The translations under genes were made by a program, and so were the position numbers. Under the pieces are notes generated by a model. The model saw only the letters and a program-made list of their open reading frames with translations, was not told where the DNA came from and ran no database searches. A stretch of 57,179 nucleotides of DNA from a virus (lineage: Duplodnaviria; Caudoviricetes), in IMG/VR virus record IMGVR_UViG_3300046167_000110, positions 1 to 57,179 of that record. The stretch is one strand, 5' to 3'. Below are positions 1 through 57,179 of this stretch, piece by piece; the stretch's first letter is position 1, and each line of letters starts with the position of its first letter.

Positions 1-276
1 TTTGACAATACGTTTATCATTGTAGATGAAGCACAAAATATTGAAATACCAGAGATCAAAATGTTATTGACTAGGGTAGGTGAAGGTAGTACTATTGTGC
101 TTAACGGTGATATCCAACAATCAGATCTAACAAGAATGTCTGGTCTATCTAAGATTATACATCTCTCAAAGAAACATATGTTGGATGTTCCTGTAATTGA
201 GTTTGGTATTGAAGACATTGTGCGTAGTGGTATCTGTGCAGAGTGGGTTAAAGTGTTTATGAAGGAAGGCTTATGA
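1..276 (+). CDS. phoH: PhoH-like ATPase, C-terminal part (continues from 56748-57179 across the window junction)
   Basis: Frame 1 reads FDNTFIIVDEAQN...LTRVGEGSTIVLNGDIQQSDL...IVRS, the PhoH Walker B and C-terminal motifs; in frame with the window end. Confidence 0.95.
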   Translation, partial: FDNTFIIVDEAQNIEIPEIKMLLTRVGEGSTIVLNGDIQQSDLTRMSGLSKIIHLSKKHMLDVPVIEFGIEDIVRSGICAEWVKVFMKEGL

Positions 277-476
277 AGCTAGAAAAAGAAGCTAAAGATT
301 ATGTTAACTCCAAACAAGATCACTTTGAAGAGATACTACTCTACGAGATACATAAGTTAAAAGTCCACATAAGTAAAAGCCTCTGGGACAGTCCTGAGCT
401 AGTTAAAGCTAAAGATTGTCTCACAGAGGCTTCACTGTGGGCTAAGGAATGTGCTAAGAAACACGGTATTAAGTAA
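273..476 (+). CDS. Small helical protein, possible Acb2/Tad1-like hairpin (nucleotide-sponge) fold
   Basis: ATGA overlap with phoH; SPELVKAKDCLTEASLWAKE resembles the SRExxxAxxxLxEAxMW signature as I recall it. Confidence 0.45.
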   Translation: MKLEKEAKDYVNSKQDHFEEILLYEIHKLKVHISKSLWDSPELVKAKDCLTEASLWAKECAKKHGIK

Positions 477-479
477 AAC

Positions 480-3400
480 CTAATAGACTAGTTTTGCTGA
501 TTCATCATATATTTCTTTAAGATACTCTGCATATTCAATGAAGAGATCTATTTCAGCAAAGCTATAGTCTTCTATAGATCCTGTAACGCCATGCTGTTCC
601 TTCATTATCTTAGCAGCTTTTCTGCGTATCTCTTTAGTACCACCTGCCCTGTTAGCTTTAGTTGCTAAACGAAGACGCATAGTAGTTGCGCCACCATAGC
701 CTTCTTCCATCATTTCAGTAATCTCTTTCTTAGCAGTCTTCATAACTTGCTTAAGCATACGACGACGACCAGTTAAGTCTGCTGATTTGAATTGAGGACT
801 ATTTATAAGTTGCTGTGTCTTTCTCTCTAGAGCAGGGGCAAGCATACTATTCAATGCTTTATCATACGCTGGTAGTTTACTACGCTCACTAGCTTGCCAC
901 GGGAACATCTCAGACATAGAGTATGCCTTCTCTGTTGCAGTACGACCTTGCTTTACAGTAATACCAAAGATACGAGCAAAAGGATTGGCATCGTATATCT
1001 CACCTTCACGAGTAGCAACACGCAGTTCTTCTCCTGTGATACTGTCTGTCTTATCAATGAATGCCTCAAGAATATTGTCAACATACTTTGTTGCAGATTG
1101 AGTAAAGACATTTATTCCTTCTGCCTGTCGTACATCTTTAGCTGTGTCTGTACCCATAGCAAAACCAATAATCTTATTGAAAGCATCTAACGGACGTGTA
1201 AGACCAGAGACTAAGTTACCTGCTACTTTGTATCCAGCCTCTCCTGATGCACCACGTGCACCTTCATCAGAGTTAAGCATTACATCTAAAATATTGTTAA
1301 GGTCATTGCCAAACTGTACATCACGTGCAAGTTGCCCAACGCCTACTTGTGTAAGCATCTCTTGTCTTAGTTCAGCCGGTATCTCTTCACCATTACGCCA
1401 CATATTAAATATACGTCCTGACGCTAGGAACATTGAGAAAGGGAAAGTATTACGAGCATCTACAATAGTACCACCACCTACTTCAATCTCGTTGTAGGCT
1501 AAACCTTTTTTACGTCTTTCTGTATCAAAGTCAGCCGCGGCATAAATAGCTGCAGTACCTACAGTCATACGAGCAAAAGCTTCGCGTTCTGTAATGTCTG
1601 TACCTTCTTTCTTAATAGTACGCTTCATAAACTTACCGAGTTGTTCTGGTGCCGCTAATGGTGACCATTGGTATGCTGTAGCAAGAACGTTGTTAAAGAA
1701 TCTACCGAAAGGTAAAACAGTACCAATAACAGGCGTGTTAGAGAAACCTTCTACAAGCTTAGCTGTTGTTTCAAGTAACTCTCTGCCTACACCTGCTTGG
1801 TTTTTAGTGTAATCTTTAGAGAACACAGAACGTAGTGTACCGTCAAGGGCAGCACCCAGTACATCTTCATCAATGGCCAGAGAATCTGACGTTAGTGCTT
1901 CTTTAAGAGTCACACCTTTTTTAACACGTAAGTATTTATCCAACTCTGTCATAAACATCTGAGACTTAGTAAAGCTGTCTTGGATACGCACACCTGTAAT
2001 CTGATTAGCTGCGGTAGTAAGTGCTTCAATATTCTGGAACACTTTACTGTTAGGATCAATGCCATAACGTTTAGACGTACCCTCAACACCACCAGAAAGA
2101 GTTTCAAATAATATTTTCTGGATATCACTATTCTTATCCAAGAAACTCATGTATTCATCGTGTGTAGTAAACGGGTCTAATAAGTTACGAATCTTCTGCC
2201 CTTGTATAGCAGTCAATGCACGTGCTTGTCTAAATGTTTCTTCTGAAGCCTTAGGGTTATATGCCATCTGTCCTAACCCTTTAAGAGCTAGTGTAGATGA
2301 GTTAAACAAATCAGCCATAGTTTGACCTGCATAATACTGACCAAAACCTGCAATGTTCAAAGCAGTTGTAGCAGGGGATGAAACAAGTAAACGCTTCCAT
2401 ATTGACTGACCATACTTAAACTTGTCAGACTTTTTCATGGCGCGTAGTTCTTTACCTACTGCCTCATTAGCATCGATATCAGCTACAGTTTGATCAATCT
2501 TATCCTTAGATGCAACAATACCTGCATCCAAAGTTTTACGTACCTGAGACATAACGTTCAGGGTTTTACCTGCTTCGTTTATTCTCTTGGCAAGCATGTC
2601 GCCTAGTTTAATTTTAGAACCTGCTAACTCACCAAACTGAATACCTGAATACTTCAACATATTCTTATTAATCTCGTCAAGTTCTTTTTTAGGTATAAAC
2701 CTTACAACGTTTGTTATAACATCTGATATGGTTTTATTACGATCAATACTATAACCTGAATCTTTAAATACCTTAACAAGGCCACCCTTACCATCCTCAC
2801 CTAACATTATATCTTTAATGAGTTGGGCTGGCATAGCATCTGCTGAGAATGCACCCCCTCTATTTACTTTAGCATTCCAAGAAGAAACACTATCCATGAT
2901 AGCTCTAGTTGCTTTTTCTGTTTGTTCTTTATTAAGTGTAGGTGCGGCTTCTTCGATAACTGCATTAGATATTTTTTCTAAGCTAGAACGGGTATCTTCT
3001 AAGCCTGATGCACCACGGAATTTACCAAAACCTAACTGCGCTGCACCTGCAACACCACCAAGCAATGATGCAAAACCTGTTTGCATAACGCTGTAATCTG
3101 TTTGAGCACCTGCTTCAAGCATAACATTCTGTGCCATTACATCTTGTAGTACAGCAGCTGACGCATCTAAAGCTACAGTCTGTTTAAGAGCTCTTTTAGA
3201 TCCTGCTTCAAATAATTCTTTCTGTTTGTTAAGCATAGCATCTTTAGCTAAACCTACCCGACCTTCTTTAGCTACACGCTTAGCTACTTCATCGTATGCT
3301 TTATTTGCCATTCTAGCAGACATACCTTTTTCTACAGCCCTACGTGCCGCTTCTACACCAGCTTTCTCACCAGCTTTCTTAGCCGCAGCTCTACCTAAGC

Positions 3401-3956
3401 CACTCTGAGCTGCTTCCATACCAGCTTTTCTAACAGAGTCACGAACAATCTGTTTACCAGTAACGCTAAGCCCAGCCGCACCAGCACGAGCAATACCTCC
3501 TGTAGCTATACCTATATAGTTTGTAGGGTCACTTGCCGCAGCGAATATATAATCTTTTACACCATCTACGGCACCCATAAGACCATCATTAACAAATACA
3601 TTACCTAACTGGTCATACAGTTGGTATGCTTTAGATGCCTTAGCTTTACGTGTTTCATTTGCCTTACCAATAAATCGTGCTTCACCTGCAGTAGATACAG
3701 TGTTAGCATTAAAGTAACGCATATGATCTACAAAATCTTCAACTAGCGTATCACTATCAATCTCTTGATAGTCTACACCCTTACGTTCAACCATGTAATC
3801 ACGGATGGCTGTAGTGTATTCATAGTTCTTCTTAAGGTCGTCCTTTTTTAAAGTGACGCCTTTATCTAGAGAAAAGGTACTAGGTGTTTCTTCTTCCACC
3901 ATAGAAGAACTGGACTTAAAAGCATTTATTCGTGCTAAGCTATCTTCGTAACTCAT
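480..3956 (-). CDS. Large internal virion (ejection) protein
   Basis: 1158 aa, helical and Ala/Gly-rich, last gene of the late arm, the usual podovirus position. Confidence 0.7.
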   Translation of the reverse strand: MSYEDSLARINAFKSSSSMVEEETPSTFSLDKGVTLKKDDLKKNYEYTTAIRDYMVERKGVDYQEIDSDTLVEDFVDHMRYFNANTVSTAGEARFIGKANETRKAKASKAYQLYDQLGNVFVNDGLMGAVDGVKDYIFAAASDPTNYIGIATGGIARAGAAGLSVTGKQIVRDSVRKAGMEAAQSGLGRAAAKKAGEKAGVEAARRAVEKGMSARMANKAYDEVAKRVAKEGRVGLAKDAMLNKQKELFEAGSKRALKQTVALDASAAVLQDVMAQNVMLEAGAQTDYSVMQTGFASLLGGVAGAAQLGFGKFRGASGLEDTRSSLEKISNAVIEEAAPTLNKEQTEKATRAIMDSVSSWNAKVNRGGAFSADAMPAQLIKDIMLGEDGKGGLVKVFKDSGYSIDRNKTISDVITNVVRFIPKKELDEINKNMLKYSGIQFGELAGSKIKLGDMLAKRINEAGKTLNVMSQVRKTLDAGIVASKDKIDQTVADIDANEAVGKELRAMKKSDKFKYGQSIWKRLLVSSPATTALNIAGFGQYYAGQTMADLFNSSTLALKGLGQMAYNPKASEETFRQARALTAIQGQKIRNLLDPFTTHDEYMSFLDKNSDIQKILFETLSGGVEGTSKRYGIDPNSKVFQNIEALTTAANQITGVRIQDSFTKSQMFMTELDKYLRVKKGVTLKEALTSDSLAIDEDVLGAALDGTLRSVFSKDYTKNQAGVGRELLETTAKLVEGFSNTPVIGTVLPFGRFFNNVLATAYQWSPLAAPEQLGKFMKRTIKKEGTDITEREAFARMTVGTAAIYAAADFDTERRKKGLAYNEIEVGGGTIVDARNTFPFSMFLASGRIFNMWRNGEEIPAELRQEMLTQVGVGQLARDVQFGNDLNNILDVMLNSDEGARGASGEAGYKVAGNLVSGLTRPLDAFNKIIGFAMGTDTAKDVRQAEGINVFTQSATKYVDNILEAFIDKTDSITGEELRVATREGEIYDANPFARIFGITVKQGRTATEKAYSMSEMFPWQASERSKLPAYDKALNSMLAPALERKTQQLINSPQFKSADLTGRRRMLKQVMKTAKKEITEMMEEGYGGATTMRLRLATKANRAGGTKEIRRKAAKIMKEQHGVTGSIEDYSFAEIDLFIEYAEYLKEIYDESAKLVY

Positions 3957-3958
3957 GT

Positions 3959-5317
3959 TTATTCCTCTACAGGTTTAGGTGTTCCGTCTGGGTTATGAGT
4001 GTCACCATACCTTTTCATCCACTCTTTGTAAAGCTTTACTGTAACCTTACGCTTTTTTACGCCCTTATATTTATAACCTACAGCATCTTTAGCAGGACGT
4101 GGTTCTACAATAATAGGCTCCCCTGTTTCAGGATCATACTTACCTTCGTATTTAGCATCCCAATCTAACTGAGCTCTAACTTCAGTTACATCTTCCATGC
4201 CAAACCCTTTAGGTCTAGCCTCTACACTGGCTATCTCTACTGCCTCTGCTTCTAAGCTCAAATCCTCAGGCCGTGGCTCTGGTTTAATGGCTATATCATC
4301 TGTCACTTTTTCAGTATCTTTTTGTTCTACAACAGAGTCAGCGATTGAGTACTCCTCTTTGAGTTTATCAACATAACCTTCACCCATTATGGATGCAATA
4401 GTTTGTACTGCAAGTTTGTTTTCAAAGAACTTACCAGTATGATATACATCAGCATAATAGTCTATAAGAGGTTTAGTAGCAGCTATTTGTAGATCTTTAA
4501 TAGCCTGTGCTTCTGCCGCGTTTCCAGCCCTGAGCGATTCTTCATCTGTCATACCTTCTTTAAATGCACCGGTACGAGCTGCTCTGATATACTTTTCTGC
4601 TTGTTCCGTTTTAAGAGCGTCTGCAGCAACCTTAGTGATCTTCTTAGAGAAGTCAAAAGCCTTATCTGTATCAAACATATTACGCTCAGTAAACATCATA
4701 GTAGCACCAGGAATAAGAGATGTATACTCCTCCTGTTTAGCTAATCTATTAATCTCACCTACAGTAAAACCTGCACCAAAGTCTTGTTCACCAAGTTGTT
4801 CCTTAGCACGATCTCTAGCACCAAAACCAAACAACTGTCCTACAAGGCTTGTATCATCTTTAGGTGCAACATAATCCTCTCCAAGGCTGGCTCCGTAGGT
4901 TTGTTTAGCATATTCTTCTAGGCTCATATCCATGAGGCTTTTATCAACAGGTGGTATACTAGGCATATTCACAATCGCTTCAATGTCGTCCTGACCTAAC
5001 TTACCATTCTGTCCTGGTGCGTTAGCCGCCTCTTGTAGCTTTTCGTATAGCTCTTTAATAGTACCCATACCAGACGCCATAGCTTGACGCACCATCGCTT
5101 TACTATTAGGCATGTTTGCTAATAGGGCTTCAGCTTGACTGCCATACTGTGCCGCCTGTCTCGCTCTAGCATTACGTTCACGAATAACAGATTGGTTGCG
5201 CTCAGCTGCTTCTTCCTGTCTTAGTTTATATTTCTGGGCGTCTTCGCCTCGTTCTTCAATACCTTCTGTAACTTGATTTAAGAAACTTCCAGCGAACAAC
5301 TTCCAATCAAATGCCAT
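3959..5317 (-). CDS. Internal virion protein
   Basis: 452 aa helical ORF in the internal-protein cluster. Confidence 0.6.
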   Translation of the reverse strand: MAFDWKLFAGSFLNQVTEGIEERGEDAQKYKLRQEEAAERNQSVIRERNARARQAAQYGSQAEALLANMPNSKAMVRQAMASGMGTIKELYEKLQEAANAPGQNGKLGQDDIEAIVNMPSIPPVDKSLMDMSLEEYAKQTYGASLGEDYVAPKDDTSLVGQLFGFGARDRAKEQLGEQDFGAGFTVGEINRLAKQEEYTSLIPGATMMFTERNMFDTDKAFDFSKKITKVAADALKTEQAEKYIRAARTGAFKEGMTDEESLRAGNAAEAQAIKDLQIAATKPLIDYYADVYHTGKFFENKLAVQTIASIMGEGYVDKLKEEYSIADSVVEQKDTEKVTDDIAIKPEPRPEDLSLEAEAVEIASVEARPKGFGMEDVTEVRAQLDWDAKYEGKYDPETGEPIIVEPRPAKDAVGYKYKGVKKRKVTVKLYKEWMKRYGDTHNPDGTPKPVEE

Positions 5318-5320
5318 ATC

Positions 5321-5848
5321 TTAACCCTTTGCCATCAAACCCGTAGGTTTTTCTTCTGCCATATCTTCCATAGGCTCTTCTTCTTCTATGATCTCACTAA
5401 TCATTTGCTGACCTGGATCAGACATATCGTTACCTGCTTCATTTAGATACTTCATAGCAAGTAAACGGAATCGTTCCATCTCTTTATCTTCTGCACGTTT
5501 GGTTGGATCTCCGCCCTCATCTTTAACTGTGATCCCCATAGATCCTAAAGCCTGTTTAAGGAACGTGTGCATAATAGGTGCAACAAGTAATCCTGTATCA
5601 ACCGTATGTAACCCTCTTGCAACACCTTGCATATAAGTGCTTTCTACAAGAGGTGCTAGTGGTACACCTGCGTCACACAAAGCACCTAAGTCATCAAGTA
5701 CTTCTTGATTAGCTAGACGCTCTATATAATATACAGTAGCCTCTTCTACGGTAGACATTTTTGCGGGTTGCTCCCACGGGTTGTTACGGGGCTCAGTCGT
5801 CAAGGACTGTCCTGGGATGGGGCCATCAAATGCTGTAGCTATTGCCAT
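5321..5848 (-). CDS. Hypothetical virion-associated protein
   Basis: 175 aa ORF with RBS AAGGT; PIPGQSLT..P...PWEQP N-terminus. Confidence 0.6.
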   Translation of the reverse strand: MAIATAFDGPIPGQSLTTEPRNNPWEQPAKMSTVEEATVYYIERLANQEVLDDLGALCDAGVPLAPLVESTYMQGVARGLHTVDTGLLVAPIMHTFLKQALGSMGITVKDEGGDPTKRAEDKEMERFRLLAMKYLNEAGNDMSDPGQQMISEIIEEEEPMEDMAEEKPTGLMAKG

Positions 5849-5857
5849 AATATTACC

Positions 5858-6280
5858 TTACTTAGTGAAACCTGCGCCAAAGTAGAGACCTACGATAGCA
5901 GAAACGATGTGTGTGTCTAGGGGTGTGATAACGAAGCCACGAGCAGCTTGCCATTGTACTGTACCGTCACCTCCGAATAGCCAGTTAAATAAACCGCCAT
6001 GTACTTCTGTGTAACCTACGATAACGCTTACGTCAGGATACCATACAGCTACCATCTTTGGCAAGACAATAATAGCAAAGACTGCAGATAAAGCTATAAT
6101 CCTACGTGTCCATGCAAAGTGTATATCTGTCTTACCATGCTCTCTGGCTTGGTTGACTGCACCTATTAATGCTTTTTGTTGATCAGCTTTGTTCTTAGCG
6201 TTCTGTCCTATTAAAGACATTACTCCACCTAGTACGGTAGAGAAAAGCATTGTAATTAATTCTAATGGAAGTCCAAACAT
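5858..6280 (-). CDS. Membrane protein, holin candidate
   Basis: Three hydrophobic segments; directly downstream of the muramidase gene. Confidence 0.5.
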   Translation of the reverse strand: MFGLPLELITMLFSTVLGGVMSLIGQNAKNKADQQKALIGAVNQAREHGKTDIHFAWTRRIIALSAVFAIIVLPKMVAVWYPDVSVIVGYTEVHGGLFNWLFGGDGTVQWQAARGFVITPLDTHIVSAIVGLYFGAGFTK

Positions 6281-7320
6281 TATTTACCTACCAAATAGTT
6301 TGCTTCGGCAGTCCTACGTGTTTTGTACTTATCACCGAAAGCCCTAAGTTCTTGTTCTGCTTTAGTCCAATCACCTGTAGTTACGTACTTCCAAAACTTA
6401 GGAGTTCTTTTAGGTAAGTCACCATATTGAAATGCCACGGATGCAACAACTGTTGCTTGTTCTTTGGTTAGATCATCAAAATCAATAGAGCTTACACTGT
6501 TTTGCCAATCCTTTTTAAGTCTTCCTATTTCTTGCTCTTTAGCAAACGTATTTATTATATTGGCTTCATTCTTGCTTATCTTTAATTTATTATTTTTTAC
6601 ATACGTGTCTGCTGCAGAACCTTTTATACCTAAATAAGGTTTTAATTTATCTATTATATAGGTAGGTAATCCTTTTAAGTCTGCTTCATTTTTCTGCCCT
6701 AAATCAAACCCTGAAGCAATAGTAGCACCTGACTTACCTAAGACTACACCATTCTTATCCTTAGGTACGTACATATTTGTTTTAAAACCTTCTCGACCTT
6801 TAATAAAATCAAAGTCTACATTGTTAGCAATACTAGCTACAACATTCGTTTCTTCTTTTATTTCAGCTTGTTTATCTCTTGCCGCTTCAGCAAACGCCAT
6901 TGGTCTTCCTTTAGGTTTACTCATTAACCCTTTAGGTTCTTCTTCTGGTAGTTCTTCTACAACATTCATGTCTTCTTCAGGTTCAGCTTCATAAGCCTTC
7001 TCAGGTGTATAAGCCAAGCTAGTAGACATATTTAAAACTTCTCGTAATGCATCCTCTTCTGATACAGGCGTAGATTGTTCTACAGCTTCATTAAACGCTG
7101 GGCCATCATATACTGAGATACCAGACTCAGAATCGTTAGAATCATCGTTAGGTAGGTCTGCTCCAGAGTCAGAGAACCAACTAGCTACTCTGTCAAAGAA
7201 ACTACTATCTAACTCTTCAGTAACAGGTGTTGACTTAGGTTTAGACCCCAGACCAAAACTACCTCCTGTAGGTCTTAGCTTCGGGCGTATTGTAATACCC
7301 TTTGTGTTGTAATCAGCCAT
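6280..7320 (-). CDS. Pesticin/T4-lysozyme-like muramidase with a long acidic N-terminal region (probably virion-associated)
   Basis: REG...SGATIASGFDLGQ, QATVVASVAFQYG and RRTAEANYL motifs; start placed at the ATG at 7320 (RBS AAAGGT) rather than 7521. Confidence 0.75.
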   Translation of the reverse strand: MADYNTKGITIRPKLRPTGGSFGLGSKPKSTPVTEELDSSFFDRVASWFSDSGADLPNDDSNDSESGISVYDGPAFNEAVEQSTPVSEEDALREVLNMSTSLAYTPEKAYEAEPEEDMNVVEELPEEEPKGLMSKPKGRPMAFAEAARDKQAEIKEETNVVASIANNVDFDFIKGREGFKTNMYVPKDKNGVVLGKSGATIASGFDLGQKNEADLKGLPTYIIDKLKPYLGIKGSAADTYVKNNKLKISKNEANIINTFAKEQEIGRLKKDWQNSVSSIDFDDLTKEQATVVASVAFQYGDLPKRTPKFWKYVTTGDWTKAEQELRAFGDKYKTRRTAEANYLVGK

Positions 7321-7333
7321 GTTTATACCTTTA

Positions 7334-9388
7334 TCACTTATTAAATATAGCGTTTGCAGCGTTAGTAGCAATAGCACCAAGGAACTTGCCAGCAGCAGAA
7401 CTAAGGAAACTACTACTACTATCTTCTGGCGTAGCTTTAATCTTAGCGATTGCAATATTACCATCAATCTCTTTAGCATTCTCTGCGGATTGCCATGCCC
7501 ATGCAAGAAGATCCCTTTCACGCTGAACTATGTTGTTATATGCTGTCATAGTTAAGTTGTTACCTGCTAGTACCGCATCACGGTTAGCTTGGTTCTGTGC
7601 AGCATTTTCTGCTGTAGTAATGTTCTGGAACCATTGTGCGTTAGCTTGTGCAACTACAAGATGGTTCTGTGCATTGAATTGATCACGAGCATTCTGTTGT
7701 ACTGCATTAAACTGTGCTAGTGCGTTAGCTTCACCTGCATTGAAACGTTCCATACCATTAGCTTGATCTACATTAAACTGTGCAATCTGCGAAGAAAGAG
7801 AAGCAAAGAACTGATTAGTTTGGTTTTCAGATGTAGCGTTAAACTGTGACGCGGCGTTCACAGCGGCTTGATCACTAAGCATAGCGTTTACAGCTTGTTG
7901 TGTTTTGAACACAGAGGTTTGCTGTTCGTTCTCTAGATTCTGCATATCCATGTTAAGGAATGCATTAGCTACTTGTACTGCAGATTGTTGACGGTTACTA
8001 AGATTAGCCATGTCAAGCTGGGACATAGAAGCGGCATCAGCCATAACCTTGGCATTTACTGCACTGAGGTTAGCTAAATCTACAGTCTGTGCCATACGAG
8101 CATTCTCAAGAGCTATCTGTTGCTCCGAAGTAAAGTTCATATTAGCAATGTCAGATATCTTAGATGCGTTAGCTACACGGGATTGAAACTCTTGTGTAAA
8201 CTCTAGGTTAAGAAACTCAGCACGTTTCTCTGCGGCAAACATAGCAGACTGTTGCCTATTGCTTAAGTTCTGCATCTCAAATGTAGCAGATGTTTGTGCA
8301 TCTTGTACTGCTATAGGAAGTGCTGATTCCATTGCCGCTTGAATTGCTGCTTGACCTGCCATAGAAGAGGCGGACAAACCACGTGCCGCCATCTGTGAGG
8401 CTGCAGCTCTCATAGCACCAGCCGCCCATGCAGGAGGTTCGCTACCTTCAAACTGTTCCATCAAACCAGACAGTTGACCTTGTACTGTAGCATCTGTAGA
8501 GGGTGCACCTGTAGCCGCTTCAAAGTTAGTTTCTGTTCTGACACGTTCCATGTCCACAGCAGTACCTTCAATCAGCTCACCTTCTTCTACCTTACGTGGA
8601 GCAGGAGCTACAACTTTCTGTGCTTCAGTAATTTGTTCTACTGTAAGTCCTAGAGAAGCAAGCTCACCAGGTTTCATAGTAGCCGCTTCTGCTAAGGCTT
8701 CTGCGCTGGGCTTACCTGTAGATGCTGTAAGTTTACTAATAGTGTCTTCTACAGCCGGTGTAACTGTTTCTGCATCCATAGTGGCAGCAGGTGTGATAGT
8801 AGGTGTTGTTACGGGTGTAGCTGTTTCAGCAGTAGTAGCTGTAGCCTCTGTTATATCGCCAACTTGACCTGTACCTTCAGCGATAGTACCTTCTGCCTTA
8901 GCTTCATCTGTAGGAGTAGCAACTTCCGCAGTCTCAACCATAGACATAGGATCTGCCATTGCTGAAGCAGTCATTTCTGTAGGAGTAGTATCTGATTGTA
9001 AGTTCTGCATAGCAGTAGCTAAAGAAGCCTCTGCATTTGTTAAAGCAACCTGTGCTGCATCTACAGAAGCTTTGGCTCCTGCATCATCAGGAGATGCCGC
9101 TAATGCTTGTTGTGCCGTAAGTAAGGCATTACGTTTTTCTGCTACAGTAGCTTGAGCACTGTCTACTTTAGAGGCTAAACCCCCTTCAGCAAAACCCTGC
9201 TTAGTAACCATACCACCGTATGCCATACCAATTCGTTTCTGTGCCACCTCTGCCATTTTACCGACACGTGCCGCAGCACCCGGTTGGGACGCCAAATAAC
9301 GAGACTGTTCGTCAGATTGCATACCTTGCATCTCAGGTATAATTTTACCTAGTTGTTCAGGTGTAAATCCTGCAAAACGTTTAGCCAT
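7334..9388 (-). CDS. Internal virion / DNA-injection protein, Ala/Gln/Asn-rich coiled coil
   Basis: 684 aa with QFNA-type 11-residue periodicity typical of pilot/ejection proteins. Confidence 0.65.
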   Translation of the reverse strand: MAKRFAGFTPEQLGKIIPEMQGMQSDEQSRYLASQPGAAARVGKMAEVAQKRIGMAYGGMVTKQGFAEGGLASKVDSAQATVAEKRNALLTAQQALAASPDDAGAKASVDAAQVALTNAEASLATAMQNLQSDTTPTEMTASAMADPMSMVETAEVATPTDEAKAEGTIAEGTGQVGDITEATATTAETATPVTTPTITPAATMDAETVTPAVEDTISKLTASTGKPSAEALAEAATMKPGELASLGLTVEQITEAQKVVAPAPRKVEEGELIEGTAVDMERVRTETNFEAATGAPSTDATVQGQLSGLMEQFEGSEPPAWAAGAMRAAASQMAARGLSASSMAGQAAIQAAMESALPIAVQDAQTSATFEMQNLSNRQQSAMFAAEKRAEFLNLEFTQEFQSRVANASKISDIANMNFTSEQQIALENARMAQTVDLANLSAVNAKVMADAASMSQLDMANLSNRQQSAVQVANAFLNMDMQNLENEQQTSVFKTQQAVNAMLSDQAAVNAASQFNATSENQTNQFFASLSSQIAQFNVDQANGMERFNAGEANALAQFNAVQQNARDQFNAQNHLVVAQANAQWFQNITTAENAAQNQANRDAVLAGNNLTMTAYNNIVQRERDLLAWAWQSAENAKEIDGNIAIAKIKATPEDSSSSFLSSAAGKFLGAIATNAANAIFNK

Positions 9389-9403
9389 GAAAGTAAGTCC
9401 TTA

Positions 9404-9658
9404 TTAATTACCTAGCTTCATCCATATCGCCCCAGCGATAAAGGTGAAGACAGCAATGGTTGTTATCTTAATGAATGTATTCCAGATGCTTTGACGTGTT
9501 TGACGCCATGTATCAAGTAAGCTACGTATCTCACGCATATCAATAGCAGCAGACTCATCACTCAAGCCAAGCTCCAGTAATACCTTTTGAGCACCACGCT
9601 TAGCCGCTCGGTCTAACATAGCTTCTAATTCTTCTAATGTCAAGGTAGTGTTACTCAT
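9404..9658 (-). CDS. Small protein with C-terminal TM helix (DUF6127-like)
   Basis: AAKRGA..VL.ELGL.D...D.REIRSLLD.WR pattern followed by a TM segment. Confidence 0.55.
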   Translation of the reverse strand: MSNTTLTLEELEAMLDRAAKRGAQKVLLELGLSDESAAIDMREIRSLLDTWRQTRQSIWNTFIKITTIAVFTFIAGAIWMKLGN

Positions 9659-9667
9659 TATAGTAGC

Positions 9668-10024
9668 CTATTGTAAATCTTTTATAAACTTAAAGCAGTC
9701 TGTTTGTTTTAATATGTAAGTCTTTATATAACACTCTTGATTGTTTATGCTTTTTAGAAGGCGGTGTCTTCCATCTAATAGCCTATACCTCTTGTTAAGA
9801 GGGTTACTCATACCCTCACACACTATAGCAGGTAAAGATATATTTGCGTATATATAACGAGGGCTGTCTAAGTTTATTCCATCTAAAGGTTTATACGCGA
9901 TATGTTCTATAGAAACATTATGTATTTTGTATTTCTTTGCCTTAGCGTAGTTGTAAAGGTTTTGACAATCTATGTAAGTGTTTACGTCTAGGACGGACCA
10001 GTCCCCGTCCATGATGTGTATCAC
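9668..10024 (-). CDS. ParB/sulfiredoxin N-terminal-like domain protein
   Basis: YRLLDGRHRL motif preceded by PAIV. Confidence 0.6.
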   Translation of the reverse strand: MIHIMDGDWSVLDVNTYIDCQNLYNYAKAKKYKIHNVSIEHIAYKPLDGINLDSPRYIYANISLPAIVCEGMSNPLNKRYRLLDGRHRLLKSINNQECYIKTYILKQTDCFKFIKDLQ

Positions 10025-10563
10025 CCTATTTGGTACCCTATGCTTATTCTATCTGTATTACTTCCTACGCAGTGCCATAAGTAAGGTGGTTTGTCTGTAA
10101 TGTCAAATAGTCTGAAAGTAAAACCAGCGCTATCGTAATCTGTAATAACAACATCATTTTGTAAGTACCTAAAGAAAGATTTGTTTGCTTCTTTTGCCCA
10201 AGTAATGTATAGTCGTTTACAAGGTACATCGCTGTTAGTATGCCAACCCATGTATCCTGTAGGTGGGTAGTGAAAGAAGCCACTAGGTTTAACAGAACAA
10301 CCAGGAAAAGCTTCTTGTATTATATGATTCAGTTTAGGAGCTATACGAAGGCTTTCAAAGCTTACAAGATTGCCTTGTGTTGATATAGGTGTATTACTAC
10401 TCTTATATGCTTCTAAAGCTTCTTCCGTAAGATGTTTTTCCCAATCTGTCTCGGTGTAAGCGCCTATCCTATTCGTATTACCTAAGATCTGTGTAAGGTA
10501 ACGCATTACTACGTCTTGTATAGCATCTGTGTGCGCTGGGCTTAACTCTATTCTAAGGCTCAT
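10021..10563 (-). CDS. 2OG-Fe(II) oxygenase / cupin-fold protein
   Basis: FFHYPPTGYMGWHTN...LWHCV...RISIG; metal triad HxN..H and distal R. Confidence 0.65.
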   Translation of the reverse strand: MSLRIELSPAHTDAIQDVVMRYLTQILGNTNRIGAYTETDWEKHLTEEALEAYKSSNTPISTQGNLVSFESLRIAPKLNHIIQEAFPGCSVKPSGFFHYPPTGYMGWHTNSDVPCKRLYITWAKEANKSFFRYLQNDVVITDYDSAGFTFRLFDITDKPPYLWHCVGSNTDRISIGYQIG

Positions 10564-11057
10564 TAAGCTAAGGCTGTACGATACTTTTCAGTGTAGTCTA
10601 CAAAAAGTGCATTAGGACCTGTTGCAAGTGTTTCAGTAAATGTAGTAGCAGTAGAGTAATCTACAGAACTAGGCATATTGCGTAATGTTTCTTTGTCTAC
10701 CTCCATATCAGCCACTACAGATGTGAGACCTTTAGCCATTGCTCTAGTTTGTAGGCTATCTAGAGTATTAAGAAGTTCTGTACGGCAAGAGCGATATACG
10801 TCTTTCCACCAAAGATCAACTAAAGACATATCCCATACTAGTGCTGTAGGGTTATCCATATTATCAAAGGTAAGTTTATCCACATGAGTTAGCATAGCTA
10901 AATTCTCTGTGTCTGAGTTCGTAGGCACAGCTTTAGTTAAGGTAGCTGCTCCTGTAGGAATTACTCCTTCTGCGATAAGCTCCTCTACAGTTTGATCTGT
11001 ATTGACAAAGCCTAGCTTTGGAGTTCCAATAGTTCTGTTGAAGAAAATGTTGTTCAT
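10563..11057 (-). CDS. Putative tail fibre assembly chaperone
   Basis: Immediately downstream of a fibre gene; R..LL..LD...RA...K..LR..P motif. Confidence 0.5.
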   Translation of the reverse strand: MNNIFFNRTIGTPKLGFVNTDQTVEELIAEGVIPTGAATLTKAVPTNSDTENLAMLTHVDKLTFDNMDNPTALVWDMSLVDLWWKDVYRSCRTELLNTLDSLQTRAMAKGLTSVVADMEVDKETLRNMPSSVDYSTATTFTETLATGPNALFVDYTEKYRTALA

Positions 11058-11069
11058 AGATATGCGCCT

Positions 11070-12860
11070 TTAGTAGATTACTACAGCGATGTATGTAGGG
11101 TCAACTGCTTGAACACCCCACGCACCAGCCGTGTTGTTATCATTACCTCCAAAGTGTATAAACTGAGGGTATGTTTTTGTAGCCTTGATAGTTATTGTGC
11201 TTGCTGTACGAGCAGTTACAAAAGCATTATATAGATTTGCTGCTGTATTGATGGCTGGAGTTTGAGATAATGTACCTACATCTGTTGTCCCTACAGTAAC
11301 ACAGTAATCTCCGCTAGAACCTCTTACACCACTAGCAAGGGTTAGATTGTAGCTACCTGTAGCTGTTTTAGAAAGCGTTACATTTTGACTAGAAATAACA
11401 CCGCCTGTAGAACCATTGAAAGCAATGAATCCACGAGCTGCACCATTAACGCCATTCATATTAGTTAGTGCAGAACCATTAATAGCAGGTAACGAGCCCG
11501 TAAGATTAGATGCACTAATAGACCCTGACAAACTAGATGCAGTCAAAGCACCTGTATTCACAGTACCTAGAGTTACGTTATCATTAGGCTGTACAGCAGT
11601 ATCCGCTAAAGAACCTTGCGCTGTAGTAGCTTTACCATCTAAAGCTGTCTGTAGCCCATCTACATTAGAAATAATATGATTGTGGCTATCATCAGCTATG
11701 GCAGTAGTAATCGAAGCATTAGCAGAACCATCAAAAGAAACAGAACCTGTTACATCACCTGTGAGTGTGATATTTCTAGCTGTATCTAATACAGTAGCAC
11801 TAGAAGCATTACCTACAAAAGACGTAGCATAAATAGGGTCAGTACCTGTAGACCATCTGTCGTTAGCTTCGTCCCAGAAGAACTTCTTGTTAGTAGCTGT
11901 ACCACGTTCAACTTCAATACCAGAATCAGCAGAGGGTGTACCAGCTTCGTCAGAGTTAAGGATGATGAATGTATTAGTAGTACTAACATCCTGACTGCTA
12001 ACAGATGTGGTTGTACCCTGAACAGTAAGGTCACCTGTAATAACAAGAGATCCTAGAGTTGGGTTACCACTAGCATCAATAGCAACTTCACCATTGCTAA
12101 TTACGATACCAGTACCACCTGAGAAATGTGCTCTTGTTTCTGCTGCAGAAGGTCCTGTATAAGTAATAACACCTGCAGAGTACGATAAGCTACCATCACC
12201 ACCGGAATCTGTTACTGAGATAGCTGCTTTAGCATCTGCAGTAGCACGTGCTGTAGTGTAGTATAGGTTAGTAGGGCCTTCAGGTACAGTATTTGTATTA
12301 CCCTGTGTAAAGCCCATAACACCTGTAAGACTGTTATAAGAAAGACTACCGGTAGCAGATATAGAAGAACGTGCTCTTGCAGTAGTATGAAATAGGTTTG
12401 TGGTACCTTCAGTAAGTTCATCAGAGGTATGATTTGATATGTCTGAAACTTGGCCGGTAACATCACCGGTAACATCTCCAGTTAAGTCTCCTGTTATATC
12501 TCCAGTTATACCACCTGTAACCATAAGGGTACCACCTACGGTAGCGTTAGCTGCTACAGTGAGTGCATCTGTATCTACAGTACCATCAAACCATGCATTC
12601 TTATATTGAACAGAGGCGGTACCTAAGTCCAAAGTGTTGGTAGTCTTAGGGGTGAGTGCTGTACCTGATACAACAAGATCTTGTGCTGGACCTACCTTAG
12701 TGATAGCTGCACCTTCACCTGCCGTACCATCATGAGCGTGGCCTGTAGAAGCGTTAAACGATGCCTCTAAAGCATTATATTCAGCATCAAAGTCATCTGC
12801 ATCAATAACGTTACCGTTAGAAATGTTGTTTGCTGTATCCTGACGTGTGTAACCTGCCAT
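11070..12860 (-). CDS. Tail fibre (portal/tail-anchored)
   Basis: MAGYTRQ...GHAHDGTAGEG anchor, G/T/S-rich beta repeats, EGTxNLxxT repeats. Confidence 0.75.
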   Translation of the reverse strand: MAGYTRQDTANNISNGNVIDADDFDAEYNALEASFNASTGHAHDGTAGEGAAITKVGPAQDLVVSGTALTPKTTNTLDLGTASVQYKNAWFDGTVDTDALTVAANATVGGTLMVTGGITGDITGDLTGDVTGDVTGQVSDISNHTSDELTEGTTNLFHTTARARSSISATGSLSYNSLTGVMGFTQGNTNTVPEGPTNLYYTTARATADAKAAISVTDSGGDGSLSYSAGVITYTGPSAAETRAHFSGGTGIVISNGEVAIDASGNPTLGSLVITGDLTVQGTTTSVSSQDVSTTNTFIILNSDEAGTPSADSGIEVERGTATNKKFFWDEANDRWSTGTDPIYATSFVGNASSATVLDTARNITLTGDVTGSVSFDGSANASITTAIADDSHNHIISNVDGLQTALDGKATTAQGSLADTAVQPNDNVTLGTVNTGALTASSLSGSISASNLTGSLPAINGSALTNMNGVNGAARGFIAFNGSTGGVISSQNVTLSKTATGSYNLTLASGVRGSSGDYCVTVGTTDVGTLSQTPAINTAANLYNAFVTARTASTITIKATKTYPQFIHFGGNDNNTAGAWGVQAVDPTYIAVVIY

Positions 12861-12870
12861 GTCTTAGTCC

Positions 12871-14409
12871 TTACTGTCTATCGTTCTGTCTAAACTCTAG
12901 CAGGGCTGTGTCTAGAGTGAATGTGGGGTTTGTAGAGAAGTCTTCAATACGAAGAGCTATAGTTTTACCAGAACCAATAATGTTTGTGGTATAGATTTTA
13001 TCTAACTCACCGCCATAGGTTGCTGTGTTAAATACTGCATTAGATTCGCCAAAGAGAAAAACTGCGGTACCTGTGCTGTTAATACTTTGTGTAGTAGGCT
13101 GTATCACACCTGTATTTGTAGAAGCGTTAAAGTCATACTTAATGTTTAAATCTAAAGACATATTGCCTGTAGGCTCTGCATACAACGTCATCTTATAGAA
13201 TGATTTACGCATTTGTGGATCTGATATAGGCATATAAGGTGACTCATATATAGCCTCAATAGATAAACCATCAAAGCTTGAACCTGTATCCATCTTATAC
13301 ACGTAGCCATCTGTATTAGCAAAGGCTACTGCTTCTGTTGTACCTGAGTAACGGCTGTCTGCTACATAGGCTTTAATACCTTTAGTCTCAGACCAACTTA
13401 TACCGGTAGCACCCTGAGATATAAACTTGGTAGCAATCAATCCCTTTGCAGTTGCTTGCTGTTCTGACTCAATGTAGGCAAAGATGCGATATTGAGCTTT
13501 TTCACGCATAAGGATAGAACAAAAGATAGGGGTACTACCAAGAAAAGTAGAAGCATCTTTAGATATAGGATCAGATGCAACGTCTAACCCAAAGTCACCA
13601 ATACGATCAGTAGCACTTAAAAGACGTATACCATCAGAAGCAAGGTACATGATGTCGCCACCAAATTCTTGAACTGTATCGCTGTTAATACAACCCATAC
13701 GATCTGTAATAGGTGATATTTCAAAGTCTGCTGCAGTGTTTCCTGTAAGACGCTTAATAGTGTCACTTGTAAAGATAATAAGCTGATCACGAAAGACTGC
13801 TAAACCTGTAATCTCATTTGCTACGTTAATAGAACCAGCGCCATTGGCAACACTAAAATCATCAACAGTAACAGGGGCAGTAAAATAAAGATTATTACCT
13901 TTAGAATAGAAAGCTGTATCTTTAAATACAGCGACACATTCTGCGCCTAATACATCTGTACTACCTGTTATAGCAGTAAGAGTATTACCTGACGTGTTGT
14001 ACGAAGCTGGGTAGTTTACACCGTCAACAAATAGAACCTTATCACTACCATCTAAGTTATATAACACATGCTTACTTTTACCGCCAAGTAAAGGTCTAGC
14101 TCCCATAGATGTCCAAGAGTTACCTGTGCCGTAATAGTATTCTGTAACGTTAGATCCATTCTTTCTAGATACAACAATACGACCAGAGCTTATAACTTTA
14201 AGTGCCAGCATAGGACCAGAACCAGGTACGGTTGTAGTACTAAACTTTTCATAACCCTTGATCTTACTATAGCCACCTTCTTTAGTAGCCTCAAAATTCT
14301 GCAATATAGTAGCAGAACCTATATTATTAGCACCCTGTTGCAAGGGGCTGACATTAGAGATAAGACCACCTCTAAACTCTATAGGGAATGTCTGCCACTG
14401 TGTAGCCAT
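12871..14409 (-). CDS. Tail tube / nozzle (stabilisation) protein
   Basis: 512 aa beta-rich ORF after the adaptor gene; FRGGL N-terminus. Confidence 0.65.
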   Translation of the reverse strand: MATQWQTFPIEFRGGLISNVSPLQQGANNIGSATILQNFEATKEGGYSKIKGYEKFSTTTVPGSGPMLALKVISSGRIVVSRKNGSNVTEYYYGTGNSWTSMGARPLLGGKSKHVLYNLDGSDKVLFVDGVNYPASYNTSGNTLTAITGSTDVLGAECVAVFKDTAFYSKGNNLYFTAPVTVDDFSVANGAGSINVANEITGLAVFRDQLIIFTSDTIKRLTGNTAADFEISPITDRMGCINSDTVQEFGGDIMYLASDGIRLLSATDRIGDFGLDVASDPISKDASTFLGSTPIFCSILMREKAQYRIFAYIESEQQATAKGLIATKFISQGATGISWSETKGIKAYVADSRYSGTTEAVAFANTDGYVYKMDTGSSFDGLSIEAIYESPYMPISDPQMRKSFYKMTLYAEPTGNMSLDLNIKYDFNASTNTGVIQPTTQSINSTGTAVFLFGESNAVFNTATYGGELDKIYTTNIIGSGKTIALRIEDFSTNPTFTLDTALLEFRQNDRQ

Positions 14410-15098
14410 TAGTAATGTACTCTCGTATCTCGCAAGTATGAAGTGCGATTAATATGTATGCTACGTAGTTGTTTAATACCTTGCTGGAACTTTTGTAGTG
14501 CTAATTGTGCTGCCTGCATGTCACCACGGAACTGATATACGTAGTACATAGCGCCATCAACGATGGTATAGCGGTATTGCTCAGGGAGTGTAGGTACATC
14601 TGTAGGTGACTCTAGATCAAACCCTGTACGGAAATACTCATATACTACTTCATACTCTTTATCAGGTGGTGGGGAGAAGATAAGTTCTCTACTAGGTGTA
14701 CGTACAACGTAAGTAGGTATTCCTCTAGTGCTTGCTTCAGAGTTATACTCATAATCAGCGAACTTGTCAAGCCATTCTTCATAAGATAAAGTCTTTAGCT
14801 TCACTGTTTCTACATTAAGATCCGCATCACGTTTGATACGAAAGGTATTCATGTTTATAGTCTTACTATCGTAAGGCATACTGTAGCGCACTTCACCAAC
14901 AGCTAAGACTTCTGTTTCTTCTACATGGTTCCAGGGCCACTCAAACTCTTCCTGATTGATGTGGCGAATAGCTGCGTTAACAGCATCCTTAGCAAAGCTG
15001 TAATACCCTGTAGCTGTAGAAAAATTAGCATTTGTAAGTTCTACTTCATTAAGACGTCTGTTAATGTCGTTAACTAAACTGATGTAGTCATATGCCAT
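14409..15098 (-). CDS. Head-tail adaptor (tail tubular protein A-like)
   Basis: Y..LVN...RRLNE, WPW and PPPDK.Y motifs; position. Confidence 0.7.
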   Translation of the reverse strand: MAYDYISLVNDINRRLNEVELTNANFSTATGYYSFAKDAVNAAIRHINQEEFEWPWNHVEETEVLAVGEVRYSMPYDSKTINMNTFRIKRDADLNVETVKLKTLSYEEWLDKFADYEYNSEASTRGIPTYVVRTPSRELIFSPPPDKEYEVVYEYFRTGFDLESPTDVPTLPEQYRYTIVDGAMYYVYQFRGDMQAAQLALQKFQQGIKQLRSIHINRTSYLRDTRVHY

Positions 15099-15100
15099 TC

Positions 15101-15418
15101 TTATTTCTCCCTGACACGTAGAAAGACACTACGCTCATACTGCAAACCACCTGCTGTGGTAATACGGCATGTAATAGTGTATCTTTTATTATTAGTTCCT
15201 AGAGAAAGACGAATAGTACTTACTGTAGAAGTTATAGTACTGCTTACAAACTGTAGTCCGTCAACGGTTTCTGCATCATCTACTTCTACTTTTGAACCAT
15301 CTGCATCTGTAATGTACCAAGTTACGGCAGAAATGGTGTCTGTATTAAGAAACCTAGACCAATCTACACTGTAGTCTACAATCTCATCTTTATCTTTATC
15401 GGGCCACTTATATGCCAT
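15101..15418 (-). CDS. Small Ig-like fibre/tail adaptor protein
   Basis: KDKDEIVDYSVDWS...Y.ITCRIT...G...ERSV motif. Confidence 0.55.
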   Translation of the reverse strand: MAYKWPDKDKDEIVDYSVDWSRFLNTDTISAVTWYITDADGSKVEVDDAETVDGLQFVSSTITSTVSTIRLSLGTNNKRYTITCRITTAGGLQYERSVFLRVREK

Positions 15419-15429
15419 TAATGTATTCC

Positions 15430-16113
15430 TTATGCTGCAATACGTACAACCCTATCTATATTAGTTGCTTCAATTATTACTGTGTTACTTCGTGAGTCTG
15501 AAGGTATGTGAATAGTATTGTTTTGATTAGTACCTGTAATAAACACTACATGATTTTTTCTATAATCATCTTTACGACTTTCGTAGTCGAACTTTGTAGC
15601 TACTACAGATAAGTTACCAGAGAATATGTTTAATGCTGTAGATACAGGATTAACTACTGCTGAAATCCGTATAGTGATTGCACCAAGGGTTGCACTAGAT
15701 GCAACTCCTATCGGTAAAACAACAGCCTTAGCTTCTACATTAGTACCCGTTGCACCTGATAGAGTTAGCGCTGGGCTAGTGATGCTTGTATTAGCATCTG
15801 CCAATACTGTAGTTGTACCGATATTGGTTGAAGAGTCAACCCCAGAAGGTACTACATTAGCATTTGCAGTAACTATTGTTGTACCTACGGAGGCTACAGT
15901 AGATACAGAATCACTAACTATAACACTATCAGCAGTAACGCTTATTAAGCCTATGCTACCAGTAGATGCAACACTTGTCAAGCTTACATTGGCTTCACCT
16001 GAAACAATTATGTTTCCTACACTGCTTGTAGCAGGTACACTCTGTGCAATAAGACGTGTCTCTAGCGTTGTAGAGAACGGTCCTGATGCAAAAGGAGAAA
16101 TACCAAAGAACAT
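15430..16113 (-). CDS. Structural protein with S/T/V beta repeats
   Basis: MFFG.SPFA..PFS N-terminus; roughly 22-residue repeats. Confidence 0.55.
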   Translation of the reverse strand: MFFGISPFASGPFSTTLETRLIAQSVPATSSVGNIIVSGEANVSLTSVASTGSIGLISVTADSVIVSDSVSTVASVGTTIVTANANVVPSGVDSSTNIGTTTVLADANTSITSPALTLSGATGTNVEAKAVVLPIGVASSATLGAITIRISAVVNPVSTALNIFSGNLSVVATKFDYESRKDDYRKNHVVFITGTNQNNTIHIPSDSRSNTVIIEATNIDRVVRIAA

Positions 16114-16122
16114 GTTTTATCC

Positions 16123-16542
16123 TTATTCTGGCTTTGTAGGCCATGTAACTGTGTTTGGAAACCCTGCTTGCGCTGTTAGGTTAAGCAAGTCAGTACGATA
16201 CTGTGTCCACTCTGCTTGTTTAGCATCTGTAAGTTCAGCCCATCGTAGAGGGTTAGTGACTATTGGGTCTACTTCTTGAACTAACATCTGGTTACGTTGC
16301 GCCCTTAAACCTGCCGCTAGTTCTGCGTCTAGTTCTTCTTGGGTAGGTGCTACATAAGCTTCAAAGTCTGAGCCAATGAGCTCAAGCAATACGCTGTTGT
16401 CTACAGTCATATCTGTATCATCAGGGTTTAATGTGTAAGGTATCCAATCATATTCTGGATGGTTAATCTCTACATTAAATGCCGTATTTTCTGTGTTAAG
16501 CGATTGTGCGTTACGCACTTCTGTTATTGTTATTGTTGGCAT
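16123..16542 (-). CDS. Tail fibre assembly chaperone (XkdW/TAP-like)
   Basis: LRAQRNQML...W..YR..L..L..Q.GFP..V.WP.KP motif. Confidence 0.7.
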   Translation of the reverse strand: MPTITITEVRNAQSLNTENTAFNVEINHPEYDWIPYTLNPDDTDMTVDNSVLLELIGSDFEAYVAPTQEELDAELAAGLRAQRNQMLVQEVDPIVTNPLRWAELTDAKQAEWTQYRTDLLNLTAQAGFPNTVTWPTKPE

Positions 16543-16557
16543 AAACGCCTCCTATTG

Positions 16558-19239
16558 TTAAGATATTCTGACCCAAAGTGTTGGTGCTCTTACACCAAAC
16601 TGCGCACCTGTAGCCGTACCGCCCATGTTTCTCCATGTACCTGAAAGACCACAACTTGCTGCACCATTAAAATCTGTAGCTAATGGTCGTTGGTGTGTAG
16701 AGCTATAGTAATCTGTTACAAGCGTATTACCTGCCGCAGTAGCCCCAGCCGCTATAGATGTGCTGTTACTATTAGACGTAGCACCTACAGTATAAGTACC
16801 AACATCGCCACGGGTTGTACTACCGCCAACACCTGTTAGGTTAGAGCCATCGCCGTATAGACTTCCTGAGAAATGACCGTCTTTGAACTTAGTACTAGAA
16901 GTACCAAGAGATATTGCGTCGCCCCTAGCGCTCCCATTCGCTGATGGGTCAATAGGTGTAATTGCACCACTAGCGTTTACAAATCGAACACCTGTGTTAT
17001 CAGTACCAATGTACATATCATTACTGACTGTGCCAATATTACCTACAGCGGAGCTATTTTTATAAAATCCAGCTATAAGGCCATCAGATGATAGTCTGTT
17101 TAGATATAAAGAACCTCCATTTGAGGCGGTTATTTCAGTCTGTCCATCGCTTTGTATTTTTGTACCTGCCGTTGCAAATGCACCTGTAGTCTTACCCACC
17201 AACAAGTTGCCTGATGAGTCTATGCGCATACGTTCTGTAGAAGTTCCGCCATTCGGTCTTGTAAGAAACTTTAAACCGCCATAATTTGCACCCTCTGTAT
17301 AACTATCAATACCAGCGTGGGGTGACAAATCTGATGTTGTTGCACCAACTGCAAAACGCAAAGAACCACCGTTTCCTGTTGTGGTTGTGCTATCACTAAT
17401 TAGTAAATGACCCCAGTTTGCATCGTTTGTGTTATTGCCAGTAACAGTTAAAACCGTGCCATAAGGTGCGCCAGATGACCAACCCGTGTTTAATATTTGA
17501 CTTGTAGAGAAAGGCGAACTCGTCCCAATCCCAACGTTTCCTGACGAGTCGATGCGCATACGTTCTGTAGAACCTATAGTATTACTATTACCAAACGCTA
17601 GATGACCCCCTGCGTCATTATACATATGCCAATAACCCGAACCGTCAGCAGGGGTTAAAATTACACCGTAATCTGTACCATTGCCGAAACCGCCAACTTC
17701 TATGTTTCCATTGTTTCTTTTTAGTAGATTGCCTGATGAGTCTATGCGCATGGCTTCTGTGCCGTTAGGTCTAAACACAATAGGATTGTTGTCTGTGTGT
17801 AACAACAAGTCATTAGCTGCATAACTGCCAGATATAGAAGCCCCATCACCAACGTAAACTTCTGTGTTATAACGGGTAAAACCACTGAGGTAGAGGTCTT
17901 TGAAGCGGTGAGAAGATAAACCTAAACTAATAGCCGCATCTCTAGTTGCACCTGCTGTACCTCTAGGAAGTATTGCATCAGAACCACCTGCAAATAATAA
18001 TGTTGTATCATCGTTGCCAATATACAAGTCACCACTGTTAGCAGTCCCAACACTACCTACAGTTGTTCCGTCTTTGCGGAGCTGAACAATGTCGCCATCC
18101 GTACTAATACGGTCAAAGATACCAGTTACGTTATTCTTACGGGCTTTGATATAACCTGATGGGTTTAGGCTTACTTGGGAAGTCTCACTTTCAGAAGTAC
18201 CACCTACATGAACGACTCCAGATGAGTCGATGCGCATACGTTCTGTGTTGTTAGTTCGTAAAATTAATGGTTGGTTCGTTTTAGAGCCTACAAATGTACC
18301 TGTGTTGTCTGCATACAAACGCCCATATGCTGTTGTTACATCTCCAAAATCAATAATACCATTTGAACCACTATCCACAGTCAGCCCAGTAGTTGTAAGC
18401 GCACCCGTAAGAGTACCACCAGCTAGTGGTAGTTTAGCGGCAATATTAGTAGCAGTTGTAGTAGCAAAGTTAGGGTCATCACCTAGTGCTGCAGCTAATT
18501 CATTTAATGTATCTAGTGTACCTGGAGCAGAGTCTACAATATTAGCTACGGCTGTATCAGCATAGCCTGTATAGTAAGAACCATGTTGCCCATCTAATGT
18601 GTCAGCGTTAATATTTAATGCATCAATATCAGACTTAGTTTGATCTGCTGTAGCGCCAGACTCTATAGCGTTTAGCTTAGTATGATCTGCATCCGTAAAG
18701 ACATTACTGTCAGTAGCAGACTCAACAAGTGTCCTGATCTCCGCTGCTGTTTGGTCAGCAGTAGCACTCGCTTCAATAGCGTTAAGTTTAGTGTGATCCG
18801 CATCAGTGAATACATTACTGTCTGTTGCGGCTTCTACAGCTGCTCGTATCTCTGCATTAGTTTGATCACCTGTAGCGCCAGACTCAATACCGTCTAACTT
18901 AGTACCGTCTGCAGCAATGTCTCTACCGTCTACTGTGCCAGATACAACTATATTGTTATTGACAGTTAAATCATCAAATGTACCTGATGCTATATCAAAC
19001 GCATTAAAAGCTACAACTTCTACAACATCATTTACTGCTGCACCTGTTGCTAATACAACGTCTGAACCATTTGTTGCTGTAAAGTCTGAGCTATGTAATT
19101 TGATACCATTTAAGTAGACATCTAAAAAGTTTGGAGTATACCCACTCGTAGGAAAGCTAGTTTGACCAGCAGTCGCTATAAAGCTATCCCGTGTTTGAGT
19201 AGCTTGTGGTACTAGTATATTTCCTATGTAACCTGACAT
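16558..19239 (-). CDS. Modular tail fibre with ERMRIDSSG repeats
   Basis: 893 aa; four (E)RMRIDSSG repeats; [14 protein letters not shown] segment; followed by a chaperone gene. Confidence 0.8.
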   Translation of the reverse strand: MSGYIGNILVPQATQTRDSFIATAGQTSFPTSGYTPNFLDVYLNGIKLHSSDFTATNGSDVVLATGAAVNDVVEVVAFNAFDIASGTFDDLTVNNNIVVSGTVDGRDIAADGTKLDGIESGATGDQTNAEIRAAVEAATDSNVFTDADHTKLNAIEASATADQTAAEIRTLVESATDSNVFTDADHTKLNAIESGATADQTKSDIDALNINADTLDGQHGSYYTGYADTAVANIVDSAPGTLDTLNELAAALGDDPNFATTTATNIAAKLPLAGGTLTGALTTTGLTVDSGSNGIIDFGDVTTAYGRLYADNTGTFVGSKTNQPLILRTNNTERMRIDSSGVVHVGGTSESETSQVSLNPSGYIKARKNNVTGIFDRISTDGDIVQLRKDGTTVGSVGTANSGDLYIGNDDTTLLFAGGSDAILPRGTAGATRDAAISLGLSSHRFKDLYLSGFTRYNTEVYVGDGASISGSYAANDLLLHTDNNPIVFRPNGTEAMRIDSSGNLLKRNNGNIEVGGFGNGTDYGVILTPADGSGYWHMYNDAGGHLAFGNSNTIGSTERMRIDSSGNVGIGTSSPFSTSQILNTGWSSGAPYGTVLTVTGNNTNDANWGHLLISDSTTTTGNGGSLRFAVGATTSDLSPHAGIDSYTEGANYGGLKFLTRPNGGTSTERMRIDSSGNLLVGKTTGAFATAGTKIQSDGQTEITASNGGSLYLNRLSSDGLIAGFYKNSSAVGNIGTVSNDMYIGTDNTGVRFVNASGAITPIDPSANGSARGDAISLGTSSTKFKDGHFSGSLYGDGSNLTGVGGSTTRGDVGTYTVGATSNSNSTSIAAGATAAGNTLVTDYYSSTHQRPLATDFNGAASCGLSGTWRNMGGTATGAQFGVRAPTLWVRIS
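17207..18246. repeat. Four dispersed ~29 bp direct repeats (consensus CCWGAYGAGTCKATGCGCATACGTTCTGT) within the fibre gene
   Basis: Copies at about 17210-17238, 17540-17568, 17732-17760 and 18218-18246. Confidence 0.85.
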
Positions 19240-19264
19240 TTATTTATCCTATTTTAGGCTGTAA

Positions 19265-19606
19265 TTATACAGCATCCCAGCTTGTTGTTTCTTCGTTCCA
19301 TCTATGCATCTCTTCATTAGAAGGTTCTGCTACAGGAGCTTCCCAAAGATATGTTGATGTATTTAATGTCCATGAGGGATATGGCTGTGGTTCATAAAAA
19401 GCATCCGCTTCACTGTCATATATAAATCCAATACCAGCATAATTATATCTTAAAGGAGTACCATCAGGGTGTTGCCCTCCATAAGTGTTATACGATGTTT
19501 TTACAAACATACCTGTAGAATCGTGAATATATGTATCAATAAAGTCTTGTTCTGCTACAATGACTTGCTTGACAACTCCATAATCTACTAATGCGTAATG
19601 CCCCAT
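19265..19606 (-). CDS. Fibre-partner protein, paralogue of 21399-21743
   Basis: MGHYA...KTSYNT..G.H..G.PLR.NYAG.GF.YD...DAF..P.PY.SW.L motif. Confidence 0.75.
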   Translation of the reverse strand: MGHYALVDYGVVKQVIVAEQDFIDTYIHDSTGMFVKTSYNTYGGQHPDGTPLRYNYAGIGFIYDSEADAFYEPQPYPSWTLNTSTYLWEAPVAEPSNEEMHRWNEETTSWDAV

Positions 19607-19631
19607 TTGTATATTTCCTTATTATATTTAA

Positions 19632-21398
19632 TTAAAACTGATATCTAAATATTACTATGCCAGAACCACCATTAGAGCCTTTTTGATTTCCAGCACCGCC
19701 TGCACCGCCACCACTACCAGTATTAGCTACACCTGCAACAGACGCAGTACTAGTTGCATTATTACCAGCATTACCGCCTCCACCAGTACCACCTGTCCCT
19801 GGAGAGTCTCCTATACTATCCCAAGCTCCACCACCGCCTCCAGCGGCATATCGCCCTCCTGATCCTGTAGATGTAGCAGTTGCCCAAGTAGAGTATCCTG
19901 ATTTACCAATACCCCCATTACCACCATTAGATAAAGAAGCTGTACCACCAGTACCACCTGCTCCACCGCCGCCTCCGCCGTTTTTAGCATTACCACCATT
20001 ATCTAAACCATTACCGCCACTATTACCTTGACCTGATGTCCCAGAGCCACCTACATTACTGTTATTGGAAAGATGCCCATTACCGCCACCTCCACTACCC
20101 CCTGAGTAAGCCGAAGAATATGGCGCACCACCTCTACCTCCACCTACGGCTGTTGTAAAGTTTGACACTGTTGTATTACTACCACTAATATGTCCACCAT
20201 CGGAATTGGACATAGTACCACCAGCACCAATAACAATATTATATGTACCTGCAGCTACTGTTGTTGAACCAGATACAAAACCACCTGCTCCACCGCCACC
20301 TCCGTGGTTGTTACCACCTGCTCCACCGCCAGCAACAATAAAGTAGTCCATAGCTTGGTTATCCGTTGTTGTGAATTCACCTGAGCTTGTAAAAACATGG
20401 TATTTATACCCACCAGAAGTGAATGTATTACCCCCGATAGCAACAAACTTGGTTATAAGTTTTACCCAAGTACCATCAGCGGAGGCATAAATCTCATCAT
20501 CCGTAGTATTATAATAGATATGTCCATCAGAAGGGCTAGAAGGATTAGATGAAGCATTAGGCAGTCTCATCTTAGCGTTAAACGTTACATCACCAGTAAA
20601 AGTACCGCCACCAAATGGATTACCACTGGGTCCAGTTGCACCCTGTGATCCTGTAGCACCAGTATTACCTGTTGGACCTTGCGAACCTGTAGCACCCTGA
20701 GGACCAGTAGCTCCCTGTGGGCCTGTTGCTCCTTGAGGTCCTGTAGCACCATCATCGCCATCAGATCCTGCAGCACCTTGTGGCCCTTGAGGTCCAGTTG
20801 CTCCTGTTGCGCCTTGTGGACCAGTGTTACCTATTGGCCCTTGCGGTCCTGTAGCACCATCGTTACCATCTGTTCCGGCTGCGCCCGTTGCTCCTGTAGC
20901 ACCTTGAGGACCTGTTGCACCAGTAGCACCATCGTTACCATCTGCACCTGCTGGGCCTGTCGCACCCTGAGGACCAGTAGCACCCGTTGCTCCGTCATTA
21001 CCATCTGCTCCGGCTGGACCTGTCGCACCCTGAGGCCCAGTGTTACCTATAGGTCCTTGTGATCCTGTTGCACCAGTAGCTCCAGTAGGCCCTTGTAATG
21101 CAGCATTAGTTATAGTTGCTTTTTTCCATGTTGTAGAGGTAGCGTCATAAACAGGTATTATATCAGAACTTGTTAAACTTGTTTCAGTAGATAAGCCTGT
21201 TAGTGCATCAGGTAATGCAGTACTAGTTACGTCAGCCCCTGATGCAACAGAGTTTAGCTTTACATGATCTGCATCAGTAAAGGTATTACTATTTGAAGCG
21301 TTCTCTACAAGCGCTTTAATTTCTGCTGCTGTTTGGTCGTCTGTAGCAGTAGCTTGTACAGTATTAACCAAATTAGCTAAATCTCTTGATCTACTCAT
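19632..21398 (-). CDS. Collagen-like fibre with C-terminal glycine-rich adhesin domain
   Basis: About 53 consecutive Gly-X-Y triplets; [10 protein letters not shown]...VAGGG...[10 protein letters not shown] glycine-rich domain. Confidence 0.85.
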
Positions 21399-21743
21399 TT
21401 ATGTGGCATCCCAACTTGTTGTTTCTTCGTTCCACTCATACCTATTACCATCATCAGGATATACTACAGGTGATACCCAGATACACGTTTCTTCATCTAA
21501 CGTCCAACTATTGTAAGGCTTTGGTGGAATAAACGCATCTCTGGTTGAATCATATGTAAAACCTACACCAGCATAGTTCTTTCTTAAAGGTGTACCGCCG
21601 TTTGCATGAACTCCAGAGATAGTATTATAAGATGTTTTTATCCATTCCCCTGCGCTGTCGTCTACAAAGGTATCAAAGAAATCTTCTTGTGCTACTATAA
21701 CTCCTGTAACTATGCCATCAACTACTTTTGCATAATGTCCCAT
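21399..21743 (-). CDS. Fibre-partner protein, paralogue of 19265-19606
   Basis: Same MGHYA/KTSYN/NYAG/WNEETTSWD motifs. Confidence 0.75.
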   Translation of the reverse strand: MGHYAKVVDGIVTGVIVAQEDFFDTFVDDSAGEWIKTSYNTISGVHANGGTPLRKNYAGVGFTYDSTRDAFIPPKPYNSWTLDEETCIWVSPVVYPDDGNRYEWNEETTSWDAT

Positions 21744-21756
21744 TAATTATTTTCCT

Positions 21757-23811
21757 TTATAATACATATCTTATAACCACTATTCCAGAACCGCCGTTAC
21801 TTGCATTAGCACCTATACCGCCGCCACCGCCACCGCCGCCTCCAGAGTTACCACTAGCTGAACTTGCGGCTGAACCACCATTTCCACCATTGGCTCCTCC
21901 ACCAGACCCACCAGATCCAGAACCACTGCCTGCCCAACTTCCGCCGCCGCCTCCGCCAGCATAGTATACATTAGAACCTGTCCTATAATTATTTGTTGCG
22001 CCGCTACCACCATACGCTGTGCCTGTGGTACGTCCAGTACCACCAGAAGCTGATTTACCACCGCCTCCGCCACCACCTTGCGCCGCACCATTACCACCAG
22101 AGTTACCCTGACCTGTTGTACCAGAACCACCATTGTAACCTGCTGGGTGTCCACCGCCACCGCCAGAACCACCACCAGCCCCAAAAGCCTGTTTAGAACC
22201 ACCGCCGCCTCCGCCAGAAGCAGTTACTACACCTGATATTCCGCTAATCCATCCGTTTGTGCCGACACCGAATCTAACGCCATTGGCCGCACCGCCGCCT
22301 CCTACAGTGACACTATGTGAACCAGAACCTAATGTCGTAGAGCCAACCAACATACCACCAGCACCACCTCCACCAGAACCGTCAAAACCACCGCCGCCTC
22401 CGCCAGCAACGACTAAATAATCAACACTACTACTACCAGATGTAACAAGAAATGTACCACTACTTGTAAATGTGTGAATTTTATATAAACTTCCTCCAGA
22501 TGTGTAGGTAGTTTCAGTACCCCCAGTTGCGAGAAAATTATTAGTTATAACTACCCACGCACTCCCTGTCCATACATATGCTTTATTATCAGACGAGTTA
22601 AAGTAAATATGACCTTTAGATGGGCTAGAAGGGTTAGATGTTGCATTGGGTAGCCTTAACTTAGCGTTAAACTGCACATCACCTGTAAAAGTACCACCAC
22701 CAAATGGGTTTCCGCTTGGTCCTGTTGCACCCTGTGGTCCTGTAGATCCAGTTGCACCTGTTGCGCCTGTTGCACCTTGTGGCCCTTGTGGTCCTGTAGC
22801 TCCCTGTGGTCCTGTTGCGCCTTGCGGTCCTGTTGCCCCTGTAGCTCCGTCGTCTCCATCAGCCCCTGCTGCTCCCGTAGAACCCTGAGGGCCAGTTGCG
22901 CCTTGCGGTCCTGTGTTACCAATAGGGCCTTGAGCACCTGTAGCGCCTTGCGGCCCTGTGTTACCAATAGGTCCTTGTGGACCTGTAGCACCTTGGGCTC
23001 CTGTAGCTCCATCTGCTCCATCAGCACCTATAGCACCATCTGCACCTGCTGGTCCAGTAGCTCCTGTAGGGCCTTGTAGGGCTGCATTAGTAATAGTTTG
23101 CTTTTCCCATGTACCTGCTGATGCGTCATACACAGGGATAAAGTCTCCACCTACAGCGTCTGTGCCTGTAGATAATGCAGTAAGAGCCGCTTTAACATTT
23201 GTTACGTCTGTTACATCTGCTGATGTTTCAATGCCATCTAGTTTAGTTTTAAGAGTGGTAGTAAAGTTCTTCTGTGTAAGACCTCCATCACCTACTGTAT
23301 AAGTAGTGTCTGTAAACACGGCACCAGAAGGGACGTTTGTTAGAACTTGTGAATCATCTACTTTACCTGCCAAAGAATTTGTCATAGTTGTAGAAAAGTT
23401 TGCGTCGTCACCTAAAGCTGCAGCTAATTCATTTAGTGTGTTTAAGGCGGCAGGAGAAGAATCTACAAGGTTAGAAACTGCTGTATCTGCATAAGTTGTA
23501 TAATAGGAACCGTGTTGACCATCTAAAGTGTCAGCGTCTACATTTAATGCGTCTATATCGGATTTGGTTTGGTCAGCAGTTGCGCCTGTCTCAATGCCGT
23601 CTAATTTAGAATGATCTGCATCTGTAAAGTTATTCTGAGAAAGCTCACCATCTTGTATCGAATACGTTGTATCAGTAAATACAGCATTAGCAGGAACATC
23701 TGTAAGAACTTGACTGTCCTCTACTTTATCCGATACTTTGTTGTCTACTTCAGTTTTACTATAACCGTCTACTTGGATAACACCACCATTACCACCAATA
23801 TAACCGCCCAT
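21757..23811 (-). CDS. Collagen-like fibre with C-terminal glycine-rich adhesin domain
   Basis: About 41 Gly-X-Y triplets; HTFTSSG...[10 protein letters not shown]; start placed at MGGYIG (TAATG coupling at 23811). Confidence 0.85.
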
Positions 23812-24119
23812 TATGTTTGCTCCAATACACTCACAATAACATCGCACGAAGAAGCTGTATCACTTGTTACAATTACAGTATCAGCTGCTTCTAATATAAT
23901 TTTACCATCTAGTACGGATAGAGCAGAACCTGATGGTATTGGTATTCCTTTAGCTAAGTAAACACCTGCAGTCTGCACATCTACATTAATGGCACCTGTT
24001 GTTTTATTTGCTAGGTTACAACCAATCATAACAGATGTAGTTGCACTTGGTACCGTGTATGTAGTAGTAGCGCTTGTACCAACATCTGCGCTTGTGTAGT
24101 TCTTAAATACGTTTGCCAT
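23811..24119 (-). CDS. Small beta-rich fibre adaptor protein
   Basis: MANVFKN...TYTVPS...KIILEAAD...DVIVSVLE; lies between fibre genes. Confidence 0.6.
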
Positions 24120-24127
24120 TGTTTATA

Positions 24128-25549
24128 TCACCCCAATGCTATGCTTAATGCTAATGCACTTGCTTCTGCAGTAGCTAATATGGTGGCTTTGTTATCGCCT
24201 TCTAGTGTATCAGCATCTAGAGAACCGCTAAGTAAGTTTGTTACATAGGATGTGGTTACCCTTGCGTCTATCGCTGAGTTTGCTCTTGCCGTAGTATAGT
24301 ATAAGTTTGTACCTTCTGACAAGTCTGAAGTTGACTTAGCTGTAAGTGCTGAGTTAAATCTCGCCTGTGTGTAATAAAGGTTTGTACCTTCTGTTAGGTC
24401 AGTTGTACTCTTAGCGTTAAAAGCTGTATTAAACCTACTATCGGTATAGTAAAGATTAGTGCCTTCAGAAAGATTAGTTGTACTTTCAGCAGTAAATGCT
24501 GAGTCAAACCTTGCTTGTGTATAATAAAGGTTAGTACCTTCTGCTAAGTTAGTTGTACTCTTTGTAGCTAACCTTGTATCAAAATCTGTGTTAGCACGAG
24601 TGCTTGTATAATAAAGGTTAGTTCCTTCAGATAAATCACTAGTACTTTTAGCAGTAAAAGCAGTATTAAACCTAGATTGTGTGTAGTAAAGGTTAGTACC
24701 TTCTGTTAGGTTGGTCGTGCTCTTTGCAGAAAAATCAGTATCAAACCTAGCAGATGTAAAATATAGATTAGTACCTTCAGAGAGATCACTTGTGCTTTTA
24801 GCTGTGAACGCAGAGTTAAATCTAGCCTGAGTGTAATACAGGTTAGAACCCTCAGCTAAGTCTCCAGTGTCATGATTGCTTATAGAAGAAACTGTACCAG
24901 TGACATTACCTATTAGGTCAGTTGCTAAGGACTTGTTCATAGCCCATCTGTCGTTAGATGAGTCATACGTAAATGTAGCGTTAGCACCATCTACTGTAAG
25001 CCCAGCGCCATTAGCTGCACCTGCGTTAGCTGCACCCTCAGCTACTGTAATGTTTAGATCTGATACGGTTAGGTTAGAAGAGTTTACTGTAGTGGTAGTA
25101 CCGTCAACCTGTAAGTTACCTGCAACAATAAGAGTACCTGTGTCGTCTCCATGTGCAGCAGGATCTATCGTAAAGGAGGCAGGACCTCTAATGTAACCTG
25201 TTGTAACTATATTACCTGTACTTAGTGCATCATTAGCGTCTAAGTAAACAGCCTTGTCTGCAGGGAGTGTAATGAACACATCCTTAGTACCTGCAGAAAA
25301 ACTAACAGCACTATCGCTGTTGCTACTCTCTAGTATAGTTGTTCTTGTAAGTACACCTGAATTGTATGTACCTAATCCTACTTCCCATTCGTCTGCATCA
25401 CGATTAGAAATAGCGTAGTATGTAGTATCACTGTTGGCAAGGGCAGAGCTAAAAGACTCAAAGCCTGTAACAGCGCCACCCAACGTAATAGCACCAGTGC
25501 CTGTAGTTGTAGCGGTTTCTTTTACTCTATCCTTGACAACGAGAGCCAT
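24128..25549 (-). CDS. Fibre/anchor protein with eight ~25-aa STxxLxEGTNLYYT repeats
   Basis: DRVKET...WEVGLG...FSAGTKDVF N-terminal domain, tandem repeats, C-terminal ALSIALG. Confidence 0.75.
   Translation of the reverse strand: MALVVKDRVKETATTTGTGAITLGGAVTGFESFSSALANSDTTYYAISNRDADEWEVGLGTYNSGVLTRTTILESSNSDSAVSFSAGTKDVFITLPADKAVYLDANDALSTGNIVTTGYIRGPASFTIDPAAHGDDTGTLIVAGNLQVDGTTTTVNSSNLTVSDLNITVAEGAANAGAANGAGLTVDGANATFTYDSSNDRWAMNKSLATDLIGNVTGTVSSISNHDTGDLAEGSNLYYTQARFNSAFTAKSTSDLSEGTNLYFTSARFDTDFSAKSTTNLTEGTNLYYTQSRFNTAFTAKSTSDLSEGTNLYYTSTRANTDFDTRLATKSTTNLAEGTNLYYTQARFDSAFTAESTTNLSEGTNLYYTDSRFNTAFNAKSTTDLTEGTNLYYTQARFNSALTAKSTSDLSEGTNLYYTTARANSAIDARVTTSYVTNLLSGSLDADTLEGDNKATILATAEASALALSIALG
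24270..24870. repeat. Eight imperfect ~75 bp tandem coding repeats
   Basis: Visible in both DNA and protein (EGTNLYYT unit). Confidence 0.85.
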
Positions 25550-25560
25550 AATACTGCTCC

Positions 25561-25998
25561 TTAAGCGATACGAATGATTGCGTTAGTTGCGTCTGCTGTT
25601 GGGAACTGTACCACAAAGTCACCATTTGTTGATGTCTTAGTTCCGCCAAAGTCAATAACTGCTATAGCCTTATTACCTTGTGATGTGTTGTAGATTATAC
25701 ACCCGTCTGCAGCCACAGTAGCGGATGACCAAGTAGTATCAGCAAAGTCAACAGTTGCAGTTGATCCTGATAGTGCAATAGTTGCACCAGTTAAAATATT
25801 GCCACCTGAAGTGTAATTAGTACCGGTAGCTTCATCTGAGTTACCTGTTATTGTGCTGTAATTAGTAGTAGATGCATTATAAGTACCTGTCGGTGTACTT
25901 TTAATAAGTGCTATCTTTAGTATGTCTGTATCTAGATCGTGAACACCACCAAGTAACTCTTGCTTGAAGCTGTTGCACATCGCCGTTGTAATAGCCAT
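25561..25998 (-). CDS. Structural protein (post-capsid, decoration or fibre-associated)
   Basis: 145 aa; SFKQELL..HD...K.AL...Y..GG...DFGG...S.NG.F motif. Confidence 0.6.
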   Translation of the reverse strand: MAITTAMCNSFKQELLGGVHDLDTDILKIALIKSTPTGTYNASTTNYSTITGNSDEATGTNYTSGGNILTGATIALSGSTATVDFADTTWSSATVAADGCIIYNTSQGNKAIAVIDFGGTKTSTNGDFVVQFPTADATNAIIRIA

Positions 25999-26023
25999 TG
26001 GTTATGTCCTTTATTTATAAACG

Positions 26024-26050
26024 GAAAGGGGCCAGTAAGAACCAGCCCCA
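26024..26050 (-). terminator. Intrinsic terminator after the major capsid gene
   Basis: Minus strand GGGGCUGG-UUCUUA-CUGGCCCC-UUUC; short U tract, so possibly leaky. Confidence 0.7.
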
Positions 26051-26061
26051 CTCTTTATTTA

Positions 26062-27117
26062 TTAAGCAGCGTTGTAACGTACAGTTAACAATGCTTCAGG
26101 TCGTAGAATCTTGCGGCCATATAAATGCATGCCGCGCACGATGTCCGCGAATGAATCTGGGTCGCGGTAGTTCTCTACCTTATTGATCTGCTCAGCAGAT
26201 GCTACTGCATCGTCTTGTCCAGAAACAATAACACCATAGTTAGCGTTTTGCGCTGTTGTACCTGAGGTTCCTGCACCTGTGCCTTTAGCTGGCAAGTTGT
26301 TAGAAATATAAACACGGAATCCGTGAATGTTATTTAACACCAAGCCATTTTGTAGACCAGCACCGCCGAAGTCACCATTTAACATGCGTGAGTCTTCGTC
26401 TTTTAGCATCTCTACAAACACCGGGTCAAGTACTACCCAACGACCACGTGCATCTACATTAGCAACGTCCATCTTACGAGCCATACGTGCAAGTACAGTC
26501 AAAGGTGAAACAGTTGTTGCAGACAACGCAGTTGCTCCTGGTAAACGCGGTGCCAATGGCACAGAGTCACCTGCAGTAGCAGTTCCTGAGATAGTCAAGT
26601 TACCGAAGTCAGTTGCGTCTAGCAAGTTAGCTGTAAGCATCTCACCTGTTAAGTTACCAGCAGTATCGTGCTGTGCATCACCAGAAGTAGAAGTGATGTA
26701 TTCACCTGCAGATGTGTGACCTGATAAGTAACCTAAACAATCGGCATCCATAGCGTCTGCCATTTTGTATGCTGCACGATCAGCAGCCAAGCTAACATAG
26801 TCTACATTTGCAAACTGGTCCTCGATGTCATCCATTTTGAATGCGAAGTAGTTAGCTTTGTCGATAGTTAACGAGAAGTCTTCATCATTAAGCTTCTCAA
26901 CTGAGATGCCTGTATGACGTTGCAAAGAGTTAACAGTTACGTCTGGCTCTTTTTGAATGCGAACTGTGTCGCCTTGGTTAGCAATCTCACCGAAGTAAGA
27001 GTTGTTTGTGATTGCGTTAGTAACAGCAGATTTGCGAAGAGCAATCTGTGCTTGCTTAGAATAGATAACTGGAGACCAGTTACCATCAAAACCGCCTGAT
27101 GCGGATGTAATAGCCAT
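26062..27117 (-). CDS. Major capsid protein
   Basis: PVIYS...YFGEI...GDTVRI...LTID...F.DIVRG.HLYG.K.LRPEA motifs of HK97-fold podovirus capsids; strong codon bias. Confidence 0.9.
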   Translation of the reverse strand: MAITSASGGFDGNWSPVIYSKQAQIALRKSAVTNAITNNSYFGEIANQGDTVRIQKEPDVTVNSLQRHTGISVEKLNDEDFSLTIDKANYFAFKMDDIEDQFANVDYVSLAADRAAYKMADAMDADCLGYLSGHTSAGEYITSTSGDAQHDTAGNLTGEMLTANLLDATDFGNLTISGTATAGDSVPLAPRLPGATALSATTVSPLTVLARMARKMDVANVDARGRWVVLDPVFVEMLKDEDSRMLNGDFGGAGLQNGLVLNNIHGFRVYISNNLPAKGTGAGTSGTTAQNANYGVIVSGQDDAVASAEQINKVENYRDPDSFADIVRGMHLYGRKILRPEALLTVRYNAA

Positions 27118-27325
27118 GATAAAATCCTTTCAAAGATATGTGGCGTGGGAATATACACTGCATATCCACTGAAAAGAGGCTCTTCATATTAGGGTAGTCA
27201 GCTATGCTTAAAGGATGGCCGTCCTATATAGCGCTGGGCCTATAATCTGAGGTAGTTCTTTATTGTGGTTTAGTGCTTAATGTTAAGCATGTACAGGTAG
27301 TTGATACCTAGCGCTGTACATGCCT
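27118..27325 (-). promoter_or_regulatory. Structured 5' leader of the capsid gene
   Basis: 10-bp stem GCAUGUACAG/CUGUACAUGC plus nested stems, with three CUACC motifs. Confidence 0.6.
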
Positions 27326-27327
27326 AT

Positions 27328-27356
27328 AGTTTTATCTACGAAGACCTTCATGTCAA
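27328..27356 (-). promoter_or_regulatory. Promoter TTGACA-N16-TAAAACT for the capsid operon
   Basis: Matches three other TTGACA-N16-TAHAACT copies in this window. Confidence 0.7.
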
Positions 27357-27357
27357 G

Positions 27358-28293
27358 TCATTTCTTGGACATATCGTAAATAAACTTACCAGAACGTTGG
27401 GCTTCTGTAATCTCGTCCATACGTTTCTCGTATTCTTTAATGCTCATTTTGTGTACCTGTGATTCACGTAGGTAACGTGTTGAGTCATCTGCGTCCAGAG
27501 CAGGACGTCCTTTAGCTTTAACAGATGAAGCCGCTGCTTTATCCGTATTTTTCTTAGGCTTATCTGTAATACCTTTATCACTCTTATAAAGATCAATAAC
27601 ACGTGCTACAGATTGAGCATCTTCACTATTCTCATATAAGGCATCTTGTACAACTTTAGGTTGCTTTTTTGCCCATTTATGAAAGTCTTCACCTGCACGT
27701 AGTTCTTCGAAGTCAGGGTGTAGTGATAATATTTCTGCTTCTGCTTTTTCACGTTTAGCTGTAGCTCTCAGAGCTTCAATCTCTTTTAAACGTCCATCAA
27801 GTTCGTCAGCACGTTCATTAGCTTTTTTATCAGCAATGGCCTCTACGATACCTGCAACGTCTGGGAATTTCTTAGCCCACGCCTCTACTTCATCAGGTGA
27901 TTTAGGAAGTACAAGCTCATTGTTTGCAGCAGACTTGAGTTGATTCTCTAACTTTTCTAGCTTAGATTTAAACTCTTTGTCTTTCTCTTGCATATGCTTA
28001 CGGATATCAGAGTAACGTTGTTTAAACGTTTTTTCTTCAGCACTCAGTTCAACCTCTTCTTGTGCTTCAGCTTTGGGTTCTTCTTTTTGTTCGGGACTAC
28101 TCTCTGCCTGAACTGGGGGCTCCACAGGCTCTGGGCTAATGGGTTCCTCAGCGACAGCTTCTTCTTCTTTTTCTGTTTCATCCTGAGTAATACCTGCATC
28201 TTTTAATAGTGCTTGTAATTCCTCTTCATCTCGTTTAATACGTAATGTATTACGTTGGTGGGACGCAGAGTCCGTACTAATAGTTTCCGACAT
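27358..28293 (-). CDS. Capsid scaffolding protein
   Basis: Acidic coiled coil upstream of the capsid gene; FKQRYSD.R, HPDF and C-terminal G...YD motifs. Confidence 0.75.
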   Translation of the reverse strand: MSETISTDSASHQRNTLRIKRDEEELQALLKDAGITQDETEKEEEAVAEEPISPEPVEPPVQAESSPEQKEEPKAEAQEEVELSAEEKTFKQRYSDIRKHMQEKDKEFKSKLEKLENQLKSAANNELVLPKSPDEVEAWAKKFPDVAGIVEAIADKKANERADELDGRLKEIEALRATAKREKAEAEILSLHPDFEELRAGEDFHKWAKKQPKVVQDALYENSEDAQSVARVIDLYKSDKGITDKPKKNTDKAAASSVKAKGRPALDADDSTRYLRESQVHKMSIKEYEKRMDEITEAQRSGKFIYDMSKK

Positions 28294-28361
28294 TTTATTT
28301 TCCTTATGTTGGGGCCAGCCTTAGCTGGGTAGCCTTATATTTATATGGTAGTCTTGTAGTA
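28294..28361 (-). promoter_or_regulatory. Hairpin leader element before the scaffold RBS
   Basis: GGCUAC-CCAGC-UAAG-GCUGG-CCCC just upstream of AAGGA. Confidence 0.55.
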
Positions 28362-29738
28362 TTATTTCTTTTTCTTAGAAGCGAGACCGCCTTTAGAGAA
28401 TCCCATTTGGCCTCCACGAGCAGAAGACTCAAGGCTTCTTTTAATTCTAGCGCCTTCTTTTTTAATATCTCTAACTTCTTTTGCCGTAGCTAAGTTTCTT
28501 CGTGCTTCATCTGCCACTGCCTTTGTACCTGCATCTGCTTTTGATGCTGCATTGCTAAATGCAGAACGCCTTTTCCTGTCCCTATCATTAGATGAAGAAG
28601 ATGTAGTTGCAGATGTTGAAGCTACTGGACTTGGAGCAGCCGCACTTTCATCAACATCATTAAATATGTTTTCTACTTTTTTAAGATTTGCTTCAAATTC
28701 AGGGTCATTGATATCTGCATTAGCTTGATAAGTGCCAAGTCCTACTTCTTTTATTTCTTGGTTATATAAAGAATCTGAAGCTAGATCAGGACTATAAGCT
28801 GATGTATCTTCTAGAGAACCTGCTACTTCTGGTTTAGCAACTTCTTCCTCAACAACCTCTTCTTCTTTTTCTTTTTTACCAAAGAGTCTTTCAAAGAAAC
28901 CAGGCTCATCCGCTTTCATAACACCTTGCAGATCTGTATAGTACGCTTTCTGCTTTTCATCTAGCATACCGTCATCTAAACGTCTTGCAAGTTCTTTTTC
29001 AATCTGCTTAGACTGATGCCACATAGCTGCCTTAAATGCCATACCCATAAGAGGGTTAAGCATAGCTAATCCTGTACCTACATTTTTCGCAGTGGCACCC
29101 TTTTGCTGTTCAACTAGATCACGCAGTTCTGCAGCAGTTAGTTCTTTATAGTTTACAGCTTCAGGTGTGTTTACTGGTGAAGGATCTCTGTCCCGTCTTT
29201 TAACGGGCTCTGGTTGAGTAGGTGCAACAGGTTGAGAAGCTTTATCTGTGTAACCTTCAGGTATAGCACTCATAGGCATACCATTAAAGAACATGATAGT
29301 AATCTCATCACCTGCAGCGTTTACGTATGTTTTATATTCCATACCGCTAACACTTTGTCCTAAAACAGAAGTTGCGCCTTCTACTAACCCACCTTCATCG
29401 TAACCTCGTATGTAACCGCCTTTGTTCATTTCAGGCTGTGCTTCATCAACCATCTGTAACTCAGAAATATCAAACGGTAGTTCATCACCCATAGGTTCAC
29501 CGCCAATGCGACCATTAGCTTCCATTTGATTAAAACCAACCTTAGCCTCTGTACGTAAATCTTCGAAGAACTTAACACCATAGTAACGTACCACATCAGC
29601 AGGTACAACGTACTCACCTTCGCTCAGTTGTGCAGGAATATCATCACGTACTTCTTCTGGTAAAGATCCTGTTGGTACCTCGTTACCTGATACTGGATCT
29701 ACATCTTCAGCTAAAGCTGCTTTCATTTGTTCATTCAT
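28362..29738 (-). CDS. Virion-associated protein with a DDIPAQLSEGEYV domain
   Basis: Domain resembles tape-measure C-terminal A.LS.GEYV modules; three [MYF]xxGG motifs. Confidence 0.55.
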   Translation of the reverse strand: MNEQMKAALAEDVDPVSGNEVPTGSLPEEVRDDIPAQLSEGEYVVPADVVRYYGVKFFEDLRTEAKVGFNQMEANGRIGGEPMGDELPFDISELQMVDEAQPEMNKGGYIRGYDEGGLVEGATSVLGQSVSGMEYKTYVNAAGDEITIMFFNGMPMSAIPEGYTDKASQPVAPTQPEPVKRRDRDPSPVNTPEAVNYKELTAAELRDLVEQQKGATAKNVGTGLAMLNPLMGMAFKAAMWHQSKQIEKELARRLDDGMLDEKQKAYYTDLQGVMKADEPGFFERLFGKKEKEEEVVEEEVAKPEVAGSLEDTSAYSPDLASDSLYNQEIKEVGLGTYQANADINDPEFEANLKKVENIFNDVDESAAAPSPVASTSATTSSSSNDRDRKRRSAFSNAASKADAGTKAVADEARRNLATAKEVRDIKKEGARIKRSLESSARGGQMGFSKGGLASKKKK

Positions 29739-29919
29739 TTACTTTATCCCTCAAGTACTTCAGTTGTCTCATTGCTTTTATAGCACCTTGATGTCTATAT
29801 AATTCTGCAGTATCGGAGATGTTCTCCATACTTCTATGCGTACCAGAAATACGCTCATCAAGTTCCTTAACAAACGCATCCCATATATGTATATTGTTAA
29901 CAAGTAGTTTAAGCGACAT
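29731..29919 (-). CDS. Small hypothetical protein following portal
   Basis: LYRHQG...L..L..LR motif; start placed at MSLKLL. Confidence 0.55.
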   Translation of the reverse strand: MSLKLLVNNIHIWDAFVKELDERISGTHRSMENISDTAELYRHQGAIKAMRQLKYLRDKVNE

Positions 29920-32038
29920 TACCACTAAATCCTTGTTCACCTGGTACAGGAGCAGTACCTGTGCCTATCTGCCCACCGCCACCGCCTGACGTATCCTGTA
30001 CACCGCCCTGAGGCGTTTGTGGTGCCTGTTCCTGACCTGCAGGTGCTGGTACACCCTCAGGAGCCATAGGAGGCGCTACAGGTGTTTGAAATCCTTTTAG
30101 GATCTCAGCTTGTATAGCAGCATCTTGCATAGAATTAGTAACCTTATCAGGATCAAGATCCATAGACTTAGCAATCTCACGAATGATATAATCCATTTTA
30201 GCAAAAGGAGCTAATACTGGGTTCTGTGCAACTTGTAAGAACTGCATTAAGCGCTGGGATCTTACCTCATTAGCCATTAAACTTTCTGTACCAGATGCAT
30301 GTACTTCTAAATCACCACGAATCTGATCATCAAAATCAAACTGCATGTTAAATGCAAAGAATGATTTACCCAAAGGACGAATCAAATAATCATCAACATT
30401 CTTAACTACCGTCCGAATAGAACCATTAGCAGCAGACATAAGCATAGAAATACCAGAGGCTGTGCGACCCACTCCAGAAACTCCGGTTTGTCCATGAGCA
30501 AAACTAGGGAATCCAGTACTTTCATCTGCTAAAACTCTAGCCTTATCAAATAGTTGTATATTTTCTTGTGCTACGTTAGGGAACTTTGTGCCGAAGATGG
30601 CTTGTCCTGGTGCACCCCCTTGACGTCTAAACACTTTGCCCGGGTATACTGATAGGTCTTGGCCTGGGACAAGGTTAGTTTCATCTACTTCAATGATAAG
30701 ATTACCAGATAATGCAGCATTGTCAATAGCCATACGCATAAAACCGTTCATTAACGTCTGCGTATCATCCATGTTTTCCGCAATACCAATACCAAAGAAG
30801 CTATATGGGTTGTGCTCGTAAGGTGTAGCATAGTAAGGAATACGTGTAGGTTTAAATGGGTTTAATACAAAACGAAGTACTTCGCCATTGCATATCCATA
30901 CATTACAGTTTACTTCATCTAAGTCCTTGAAAGAACTAGGAATATCTACACCGTGGTCTTCTAATACTTTTGTATCTACGTATCCCCAAAACTCTAATAC
31001 TTCCCAACGTTCAGATGTTGGCTGGGTATCATCGTCTTCCATAGACATCTCCCAGTACTTCTGTACATAGTTAGGGCCTTTGTCTATGGCCATATTTAAA
31101 GCATCTTTCATAAAGTATGGACGACTTTTAAGAGCCCGTATTTGTGTACGTGACATCTTATGTCTTTCAACAACATACTCTGCGTCATTCATAGATGTAG
31201 CTTCTGGATCAGGGTAGAAGTCCCATACAGAAACATGGCTACACTCTGGAACAGTTTTAACTATAGGATCATACTCACCTTGTTCATCCCAGTTAGGGTA
31301 CTCTTTATCTACAGCAAAGGGTCCTTTCATAACACCGGTACCAAGTAATGACATTTCAAATGCCATAGACCTTAAGTGTACAGAAGCACCAGACTCTTGA
31401 AGCTGATCATGGATTTTCTTTTCCATCTTCTTAGCTGCAACCATAGCAGGGTGAAATGTAACAGTTGTAGGTGTAGTTCCATCACCCTCAATAATCTTAT
31501 CAGATACAGGCTCTAACTTTTCAGATAGAGGCCCTAGACGAGTGGAAAGATCCATAAGGGTCTCGCCTGGTTTTAACTTTGTGTCACCATCAATTAAGTA
31601 AGGTTTTGAGTAGGACTCTTGAGTAACAGACTTAAGAGCTTCCCCAGCTGCTGAAGCTTTAGGGTCTACATTAATGTGTACTGACTCTGCTACTCCATCA
31701 GGTAATACAGATGGGTTTACAGAAAGCGGAAACTTATTATTACCAAATAGTACATCTACAATCTGGCCATACGCAGCAAGTGTCTTAGTCTTAGTAACTT
31801 TAACAAATACACGAGACTTCTCTGTGTCTGTAAACTGTACGTCTTTACCATACAAACCACGATAGTTGCGGTAAGCTTTTAGCCACCTCTCTTCGTCAGC
31901 ATTACGTGCATCTTCTGAACGTCTATACCGTTCCTCGACGAAAGCTACTACGCTAGATTTTTCTTCAAAGATGCTATCCGTACTGTCTTCTGCAGCTACG
32001 ACTTCATCTGTTTCAAACATTTCTTCTTGTTCTGCCAT
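29909..32038 (-). CDS. Portal protein
   Basis: 709 aa; GTGV.KG, DFYPDP, G.GIAE...D.Q...N, RTASG.SML; P22-like portal between terL and scaffold. Confidence 0.9.
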   Translation of the reverse strand: MAEQEEMFETDEVVAAEDSTDSIFEEKSSVVAFVEERYRRSEDARNADEERWLKAYRNYRGLYGKDVQFTDTEKSRVFVKVTKTKTLAAYGQIVDVLFGNNKFPLSVNPSVLPDGVAESVHINVDPKASAAGEALKSVTQESYSKPYLIDGDTKLKPGETLMDLSTRLGPLSEKLEPVSDKIIEGDGTTPTTVTFHPAMVAAKKMEKKIHDQLQESGASVHLRSMAFEMSLLGTGVMKGPFAVDKEYPNWDEQGEYDPIVKTVPECSHVSVWDFYPDPEATSMNDAEYVVERHKMSRTQIRALKSRPYFMKDALNMAIDKGPNYVQKYWEMSMEDDDTQPTSERWEVLEFWGYVDTKVLEDHGVDIPSSFKDLDEVNCNVWICNGEVLRFVLNPFKPTRIPYYATPYEHNPYSFFGIGIAENMDDTQTLMNGFMRMAIDNAALSGNLIIEVDETNLVPGQDLSVYPGKVFRRQGGAPGQAIFGTKFPNVAQENIQLFDKARVLADESTGFPSFAHGQTGVSGVGRTASGISMLMSAANGSIRTVVKNVDDYLIRPLGKSFFAFNMQFDFDDQIRGDLEVHASGTESLMANEVRSQRLMQFLQVAQNPVLAPFAKMDYIIREIAKSMDLDPDKVTNSMQDAAIQAEILKGFQTPVAPPMAPEGVPAPAGQEQAPQTPQGGVQDTSGGGGGQIGTGTAPVPGEQGFSGNVA

Positions 32039-32041
32039 TAT

Positions 32042-33436
32042 TTAATACCCGAAGTTAGGATCACTAGCTTGAAAACCTGTGCGTTGTGTCTCAGGGTTAA
32101 AGTCCCATAAGCTACTGCGTGGTCTGGTCATAATACCATAGCGTAAAGCGTCATACAAGTGATCTTCTGCATGTGTGTCTACATCCTCTGGATTCTTTTT
32201 ATCTAAAGGGATGCTAGGTATTTGTGCAATAGTGTTAGTACAGTTGTCCATAAACACTAGTCTAGGCTTTTCAGTAAATTCATCTACTTGTAAACGCCTA
32301 TGTATTTCGTTTTTTCCTGCGACACGTGAGCCTCTTGACCTGTCAGAGGGACGCCATCTACATCCCTTCATATTCATCTGCTCTGCCAAGCTAGGCCCAG
32401 TGTCGCCTCGGTTGTGCCATAAAGAGCTATCCAGCACACCGTATCTTATAGTACCGTCTTTTTTCTCTGCATCTAATATCATATCGGCTAGATCAGAAGC
32501 AGTAACTTTAGAAACATACATTTCACGATATACAACAAGTTGTTCGTCAGGTGCTACAGCAAACCAAAGAACACCAGTGTAACTACCATAACCGTAATCG
32601 CAAGCCCTAAACCTTGGCCAAGAGTCAGGTATCTCGAATTGGTCCATAATGTGTATAGTTCGATCAAACTCCGGAAAAGCTGCACCTTCATTAATGTCCC
32701 AGTTACCTTCAAGTAACTGTTTACGCTGATGCTCCGGCAACGAAAGTAGCATCGCTTCATAATCACCAGCTTCTGCCAAATAAGGATTATCAAAGAGCGA
32801 AGCTGGTATAAAGCGCCTTTTAAAAAGAGGCTGGCCTTCTTTACTATGACCTTTAGGGAAAGTAATGGTTTCACCACTTTCAATATCAGTTGCCCAAAAC
32901 GACTTACCTGTTTTTGCAGGGTCGATAAACATTTTTTTAACCCAAGCATGTCCACTTCCTCCAGGGTTTGTTGTTGCTCTCATGTAGAGACCTAGATCAG
33001 AAGCATGAGCAGATCTCAAGCGTGATCTCATATAATTCCAAGCGTATGGACTAGACCATTGTGTAAGTTCGTCAAATCCAATCCAGTTAAAAGCCTGTCC
33101 CTGATACCTGGTAACATCGGTATCTTTATCGAGATATGACATCCACAGACGCCCCCCTTGTGGAGAAGTCCATTGAGACTTACGTTCAGACCATTTAATA
33201 CCTGGTATAGCACGAGGGTAAAGTTCCTGACTCTTCTGTATTAACTCTCTTAATTCTTCTGTAGTATGGCGTACAAGTAGCCCACTAAAATTAGGATCAT
33301 TTAACCCATGAAGAGGGTCTGCAAGCATGGCATAACTCTTACCTCCACCGGCTGCTCCTCCATATAGTACTTCACGTTCTGATGCACTAAGGAAGTATGT
33401 CTGCGGTCCTGGGTTTGGCTTGAACACAATGTCCAT
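32042..33436 (-). CDS. terL: Terminase large subunit (start uncertain; frame is open to 33643)
   Basis: YGGAAGGGKS Walker A, FDE Walker B, TTNPGG, DYGY and DH.YDALRY nuclease motifs. Confidence 0.92.
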   Translation of the reverse strand: MDIVFKPNPGPQTYFLSASEREVLYGGAAGGGKSYAMLADPLHGLNDPNFSGLLVRHTTEELRELIQKSQELYPRAIPGIKWSERKSQWTSPQGGRLWMSYLDKDTDVTRYQGQAFNWIGFDELTQWSSPYAWNYMRSRLRSAHASDLGLYMRATTNPGGSGHAWVKKMFIDPAKTGKSFWATDIESGETITFPKGHSKEGQPLFKRRFIPASLFDNPYLAEAGDYEAMLLSLPEHQRKQLLEGNWDINEGAAFPEFDRTIHIMDQFEIPDSWPRFRACDYGYGSYTGVLWFAVAPDEQLVVYREMYVSKVTASDLADMILDAEKKDGTIRYGVLDSSLWHNRGDTGPSLAEQMNMKGCRWRPSDRSRGSRVAGKNEIHRRLQVDEFTEKPRLVFMDNCTNTIAQIPSIPLDKKNPEDVDTHAEDHLYDALRYGIMTRPRSSLWDFNPETQRTGFQASDPNFGY

Positions 33437-33500
33437 AGCCTCTTCCACATTGTAAGGTTCAGCTTTTACTTGCGCTGGTACCGTAGGACTGTCTTCCGTT

Positions 33501-33923
33501 TTAACGGTAGCGCTTATCTCTTCTTGTATCAGCGTAGGCTCCGACACCTTGCGTTTCGAGTTTTTCGATTTCCGCAATGGTTTCTTCGAGCCAGTTGGCA
33601 AGCTTACGTTTAATTGTAGCTGCTCTTTTACGTTTTTGCTCAATCTCTACTCTTTTCTTTAGTCCTTGCCAGGATATATACCTGTCAGTTTCTTTACTTA
33701 ACCAGTTAGCTACTGCTCTGTAACTATACTGCTTAAGATGTCGCTTTGCAAGTTCTAAAGCTTCAAGTTCTGAATTAATAGGTATAAGTAACTTATTATT
33801 ATCTGGATCAGTTTTATAACCAAAAGGTACTACACCACTCAGACGAACTATTACGTGCCAATCTTTGCTATGAGGGCTTACAGGCTTGGGTAATTCCCAG
33901 AAGCCTAAATCTCTTTGAGGTAT
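33501..33923 (-). CDS. Unannotated 140-aa protein without an ATG/GTG/TTG start (PFGY and helix-turn-helix-like segment)
   Basis: Hand translation: (I)PQRDLGFWELPKP...VVPFGYKTDP...LELAKRHLKQYSYRAVANWLSKETDRYISWQGLKKR...DKRYR*; fills the terS-terL gap. Confidence 0.75.
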   Translation of the reverse strand: MPQRDLGFWELPKPVSPHSKDWHVIVRLSGVVPFGYKTDPDNNKLLIPINSELEALELAKRHLKQYSYRAVANWLSKETDRYISWQGLKKRVEIEQKRKRAATIKRKLANWLEETIAEIEKLETQGVGAYADTRRDKRYR

Positions 33924-34291
33924 TATTCGTTTGAACCTTCTTTTGGAGGTAGATAAAATACACCGCCACCAGACGATACTTCTATCTTATCAGTCTTACC
34001 AAGCCCTGCACGATCAAGTAAATCTTTTGCTGCAACCATCTTTTCTTTGATGCCTAGTTCTGTAGGGTCAGATAGTGCACCTACCATGGCCATAGCTGCT
34101 TTAGGTGCAGTTTGTGCAAAGTAAGTACGTGTCTTCTTTCCTATTTCTTCTTGAAGTGATTCTACAATAGCTGTAGTGCTAGACTCAGGTGCGTAACCTG
34201 CAAGTTTCTTAGCAGCCACAGCATCACCATTAGCCTCATCAAAGAGTATATCTAAGAAACGCTGTTGTTTTTCTGTTAAGTTACGTGCCAT
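33923..34291 (-). CDS. Terminase small subunit-like protein
   Basis: LTEKQQRF...A.KLAGY N-terminal HTH pattern and AAKDLLDR.G; upstream of terL. Confidence 0.65.
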   Translation of the reverse strand: MARNLTEKQQRFLDILFDEANGDAVAAKKLAGYAPESSTTAIVESLQEEIGKKTRTYFAQTAPKAAMAMVGALSDPTELGIKEKMVAAKDLLDRAGLGKTDKIEVSSGGGVFYLPPKEGSNE

Positions 34292-34300
34292 ATTTTTTCC

Positions 34301-34786
34301 TTATAGCGGTTTATCCACAAGAGAATCATATGCTTTCCATATGTCATCTATTTCGGTTTGGTATTCGTCAAGCTTATCACCCAGAGTATCAGTGATCCCA
34401 GTAGATCTCTCAACCTGACTACGTAAATCAAGCAACTCTTTCTGTTGTTCCAAGATTGTTTGCATTTGCGTACTAATCGTTGACAACCTTGTGTTAAGAC
34501 CTCTAACATCATTATCTGCTACCGCCTGTTCTATTGTTTGTATACGAGAGCTAAGATTAGATTCAACTGTTTGAATGCGTGTACTTAGTTCATTAGACTT
34601 AGAGTTAAACTTACCTGAAGCTTCTACTACTGTCTCAATACCTGATTCTACAGCATAGAACCTTTGTAGTGTGTCATATCCATAATATATACCGCCACTA
34701 AGAGACCCTAGTATTGGCAGGGCAGCAGCTATGTACCACCCTTTAAAAGTAAACCCACCAACTTTAACTTCTGCATCTTCTATCAT
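34301..34786 (-). CDS. Membrane-anchored coiled-coil protein
   Basis: N-terminal TM segment followed by heptad repeats. Confidence 0.6.
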   Translation of the reverse strand: MIEDAEVKVGGFTFKGWYIAAALPILGSLSGGIYYGYDTLQRFYAVESGIETVVEASGKFNSKSNELSTRIQTVESNLSSRIQTIEQAVADNDVRGLNTRLSTISTQMQTILEQQKELLDLRSQVERSTGITDTLGDKLDEYQTEIDDIWKAYDSLVDKPL

Positions 34787-34794
34787 AATGTTTC

Positions 34795-35637
34795 CTACAT
34801 GTTAGAGGAAGCTGACCCGTGTTGCATGATGTAAGCACCAGCGCCGTATACATCGTCTGCATCTTTCATATCATCTGTAAGATAGCCGTTCCAACCAGTT
34901 CCGTTACCATCCCACGTAATTACAAATTCATCAACTGCTTGTGTATATGTAATAGCTGTGTATGTTCCAACCATTATGTTGTTAGATGTGGCATAGTTAT
35001 CTATACTAGACGTCAACTCCGTATTGTTAGCTGCAGCCATGAAAGCACCTGCTTGTTGTGCATACTCTGCTACTGCATCAAGTGCGTTATTATAGTCTGC
35101 AACTTCAGAAGCGTCAAGGCTATATTCATCTGTAGCAATCATCTCTTGTAATGCAACCTGTTCTGGCTTTGTATCTGCTTCTGCAGCAGTGTCAGCAACA
35201 GATGTAGCTGTCATTAGTACAGTTGTAGCATCACCAAGTATATCAACTGCAGCAGTTAAGTTATTCATAGCCGCAGTATGTTCTTGGATAAACAACTGAT
35301 TCGCATTTTCTGCTGTAGCATAGTCATGGTTCATAACTTTACTTCTAGCATCTTCGTAAGCTACAAGCATTGCTGTAGTTACTTTAGCACCATCCAATGC
35401 TCCATCAACAATAACACCACCAACTTCAGCATATCCTATTGCACCAATACCTAAGTTCAAAGATAGTTGTAACCGATTATCTATTACATTGATAGAATTA
35501 ATCAGTGACTGTATCTTCTGATCCCCCGTCTGGCTGTAGTCGGGTGGTGGAAGTGACTCTGCGAGTAGACCTGAACCGCTCACTAATAGAGCGAGTGTCC
35601 CTGCTGTTGTTAGCAACTTTTGCTTCATTGATTTCAT
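34795..35637 (-). CDS. Predicted exported acidic helical protein
   Basis: MKQKLLTTAGTLALLVSGSGLLA signal-like N-terminus. Confidence 0.6.
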   Translation of the reverse strand: MKSMKQKLLTTAGTLALLVSGSGLLAESLPPPDYSQTGDQKIQSLINSINVIDNRLQLSLNLGIGAIGYAEVGGVIVDGALDGAKVTTAMLVAYEDARSKVMNHDYATAENANQLFIQEHTAAMNNLTAAVDILGDATTVLMTATSVADTAAEADTKPEQVALQEMIATDEYSLDASEVADYNNALDAVAEYAQQAGAFMAAANNTELTSSIDNYATSNNIMVGTYTAITYTQAVDEFVITWDGNGTGWNGYLTDDMKDADDVYGAGAYIMQHGSASSNM

Positions 35638-36241
35638 CTGTTAAATCCTCTCCAATTCTTAATAGACTGTCCCAAAACTCTTTATCTTCTCCATACCCCA
35701 CTATAAACGCTTGAGGATTTTCTCTATATTTATCTACTGCATCCTTACCCATGAGTAGCTTACCAGTTAAAACATCCATGATAGGACAGGGCGTACTGGC
35801 TAAAATCATGGCCTTAAAAACATCTGGATCTCCACAAATCGTTGATATCCCAGAAACTTGTAAACCAAGACCTCCTATCTGTTGTGGAGTCCCTAAAAGT
35901 CTAGCGTTTTTACGTCTATTACAATATTCATCTTGCCTCATAGTACCTTGAGAATATCCAAATAAACTAAGCTGTAATCCTGACGTTGTAGGTAATAAAC
36001 ACGAATCATTACCTCCGCCACCCATAACAGTAGGTGCTATACTGGACATTACAGGAGCAGGTTCACCTGCGCCCGTTGCATTGTAATTATTAGTCTCGCT
36101 TGTAGAATTATTATTGCTATCTACATTTGAATCTTGATAATTATTACTAAAGTCTCCAGTGACGTCATTGCTCTGCACATTTGTCGCTAAGAATATCTGT
36201 AAGATCAGTGTCCATACACATAAGTTGTAATGCTGCCTCAT
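35498..36241 (-). CDS. Predicted exported Cys-containing protein (start uncertain)
   Basis: Signal-like WTLILQIFLATNVQS; S.AP...DSC...C.RRK.AR...C...TPCP. Confidence 0.55.
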   Translation of the reverse strand: MRQHYNLCVWTLILQIFLATNVQSNDVTGDFSNNYQDSNVDSNNNSTSETNNYNATGAGEPAPVMSSIAPTVMGGGGNDSCLLPTTSGLQLSLFGYSQGTMRQDEYCNRRKNARLLGTPQQIGGLGLQVSGISTICGDPDVFKAMILASTPCPIMDVLTGKLLMGKDAVDKYRENPQAFIVGYGEDKEFWDSLLRIGEDLTDEINEAKVANNSRDTRSISERFRSTRRVTSTTRLQPDGGSEDTVTD

Positions 36242-36380
36242 CTTGGCCAATAATGGATAGTGTTTGTGCATCTAAGTTCCGTTGACATTTTTTATTATCA
36301 GGAGGACAGGACAGAGGCATTACTATTGAATGAGTACTACATGCAGTAGTTATACTTAGCAAAAATACAAATGCAAGCAA
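36165..36380 (-). CDS. Small lipoprotein candidate
   Basis: TTG start; LLAFVFLLSITTA-C lipobox-like sequence; additional cysteines. Confidence 0.45.
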   Translation of the reverse strand: MLAFVFLLSITTACSTHSIVMPLSCPPDNKKCQRNLDAQTLSIIGQDEAALQLMCMDTDLTDILSDKCAEQ

Positions 36381-36384
36381 TATA

Positions 36385-36552
36385 TTAGTCTTTATTATAG
36401 TACCTATGTATAAGATCACCGCGAGTAACGCCTATATCTTGTAATTCTCTGTCTGTTAGGTTTTGTAGTAAGTATAAGTCTGCACTTGCTTGACGAGACT
36501 TGATAATAGATTTGTTTAAGCCTGAAACTGCTTCAAAGATTGTTCTAAACAT
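36385..36552 (-). CDS. DUF1127 (YjiS-like) small protein, 55 aa
   Basis: Hand translation MFRTIFEAVSGLNKSIIKSRQASADLYLLQNLTDRELQDIGVTRGDLIHRYYNKD; L..LTDR.L.DIG.TR.D signature; RBS AGGA. Confidence 0.85.
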   Translation of the reverse strand: MFRTIFEAVSGLNKSIIKSRQASADLYLLQNLTDRELQDIGVTRGDLIHRYYNKD

Positions 36553-36652
36553 TGTTTTTTCCTATGTTATGACCAGCTTTATTGCTGAACATGCATAGTT
36601 ATACATATGTTAAAAGTATTTACCTCAGATAAGTTTGCATACCCGTTAGTCG

Positions 36653-37012
36653 TTATACACCTGAAAAAGTTTCTATAACAGTTAAAATAGTATCTACATG
36701 TGCCGCTGAACTAGGAGTAACACGTATTTGATCTCCAGGAGATAGTACAATCTCTATATCTGAAAATGTAATGTATTCACCAGCACCAAGGTTTTTACCT
36801 GTCAAAAAATGTGAAGTATATGTATCTGCTGCTATATACCATTCAATCTCAATATTTGTATTGCCAGTTGTGTTGATTATATGTATAAAGCTAAGCTCAG
36901 ACGTACAGTTAGGTGGGCATGTATATACATTCTCTGTAGTAGTGCCTGTATTATGGCCATACAAAGAACGTCTACGTGCAGGTCTACCCTGATGGTTGAG
37001 CGTAATAGCCAT
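36653..37012 (-). CDS. Small beta-rich protein, likely paralogue of the 23811-24119 adaptor
   Basis: VYTCP...IVLSPGDQIRVT...D.ILTVIE. Confidence 0.55.
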   Translation of the reverse strand: MAITLNHQGRPARRRSLYGHNTGTTTENVYTCPPNCTSELSFIHIINTTGNTNIEIEWYIAADTYTSHFLTGKNLGAGEYITFSDIEIVLSPGDQIRVTPSSAAHVDTILTVIETFSGV

Positions 37013-37305
37013 TACTCATCTACCCACGCTTCATTTTCTGGTGTGTTAGGGTCATCCTTAATAAAGTGTCCTTTATCTGTACGAGCCCGTTTTTTACCTG
37101 CAGGTGCTTTAGCCTTTTTCTTAGGCTTAGGTGCTGCATCTACTTCAGCACAGATGTAATTAATATTCTCATCTTTACTCTGAACGTTGCCGTAGTTATC
37201 TTCACCTGCTGATTGATTACCTAATGAATCCCAAACGTAACCGTGTTCATCTACACGATACCCTTTAGCTTCCAGCGCATCTTTATATTTATGGTAATAT
37301 TTCAT
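37012..37305 (-). CDS. Hypothetical protein
   Basis: 97 aa; C-terminal RAR..KG.F..DDP.TPENEAW motif; TAATG coupling. Confidence 0.65.
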   Translation of the reverse strand: MKYYHKYKDALEAKGYRVDEHGYVWDSLGNQSAGEDNYGNVQSKDENINYICAEVDAAPKPKKKAKAPAGKKRARTDKGHFIKDDPNTPENEAWVDE

Positions 37306-37493
37306 TACTTACCTTTCATTGGGCGTGATGCTGGGTTTGATGCACCACAGTATCCACCTTTGTTAAAACCTTTACGTTTCTTAGCCATTCCACCGTATGC
37401 CATCTTAGTCTTGCCTTTTTGACAACCCTCTTTAGCACACTTAGCTGGACTAGGACAGTCCGAGCAAGCTTTGAAGTTAGGTACTTTTTTCAT
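37305..37493 (-). CDS. Small basic Cys-containing protein with MAYGG/FNKGG motifs
   Basis: Start at MKKVPN (RBS GGGAG); CxxC-x4-C-x4-C. Confidence 0.55.
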   Translation of the reverse strand: MKKVPNFKACSDCPSPAKCAKEGCQKGKTKMAYGGMAKKRKGFNKGGYCGASNPASRPMKGK

Positions 37494-37771
37494 GTTCTTG
37501 TTCTCCCTGATGCTGTTGTAGACCATGCAACTTTAGCAGGTCCTGTTTTCTTCGCTGCTTCTTTTTTACTTATTTTAGAAGCTACTGCTTTTGGTCTACA
37601 AGCAGGGTAGTCCCTACCGTCACCTTTTTGTCTTCCACAGGGCTCTCCTGTTTTAACATCTGTCCATTTTTCACCAAACCATTTACCCAAACCACCCTTA
37701 GAATAACCACGAGCTTCTGGTAATACGTGTAGAGATCTAGCTTTTTTTGACTTTGTTGGCTTTCGTGCCAC
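37490..37771 (-). CDS. Small basic protein
   Basis: GGL.KWF.E.W.DVKTG..CGR...YPACRP motif; likely GTG start. Confidence 0.55.
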   Translation of the reverse strand: MARKPTKSKKARSLHVLPEARGYSKGGLGKWFGEKWTDVKTGEPCGRQKGDGRDYPACRPKAVASKISKKEAAKKTGPAKVAWSTTASGRTRT

Positions 37772-37913
37772 TATATTTCCCTCCACGTGCTTTATATGTC
37801 TTAGTAAGCCAAGCAGATGCATAGGCGCTGGGCCATACTTTGAACTTTCGCTTAGCTTCTGCCTTAACTTTGTTATACAGCTTCATATTTGTGGGTTTAG
37901 GTGCCGTAGCCAT
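37737..37913 (-). CDS. Small basic protein
   Basis: LY..VK..AK.KF..WPSAYAS...K.YK..GG.Y motif. Confidence 0.6.
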   Translation of the reverse strand: MATAPKPTNMKLYNKVKAEAKRKFKVWPSAYASAWLTKTYKARGGKYSGTKANKVKKS

Positions 37914-38209
37914 TACCACTTCACCTTATTTGCCCAGTAAGCTGCACTCATCTTACCCTTTTTGATGTTCTTAGCGTGTCTAGCCTTAAATGAAGCACGT
38001 TTCTTCTTCATTCTATCAGATTCACCCTCTTTAGGTTTACCTGCAGTGCTTGCACCCTTCTCACCAAACTTAATATACTTGTACTTACCGCCCTCAGAAG
38101 CCATTACGTGATGGGATTTACCACTACCATCGTTTAACCGTTGAGGTTTATTAACGCCTTTTAACCCAGCGCTCTTCATTTTAGTTTTGACTCGTTCAGG
38201 TATAGCCAT
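37913..38209 (-). CDS. Small basic protein
   Basis: K.IKFG..G...RASF.ARH...SAAYWA.K.KW motif. Confidence 0.65.
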   Translation of the reverse strand: MAIPERVKTKMKSAGLKGVNKPQRLNDGSGKSHHVMASEGGKYKYIKFGEKGASTAGKPKEGESDRMKKKRASFKARHAKNIKKGKMSAAYWANKVKW

Positions 38210-38457
38210 TACTTCTTCTTTCCTGCTTTAGAATTACGTGGAAAACTACGGTTCTTAGCTTTTGTAGTTACAGCTAAGTTTTTACGGGCATTATTTCTAG
38301 GGTTGCCATCCCTATGATGTACATCCTTGCCATCACCCTTCTTAACGACACCACCCTGAGAAAGTTTAGCACGAGCACTATTACGAGATGCCCTCTTCTT
38401 TATCTGAGCAGGTTTGCCTTGGTAATTAGCATATTCTTTTTTATAATTTCTAGCCAT
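38209..38457 (-). CDS. Small basic HNH-like protein
   Basis: RNYKKEY...DVHHRDGNPRNN...NL...NRS. Confidence 0.6.
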   Translation of the reverse strand: MARNYKKEYANYQGKPAQIKKRASRNSARAKLSQGGVVKKGDGKDVHHRDGNPRNNARKNLAVTTKAKNRSFPRNSKAGKKK

Positions 38458-38713
38458 AGTCACGCTTTCTATCTGGATCTAACACGTCTCTACGATCTAG
38501 CATACCTTCTAAGTACATGGCTCTTTCAATATGATCTAATGTATATCGAACGCCAGTATTTGCTTCAATAGCAGCACGAATGTAAAATACGTCACTGCGA
38601 GGTATATGTATTCGGCTTATCTTATTAGAATTGCCTTCTGCTAAAGCAGAGTAAAACTCTTCAAGTACGTTATCGGATGCGTATAGTTGTATACGGCTAC
38701 GTGTCATTGTCAA
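38450..38713 (-). CDS. Hypothetical protein (start uncertain)
   Basis: VLEEFY...IHIPRSDVFYIR...TG..Y.L..IE.AM..EG; first ORF of the late arm. Confidence 0.6.
   Translation of the reverse strand: MTMTRSRIQLYASDNVLEEFYSALAEGNSNKISRIHIPRSDVFYIRAAIEANTGVRYTLDHIERAMYLEGMLDRRDVLDPDRKRDYG
38685..38713 (-). promoter_or_regulatory. Promoter motif TTGACA-N16-TACAACT
   Basis: Same spacing and consensus as the copies at 27328, 39033 and 50412; overlaps an ORF start. Confidence 0.55.
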
Positions 38714-38725
38714 TACCTATAATGT

Positions 38726-38854
38726 AAAAATAGGGTACGTGCCGCAAACTACGTGTCAGGAGAGGAGACAAGAGGAGAGAGTTACACAGTAAGTTTGTAA
38801 CACGTACCAGTAGTGTAACACTTATTATTAATACAAGTTTATGTGTGTTACATA
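38726..38854 (-). ncRNA. Candidate ~130 nt sRNA with an anti-Shine-Dalgarno CU-rich loop
   Basis: Own TTGACA-N17-TAACAT promoter; stem 1 UGUAACAC/GUGUUACA; long stem 2 closed by GGUACGUG/CACGUACC with loop CUCUCUCCUCUUGUCUCCUCUCC; U5 tail; G-U pairs form only on the minus strand. Confidence 0.7.
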
Positions 38855-38859
38855 CGAAT

Positions 38860-38888
38860 ATGTTACCGCATACCCAATATGTTGTCAA
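38860..38888 (-). promoter_or_regulatory. Sigma70-type promoter for the candidate sRNA
   Basis: TTGACA-17 nt-TAACAT. Confidence 0.65.
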
Positions 38889-39032
38889 CACTATAGTTTA
38901 ACTTTATGTGTTAAAACTCTTCCTATGTCCAGTATCCTATATGTAACACTTACTATATAGTTTAACTATTTCTTATTTATTACTTGTTTAAGTAAAAACT
39001 TAAGAGTTTAACTCTGTTTGCTCCTGCTCCGC

Positions 39033-39061
39033 AGTTATACTTATATAATACCCTGTGTCAA
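39033..39061 (-). promoter_or_regulatory. Promoter TTGACA-N16-TATAACT at the head of the late arm
   Basis: Matches the recurrent motif. Confidence 0.7.
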
Positions 39062-39592
39062 TCCGTAAAATGAGTATATCTGTAAGAAAGTTTTATTATA
39101 TTAGCTAATCCTTCTAATGTGTGACATTTATGCACCAGTAATGTGTGTCTGTCCGTATACATGCCTGGGTAAAGGTCGTTTCAAAATTCACTTCTGTGTG
39201 TTTCTACATATACACATAACCCTATACCCGGCGGTGGCTCACGCCCCTACCCCTTTTTGGTCTACTATCATGATAAAAGCTAGTAAAATATGGTGTAAGT
39301 TATTGTAATTGTTATGTTTTTATACTGATATATGATCAGTTATAGCTAAAAAGAGGTGTAAAAATAGGCATAATTAACAAAGTGCACAATAAATAGGCAA
39401 AGGATGCATAACCAAAAAAGACACCCCAATACCGGTAATCACAAAACCACCACCACCCCAAAAAAAAGCTTATACTATATAATACCAAAAAAAGTTTTTT
39501 ATACAAAAGTTAACCAATAGCTAAAAATACATAGAAAAAACATAATGAAAACACACACTTACAAGAAAGTTTATGAAATAGTAACTTTTTTC

Positions 39593-39621
39593 TTGCAATC
39601 TGTTTTGGTACATGCCACCTT
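39593..39621 (+). promoter_or_regulatory. Putative early promoter 1
   Basis: TTGCAA-N17-CACCTT with an extended TG and an A/T-rich upstream tract. Confidence 0.45.
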
Positions 39622-39721
39622 AAGAACATCGAAAGCGACAAGTTAACAGCGACGAGGCAAACGCCCTAGACTCAAATTAACAGCGTCCTAGACGATCAAG
39701 CCGGATAAGAGACCTGCAAAA

Positions 39722-39824
39722 GAATAAAAGAATTGAATAACTGAATACCGAATAAACTGAATAAAAAAATGATTGACTTAATTAGGAGAATATGCCCAGA
39801 TAAAGACACTGAATAACAGAATAA
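39722..39824 (+). repeat. Cluster of eight GAATA short direct repeats
   Basis: GAATA at 39722, 39735, 39743, 39750, 39759, 39788, 39811 and 39819. Confidence 0.75.
39773..39802 (+). promoter_or_regulatory. Putative early promoter 2
   Basis: TTGACT -35 after an A tract; ATGCC before the -10 as in promoter 1; weak -10. Confidence 0.4.
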
Positions 39825-39835
39825 AACAGACCCTA

Positions 39836-40092
39836 GCTAATGGATTTTAGCAGTCGACAAAATGAGCAGTGTAATGAACTGCATAGTGAAGAAACCTTAT
39901 TTGAGCGTGGTATGACAAAACCTAAACTCGATTGAACATAGGCGGATAGCACATAAGAACCTAGGCAGATCGGGTTTCTAGAATGGTGACTTGAATCAAT
40001 CCATCAGTAGTGCTTGCGGTGAATGTAGCTTGGATAGGCCCAGGACAGATGTGTCCAGGATAATTGTGGCCTATCTTACTTTATGTTCAAAC
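39836..40092 (+). ncRNA. Highly structured early leader RNA (multibranch)
   Basis: UUGAACAUA (39932) pairs with UAUGUUCAA (40082) and encloses GAUAGGCC/GGCCUAUC, GGACA/UGUCC and AGCAC/GUGCU stems; further hairpins upstream. Confidence 0.55.
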
Positions 40093-40107
40093 TATGGAGA
40101 GTGAGAG

Positions 40108-40875
40108 ATGAAACTTAAATTATTAGGCGTTGGTACAAATGCAAAAACTATTAAGGGTGATGGTGACGAATACTTAACGGCCATTATGTATATGACCCCA
40201 TGGAAAATTCTGATTGATGGCATGATGCGTAACTCTTGCCCTATGGCAGAGGAGGCTGGTTGTGTAGCACCTTGCTTAAATACTGCCGGACGTGGTGCAA
40301 TGAATGTTGTACAATCTGCCAGACAAAGAAAAGCTGAATGGTTTTATAGAGACCGCGATGCATTCATGGAACAACTACGCCAAGACATTACAAGTTTTGA
40401 GAAGTATTGCACCAAACGAGGCATTCAACCGGTTGTGCGTCTTAACGGTACAACTGACATTCGTTGGGAAAGCATAAAGATTGCCGGATATACTACGATT
40501 TTTGAGCTATTCCCTAATGTACAGTTTTATGACTACACTAAAATATCAAATCGTAAAACTAAGCATATTGCCAATTACCATTTGACATGGAGTTACAGCG
40601 GTGCAAAGCAATCCTATGCTGATAAGCTTGACAGCGCAATCGAGGCCGGTATGAATGTGGCGGTTGTATTTCGTAAACCAGTAGAGATTAAGGGAAATGC
40701 ATGGCGTAATTTACCGGTAGTTGATGGTGACGCCGACGACTTACGGATACTTGACCCTAAGGGCGGTCATGCGGTTGCATTGTATGCCAAGGGCAAGGCC
40801 AAGAAAGACAAAAGCGGTTTTGTAGTTGATATAGTTGAAGCTGAGTGGTCACGAAAGTTGGCCGAATATGCTTAA
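40108..40875 (+). CDS. Gp88-like protein (first early gene)
   Basis: CP.A..GC...CLN.AGRG, RLNGTTD, FYDYTK, NYHLT.SYS and DGD..DLR..D motifs. Confidence 0.7.
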   Translation: MKLKLLGVGTNAKTIKGDGDEYLTAIMYMTPWKILIDGMMRNSCPMAEEAGCVAPCLNTAGRGAMNVVQSARQRKAEWFYRDRDAFMEQLRQDITSFEKYCTKRGIQPVVRLNGTTDIRWESIKIAGYTTIFELFPNVQFYDYTKISNRKTKHIANYHLTWSYSGAKQSYADKLDSAIEAGMNVAVVFRKPVEIKGNAWRNLPVVDGDADDLRILDPKGGHAVALYAKGKAKKDKSGFVVDIVEAEWSRKLAEYA

Positions 40876-40943
40876 TGAAAAAATAATACTTGCAATACTT
40901 TTAATAGCATTAATAATATATATGCATAACAGTGGAGAGTAAA

Positions 40944-41156
40944 ATGGATTACCAAGTAAATACTTATAGAAGCTATGTAGCCAGACACGCCTTAAGACAA
41001 GGTCATGAGGTCTATGCTACAAAAGCTTTTGCATCTGAAAGACCAGTGAAAGATTACAGACTATTCACGGAAGATGATGTGCTAAATGTTGAAAAAGCAT
41101 TATTCATTATTAAAGGTTTATCTAGTGCTGATGTTACAGAATTGAGGTTATTATAA
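40944..41156 (+). CDS. Hypothetical early protein
   Basis: ATG at 40944 after GGAGAG; TAATG-coupled to the next gene. Confidence 0.55.
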   Translation: MDYQVNTYRSYVARHALRQGHEVYATKAFASERPVKDYRLFTEDDVLNVEKALFIIKGLSSADVTELRLL

Positions 41157-41470
41157 TGGATTGGAAAACATACATAACAGATTTAAATATACCTAAAGAT
41201 TGGACTTATAACGCGGATCATCACGCCGTATTGCCTAGTTATTATACAAGCACCGGTTATATTATTTATGTTGATAGCCACGATAAGAATGAGCGTTTAT
41301 TAAATTCTAAAGAGTGGAACGGTTGCGCCACAATGGATAATTTACACCCTAGGTTCACGGTATTTAGTGACGACTATGCAAGTGGTAATACGCTTGACAT
41401 TCCAGAGGAATTACTAGCTACTGATGATTTTAATGAAGTACTAAAGTTTGCAAAGGAGAGAAGCAAATGA
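41156..41470 (+). CDS. Hypothetical early protein
   Basis: 104 aa ORF coupled at both ends. Confidence 0.65.
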   Translation: MDWKTYITDLNIPKDWTYNADHHAVLPSYYTSTGYIIYVDSHDKNERLLNSKEWNGCATMDNLHPRFTVFSDDYASGNTLDIPEELLATDDFNEVLKFAKERSK

Positions 41471-42570
41471 GAATAAGAACAAAACTTTCACTATGCGATG
41501 GCTTAAGCGGTAGCCAGATTGCAGGAGAACGCATTGGACTAATTGCTGATACATACATTGCCAGTGAGATAGATCCATACGCTATTAAAATCACACAAAA
41601 GAATTACCCTAATACTATACAAGTGGGTGATATGAATAATTGGCGTGATTGGGATATTGATTGGCATAGTGTTGACCTAGTGATTGCCGGTTTTCCGTGT
41701 CAGTCTTGGTCGGTTGCCGGAAAAGGTAAGGCCGACAGGGACCCTAGGGGTCAGCTATTTTGGGTAGTGTTGGATATTATGCAGCACGTACTATCATGTA
41801 ATCCTAAGGCCAAGTATATCATGGAAAATGTACGCATGAGCGACGCATTTGAGGAATACATAACGTATCACACTGAGCAAGCTTTGCCCAACGTGAATAA
41901 ATATTTGATCAACAGTTCGTTAGTGTCAGCACAAAACAGAAAGCGGTTTTACTGGACTAACATCGATGGTATTGAGCAACCAAAAGATCGTGGCATTGTC
42001 TTAAAGGATATACTTGAGGACGGTTTGACTGACCGAACTAAGTCGCATTGTCTTGACGCTAATTACTTCAAGGGCGGTAATCTTAAGTCATACTTCGAGA
42101 AGCATCGCAGACAGTTGGTGTTTAGTCCTAATGGTATGTGTCATGTAGGCGACGCTGACTTGAGTGGTAATCAATCCATCAAACGAGTATACCATGAGGA
42201 AGGTAAAGCTCCAACCCTTACAACTATGGGTGGTGGCCACAGAGAGCCTAAAGTATTGGTTAAAGGTGCTCGCATGGTTGGGCGTAGACTAGATTCTGAA
42301 GGTACACGCAAGGATAACGATAAGTCTATTCCTATCAGACAAATGATTGAAGTTCGTGATGATGATAAAACTAACTGCTTAACTACAGTTACAAAAGATA
42401 GCATACTAATTGAAGATATGTCTTGGCGCAAATTAACACCTCTGGAATGCGAACGCTTACAGACTGTCCCTGATGGATATACCGAAGGGGTGTCAAACAC
42501 CCAAAGATACAAAATGCTAGGCAATGGCTTCACGGTAGATGTCATAGCACATATATTGAAAGGAATATAA
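41467..42570 (+). CDS. DNA (cytosine-5) methyltransferase
   Basis: Variant motif I (LSLCDGLSG), GFPCQ, ENV, QNRKR, ERLQ and YKMLGNG. Confidence 0.92.
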   Translation: MRIRTKLSLCDGLSGSQIAGERIGLIADTYIASEIDPYAIKITQKNYPNTIQVGDMNNWRDWDIDWHSVDLVIAGFPCQSWSVAGKGKADRDPRGQLFWVVLDIMQHVLSCNPKAKYIMENVRMSDAFEEYITYHTEQALPNVNKYLINSSLVSAQNRKRFYWTNIDGIEQPKDRGIVLKDILEDGLTDRTKSHCLDANYFKGGNLKSYFEKHRRQLVFSPNGMCHVGDADLSGNQSIKRVYHEEGKAPTLTTMGGGHREPKVLVKGARMVGRRLDSEGTRKDNDKSIPIRQMIEVRDDDKTNCLTTVTKDSILIEDMSWRKLTPLECERLQTVPDGYTEGVSNTQRYKMLGNGFTVDVIAHILKGI

Positions 42571-42571
42571 T

Positions 42572-42676
42572 ATGACTGATTTAACAGATGATGGTCAGAG
42601 ATATGAACACTACTTAGATACTACACAGGATGTATTTCCTAAAACGTTTGAAGAATTTATTAAGGCAGGTATGTAA
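42572..42676 (+). CDS. 34-aa hypothetical protein
   Basis: Hand translation MTDLTDDGQRYEHYLDTTQDVFPKTFEEFIKAGM; RBS AAGGA. Confidence 0.5.
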   Translation: MTDLTDDGQRYEHYLDTTQDVFPKTFEEFIKAGM

Positions 42677-42706
42677 TGTTAGGAGCAAATAAAAGGAGTA
42701 TAACAA

Positions 42707-43051
42707 ATGGGAAATAGAGCAACAATAGAAGTAGTAGGTGATACAGTTTTATACAACAAATCACCTTGCTACATATACGTTCACTGGTCAGGTAGTCCTG
42801 AGACTGTGACACAGTTCGTAAAGAATGCCGCGCCTAACATGCGTAAAACAGATGTCAACTATTCTACTGCTAGACTAATAACTGAGATATGTAATTATGT
42901 AGAGGGTGGTCTATCTGTAGGTGTATATCCTGCCTCCGAGAATAACAAAGAGGCGTGGGACAATGGACATTATGTTGTAGATATAAGCAATGGTAACATT
43001 AAGAATAACAATAAACTTATAGCTGATGGCATAGAATTTGGAGATTTTTAG
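42707..43051 (+). CDS. Hypothetical early protein
   Basis: MGNRA.I...IYVHW.G motif; RBS AAGGAG. Confidence 0.7.
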   Translation: MGNRATIEVVGDTVLYNKSPCYIYVHWSGSPETVTQFVKNAAPNMRKTDVNYSTARLITEICNYVEGGLSVGVYPASENNKEAWDNGHYVVDISNGNIKNNNKLIADGIEFGDF

Positions 43052-43052
43052 A

Positions 43053-43205
43053 ATGGATAACAAATATTTTAATGTAACTGAACACGAACGTTCAGAAAAA
43101 AGAAAAGAATTACTAGCCATATCTCTTTTATGGTCATTATTCGGTTTCGCAGCCATAGGTGTATTGGCTACGGTTAGTTTAATAATAACGTTAGTATGGA
43201 GTTAA
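43053..43205 (+). CDS. 50-aa membrane protein
   Basis: Hand translation; long C-terminal hydrophobic segment; RBS GGAG. Confidence 0.55.
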   Translation: MDNKYFNVTEHERSEKRKELLAISLLWSLFGFAAIGVLATVSLIITLVWS

Positions 43206-43208
43206 AAC

Positions 43209-43421
43209 ATGGATATGAAAAAATACTATGGCCAGTTAGTGGGTTGTAAAATCCAGGACTTTCACTTTGAAGAGGGTACTTTTGAATATGATAAACCCTT
43301 TCCAGTATTCACATTAAATAACGGCTCAGAAAAAGTACGATTTGTAATATCGCAGGATGAAGAGGGCAATGGCGGTGGCTTTGCTTTCATAGAAGATCAG
43401 AAGGAAGTAGCAAATGCTTAG
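43209..43421 (+). CDS. Hypothetical early protein
   Basis: SQDEEGNGGGF motif; RBS GGAG. Confidence 0.65.
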   Translation: MDMKKYYGQLVGCKIQDFHFEEGTFEYDKPFPVFTLNNGSEKVRFVISQDEEGNGGGFAFIEDQKEVANA

Positions 43422-43575
43422 AGTTTTAATTAAAGATAAATCTAATAAAGTATTATGCTATGAAACTATAACGTCGGGTGATGCAAATCTGGCAAGGAAA
43501 CAGGCTGCCCTATACAATAGCATGGCAGGTATTAAAGCTGAAATAAAATATATAGCCGACAAAGACTGTGGCTAA
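43414..43575 (+). CDS. 53-aa hypothetical protein
   Basis: Hand translation MLRVLIKDKSNKVLCYE...DCG; RBS AAGGA. Confidence 0.5.
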   Translation: MLRVLIKDKSNKVLCYETITSGDANLARKQAALYNSMAGIKAEIKYIADKDCG

Positions 43576-43660
43576 AATGCAACGTGATAAAATGGTAACA
43601 TTGACTTATCATCTACTATCATAATACAATAAATTCATGTAATAGAAAAGGAATATAAAC

Positions 43661-43879
43661 ATGGCTAAAATTACTCAACATAATAAAATCCTCAAGCATC
43701 TTCGCTTAAGCAAAGGCTTAACTGTAGTAGACGCTGTAGTGCAGTACAGTATACCGTCTTTCACTAAACGTATCTCTGAGTTACGTAAGTTAGGCCATCG
43801 CATTGATGGTATTAAAAAAATAAACCCTATCACAGGGCAACGTTATACACGATATGTTTTAGTTGAGGAGGCTTCGTAA
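43661..43879 (+). CDS. Winged helix-turn-helix DNA-binding protein
   Basis: Q..KIL.HL....LT..DA...Y.I.....RISELR..G..I pattern. Confidence 0.7.
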   Translation: MAKITQHNKILKHLRLSKGLTVVDAVVQYSIPSFTKRISELRKLGHRIDGIKKINPITGQRYTRYVLVEEAS

Positions 43880-44094
43880 TGATTGCTAGTAAAGCTATTA
43901 AAATCTATACCAGTACAGGTGAGCCTGATGGTAGGTTTATAACAACTGTATTTAATCCTAAAGAAGCATTAAACTTGCGTACTAGACTTTTCAAACGAGG
44001 TGATGTAAAGAGGGTTATCTTTAAGAATTCTGAAAACACTACACTATGCAGCTTCAGTAGTGCTAATGGTGTTAGCAAAATGTTATTTACATAG
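43879..44094 (+). CDS. Hypothetical protein
   Basis: TAATG-coupled; RBS GAGGAGG. Confidence 0.6.
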   Translation: MIASKAIKIYTSTGEPDGRFITTVFNPKEALNLRTRLFKRGDVKRVIFKNSENTTLCSFSSANGVSKMLFT

Positions 44095-44106
44095 GATTAA
44101 TTGATA

Positions 44107-44208
44107 ATGAAAAACATACTACTACATGCCCTACCTTTAGCAGTAGCATTTGTTTACTTGTATGGGTTTGTATATCTTTGGTATAAAAATGTGAAGGATA
44201 ATAAGTAA
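44107..44208 (+). CDS. 33-aa membrane peptide
   Basis: Hand translation MKNILLHALPLAVAFVYLYGFVYLWYKNVKDNK; RBS AGGA. Confidence 0.45.
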   Translation: MKNILLHALPLAVAFVYLYGFVYLWYKNVKDNK

Positions 44209-44209
44209 T

Positions 44210-45124
44210 ATGAATATCCCCAAGCAAAACTCTACCCTACAAATACTTGTAGATTTTTACTTAAATTCCAGGTTTTTCGCTCGTTTATCGCGTGTCTCTC
44301 AGCGCGACTACGAAGCTCACCTGAAAGCGGTATGTTCTACAGTAGTAGAAGGTCGTAAGCTTGGGGACTATCGCAATAAGAACCTTAAGGTTAGACACCT
44401 GATGCAAGCATACGAAACATGGCTTGAAACAGGTATAAGAACGGCAAACTACCGTCGCTCTGTTTTGATGGCTGCGTGGAAACATTCTATGCGCCACGAT
44501 ATAATGACACATGATCCTGTTAGCTTAGTAAAGACGGTATCGTCTCCTCCTAAACGAACCCGATGGAGCAAGGAACATGTACAGAGCTTTCTTAAGACTT
44601 CTTATGGCGACTTCCGTTGGCGTAGCATTGGTCTGATCGTCCATATGGCATATGATTGGGGACAACGTGTGGGTGACATGCGTGTTCTCACTTGGAACAA
44701 GCTAGACTTGACCCAGTGTCGCTTGGACTTAACTCAGAGTAAGCGTAATGCAGAGATTCATCTCCCAATCTCTCAAGGATTATGCGACATGCTACGCCAA
44801 CAAAAGGAAGACTTTGGGTTTCAAGAATACGTTGCGCCGCGTGTTAAGCCAAGAGCAGGTGCATACACACCTTACGATAAAACAGAAATAGGTATTATAA
44901 TCAATGAGGTACTACACGAAGCTAATCTTCCTATGACTTTAACTGCTATGGATCTACGTCGTACTGCAGTTACTGAAATGATGGAGGGTGGTGTTGATGC
45001 TGTAGGTATCATGCAAGTCACTGGCCATAAAAACATTGGCTCTATTAAACCTTACATGGTAAATACATTCAGTGGTGCAACCAGAGCATTGTCAGCTAGA
45101 GGAGAAGAAGATGAACATTCGTGA
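44210..45124 (+). CDS. int: Tyrosine recombinase/integrase
   Basis: GQRVGD (R), QSK (K), MDLRRT (xxxR), TGH and PY catalytic tyrosine. Confidence 0.85.
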   Translation: MNIPKQNSTLQILVDFYLNSRFFARLSRVSQRDYEAHLKAVCSTVVEGRKLGDYRNKNLKVRHLMQAYETWLETGIRTANYRRSVLMAAWKHSMRHDIMTHDPVSLVKTVSSPPKRTRWSKEHVQSFLKTSYGDFRWRSIGLIVHMAYDWGQRVGDMRVLTWNKLDLTQCRLDLTQSKRNAEIHLPISQGLCDMLRQQKEDFGFQEYVAPRVKPRAGAYTPYDKTEIGIIINEVLHEANLPMTLTAMDLRRTAVTEMMEGGVDAVGIMQVTGHKNIGSIKPYMVNTFSGATRALSARGEEDEHS

Positions 45125-45899
45125 TTACGTTGAAGGCTTAGCCTTACGAGATGATGAAACATACCGAGGTGATTGCCCCCAGTGTCGAGGTAAGGGTACT
45201 TTTACAGCTATAAATGATAGCGGTACTATGAAATACAACTGTTATAAGCTTGGCTGCGGTACTAGAGGAACATACAGTTCTGATATGACAGCCGAAGATA
45301 TACTTAGACGTATGCGCCCAGCGCAAGAACCAGCAAATAAAGAAGTGGATACTATGGAAATACCTGTATATCTAGTCAGACCTAGCCAAGAGCACGAGAA
45401 GCATAGAGACTTTGTACTTCGTTGGGGTTTACAGCATTATCCTGGACTTCTTTACGATGTTAGGCAAGAGAGAACCGTCTTTCCTATCCTACATAAAGGT
45501 CGCATGATTGATGCAGTGGGTCGTGCTGTCGGTACGAGGGTGCAACCTAAGTGGTACAGATACACCGGCGCTGCTGACTACTTCACAGTAGGGACAGGTG
45601 ATGTCGCAATAGTTGTAGAGGATGTCGTTTCTGCCATAGTTGCAGAGAAGCTAGTACCAAATGTGACAGCTATGGCTATACTAGGCACGTCTATATCCAA
45701 GACACATCTAGCAGCACTTGCAGAATATCCGAAAGTAGTGATAGCACTTGACCCAGATGCTATGTCTAAAACTATTTCTTATCGGAGAGAGATTAACCTA
45801 TGGACAGGCAATGAAACAATCGCTATGAAACTCCATGATGATATCAAATATAGATCCCCTGAGGACATAGCTAAATTAACGGAGATAACAAGTGAGTAA
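45111..45899 (+). CDS. DNA primase (zinc finger + TOPRIM)
   Basis: CPQC...C...C, GR, KWYRY, VEDVVSA and LDPDA; start at ATG 45111 after GAGGAG. Confidence 0.85.
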   Translation: MNIRDYVEGLALRDDETYRGDCPQCRGKGTFTAINDSGTMKYNCYKLGCGTRGTYSSDMTAEDILRRMRPAQEPANKEVDTMEIPVYLVRPSQEHEKHRDFVLRWGLQHYPGLLYDVRQERTVFPILHKGRMIDAVGRAVGTRVQPKWYRYTGAADYFTVGTGDVAIVVEDVVSAIVAEKLVPNVTAMAILGTSISKTHLAALAEYPKVVIALDPDAMSKTISYRREINLWTGNETIAMKLHDDIKYRSPEDIAKLTEITSE

Positions 45900-46524
45900 A
45901 ATAACAGTAGAATTGATTGATAATATGGGATCGGATCTAACGGTAGTCAATGCTGCCAGAGTATCCTTTGGTAATAGATCTAAGTCTTTAGAGAAACGAG
46001 ATCATAACCTTATTCGCTACCTTGCTAACCATAAGCACACTAGCCCATTCGGGCATTGTTTCGCAACGTTTCATGTCAAGGCTCCTATCTTCGTAGCTAG
46101 GCAGTTAGTCAAACATAAGTTCTTGCGTTGGAATGAAATTAGCAGAAGGTATGTAGACAATGAGCCTGAGTTTTATTTACCTGAGGTATGGCGTGGTCGT
46201 AGTGTAGATAAGAAACAAGGTAGCGATGGGGTTGTTTATCCTTTCAATGGATCTGAGAATGAGTTTGTTAACTACACAGCAATAAGAGTTTACAAAGAAC
46301 TTCTTGAGGAAGGTGTTGCACCTGAGCAAGCACGTATGGTTTTACCACAGTCTACAATGACTGAGTGGTGGTGGTCCGGCAGCTTGGATGCTTTTGCTGA
46401 TATGTGTATACTAAGATGTAAATCTGACACACAGTACGAGACAAGGATGGTTGCTAATCAAATAGATAAACTTATGGAAGAGAAGTATCCTACATCTTGG
46501 AAGGCTTTGTGCGATGCTGAATAA
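45892..46524 (+). CDS. thyX: Flavin-dependent thymidylate synthase
   Basis: AARVS, H.SPF.H, ARQL.KH....NE.SRRY and PEQARMVLP. Confidence 0.93.
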   Translation: MSKITVELIDNMGSDLTVVNAARVSFGNRSKSLEKRDHNLIRYLANHKHTSPFGHCFATFHVKAPIFVARQLVKHKFLRWNEISRRYVDNEPEFYLPEVWRGRSVDKKQGSDGVVYPFNGSENEFVNYTAIRVYKELLEEGVAPEQARMVLPQSTMTEWWWSGSLDAFADMCILRCKSDTQYETRMVANQIDKLMEEKYPTSWKALCDAE

Positions 46525-46771
46525 TTTAAAAGATGATGATGTGGTACATGAACCTGGACACTATTCTCGATGGTTAATTGAACCTATCACTTATATTATG
46601 CGTAATGGCTTTGAGTTCTGGCGTGGTAACATTATTAAATATGCAAGTCGTGCAGGATATAAGCTGTATGCAGATAAGACTCAGGTGGAGTCAGAAATTA
46701 TAGATCTTGAAAAGGTCAAGCGTTACTGCGACATGAGAATTAATCAATTAAATGGAGAAGAAAAGTTATGA
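46514..46771 (+). CDS. DUF3310-like protein
   Basis: V..P.HY...IE...F..GN.IKY..R.G.K...DL.K...Y. Confidence 0.7.
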   Translation: MLNNLKDDDVVHEPGHYSRWLIEPITYIMRNGFEFWRGNIIKYASRAGYKLYADKTQVESEIIDLEKVKRYCDMRINQLNGEEKL

Positions 46772-46896
46772 TACCAATATCTATGCTAAAAAGATTACTT
46801 ATAAAAGAAGGCTTGGAGTTTAAGATTGTTAAAGTGGTAGGCAATGTAGCTCAAGTAAATATAATTGTAGCGGAGCCTTCTGATGTTCACAGTTGA
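46768..46896 (+). CDS. 42-aa hypothetical protein
   Basis: Hand translation MIPISMLKRLLIKEGLEFKIVKVVGNVAQVNIIVAEPSDVHS; ATGA overlap. Confidence 0.45.
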   Translation: MIPISMLKRLLIKEGLEFKIVKVVGNVAQVNIIVAEPSDVHS

Positions 46897-47122
46897 TTTT
46901 GAGCCTGATGCTGCAGTCGTTAAAACTTTAGATCAAAAAGGTAAGCATGAGGATATTGAGCTTATATTCGCTGACTCTGGCGATGTATACATAAGACAGT
47001 TTGAACCTGATATGGACGCCTATCAATTAATCATCATGAGTGGTCAGCAGTGGTTAGACATAATGGCGGCATATAAAAGTAAAGAAGGTGCGTACTACGT
47101 GGAGATGGTACACAAAGATTAG
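46883..47122 (+). CDS. Hypothetical protein
   Basis: MFTVDF...D....ED......D...YIRQ pattern; RBS GGAG. Confidence 0.6.
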   Translation: MFTVDFEPDAAVVKTLDQKGKHEDIELIFADSGDVYIRQFEPDMDAYQLIIMSGQQWLDIMAAYKSKEGAYYVEMVHKD

Positions 47123-47140
47123 AAAACATCAAAGGAGAGA

Positions 47141-48373
47141 ATGACAATGATGGAACTGGCATTAATTAAAACATTACTGGATCGTACATTTTACGAACAG
47201 CACAAGGGTATACGTTGCCCTGATAAGATATTTACAAAGGATGCACGTAAGATTAAGCAAGCATTGGATGGTGCTATGCAAACGTATGAAGGCGATTTAA
47301 ACGTCCAGGATTTACAGGCTGTATTCAATCGCATGAACCAAAGTATGACTACTGCTACACGTACAGCATATGATGATATGTTTAGGCGTATAGAAAGAGC
47401 CGAGCCCATTAAGGCAGAGATTGCAGAGGATACATTATCACAATTATTTCAGCAGCATGTAGGGGATAGGGTTGCTAACCTTGGGTTTGATTTTGTTAAT
47501 GGAGCAGAGAATAGCCTTGAGCCCTTGAGACGTCTGTTAGAAGATTACAAAGATGATTTTACACCTAACTTACGCATTGAATGGGATGATATTGATGTCG
47601 ATACCTTACTAAAGGCTAACGACTTACAAACGCAATGGAAGTTTAACGTACCAAGTCTTCGCCGTAAGGTTGAGGGTGTTAGCGGTGGGCATCTGTTACT
47701 TGTAGGTGCACGTCCCAATACAGGTAAGACATCCTTTCATGCAAGTCTTATTGCAGGTCCAGATGGATGGGCTCATCAGGGTGCCAAGTGTATAGTTCTT
47801 TGTAATGAAGAGAGCTATGAACGTGTAGGTGCACGTTACCTAAGTGCCGCAGCCAATATGACTATGGATGAAATACGTGAGAATATATCATTAGCTCGTT
47901 CAAGGTTTGAACCTGTACGTAAGAACCTACGCATCAAGGATAGTACTAACAAAGATATGCATTGGGTCGAGGCCGTTGTTAAAAACGAGAAGCCTGACAT
48001 TGTAGTATTAGATATGGGAGATAAGTTTGCTACTAAGAACAGTGATAAATCAGATGTGTATCTTAAGGATGCTGCTATCTACGCTCGTAACATCGCTAAG
48101 CAATATGACTGCTGTGTGATCTGGATGTCGCAATTAAGTGCTGTAGCTGAAGGTAAGGTATTTGTAGACCAATCTATGATGGAGGGATCTAAGACAGGTA
48201 AGGCAGCAGAATCTGACCTGATGGTTTTGATCTCTAAGAATCCTATCGTTGAAGGCGCTGATGAACAAGACACACAAAGACACTTGAATATTGCTAAGAA
48301 TAAGCTTAAGGGTGGTTGGCATGGTGTAGTACACTGTGAGTTAGATGGAGGCCGTTCACTATACACGGCATAG
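47141..48373 (+). CDS. DnaB-like (SF4) replicative helicase
   Basis: GARPNTGKTS Walker A, VVLD, SQLS and KNK motifs. Confidence 0.9.
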   Translation: MTMMELALIKTLLDRTFYEQHKGIRCPDKIFTKDARKIKQALDGAMQTYEGDLNVQDLQAVFNRMNQSMTTATRTAYDDMFRRIERAEPIKAEIAEDTLSQLFQQHVGDRVANLGFDFVNGAENSLEPLRRLLEDYKDDFTPNLRIEWDDIDVDTLLKANDLQTQWKFNVPSLRRKVEGVSGGHLLLVGARPNTGKTSFHASLIAGPDGWAHQGAKCIVLCNEESYERVGARYLSAAANMTMDEIRENISLARSRFEPVRKNLRIKDSTNKDMHWVEAVVKNEKPDIVVLDMGDKFATKNSDKSDVYLKDAAIYARNIAKQYDCCVIWMSQLSAVAEGKVFVDQSMMEGSKTGKAAESDLMVLISKNPIVEGADEQDTQRHLNIAKNKLKGGWHGVVHCELDGGRSLYTA

Positions 48374-48382
48374 GAGAGACAT

Positions 48383-50431
48383 ATGAGATTAGTTTTAGAC
48401 GTTGAGAACAGCGTTACATGGCGAAGGGATAAAATATATAATGATCCCTTTGAGCCTACCAATACACTAACCCAAGTAGGCATGGTTAATGCAGACAATC
48501 ATGAAGAATTACATATTGTAAACATTGATCATGTTGAGGCCAAGGATACTAGTGGTGCAGGTCGTAAGCTTGTACAGCAAATCCTGGATATGACAACTTT
48601 ACTTATCATGCATAACGCTCAGCATGATTTGATGTGGCTATGGTCATGTGGATACAAGTATGACGGTGCCATTTATGATACTATGTTAGCTGAATACATT
48701 TTGTTGCGAGGTCAGAAGCAGCCACTATCATTATCCGGCTGTGCAGAACGCCGGAACCTTGCTGAACAAAAGGAAGACTATTTAAAACAATGTCTCAAGC
48801 AAAGGATTAATACTAATGAAACTGATCTCGCTAAGCTCAGCCTTTATCTTAGGGCTGATTTGCTCACAACTAGTGAGTTGTTCCACGCCATTGAAGAAGA
48901 CTATGCCAGACAAGACGCTCAATCCCTTCACACCATTAGAGATGTCACCTTCAATACATGTAAAACCCTTACCCAAATGCATATGTCCGGAATAAAGGTT
49001 GACACTAAAGAGTTAGCTAGTGTGCGTAGTTTGTACGAAAAAGAACGTGCTGACATTGAGACACGCCTACATAGAAAGGTTAAAGAACTAATGGGTGACA
49101 CGCCTATTAATCTTAAATCACCGGAACAAATGTCTCAGGTAGTGTTCAGCGTAGCTATGAATAACAAGAAAGAATGGGTTGATCTCTTTGAATTTACTAA
49201 TTCACCTAAAGAGTTTAAGTCAGCTATAAAAGCTAACAGCACACTTATATATCGTACCAAAGCCTTTACTTGTCCTACTTGCGAGGGTGCAGGTAAGGTA
49301 TACAAGATTAAGAAGGACGGTACAAAGTTTGCTAGACCTAACAAATGCAAAGACTGTGATGCTCGTGGTTTTCAACTAAGCAAAACGCCGCAGGTTGCAG
49401 GTCTTAAGTTTACCGCACCAAGTAAGAAGTGGGTCAGCGCTAATGGGTTTAGCACTGGTAAAGATATAATGGATGTACTTATAGGTACTGCAAAGACTAG
49501 AGGTATGACAGATGCAATCGAATTTCTTACGGACTATAAGCGTCTTAGTGCTGTTAATAGCTATCTATCTTCTTTTGTTGAAGGTATCGATGCTTATACA
49601 AAGCAGGATGGTTACCTACACGTCAGTCTTACTCAGCACGTCACAGCCACAGGTCGTTTCAGTGGCAGGAATCCTAACATGCAAAACATGCCAAGAGGCG
49701 GTACCTTCCCTGTAAAGCGTGTGTTTGTATCGAGATGGGAAGGTGGGTATATCTGTGAAGCTGACTTTGCTCAGTTAGAATTCCGTACTGCTGCATTCTT
49801 AGCACAAGATAAAGTCGCTATGAAAGAAATCAATACAGGCTTTGACGTACACAGTTATACTGCTAAAGTTATCTCTGATGCAGGGCAACCAACATCGCGG
49901 CAAGAAGCAAAGGCGCATACATTTGCGCCGCTTTTCGGGGCTACAGGCTATGGAAGATCTAAGGCTGAAGAGGCGTACTACATACACTTTAATGAGAAGT
50001 ATGAGGGCGTAGCTGCATGGCACAAAAAGTTAGGCGATGAAGCTATACGTTTCAATAAAATTACTGCGGCTTCAGGTAGACAGTATGCTTTCCCTGATGT
50101 ACAGCGCAGAAAGAACGGCAGTGTATCGCACTTTACTATGATTAAGAACTACCCTGTCCAGGGCTTTGCTACAGGTGATGTTGTACCTGTGGTACTAAAT
50201 GAACTGCATCATAGGCTAAGCAATATGAATTCTTGTATGGTCAATACTGTACATGATTCCACAGTAATCGACATCCATCCTGATGAAAAAGATCAGGTGT
50301 TAAATATGGTAGAAGATATGAATAAAGGCTTGACTGAGTTGGTTGAGTCAGTGTATGGAATACACATGAATGTACCACTATTATTAGAAGCTAAGATAGG
50401 CCCAAACTGGCTTGACACAGTGGATGTATAG
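48383..50431 (+). CDS. polA: Family A DNA polymerase with 3'-5' exonuclease and an inserted DnaJ-like zinc finger
   Basis: DVE and HNAQHD exonuclease motifs, CPTCEGAG...CKDCDARG, TGRFS, DFAQLE, AKAHTF, NYPVQ and VHDS. Confidence 0.95.
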   Translation: MRLVLDVENSVTWRRDKIYNDPFEPTNTLTQVGMVNADNHEELHIVNIDHVEAKDTSGAGRKLVQQILDMTTLLIMHNAQHDLMWLWSCGYKYDGAIYDTMLAEYILLRGQKQPLSLSGCAERRNLAEQKEDYLKQCLKQRINTNETDLAKLSLYLRADLLTTSELFHAIEEDYARQDAQSLHTIRDVTFNTCKTLTQMHMSGIKVDTKELASVRSLYEKERADIETRLHRKVKELMGDTPINLKSPEQMSQVVFSVAMNNKKEWVDLFEFTNSPKEFKSAIKANSTLIYRTKAFTCPTCEGAGKVYKIKKDGTKFARPNKCKDCDARGFQLSKTPQVAGLKFTAPSKKWVSANGFSTGKDIMDVLIGTAKTRGMTDAIEFLTDYKRLSAVNSYLSSFVEGIDAYTKQDGYLHVSLTQHVTATGRFSGRNPNMQNMPRGGTFPVKRVFVSRWEGGYICEADFAQLEFRTAAFLAQDKVAMKEINTGFDVHSYTAKVISDAGQPTSRQEAKAHTFAPLFGATGYGRSKAEEAYYIHFNEKYEGVAAWHKKLGDEAIRFNKITAASGRQYAFPDVQRRKNGSVSHFTMIKNYPVQGFATGDVVPVVLNELHHRLSNMNSCMVNTVHDSTVIDIHPDEKDQVLNMVEDMNKGLTELVESVYGIHMNVPLLLEAKIGPNWLDTVDV

Positions 50432-50440
50432 TGTATAACT
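50412..50440 (+). promoter_or_regulatory. Promoter TTGACA-N16-TATAACT
   Basis: Recurrent motif overlapping the end of polA. Confidence 0.7.
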
Positions 50441-50472
50441 AAGTCTCTTTGACTCTATAGAAAGGTATAGAA

Positions 50473-51351
50473 ATGAGTAATGAACTAGCAATCGCAGCAG
50501 AACGCGGACAATCAATGGCAGAGATGATGGGTGTATCCCAAAGCTCTGGTACATCGTCAGGACCTTCTATTGCACGTATCGGTATGCTACACCAACCTAT
50601 CATGGGTGAGGTGGAGTTAGCAGGTAAAACAATTAAGACTGAGGTAGTGCCTGTTGGTGCCTTCATCCTTACACAGGGTGATGATAAGATATACAGCAAC
50701 GGCATCACCGTTCGTATCTTTGCCCAGCGCAACCAATGGCAACGTTGGAATAGTGAAACATCAGAGATGGAGAAGTCTGTATTGACTAATTCACTCAATG
50801 GTGATTTGAAAGACAGTGTTGGTGGATGGAACTTAGGACGCCCTACAGGTTACATCGAAGATTTCAATGGGTTGCCAGATGCAACTAAACAAATCATTCG
50901 TAGTGTTAAACGTGTTAAGGTATTCTTTGGTACGGTAACATTAGATAATCCTATCAATGAAAAAGGTGAGCCTGTAACAGGTGAATATAAAGACCTACCA
51001 TTTGTAATGGATGTTAAGAACCGTGACTCACTTAAGAGCATTGATGGTGTACTAAGTGGATTAAACCGTAAGAACTTACTACCTATTATGTCTACTGTTA
51101 ACCTGATGGGTGTGGAAGACAGCATTCCAACAGGTGCAAAGTTTGGTAAGATTGAAGCTAAGCTTGGTGATAAGGTTGACCTAGCTGATAGTGACAATGG
51201 TATCCTAAGTGACTTCATGGATCTTATTGAATATATGAATGGTAAAGTCTTAGACTTACACAACGAACGCAATGGTAGTGGTATCTCTGATGCTGATGCT
51301 GCAGTTGTTAAGGACATTATCAATAACGACTTTGTTGAGGTGGACTTTTAA
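50473..51351 (+). CDS. Putative ssDNA-binding or annealing protein
   Basis: Located between polymerase and exonuclease; acidic C-terminus ending in VDF; own promoter. Confidence 0.5.
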   Translation: MSNELAIAAERGQSMAEMMGVSQSSGTSSGPSIARIGMLHQPIMGEVELAGKTIKTEVVPVGAFILTQGDDKIYSNGITVRIFAQRNQWQRWNSETSEMEKSVLTNSLNGDLKDSVGGWNLGRPTGYIEDFNGLPDATKQIIRSVKRVKVFFGTVTLDNPINEKGEPVTGEYKDLPFVMDVKNRDSLKSIDGVLSGLNRKNLLPIMSTVNLMGVEDSIPTGAKFGKIEAKLGDKVDLADSDNGILSDFMDLIEYMNGKVLDLHNERNGSGISDADAAVVKDIINNDFVEVDF

Positions 51352-52214
51352 TGAACCATCCTGCTGAGCTAAAGATCTTCTCATTCCTACAGAAGGCTAT
51401 GGCAGGTGAGACTACTATGACAGAGGAGGTGGCTGATAAAGTCGCCTCCGATGTTAAGGCAGCTCTGTTTAAGCAGTTTGATAGTGGACCACGTGATGAA
51501 TTTCGTTTGCGTATGTCTAACATAGGTAAGCCAAAATGTCAGCTATGGTTTGAAAAGAATGACCCTGAAGATAAAACACCATTCCCACCACACTTCCTGA
51601 TGAACATGATCTTAGGTGATATTGTTGAGGCTGTGTTTAAAGGTATCATGAGATCCGCTAATGTGGATTTTAAAGACAACGACTACGTTACACTCAAGTT
51701 ACCTAACGGTACAGAAATAAAGGGTGAATACGATATGGAATTGGATGGTAAGATTGACGATGTAAAGTCAGCATCCCCTTGGTCATTTCAAAACAAGTTT
51801 GCATCCTTTGATGCCTTAGCTACAGGAGATAGTTTCGGCTACATCCCACAGCTTGTAGGTTACGCAGAGGGCGCAGGTAAAGAGGTTGGTGGTTGGTGGG
51901 TAGTCAACAAGGCTAACGGCGAATTTAAGTATGTTTCTGCAGACAATGTAGACAAAGAAGCTGTCCTTGATGATATACAAGATCTCACGTCTTACATCAA
52001 TAATGACGAACCTTTTGAGCGTGAATTTGAGCCTATCGAAGAAACGTTTTACCGCAAGAAGACAGGTAACACTAAGCTAGGAGTTACATGTGGCTTCTGT
52101 GCATTTAAACATAAGTGTTGGCCTACACTACAGACTTTACCTTCGCCTAATTCGAAGGCTAAGAATCCACCCTTAATCGATTATATTTACTTAAAGGAGC
52201 ATGCAGATGCCTAA
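51351..52214 (+). CDS. PD-(D/E)XK exonuclease
   Basis: RMSNIG.P.CQ, GEYD...DDVKS, QL..Y and C.FC..K..CW. Confidence 0.8.
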   Translation: MNHPAELKIFSFLQKAMAGETTMTEEVADKVASDVKAALFKQFDSGPRDEFRLRMSNIGKPKCQLWFEKNDPEDKTPFPPHFLMNMILGDIVEAVFKGIMRSANVDFKDNDYVTLKLPNGTEIKGEYDMELDGKIDDVKSASPWSFQNKFASFDALATGDSFGYIPQLVGYAEGAGKEVGGWWVVNKANGEFKYVSADNVDKEAVLDDIQDLTSYINNDEPFEREFEPIEETFYRKKTGNTKLGVTCGFCAFKHKCWPTLQTLPSPNSKAKNPPLIDYIYLKEHADA

Positions 52215-52413
52215 ACTAACTATTAATGATGTCGAATATGATACAAAAGACTTCAACGAAGAACAAAACAAGCTTTATAATGAAGCGGTAGTTGCAACAG
52301 ATCAAATGAGACGTCTTGAAGTTCAACATAAAGCTTTAGAAGGTTTGTCAAACGTATTAGCATCTCAGATTGTAGAAGCAGGTAAAGATGCCAAAGACAA
52401 ACCGGAGGCATAG
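52207..52413 (+). CDS. Small coiled-coil protein
   Basis: LTINDVEYD..DF.EEQ; RBS AAGGAG. Confidence 0.6.
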   Translation: MPKLTINDVEYDTKDFNEEQNKLYNEAVVATDQMRRLEVQHKALEGLSNVLASQIVEAGKDAKDKPEA

Positions 52414-52825
52414 TTCTAGAACATATCGTAGTGGCCTTGAAGTAGAGGCCGCTGCGTACCTTAAAGATAGGCAGAAGAAGGTAGCCTATGAGGAATTAAA
52501 GATAGAGTGGGAAGATTTAAAGTACCGCACTTATACGCCAGACTTTGAATTAGACAACGGCATTATAATTGAGACCAAAGGGTTGTTTAGTGCAGCAGAT
52601 AGACGCAAGCACATAGAAATACAGCGTCAACATCCTAAGTTAGATATTAGATTTGTATTCAGTAATTCAAGATCTCGCCTTTACAAAGGAGCTAAAAGCA
52701 GGTATTGCGATTGGTGTGACCAGAAAGGTTTTTTATGGGCGCACAGGGTTATACCAGAAGAGTGGCTCAAGGAAAAAGGGAAGCGAATGAAAGAACAACG
52801 TGTCAAAGTTAAAAGGAGAAAATAA
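52388..52825 (+). CDS. T7 endonuclease I-like resolvase
   Basis: YRSGLE, YTPDF, IETKG.F...DR.KH and LDIRFVF. Confidence 0.9.
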   Translation: MPKTNRRHSSRTYRSGLEVEAAAYLKDRQKKVAYEELKIEWEDLKYRTYTPDFELDNGIIIETKGLFSAADRRKHIEIQRQHPKLDIRFVFSNSRSRLYKGAKSRYCDWCDQKGFLWAHRVIPEEWLKEKGKRMKEQRVKVKRRK

Positions 52826-53175
52826 TGGCTTATGAAATAGATGAAGGTGATATAGCCATTATACTCAAACCTATAGTAGAAGAAGGTCAGTGGACAGGTG
52901 CTATTAAAACAGGAATCGTATTTGGCTCTTCTTCAGAGGATAATACAGGAGATGGTATGAGGGCGGCACTTGATGAAGCTCTTACTATGGCGGCCACTCA
53001 AAAGTTTTTAGATATATATCCAGAGGCTTGGGAAGATTTCCAGGAATTTAGAAATGATCTATTAAAAGAAATGTTTCCCGAACAGTTTGCGGAAGCTAAA
53101 GATGAATTAACGACTACAGTGGATGGTAATGTAATCACGCTTAATCGTTGGAGTAAAACAAAGGGTAATGCATGA
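52825..53175 (+). CDS. Hypothetical protein
   Basis: 116 aa coupled ORF ending in KTKGNA. Confidence 0.65.
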   Translation: MAYEIDEGDIAIILKPIVEEGQWTGAIKTGIVFGSSSEDNTGDGMRAALDEALTMAATQKFLDIYPEAWEDFQEFRNDLLKEMFPEQFAEAKDELTTTVDGNVITLNRWSKTKGNA

Positions 53176-53339
53176 AGAAGTTTGGTATTACTTTTGTTAT
53201 AAAGGTTGATGATAATAACAACATACTATCATCCTACGAACATAATCACGAGAGAGATATTCGTGATTTAATCACAGATATTATTTATGATGTCGACGAT
53301 GTGTCGATTGAAAACGTAAATGTAAAGGAGAGAAAATGA
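53172..53339 (+). CDS. 55-aa acidic hypothetical protein
   Basis: Hand translation MKKFGITFVIKVDD...VKERK; ATGA overlaps at both ends. Confidence 0.6.
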   Translation: MKKFGITFVIKVDDNNNILSSYEHNHERDIRDLITDIIYDVDDVSIENVNVKERK

Positions 53340-53650
53340 ATAGTTTAAGAGAATATCAACGTGCTGCGGTTAGCTTTGCTATATATCCTGCAACGCATAA
53401 GGTTCTGTATCCAACGTTGGGCTTGTGTGGCGAAGCAGGAGAGATAGCTGAGAAGGTTAAGAAGCAGGTACGCGACAATAATTTTAATAGACACGAGGTA
53501 GCGAAGGAACTAGGAGACGTACTCTGGTATCTGGCAAATCTGTCTAACGATATTGGCTATAATCTAGATGAGATAGCTAACATTAACATTGAAAAACTTA
53601 CATCACGTAAGGAACGAAACAAAATACAAGGATCAGGAGATAATAGATGA
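53336..53650 (+). CDS. mazG: MazG-like nucleotide pyrophosphohydrolase
   Basis: LGL.GEAGE..EK.KK, KELGDVLWY and N..KL..R. Confidence 0.88.
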   Translation: MNSLREYQRAAVSFAIYPATHKVLYPTLGLCGEAGEIAEKVKKQVRDNNFNRHEVAKELGDVLWYLANLSNDIGYNLDEIANINIEKLTSRKERNKIQGSGDNR

Positions 53651-55566
53651 GTAACCAATTACCAACAGACTACCAATCGTTTATACACAAGTCACGTTAC
53701 GCCAAATACTTTGATGGCAAGGGGCGTGAGTCTTGGGGAGAAACGGTAGGACGCTACATGGATAATGTAGTTCGTAAATCGCTAGGCGAAGAGTTGACTA
53801 GGATTTTAGATCACACGGACATTAGAGATATTGAACAAGCTATACTGGGTCAGGAAATCATGCCTAGTATGCGAGCGATGATGACGGCTGGCCCAGCTTT
53901 AGACCGCGACAATACAGCCGGATATAATTGTAGCTACTTACCCGTAGATGACCCTAAGTCCTTCGATGAAGCTATGTATATCCTCCTCTGTGGTACGGGT
54001 GTTGGCTTCTCTGTTGAGAGACAGTTCATCAGAAAGCTCCCAGAAGTTCCTGATCTTTTCGACAGTGAGTCTGTCGTCGTCGTTAAGGACAGCAAAGAAG
54101 GTTGGGCTAAGGGGTTCCGTCAAGTTCTTGCACTCCTATGGGCTGGTGAAATACCTAAGTGGGATGTGTCTCAGGTTCGTCCTGCAGGTGCAAGACTAAA
54201 AACGTTTGGCGGTAGAGCATCAGGCCCAGCGCCTCTTGTAGAACTGTTTAACTTTGCTGTGTCTACTTTCAAAGGAGCTCAGGGACGTAAGCTTAGCTCT
54301 ATGGAATGCCACGACCTTATGTGTTTTATAGGCCAAATAGTAGTCGTTGGCGGCGTTCGGCGCTCAGCCATGATATCCTTGAGTAACCTATCTGATGACA
54401 GAATGCGTCACGCTAAGTCAGGACAATGGTGGGAAACTGCAGGGCATAGAGCATTAGCTAACAACTCAGTAGCATACAGTGAGAAGCCAGACATGGAAAC
54501 ATTCATGCGTGAATGGTTGTCTCTGGTTGAGTCTAAGTCTGGTGAGCGTGGTATCTTCAACAGACAAGCATCCAAGGTACAAGCGGCTAAGAATGGTAGA
54601 CGTGATCCTAACTACGAGTTCGGCTGCAACCCTTGCAGTGAGATAATCCTACGCCCATACCAATTCTGTAACCTAACGGAGTGCGTAGTACGTGCTACTG
54701 ATACACTAGAAGATCTTGAGCGTAAGGTTAGACTTGCTACTATCTTAGGTACAATACAGTCTACTATGATTAAGTTCCCTTACCTACGTAAAGTATGGCA
54801 GAACAATACATCAGAAGAGAGACTACTTGGTGTGTCTATGACAGGTATTATGGATAACCCTCTAATGACCCAGAAGAACAAAGGTCTTAATAAAACATTA
54901 GAACACCTACGCTCTATTGCTGTATCTACCAATGCTGAATGGGCTGAGTTACTAGGTATCCCTGCCAGTGCTGCTATCAGCTGCGTAAAGCCAAGTGGTA
55001 CGGTTTCACAGCTTGTAGATAGCGCCAGTGGAATCCATGCGAGGCATAGTCCATACTATATTCGTACTGTAAGAGGTGATAATAAAGATCCTTTAACGCA
55101 GTTTATGATTGATCAGGGTATACCAAATGAACCTTGTGTTATGAAGCCTGATACTACTGTAGTGTTTAGCTTCCCTGTTAAATCTCCTGAGAAAGCAGTT
55201 ACACGTAATGATATGTCTGCTGTAGAGCAATTAGAGTTGTGGCTTACATATCAACGACATTGGTGTGAGCATAAGCCATCTGTTACTATAACAGTACGTG
55301 ATGAAGAGTGGATGGAAGTTGGAGCGTTTGTGTTTGAATACTTTGATGAAATGTCAGGTGTGTCATTTTTACCACATTCTGATCATACGTATCAACAAGC
55401 ACCTTATCAAGATTGTGATGAATCTCAGTATCATGCGATGCTAGGGTCTATGCCATCAAAGATTGATTGGGAGTTACTCAATGAATACGAGAGCGAAGAC
55501 AATACAATAGCTATGCAGACGATGGCATGTTCTGGGGATAGCTGTGAGATTGTAGACTTAACATAA
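53647..55566 (+). CDS. nrdJ: Class II (B12-dependent) ribonucleotide reductase
   Basis: PSMR, NCSY, VGGVRRSA, NPCSEI, CNL, KPSGT and C-terminal C....C; no beta subunit gene seen. Confidence 0.92.
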   Translation: MSNQLPTDYQSFIHKSRYAKYFDGKGRESWGETVGRYMDNVVRKSLGEELTRILDHTDIRDIEQAILGQEIMPSMRAMMTAGPALDRDNTAGYNCSYLPVDDPKSFDEAMYILLCGTGVGFSVERQFIRKLPEVPDLFDSESVVVVKDSKEGWAKGFRQVLALLWAGEIPKWDVSQVRPAGARLKTFGGRASGPAPLVELFNFAVSTFKGAQGRKLSSMECHDLMCFIGQIVVVGGVRRSAMISLSNLSDDRMRHAKSGQWWETAGHRALANNSVAYSEKPDMETFMREWLSLVESKSGERGIFNRQASKVQAAKNGRRDPNYEFGCNPCSEIILRPYQFCNLTECVVRATDTLEDLERKVRLATILGTIQSTMIKFPYLRKVWQNNTSEERLLGVSMTGIMDNPLMTQKNKGLNKTLEHLRSIAVSTNAEWAELLGIPASAAISCVKPSGTVSQLVDSASGIHARHSPYYIRTVRGDNKDPLTQFMIDQGIPNEPCVMKPDTTVVFSFPVKSPEKAVTRNDMSAVEQLELWLTYQRHWCEHKPSVTITVRDEEWMEVGAFVFEYFDEMSGVSFLPHSDHTYQQAPYQDCDESQYHAMLGSMPSKIDWELLNEYESEDNTIAMQTMACSGDSCEIVDLT

Positions 55567-55581
55567 ACAAAGGCATCAGCA

Positions 55582-55929
55582 ATGAATATCTTATTAGGAT
55601 TAGCTCTTACAGTACACATGGATACTACAGGTGATTATAACTCGTATCATCCTCATGTAAGGTTTGAAGAAGGTCAATTCATTGCTGGTGCATACTACAA
55701 TAGTGAAAGAGGTGTAAGCCCTTACATAGGAGCTAAACTCACTAATGAGATAGGCTTCTTTGAATACGGTGTTGTTTCAGGTTACGAAGGTCAAGCAGGG
55801 GCATTACCCTTTGCAAGACTAGGTTTAACTTTAAGCGAAACAGGCTCTATCTTTATTGCACCTGCATTTGAAAAGATATATGGTGAAGTAACAACTGGAA
55901 CTATAATTGGATTTGAAATCTTATATTAA
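55582..55929 (+). CDS. Small outer-membrane beta-barrel-like protein
   Basis: Hydrophobic N-terminus, AGAYYNS...PY.G, G.VSGY, alternating strands and aromatic C-terminus. Confidence 0.5.
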   Translation: MNILLGLALTVHMDTTGDYNSYHPHVRFEEGQFIAGAYYNSERGVSPYIGAKLTNEIGFFEYGVVSGYEGQAGALPFARLGLTLSETGSIFIAPAFEKIYGEVTTGTIIGFEILY

Positions 55930-55938
55930 GGGGTAGAC

Positions 55939-56166
55939 ATGTATACTATAATAACTAGGGATAACTGTAGCTTCTGTGATATGGCTAAGATGTTATTAAT
56001 GGAATCTAATAAGGCTTATACAGAGTACAATGTAGAATCAGGCAGTTCTAAGTGGGTGTTAACTCTTATAAGACAAGCCCAACATAATACGGTACCCCAA
56101 ATATTTGCTTCTGATGGTAGCTACATAGGTGGTTATAATGAGTTAGCTCAACACCTTGAAAGGTAA
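55939..56166 (+). CDS. Glutaredoxin
   Basis: CSFC, TVPQIF and YIGGY. Confidence 0.9.
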   Translation: MYTIITRDNCSFCDMAKMLLMESNKAYTEYNVESGSSKWVLTLIRQAQHNTVPQIFASDGSYIGGYNELAQHLER

Positions 56167-56171
56167 TACAA

Positions 56172-56372
56172 ATGTATATACTAGTTATGATTGCTTATTT
56201 AGCAAATGAATCGCCTGTAGTAAAAGCTTCTGCAGAATTATATAAATCTCATGCAGAATGTGAAGCTCAAGCCTTAAACACATTGAGTACTATTTCTGAC
56301 GAACTTCCACCAAAAGTAATGCGTACTATACGTTTTGTATATGTATGTACTACTGTACCTGAGGATACATAA
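56172..56372 (+). CDS. Small hypothetical protein
   Basis: Hydrophobic N-terminus, Y.S..EC...C pattern. Confidence 0.55.
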   Translation: MYILVMIAYLANESPVVKASAELYKSHAECEAQALNTLSTISDELPPKVMRTIRFVYVCTTVPEDT

Positions 56373-56758
56373 TGCAACGAAGTCTTTTTGGAGAATTACT
56401 TAAACCCCAAACACAAGATACTAGAGTTTGTACAAAGTGTGGTGAAGAAAAAGATCTTTTAGACTTTCACGTACCTTACTACAAAAAAGATAACATTCCA
56501 GGAAGAAGCCATAGCTGTAAATCCTGTATCAAACATCAAACTCGTCTTTTAAAAGTACTAAAAGAAATACACCCTAAACCTGTAGATATGCGCTGTGCTT
56601 GTTGTGGTGAAAAGAAAGACATGTTACATTTAGATCACGATCACACAACAGATGAATTTAGAGGTTATCTGTGTGTAAACTGCAATCATGGGTTAGGAAA
56701 GTTTAATGACAGCACAACCAAGCTACAGAAAGCGATTAATTATTTAAATGGACGATGA
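56372..56758 (+). CDS. Endonuclease VII-like HNH endonuclease (possibly homing)
   Basis: CTKC...CKSC, CACC..LDHDH...RG.LC..CN.GLG. Confidence 0.85.
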   Translation: MQRSLFGELLKPQTQDTRVCTKCGEEKDLLDFHVPYYKKDNIPGRSHSCKSCIKHQTRLLKVLKEIHPKPVDMRCACCGEKKDMLHLDHDHTTDEFRGYLCVNCNHGLGKFNDSTTKLQKAINYLNGR

Positions 56759-57179
56759 TTTTCCTAAGAAACAAACACGCACTCGACGTAAAACTAATTA
56801 CAAAGGTGCTACTGCTAAATCTGTATCTGGTATATTACCACGAACAGCTAAACAAAAAGAATTAATAGACGCTATAAGAAGAAACCAGCAAGTCCTGATA
56901 TTAGGTCCTGCTGGTACTGGTAAAACTTATGTAACAGCTACTTGTGCTGCAGATTTGTACATTACTAAAGATATAGATAAGATCGTCATAACACGCCCTC
57001 ACGTGGCTGTAGGTAAAGACATAGGGTTTCTTCCAGGAACACTTGAAGAGAAGGCTCAGCCGTGGGCGTTGCCCGTACTAGACGTGCTTATAAAGCATTT
57101 AGGTAAAGGTGCTGTAGATACGGCTCTAAAGAGTGGTAATATTGAGGTTGCTACACTAGCGTTGATGCGTGGGCGTAGC
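56748..57179 (+). CDS. phoH: PhoH-like ATPase, N-terminal part
   Basis: Hand translation MDDDFPKK...GPAGTGKTY...ITRP...IGFLPG...MRGRS; exactly 144 codons to the window end. Confidence 0.95.
   Translation, partial: MDDDFPKKQTRTRRKTNYKGATAKSVSGILPRTAKQKELIDAIRRNQQVLILGPAGTGKTYVTATCAADLYITKDIDKIVITRPHVAVGKDIGFLPGTLEEKAQPWALPVLDVLIKHLGKGAVDTALKSGNIEVATLALMRGRS

What the first reader, a model, noticed from the sequence alone, without database searches (positions are those of the whole stretch)
38726..38888. Phage-encoded sRNA with twin anti-Shine-Dalgarno motifs: a candidate early/host-to-late translation switch
Seen: a minus-strand (late-direction) unit with its own TTGACA-N17-TAACAT promoter, a 5' hairpin (38814-38821/38845-38852), a long imperfect stem of about 22 bp (closed by 38734-38741/38801-38808) and a U5 tail. 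The G-U pairs work only on the minus strand. The 23-nt loop is CUCUCUCCUCUUGUCUCCUCUCC. Its UCUCUCCU is perfectly complementary to AGGAGAGA, the RBS of the methyltransferase (41454), helicase (47133), DNA polymerase (48372) and mazG (53326) genes; GGAGAG also precedes 40108 and 40944. Established: alphaproteobacterial cuckoo/CcsR and AbcR sRNAs act through CU-rich anti-SD loops. Inference: the phage makes an anti-SD RNA late in infection to silence GGAG-type host and early mRNAs while its late mRNAs escape.
Basis: partly seen in the sequence, partly recalled or inferred. Interest (0 to 1): 0.9.

Follow-up and report, generated by a model that had tools for sequence, protein, structure and literature searches.

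The report
Conserved CU-loop leader RNA in marine phages
At the head of the structural-gene operon of a very abundant group of marine phages sits a conserved two-hairpin RNA whose large loop is rich in C and U and looks like the anti-ribosome-binding-site small RNAs of the host's relatives, and the same operon always carries a small DUF1127 protein of the kind that handles those RNAs in bacteria.

Summary
Every coordinate given checks out, and the minus strand folds as described (-34.1 kcal/mol, z -4.74). It is one member of a family, with one copy per contig in 92 contigs of HMO-2011-type marine phages. A covariance-model alignment gives 96.4% of cells paired, 18 of 28 pairs changed on both sides, and 161 G-U cells against 1 A-C cell, so it is an RNA of the late strand. 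A sigma-70-type promoter sits 7-12 nt upstream in 47 of 60 distinct copies. The P2 loop is always pyrimidine-rich, with CUCC in 60 of 60 and twice or more in 57 of 60. No Rfam family matches. New here: a DUF1127 gene lies downstream on the same strand (30 of 30 loci with at least 7 kb downstream). In alphaproteobacteria this family's protein CcaF1 binds and matures the CCUCCUCCC-loop 'cuckoo'/CcsR sRNAs. My best reading (0.45) is a cuckoo-like anti-SD riboregulator released from the late-operon leader. Early genes do carry more GGAG/GAGG sites (pooled 67/159 against 51/211). However, the loop-RBS matches do not beat a reversed-loop control, do not covary, and no discrete transcript or late timing is shown.

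The parts
38860..38888 (-). Promoter: TTGACA (38888-38883), 17 nt, TAACAT (38865-38860). The predicted start is near 38855.
   Evidence: Found by the promoter scan. A TTGACA-like hexamer, 16-18 nt, then TAnnnT ends 7-12 nt before P1 in 47 of 60 distinct relatives. TTGACA is exact in 43 and the spacing is 17 nt in 41.
38814..38852 (-). P1, the 5' hairpin. Arms are 38852-38845 and 38821-38814. The loop is AU-rich in this phage.
   Evidence: Seen in the folds. All 7 P1 pairs show changes on both sides, with 97.8% of cells paired. In one clade (4 of 60 distinct sequences) the P1 loop is also CU-rich.
38734..38808 (-). P2, a long imperfect hairpin of 22 pairs.
   Evidence: Seen in the fold. It corresponds to helices 2 and 3, where 11 of 21 pairs change on both sides. 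G-U cells number 161 against 1 A-C cell over the whole structure.
38757..38783 (-). Unpaired CU-rich loop with twin CUCC/CUCCUC boxes.
   Evidence: Left unpaired in every fold. Pyrimidine share is 73-100% (median 83%). CUCC occurs in 60 of 60 and twice or more in 57 of 60. CUCCUC occurs in 55 of 60. CCUCCUCCC is exact in 0 of 60.
38726..38730 (-). U5 run, starting 3 nt after P2. It may be a leaky intrinsic terminator or an RNase E-prone stretch.
   Evidence: Read from the sequence. In the 12 nt after the stem, the longest T run is 5 or more in 28 of 60, exactly 4 in 8 of 60, and 3 or fewer in 24 of 60. The terminator scan did not call it because the loop exceeds 8 nt.
38717..38733 (-). P3, a small hairpin (CUAU/AUAG) that uses part of the U run.
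   Evidence: Seen in the fold. Different small hairpins occupy the same place in relatives, by my reading. Not tested formally.
38708..38716 (-). Invariant GTATTGACA directly before the start codon. Its role is unknown.
   Evidence: Invariant columns in A2. TTGAC is present in 59 of 60 printed tails, all but L071. It has the same sequence context as the -35 of the element's own promoter.
38450..38707 (-). First gene of the late-strand operon (P0001, 85 aa). It has no Shine-Dalgarno site and no known family.
   Evidence: Translation. There are 519 relatives in viral contigs. It has no Pfam, PHROGs or NCBIfam match. The model has pLDDT 65.6 and no fold match at E <= 0.001.
36385..36552 (-). DUF1127 small protein gene (P0002, 55 aa) in the same operon, 2.2 kb downstream of the RNA.
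   Evidence: PF06568 at 27.6 bits against a cut-off of 23.3. The same gene lies on the same strand in 10 of 10 genomes. It is also found in 30 of 30 element-bearing loci with at least 7 kb downstream.
41454..41461 (+). AGGAGAGA at the methyltransferase ribosome-binding site. It is a candidate target only; the others are at 47133, 48372 and 53326.
   Evidence: Positions and gene names. Targeting is inference, and the match is not above the composition control.

Best explanation
This is a conserved, structured non-coding RNA of HMO-2011-type marine phages. It is transcribed on the late (structural-gene) strand from its own sigma-70-type promoter and forms the first ~130 nt of the late-operon transcript. 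It has a 5' hairpin (P1) and a long hairpin (P2) that holds 13-30 unpaired nucleotides, nearly all C and U, with two CUCC/CUCCUC boxes.

I read it as a phage counterpart of the alphaproteobacterial cuckoo/CcsR riboregulators.

- The short RNA would be released from the leader, by partial termination at the U run where one exists or by RNase E cutting in the AU-rich stretch after P2.
- Its CU boxes would pair with GGAG/GAGG Shine-Dalgarno regions of host and/or phage mRNAs and block or retune their translation.
- The DUF1127 protein encoded 1-7 kb downstream in the same operon would be its binding and maturation partner, as CcaF1 is for CcsR.

Shown: the structure, the strand, the promoter motif, the loop composition, a single copy per genome, and the linkage to DUF1127.

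Inferred: release as a discrete RNA, base pairing with Shine-Dalgarno sites, the identity of the targets, the timing, and any contact with the DUF1127 protein.
For: Family and structure:
- There is one sense-strand match per contig in 92 contigs and a single match in the window (130.2 bits). There is none in the other 50 kb of CRP-207.
- 96.4% of cells are paired. 18 of 28 pairs change on both sides. 0 of 500 shuffles reach the observed values. Slid controls pair only 21-53%.
- An independent MAFFT/RNAalifold alignment also keeps the basal stem, with CG to UA in 8 of 51 sequences.

Strand: there are 161 G-U cells against 1 A-C cell, so pairing is 96.4% on the sense strand and 86.7% on the antisense strand.

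Promoter: present in 47 of 60 distinct copies.

Loop:
- CUCC in 60 of 60 and twice or more in 57 of 60. There are 0-1 G in 51 of 60.
- CRP-603 keeps a CU loop on very different stems.
- One clade has CU-rich loops in both hairpins.

DUF1127: on the same strand in 10 of 10 genomes. It is found in 30 of 30, 34 of 35 and 13 of 26 loci with at least 7 kb, 4-7 kb and under 4 kb downstream, at a median of 2332 nt.

Known biology, from passages read:
- Cuckoo RNAs are 2-4 adjacent hairpins with CCUCCUCCC loops in Rhodobacterales and Rhizobiales (PMC4615179).
- CcaF1 (DUF1127) binds CcsR1 and promotes its RNase E maturation. CcsR RNAs come from the 3' UTR of ccaF1 in R. sphaeroides, and apparently from the 5' UTR of a DUF1127 gene in S. 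meliloti (PMC8034643).

Shine-Dalgarno sites: early genes carry more GGAG/GAGG, pooled 67/159 against 51/211, p = 0.0003.
Against: - No discrete ~130-nt transcript is shown. The one RNA-library contig over the place (X23, 212 nt, 38647-38855, 10 differences) runs from about the predicted start through P2 into the ORF.
- The longest U run after P2 is 3 or fewer in 24 of 60 copies.
- Loop-RBS matches of 7 nt or more (early 25/159, late 9/211) are matched by a reversed-loop control (20/159, 8/211). The cross-genome matrix shows no own-loop excess.
- The Shine-Dalgarno asymmetry is absent in G002, G003 and G004. My gene starts there are crude longest-ORF calls.
- CRP-1 and CRP-345 have DUF1127 but no CU-loop element in the leader. 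So the two features are not strictly tied.
- The DUF1127 gene is 1.2-6.7 kb away, not adjacent as in the bacterial loci.
- The cuckoo motif is never exact (0 of 60), and no Rfam model matches.
Confidence: 0.45

Rival explanations
1. It is a purely cis-acting leader or attenuator of the late operon. A constitutive promoter makes a short leader that stops at P2 plus the U run, or at a Rho-dependent site for which the C-rich, G-poor loop is the loading site. Late genes are read only when a phage factor lets RNA polymerase through, as at lambda PR'-6S RNA-tR' with Q. On this view the short RNA is a by-product.
For: - The element always sits between a conserved near-consensus promoter and the first late-strand gene, even where that first gene differs (L071/G005).
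- A stable GC-closed stem is followed by a T run of 4 or more in 36 of 60 copies.
- These phages show no RNA polymerase gene in the annotation of CRP-207. A strong host-type promoter in front of late genes therefore needs some control after initiation. This is inference.
- The RNA-library contig bridging P2 into the ORF shows that read-through molecules exist, weakly.
- The lambda Q system and Rho rut properties are recalled, not from a call.
Against: - It does not explain why the loop keeps twin CUCC/CUCCUC boxes over clades whose stems have drifted.
- It does not explain why P1 acquires a CU loop in one clade.
- The U run is poor in 24 of 60 copies.
- A loop of 13-30 nt is short for a Rho loading site and long for an intrinsic terminator.
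- No antiterminator gene was identified. I did not search for one specifically.
Confidence: 0.3
2. The RNA is made late and silences GGAG-type host and phage early mRNAs while weak-SD late mRNAs escape, giving an early-to-late translation switch. It is a special case of the best explanation.
For: - AGGAGAGA lies at four early ribosome-binding sites: 6 occurrences against 1.22 expected, and 0 of 100 shuffles reach 6.
- GGAG/GAGG before early against late genes: window 16/29 against 6/41, CRP-207 24/37 against 8/37, G005 14/30 against 8/37, pooled p = 0.0003.
- Duplex energies with the loop are lower for early genes: window medians -7.7 against -5.5, CRP-207 -11.9 against -7.0.
Against: - The same early/late difference is seen with a plain anti-SD 9-mer. 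It therefore reflects Shine-Dalgarno strength, not the loop.
- The reversed-loop control and the cross-genome matrix show no specificity or covariation.
- There is no asymmetry in G002, G003 or G004.
- The promoter is a sigma-70 consensus type with no sign that it is late.
- One late-strand start (35637) also has an 8-nt perfect match.
Confidence: 0.17
3. It is a translation aid for the SD-less first gene. The unpaired pyrimidine loop would be a standby or ribosomal-protein-S1 landing site about 50 nt before the start codon.
For: - P0001 has no Shine-Dalgarno site in the window or in relatives. The sequence before the ATG is the invariant GTRTTGACA.
- The start codon is unpaired in the folds.
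- The preference of S1 for pyrimidine-rich single strands is recalled, not from a call.
Against: - In G005/L071 the element precedes a different gene, and P0001 lies 1.4 kb further on.
- Many late genes have weak Shine-Dalgarno sites without such an element.
- Conservation of specific boxes is not expected for S1.
Confidence: 0.08
4. It is a DNA-level element, such as an operator, origin, cruciform or packaging site, in the control region between the divergent modules.
For: - It lies in a 1.4-kb non-coding region with many repeats.
- GTGTTAC-like words recur there.
- The 3' arm is almost invariant.
Against: - 161 G-U cells against 1 A-C cell means pairing is kept on one strand only.
- The invariant 3' arm is G/U-rich, which by itself lets the partner arm drift through wobble pairs.
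- The inverted repeat varies in sequence while pairing is kept.
Confidence: 0.03

Closest known systems
Cuckoo / CcsR (RSs0680, ar14) sRNAs of Rhodobacterales and Rhizobiales, with their DUF1127 partner CcaF1
   Same: - It has adjacent hairpins with unpaired CU-rich loops that look like an anti-Shine-Dalgarno sequence.
- The stems drift by compensatory change while the loops stay.
- It is transcribed together with a DUF1127 gene.
- A 5'-UTR-derived arrangement is described for S. meliloti.
- The host clade of the phages (Roseobacter group) itself carries cuckoo RNAs.

Sources: passages of PMC4615179 and PMC8034643.
   Different: - It is encoded by a phage.
- The motif CCUCCUCCC is never exact: 0 of 60, with 14 of 60 within one mismatch.
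- Only one of the two hairpins carries the CU loop in 56 of 60 copies.
- P2 is 57-77 nt long, against the family's 24-50 nt.
- The DUF1127 gene is 1.2-6.7 kb away with other genes between.
- There is no Rfam match.
C/CU-rich-loop anti-SD sRNAs of Firmicutes (RNAIII hairpins with UCCC; LhrC)
   Same: Several pyrimidine boxes are displayed in hairpin loops, including a loop of the last, terminator-like hairpin. RNAIII's UCCC loops are described in a passage of PMC4615179. For LhrC I saw only the search listing and abstract; the terminator-loop detail is recalled.
   Different: There is no sequence or structural homology. The hosts are different. This loop is far longer (13-30 nt) and sits in an mRNA leader.
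Lambda PR' leader (6S RNA) with terminator tR' and Q antitermination (recalled, no call)
   Same: A strong host-type promoter is followed by a short structured leader. That is followed by a terminator-like hairpin directly in front of the whole late operon.
   Different: There is no known Q-like gene here. The lambda leader has no conserved pyrimidine loop. In 24 of 60 copies here the U run is weak.
Known phage- or prophage-encoded trans sRNAs (reviewed in PMC12197685, search listing only)
   Same: It would be a small regulatory RNA encoded by a phage.
   Different: Those in the listing come mostly from enterobacterial prophages and act on particular targets. None in the listings I saw is a CU-loop anti-SD RNA of a marine phage, and none is tied to DUF1127.

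Membership tests
Cuckoo / CcsR RNA family | 2-4 adjacent hairpins joined by short linkers (10 nt or fewer) | tested here: met
   P1 and P2 are separated by about 5 nt in the window. Both helices are supported by covariation.
Cuckoo / CcsR RNA family | Every hairpin loop carries CCUCCUCCC | tested here: not met
   In P2 loops the motif is exact in 0 of 60, within 1 mismatch in 14 of 60 and within 2 mismatches in 50 of 60. In P1 loops it is found in 0 of 60 at up to 2 mismatches. P1 loops are CU-rich in only 4 of 60.
Cuckoo / CcsR RNA family | Hairpins of 24-50 nt with loops of 9-27 nt (limits of the published matcher, PMC4615179) | tested here: not met
   P2 spans 57-77 nt. Its loop is 13-30 nt, median 29, in the model alignment. 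P1 (about 39 nt) fits.
Cuckoo / CcsR RNA family | Neighbourhood with a DUF1127 gene (CIN1 locus) and co-transcription with it | tested here: inconclusive
   DUF1127 lies on the same strand downstream in 10 of 10 genomes and in 30 of 30 long loci. However, it is 1.2-6.7 kb away with genes between. Co-transcription is not shown.
Any Rfam 15 family (including alphaproteobacterial sRNA models) | Match to a curated covariance model | tested here: not met
   There are 0 matches at gathering score in the whole window. Nothing falls on the element at E <= 10 in 38600-40150. Nothing falls on it at E <= 1 in four relatives.
Intrinsic (Rho-independent) terminator | GC-rich stem, a small loop, and a U tract directly after the stem | tested here: inconclusive
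   The stem base is GC-rich, but the loop is 27 nt and the U5 run starts 3 nt after the stem. The scan did not call it. In the family the T run is 4 or more in 36 of 60 and 3 or fewer in 24 of 60.
Lambda-type late leader with antitermination | A promoter-proximal leader ending in a terminator, plus a phage antiterminator protein | not tested
   The leader geometry fits. No search for a Q-like or N-like protein was made. PHROGs on 20 proteins named none.
Trans-acting base-pairing sRNA | A discrete stable transcript and demonstrated target pairing | not testable with these tools
   Only assembled contigs of RNA libraries were available. One of them bridges the element and the ORF. No raw-read ends could be seen.

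The most novel reading that the evidence does not exclude
HMO-2011-type phages are among the most abundant viruses of the surface ocean. On this reading they carry their own riboregulatory module: a cuckoo-like RNA with twin anti-Shine-Dalgarno boxes plus a DUF1127 RNA-binding protein. Both would be expressed from the late operon. Together they would take over the host's CcsR/CcaF1-type control of translation and RNA turnover. They would shut down GGAG-led host and early phage messages and favour the weak-SD late messages.
Probability: 0.25. Interest if true: 0.9.

Novelty: new variant of a known kind. Interest (0 to 1): 0.78.

Why it matters
Few trans-acting regulatory RNAs are known from lytic or marine phages. 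In the library searched I found none in the HMO-2011-type group. The main comparative paper on the group holds none of the words intergenic, promoter, noncoding or DUF1127. Searches for cuckoo/CcsR/CcaF1 or DUF1127 together with phage gave no paper on the subject.

A covariation-supported RNA family that is absent from Rfam would give a first handle on how these phages time their late genes without an RNA polymerase of their own. It is present once per genome in a globally abundant phage group. It is also linked to a protein family whose only characterised function is sRNA binding and maturation.

It would also show whether viruses copy the host's anti-SD riboregulators. Cultured pairs exist (CRP-207, CRP-603 and their Rhodobacteraceae hosts), so the question can be tested directly.

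Tried and rejected
**Rfam.** There was no match on the element in the window or in four relatives. The window has no tRNA or tmRNA.

**Coding reading.** The 64-aa ORF at 38697-38891 overlaps the element. I rejected it because P2 lengths vary (57, 59, 68-77 nt), mostly by steps that are not multiples of three, while pairing covaries.

**Alternative pairing.** I considered pairing of the P1 5' arm with the GTGTTGACA before the ATG. I rejected it by eye: in the L035 clade P1 changes but that word does not.

**TTGACA before the ATG as a second promoter.** The only -10-like word at 16 nt is TACAAC, which lacks the final T and lies in conserved codons. This is left open.

**Upstream motif GCGGAGCAGGAGC as the loop's partner.** It is exact in 25 of 81 other loci and lies within 330 nt upstream in 16 of 41 distinct P2 types. 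It is invariant where present, so it does not covary with the loop.

**Other short words.** GTATAACT (8 against 4.1 expected) and AACTATA (19 against 19.0) are not enriched.

**Loop-RBS specificity and covariation.** Both tests were negative.

**Bacterial genomes.**
- The 19-mer pattern hit 8 contigs, about what chance allows by my estimate.
- Only one matches the model: L187, at the end of a 7.9-kb MAG contig, 39.2 bits.
- I therefore found no host-chromosome copy.

**RNA runs.** Only Logan contigs of 4 RNA-labelled runs could be laid.
- Depth is 2-6 and the pieces are scattered.
- X23 covers 38647-38855 and X22 covers 38858-39008.
- Both stop near the predicted start with no loose end, which is at most a weak hint.
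- Parts without cover mean nothing.

**P0001.** It has no family match. The model has pLDDT 65.6 and pTM 0.46. Foldseek against PDB gave 0 matches at E <= 0.001.

**P0002 relatives.** The search for homologous proteins gave only 4 close clusters, all PF06568 and without names. This says nothing on the donor.

**Papers.**
- The pelagiphage transcriptome paper PMC12753301 (passages) concerns HTVC019P-type and HTVC023P-type phages, not this group.
- Supplementary files of papers were closed. Supplementary gene tables of PMC9038755 could mention DUF1127 or the leader, and I could not see them.

**The search of earlier findings.** It was closed and not tried again.
Full report
**What the window is.** The window is a complete 57,179-nt virus record. 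Its nearest named relatives are the HMO-2011-type roseophages CRP-207, CRP-1, CRP-345 and CRP-603. The layout matches CRP-207.
- Replication and nucleotide-metabolism genes lie on the plus strand from 40108.
- Small genes, lysis, terminase, portal, capsid and tail genes lie on the minus strand from 38707 down to 480.
- A 1.4-kb non-coding region separates the two sets.

It also finds an integrase at 44210.

**The observation.** Every coordinate in the finding is right.
- The minus-strand RNA folds into P1 (38852-38814) and a 22-pair P2 (38808-38734) with a 27-nt open loop. The energy is -34.1 kcal/mol and z is -4.74.
- The plus strand folds less well (z -3.19) and loses the two G-U pairs.
- AGGAGAGA is over-represented: 6 against 1.22 expected, and 0 of 100 shuffles reach 6. 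Four copies lie just before early-gene start codons.
- A pyrimidine run of this size is not rare in one genome. The case therefore rests on comparison with relatives.

**A family of RNAs.** The first minus-strand gene (P0001, 85 aa) has 519 relatives in viral contigs, of which the best 80 were kept.
- In 73 of the 80 loci the same element lies directly upstream. In L071 it lies 1.4 kb further up.
- L074-L079 have none (best 15.2 bits).
- An exact 19-mer from the 3' arm is found in 85 viral contig stretches.
- A covariance model built from 23 sequences finds exactly one strong sense-strand match per contig in 92 contigs. It finds one in the window (130.2 bits) and none in the remaining 50 kb of CRP-207.

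On the 60 distinct sequences:
- 96.4% of cells pair, and 18 of 28 pairs show changes on both sides (66 cells).
- No shuffle out of 500 reaches the observed values, and slid controls pair at 21-53%.
- That alignment is fitted to the model. A MAFFT/RNAalifold alignment made without it keeps the basal stem too, with CG to UA in 8 of 51 and GC to AU in 1 of 51.
- CRP-603 has the same architecture on quite different stem sequences (24.5 bits).

**Strand and transcription.**
- Pair cells are 1429 Watson-Crick, 161 G-U, 1 A-C and 58 other. Pairing is thus 96.4% on this strand and 86.7% on the other. This is an RNA of the late strand, not a DNA cruciform.
- A TTGACA-like hexamer, 16-18 nt, then TAnnnT ends 7-12 nt before P1 in 47 of 60 distinct copies. 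TTGACA is exact in 43 and the spacing is 17 nt in 41. The -10 is mostly TACACT or TATACT. The other 13 mostly keep the -10 with a poorer -35.
- In my first pairwise alignment the promoter seemed missing from CRP-207. That was an alignment artefact: TTGTAA-N17-TATACT is there.

**The loop.**
- P2 loops are 13-30 nt long (median 29) and 73-100% pyrimidine.
- They hold 0 or 1 G in 51 of 60.
- CUCC occurs in 60 of 60 and twice or more in 57 of 60. CUCCUC occurs in 55 of 60 and UGUCUCC in 43 of 60.
- In four distinct sequences of one clade the P1 loop is CU-rich as well (GUUCCUCUCCCUCCUU).
- The near-invariant 3' arm (GUAGUUUGCGRCACGUACC) needs no extra function. It is G/U-rich, so its partner arm can drift through wobble pairs. 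This is inference.

**What follows the hairpin.**
- In the 12 nt after P2 the longest T run is 5 or more in 28 of 60, exactly 4 in 8 of 60, and 3 or fewer in 24 of 60. An intrinsic terminator is plausible in many members, including the window (U5 after a 3-nt spacer), but it is not a family constant.
- The U run can also pair with a downstream A-rich stretch in a small third hairpin.
- Next comes an invariant GTRTTGAC(A), present in 59 of 60, at 0-9 nt from the start codon of an SD-less gene. Its role is unknown.
- In G005 a different ORF follows the element. The element therefore belongs to the operon's head, not to P0001.

**The DUF1127 link (new here).** CRP-603's annotation lists a DUF1127 protein on the late strand.
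- The window has one too: P0002, 55 aa, 36552-36385, with PF06568 at 27.6 bits against a cut-off of 23.3.
- So do G001-G005 and CRP-207, CRP-1, CRP-345 and CRP-603. That is 10 of 10 genomes, always on the element's strand.
- With an HMM built from six phage copies, a DUF1127 ORF lies downstream on the same strand in three groups of element-bearing loci: 30 of 30 with at least 7 kb downstream, 34 of 35 with 4-7 kb, and 13 of 26 with less.
- The distance is 1174-4382 nt, median 2332, n = 77.

In Rhodobacter sphaeroides the DUF1127 protein CcaF1 binds the CcsR ('cuckoo') sRNAs and promotes their RNase E maturation. Each CcsR RNA has two hairpins with CCUCCUCCC anti-SD loops. They are cut from the 3' UTR of ccaF1, and in S. 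meliloti apparently from the 5' UTR of a DUF1127 gene (passages of PMC8034643). Cuckoo RNAs occur in Ruegeria, Sulfitobacter and other members of the phages' host clade (PMC4615179).

The link is not strict. CRP-1 and CRP-345 have DUF1127 but a different leader with no CU loop.

**Testing the early/late switch.** I looked for GGAG or GAGG in the 22 nt before start codons. Gene starts are my own longest-ORF calls, and ORFs on the wrong strand of each module were dropped.

| Genome | Early | Late | p |
|---|---|---|---|
| window | 16/29 | 6/41 | 0.0005 |
| G001 | 13/29 | 8/32 | 0.12 |
| G002 | 7/19 | 7/33 | 0.33 |
| G003 | 12/34 | 14/32 | 0.62 |
| G004 | 5/18 | 8/36 | 0.74 |
| G005 | 14/30 | 8/37 | 0.04 |
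| pooled | 67/159 | 51/211 | 0.0003 |

With GenBank starts, CRP-207 gives 24/37 against 8/37. The asymmetry is therefore real in some members, but it is not general.

- Perfect matches of 7 nt or more between the phage's own loop and ribosome-binding sites: early 25/159, late 9/211.
- The reversed loop gives 20/159 and 8/211. The six-by-six genome/loop matrix has no diagonal excess.
- A plain anti-SD 9-mer separates early from late genes as well as the loop does.

Hence the loop could bind any GA-rich Shine-Dalgarno region, but nothing shows that it is tuned to the early genes.

**Expression.** Twenty DNA runs hold the stretch. Four RNA-labelled runs hold small parts, and only as assembled contigs.
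- One 212-nt contig of a relative covers 38647-38855. It runs from about the predicted start through P1 and P2 into the ORF.
- Another stops at 38858 coming from upstream.
- This is at most a weak hint for the start site and for read-through. It is no evidence for a discrete sRNA.

**Verdict.** The finding is a genuine, widespread RNA family that does not match any family of Rfam release 15 (4,227 families). In form and in gene company it is closest to the cuckoo/CcsR-CcaF1 system. It fails that family's defining motif and size limits, so I file it as working like one rather than as a member.

Whether it acts in trans, in cis, or both remains open. In trans it would be an anti-SD regulator. 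In cis it would be an attenuator, a Rho loading site or a standby site.

I found no paper in the library searched that describes it. Supplements were closed.

Noticed in passing
window 39020-39061 (-): A second promoter-like site points in the same direction: TTGACA 39061-39056, 16 nt, TATAAC 39039-39034. It is followed at once by the purine-rich word GCGGAGCAGGAGC (39032-39020). A 25-nt block is identical in CRP-207. The 13-mer is exact in 25 of 81 other loci and occurs in 16 of 41 distinct P2 types. No ORF follows it.
   Followed up: partly
window about 39220-39262 (-): A G-rich block (GGGG..GGGGCGTG.GCCAC..GGG) in the control region is conserved with CRP-207 and G005. Its function is unknown.
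   Followed up: no
window 38888-39013: Three direct copies of AGTTTAACT-type words (family D2) lie just upstream of the element's -35. They are conserved in relatives together with GGACATAGGAAGAGTTT. They may be regulator sites.
   Followed up: no
window 39716-39823: AT-rich direct repeats (ATAAAAGAATTGAATAACTGAATA family, D1/D5) lie between the divergent modules. They look like iterons and may mark an origin.
   Followed up: no
window 44210-45124 (+): A tyrosine integrase (phrog_1, E 5e-31) lies in the early module, as in CRP-207 gp15. The phage may be temperate. PMC9038755 says most members of subgroups I and III have one.
   Followed up: partly
window 38209-38463 (-): The second gene of the late-strand operon has an HNH_3 endonuclease motif (PF13392, 31.7 bits).
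   Followed up: no
whole window; L168/L001 (CRP-207): The two modules use different ribosome-binding sites. The early module mostly has GGAG/GAGG. The late module mostly has AGGA-type or weak sites (AGGA not followed by G: window early 6/29, late 17/41). The pattern is not general in the family.
   Followed up: yes
L187 7707-7827 (+): A copy of the element (39.2 bits) lies at the end of a 7.9-kb contig binned into a Flavobacterium MAG. It is probably a mis-binned phage contig.
   Followed up: partly
window 35646-35653 (-): GGAGAGGA lies 8 nt before the ATG at 35637 on the late strand. It is an 8-nt perfect complement of the loop, UCCUCUCC. The ORF it leads overlaps the preceding ORF by 140 nt.
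   Followed up: no
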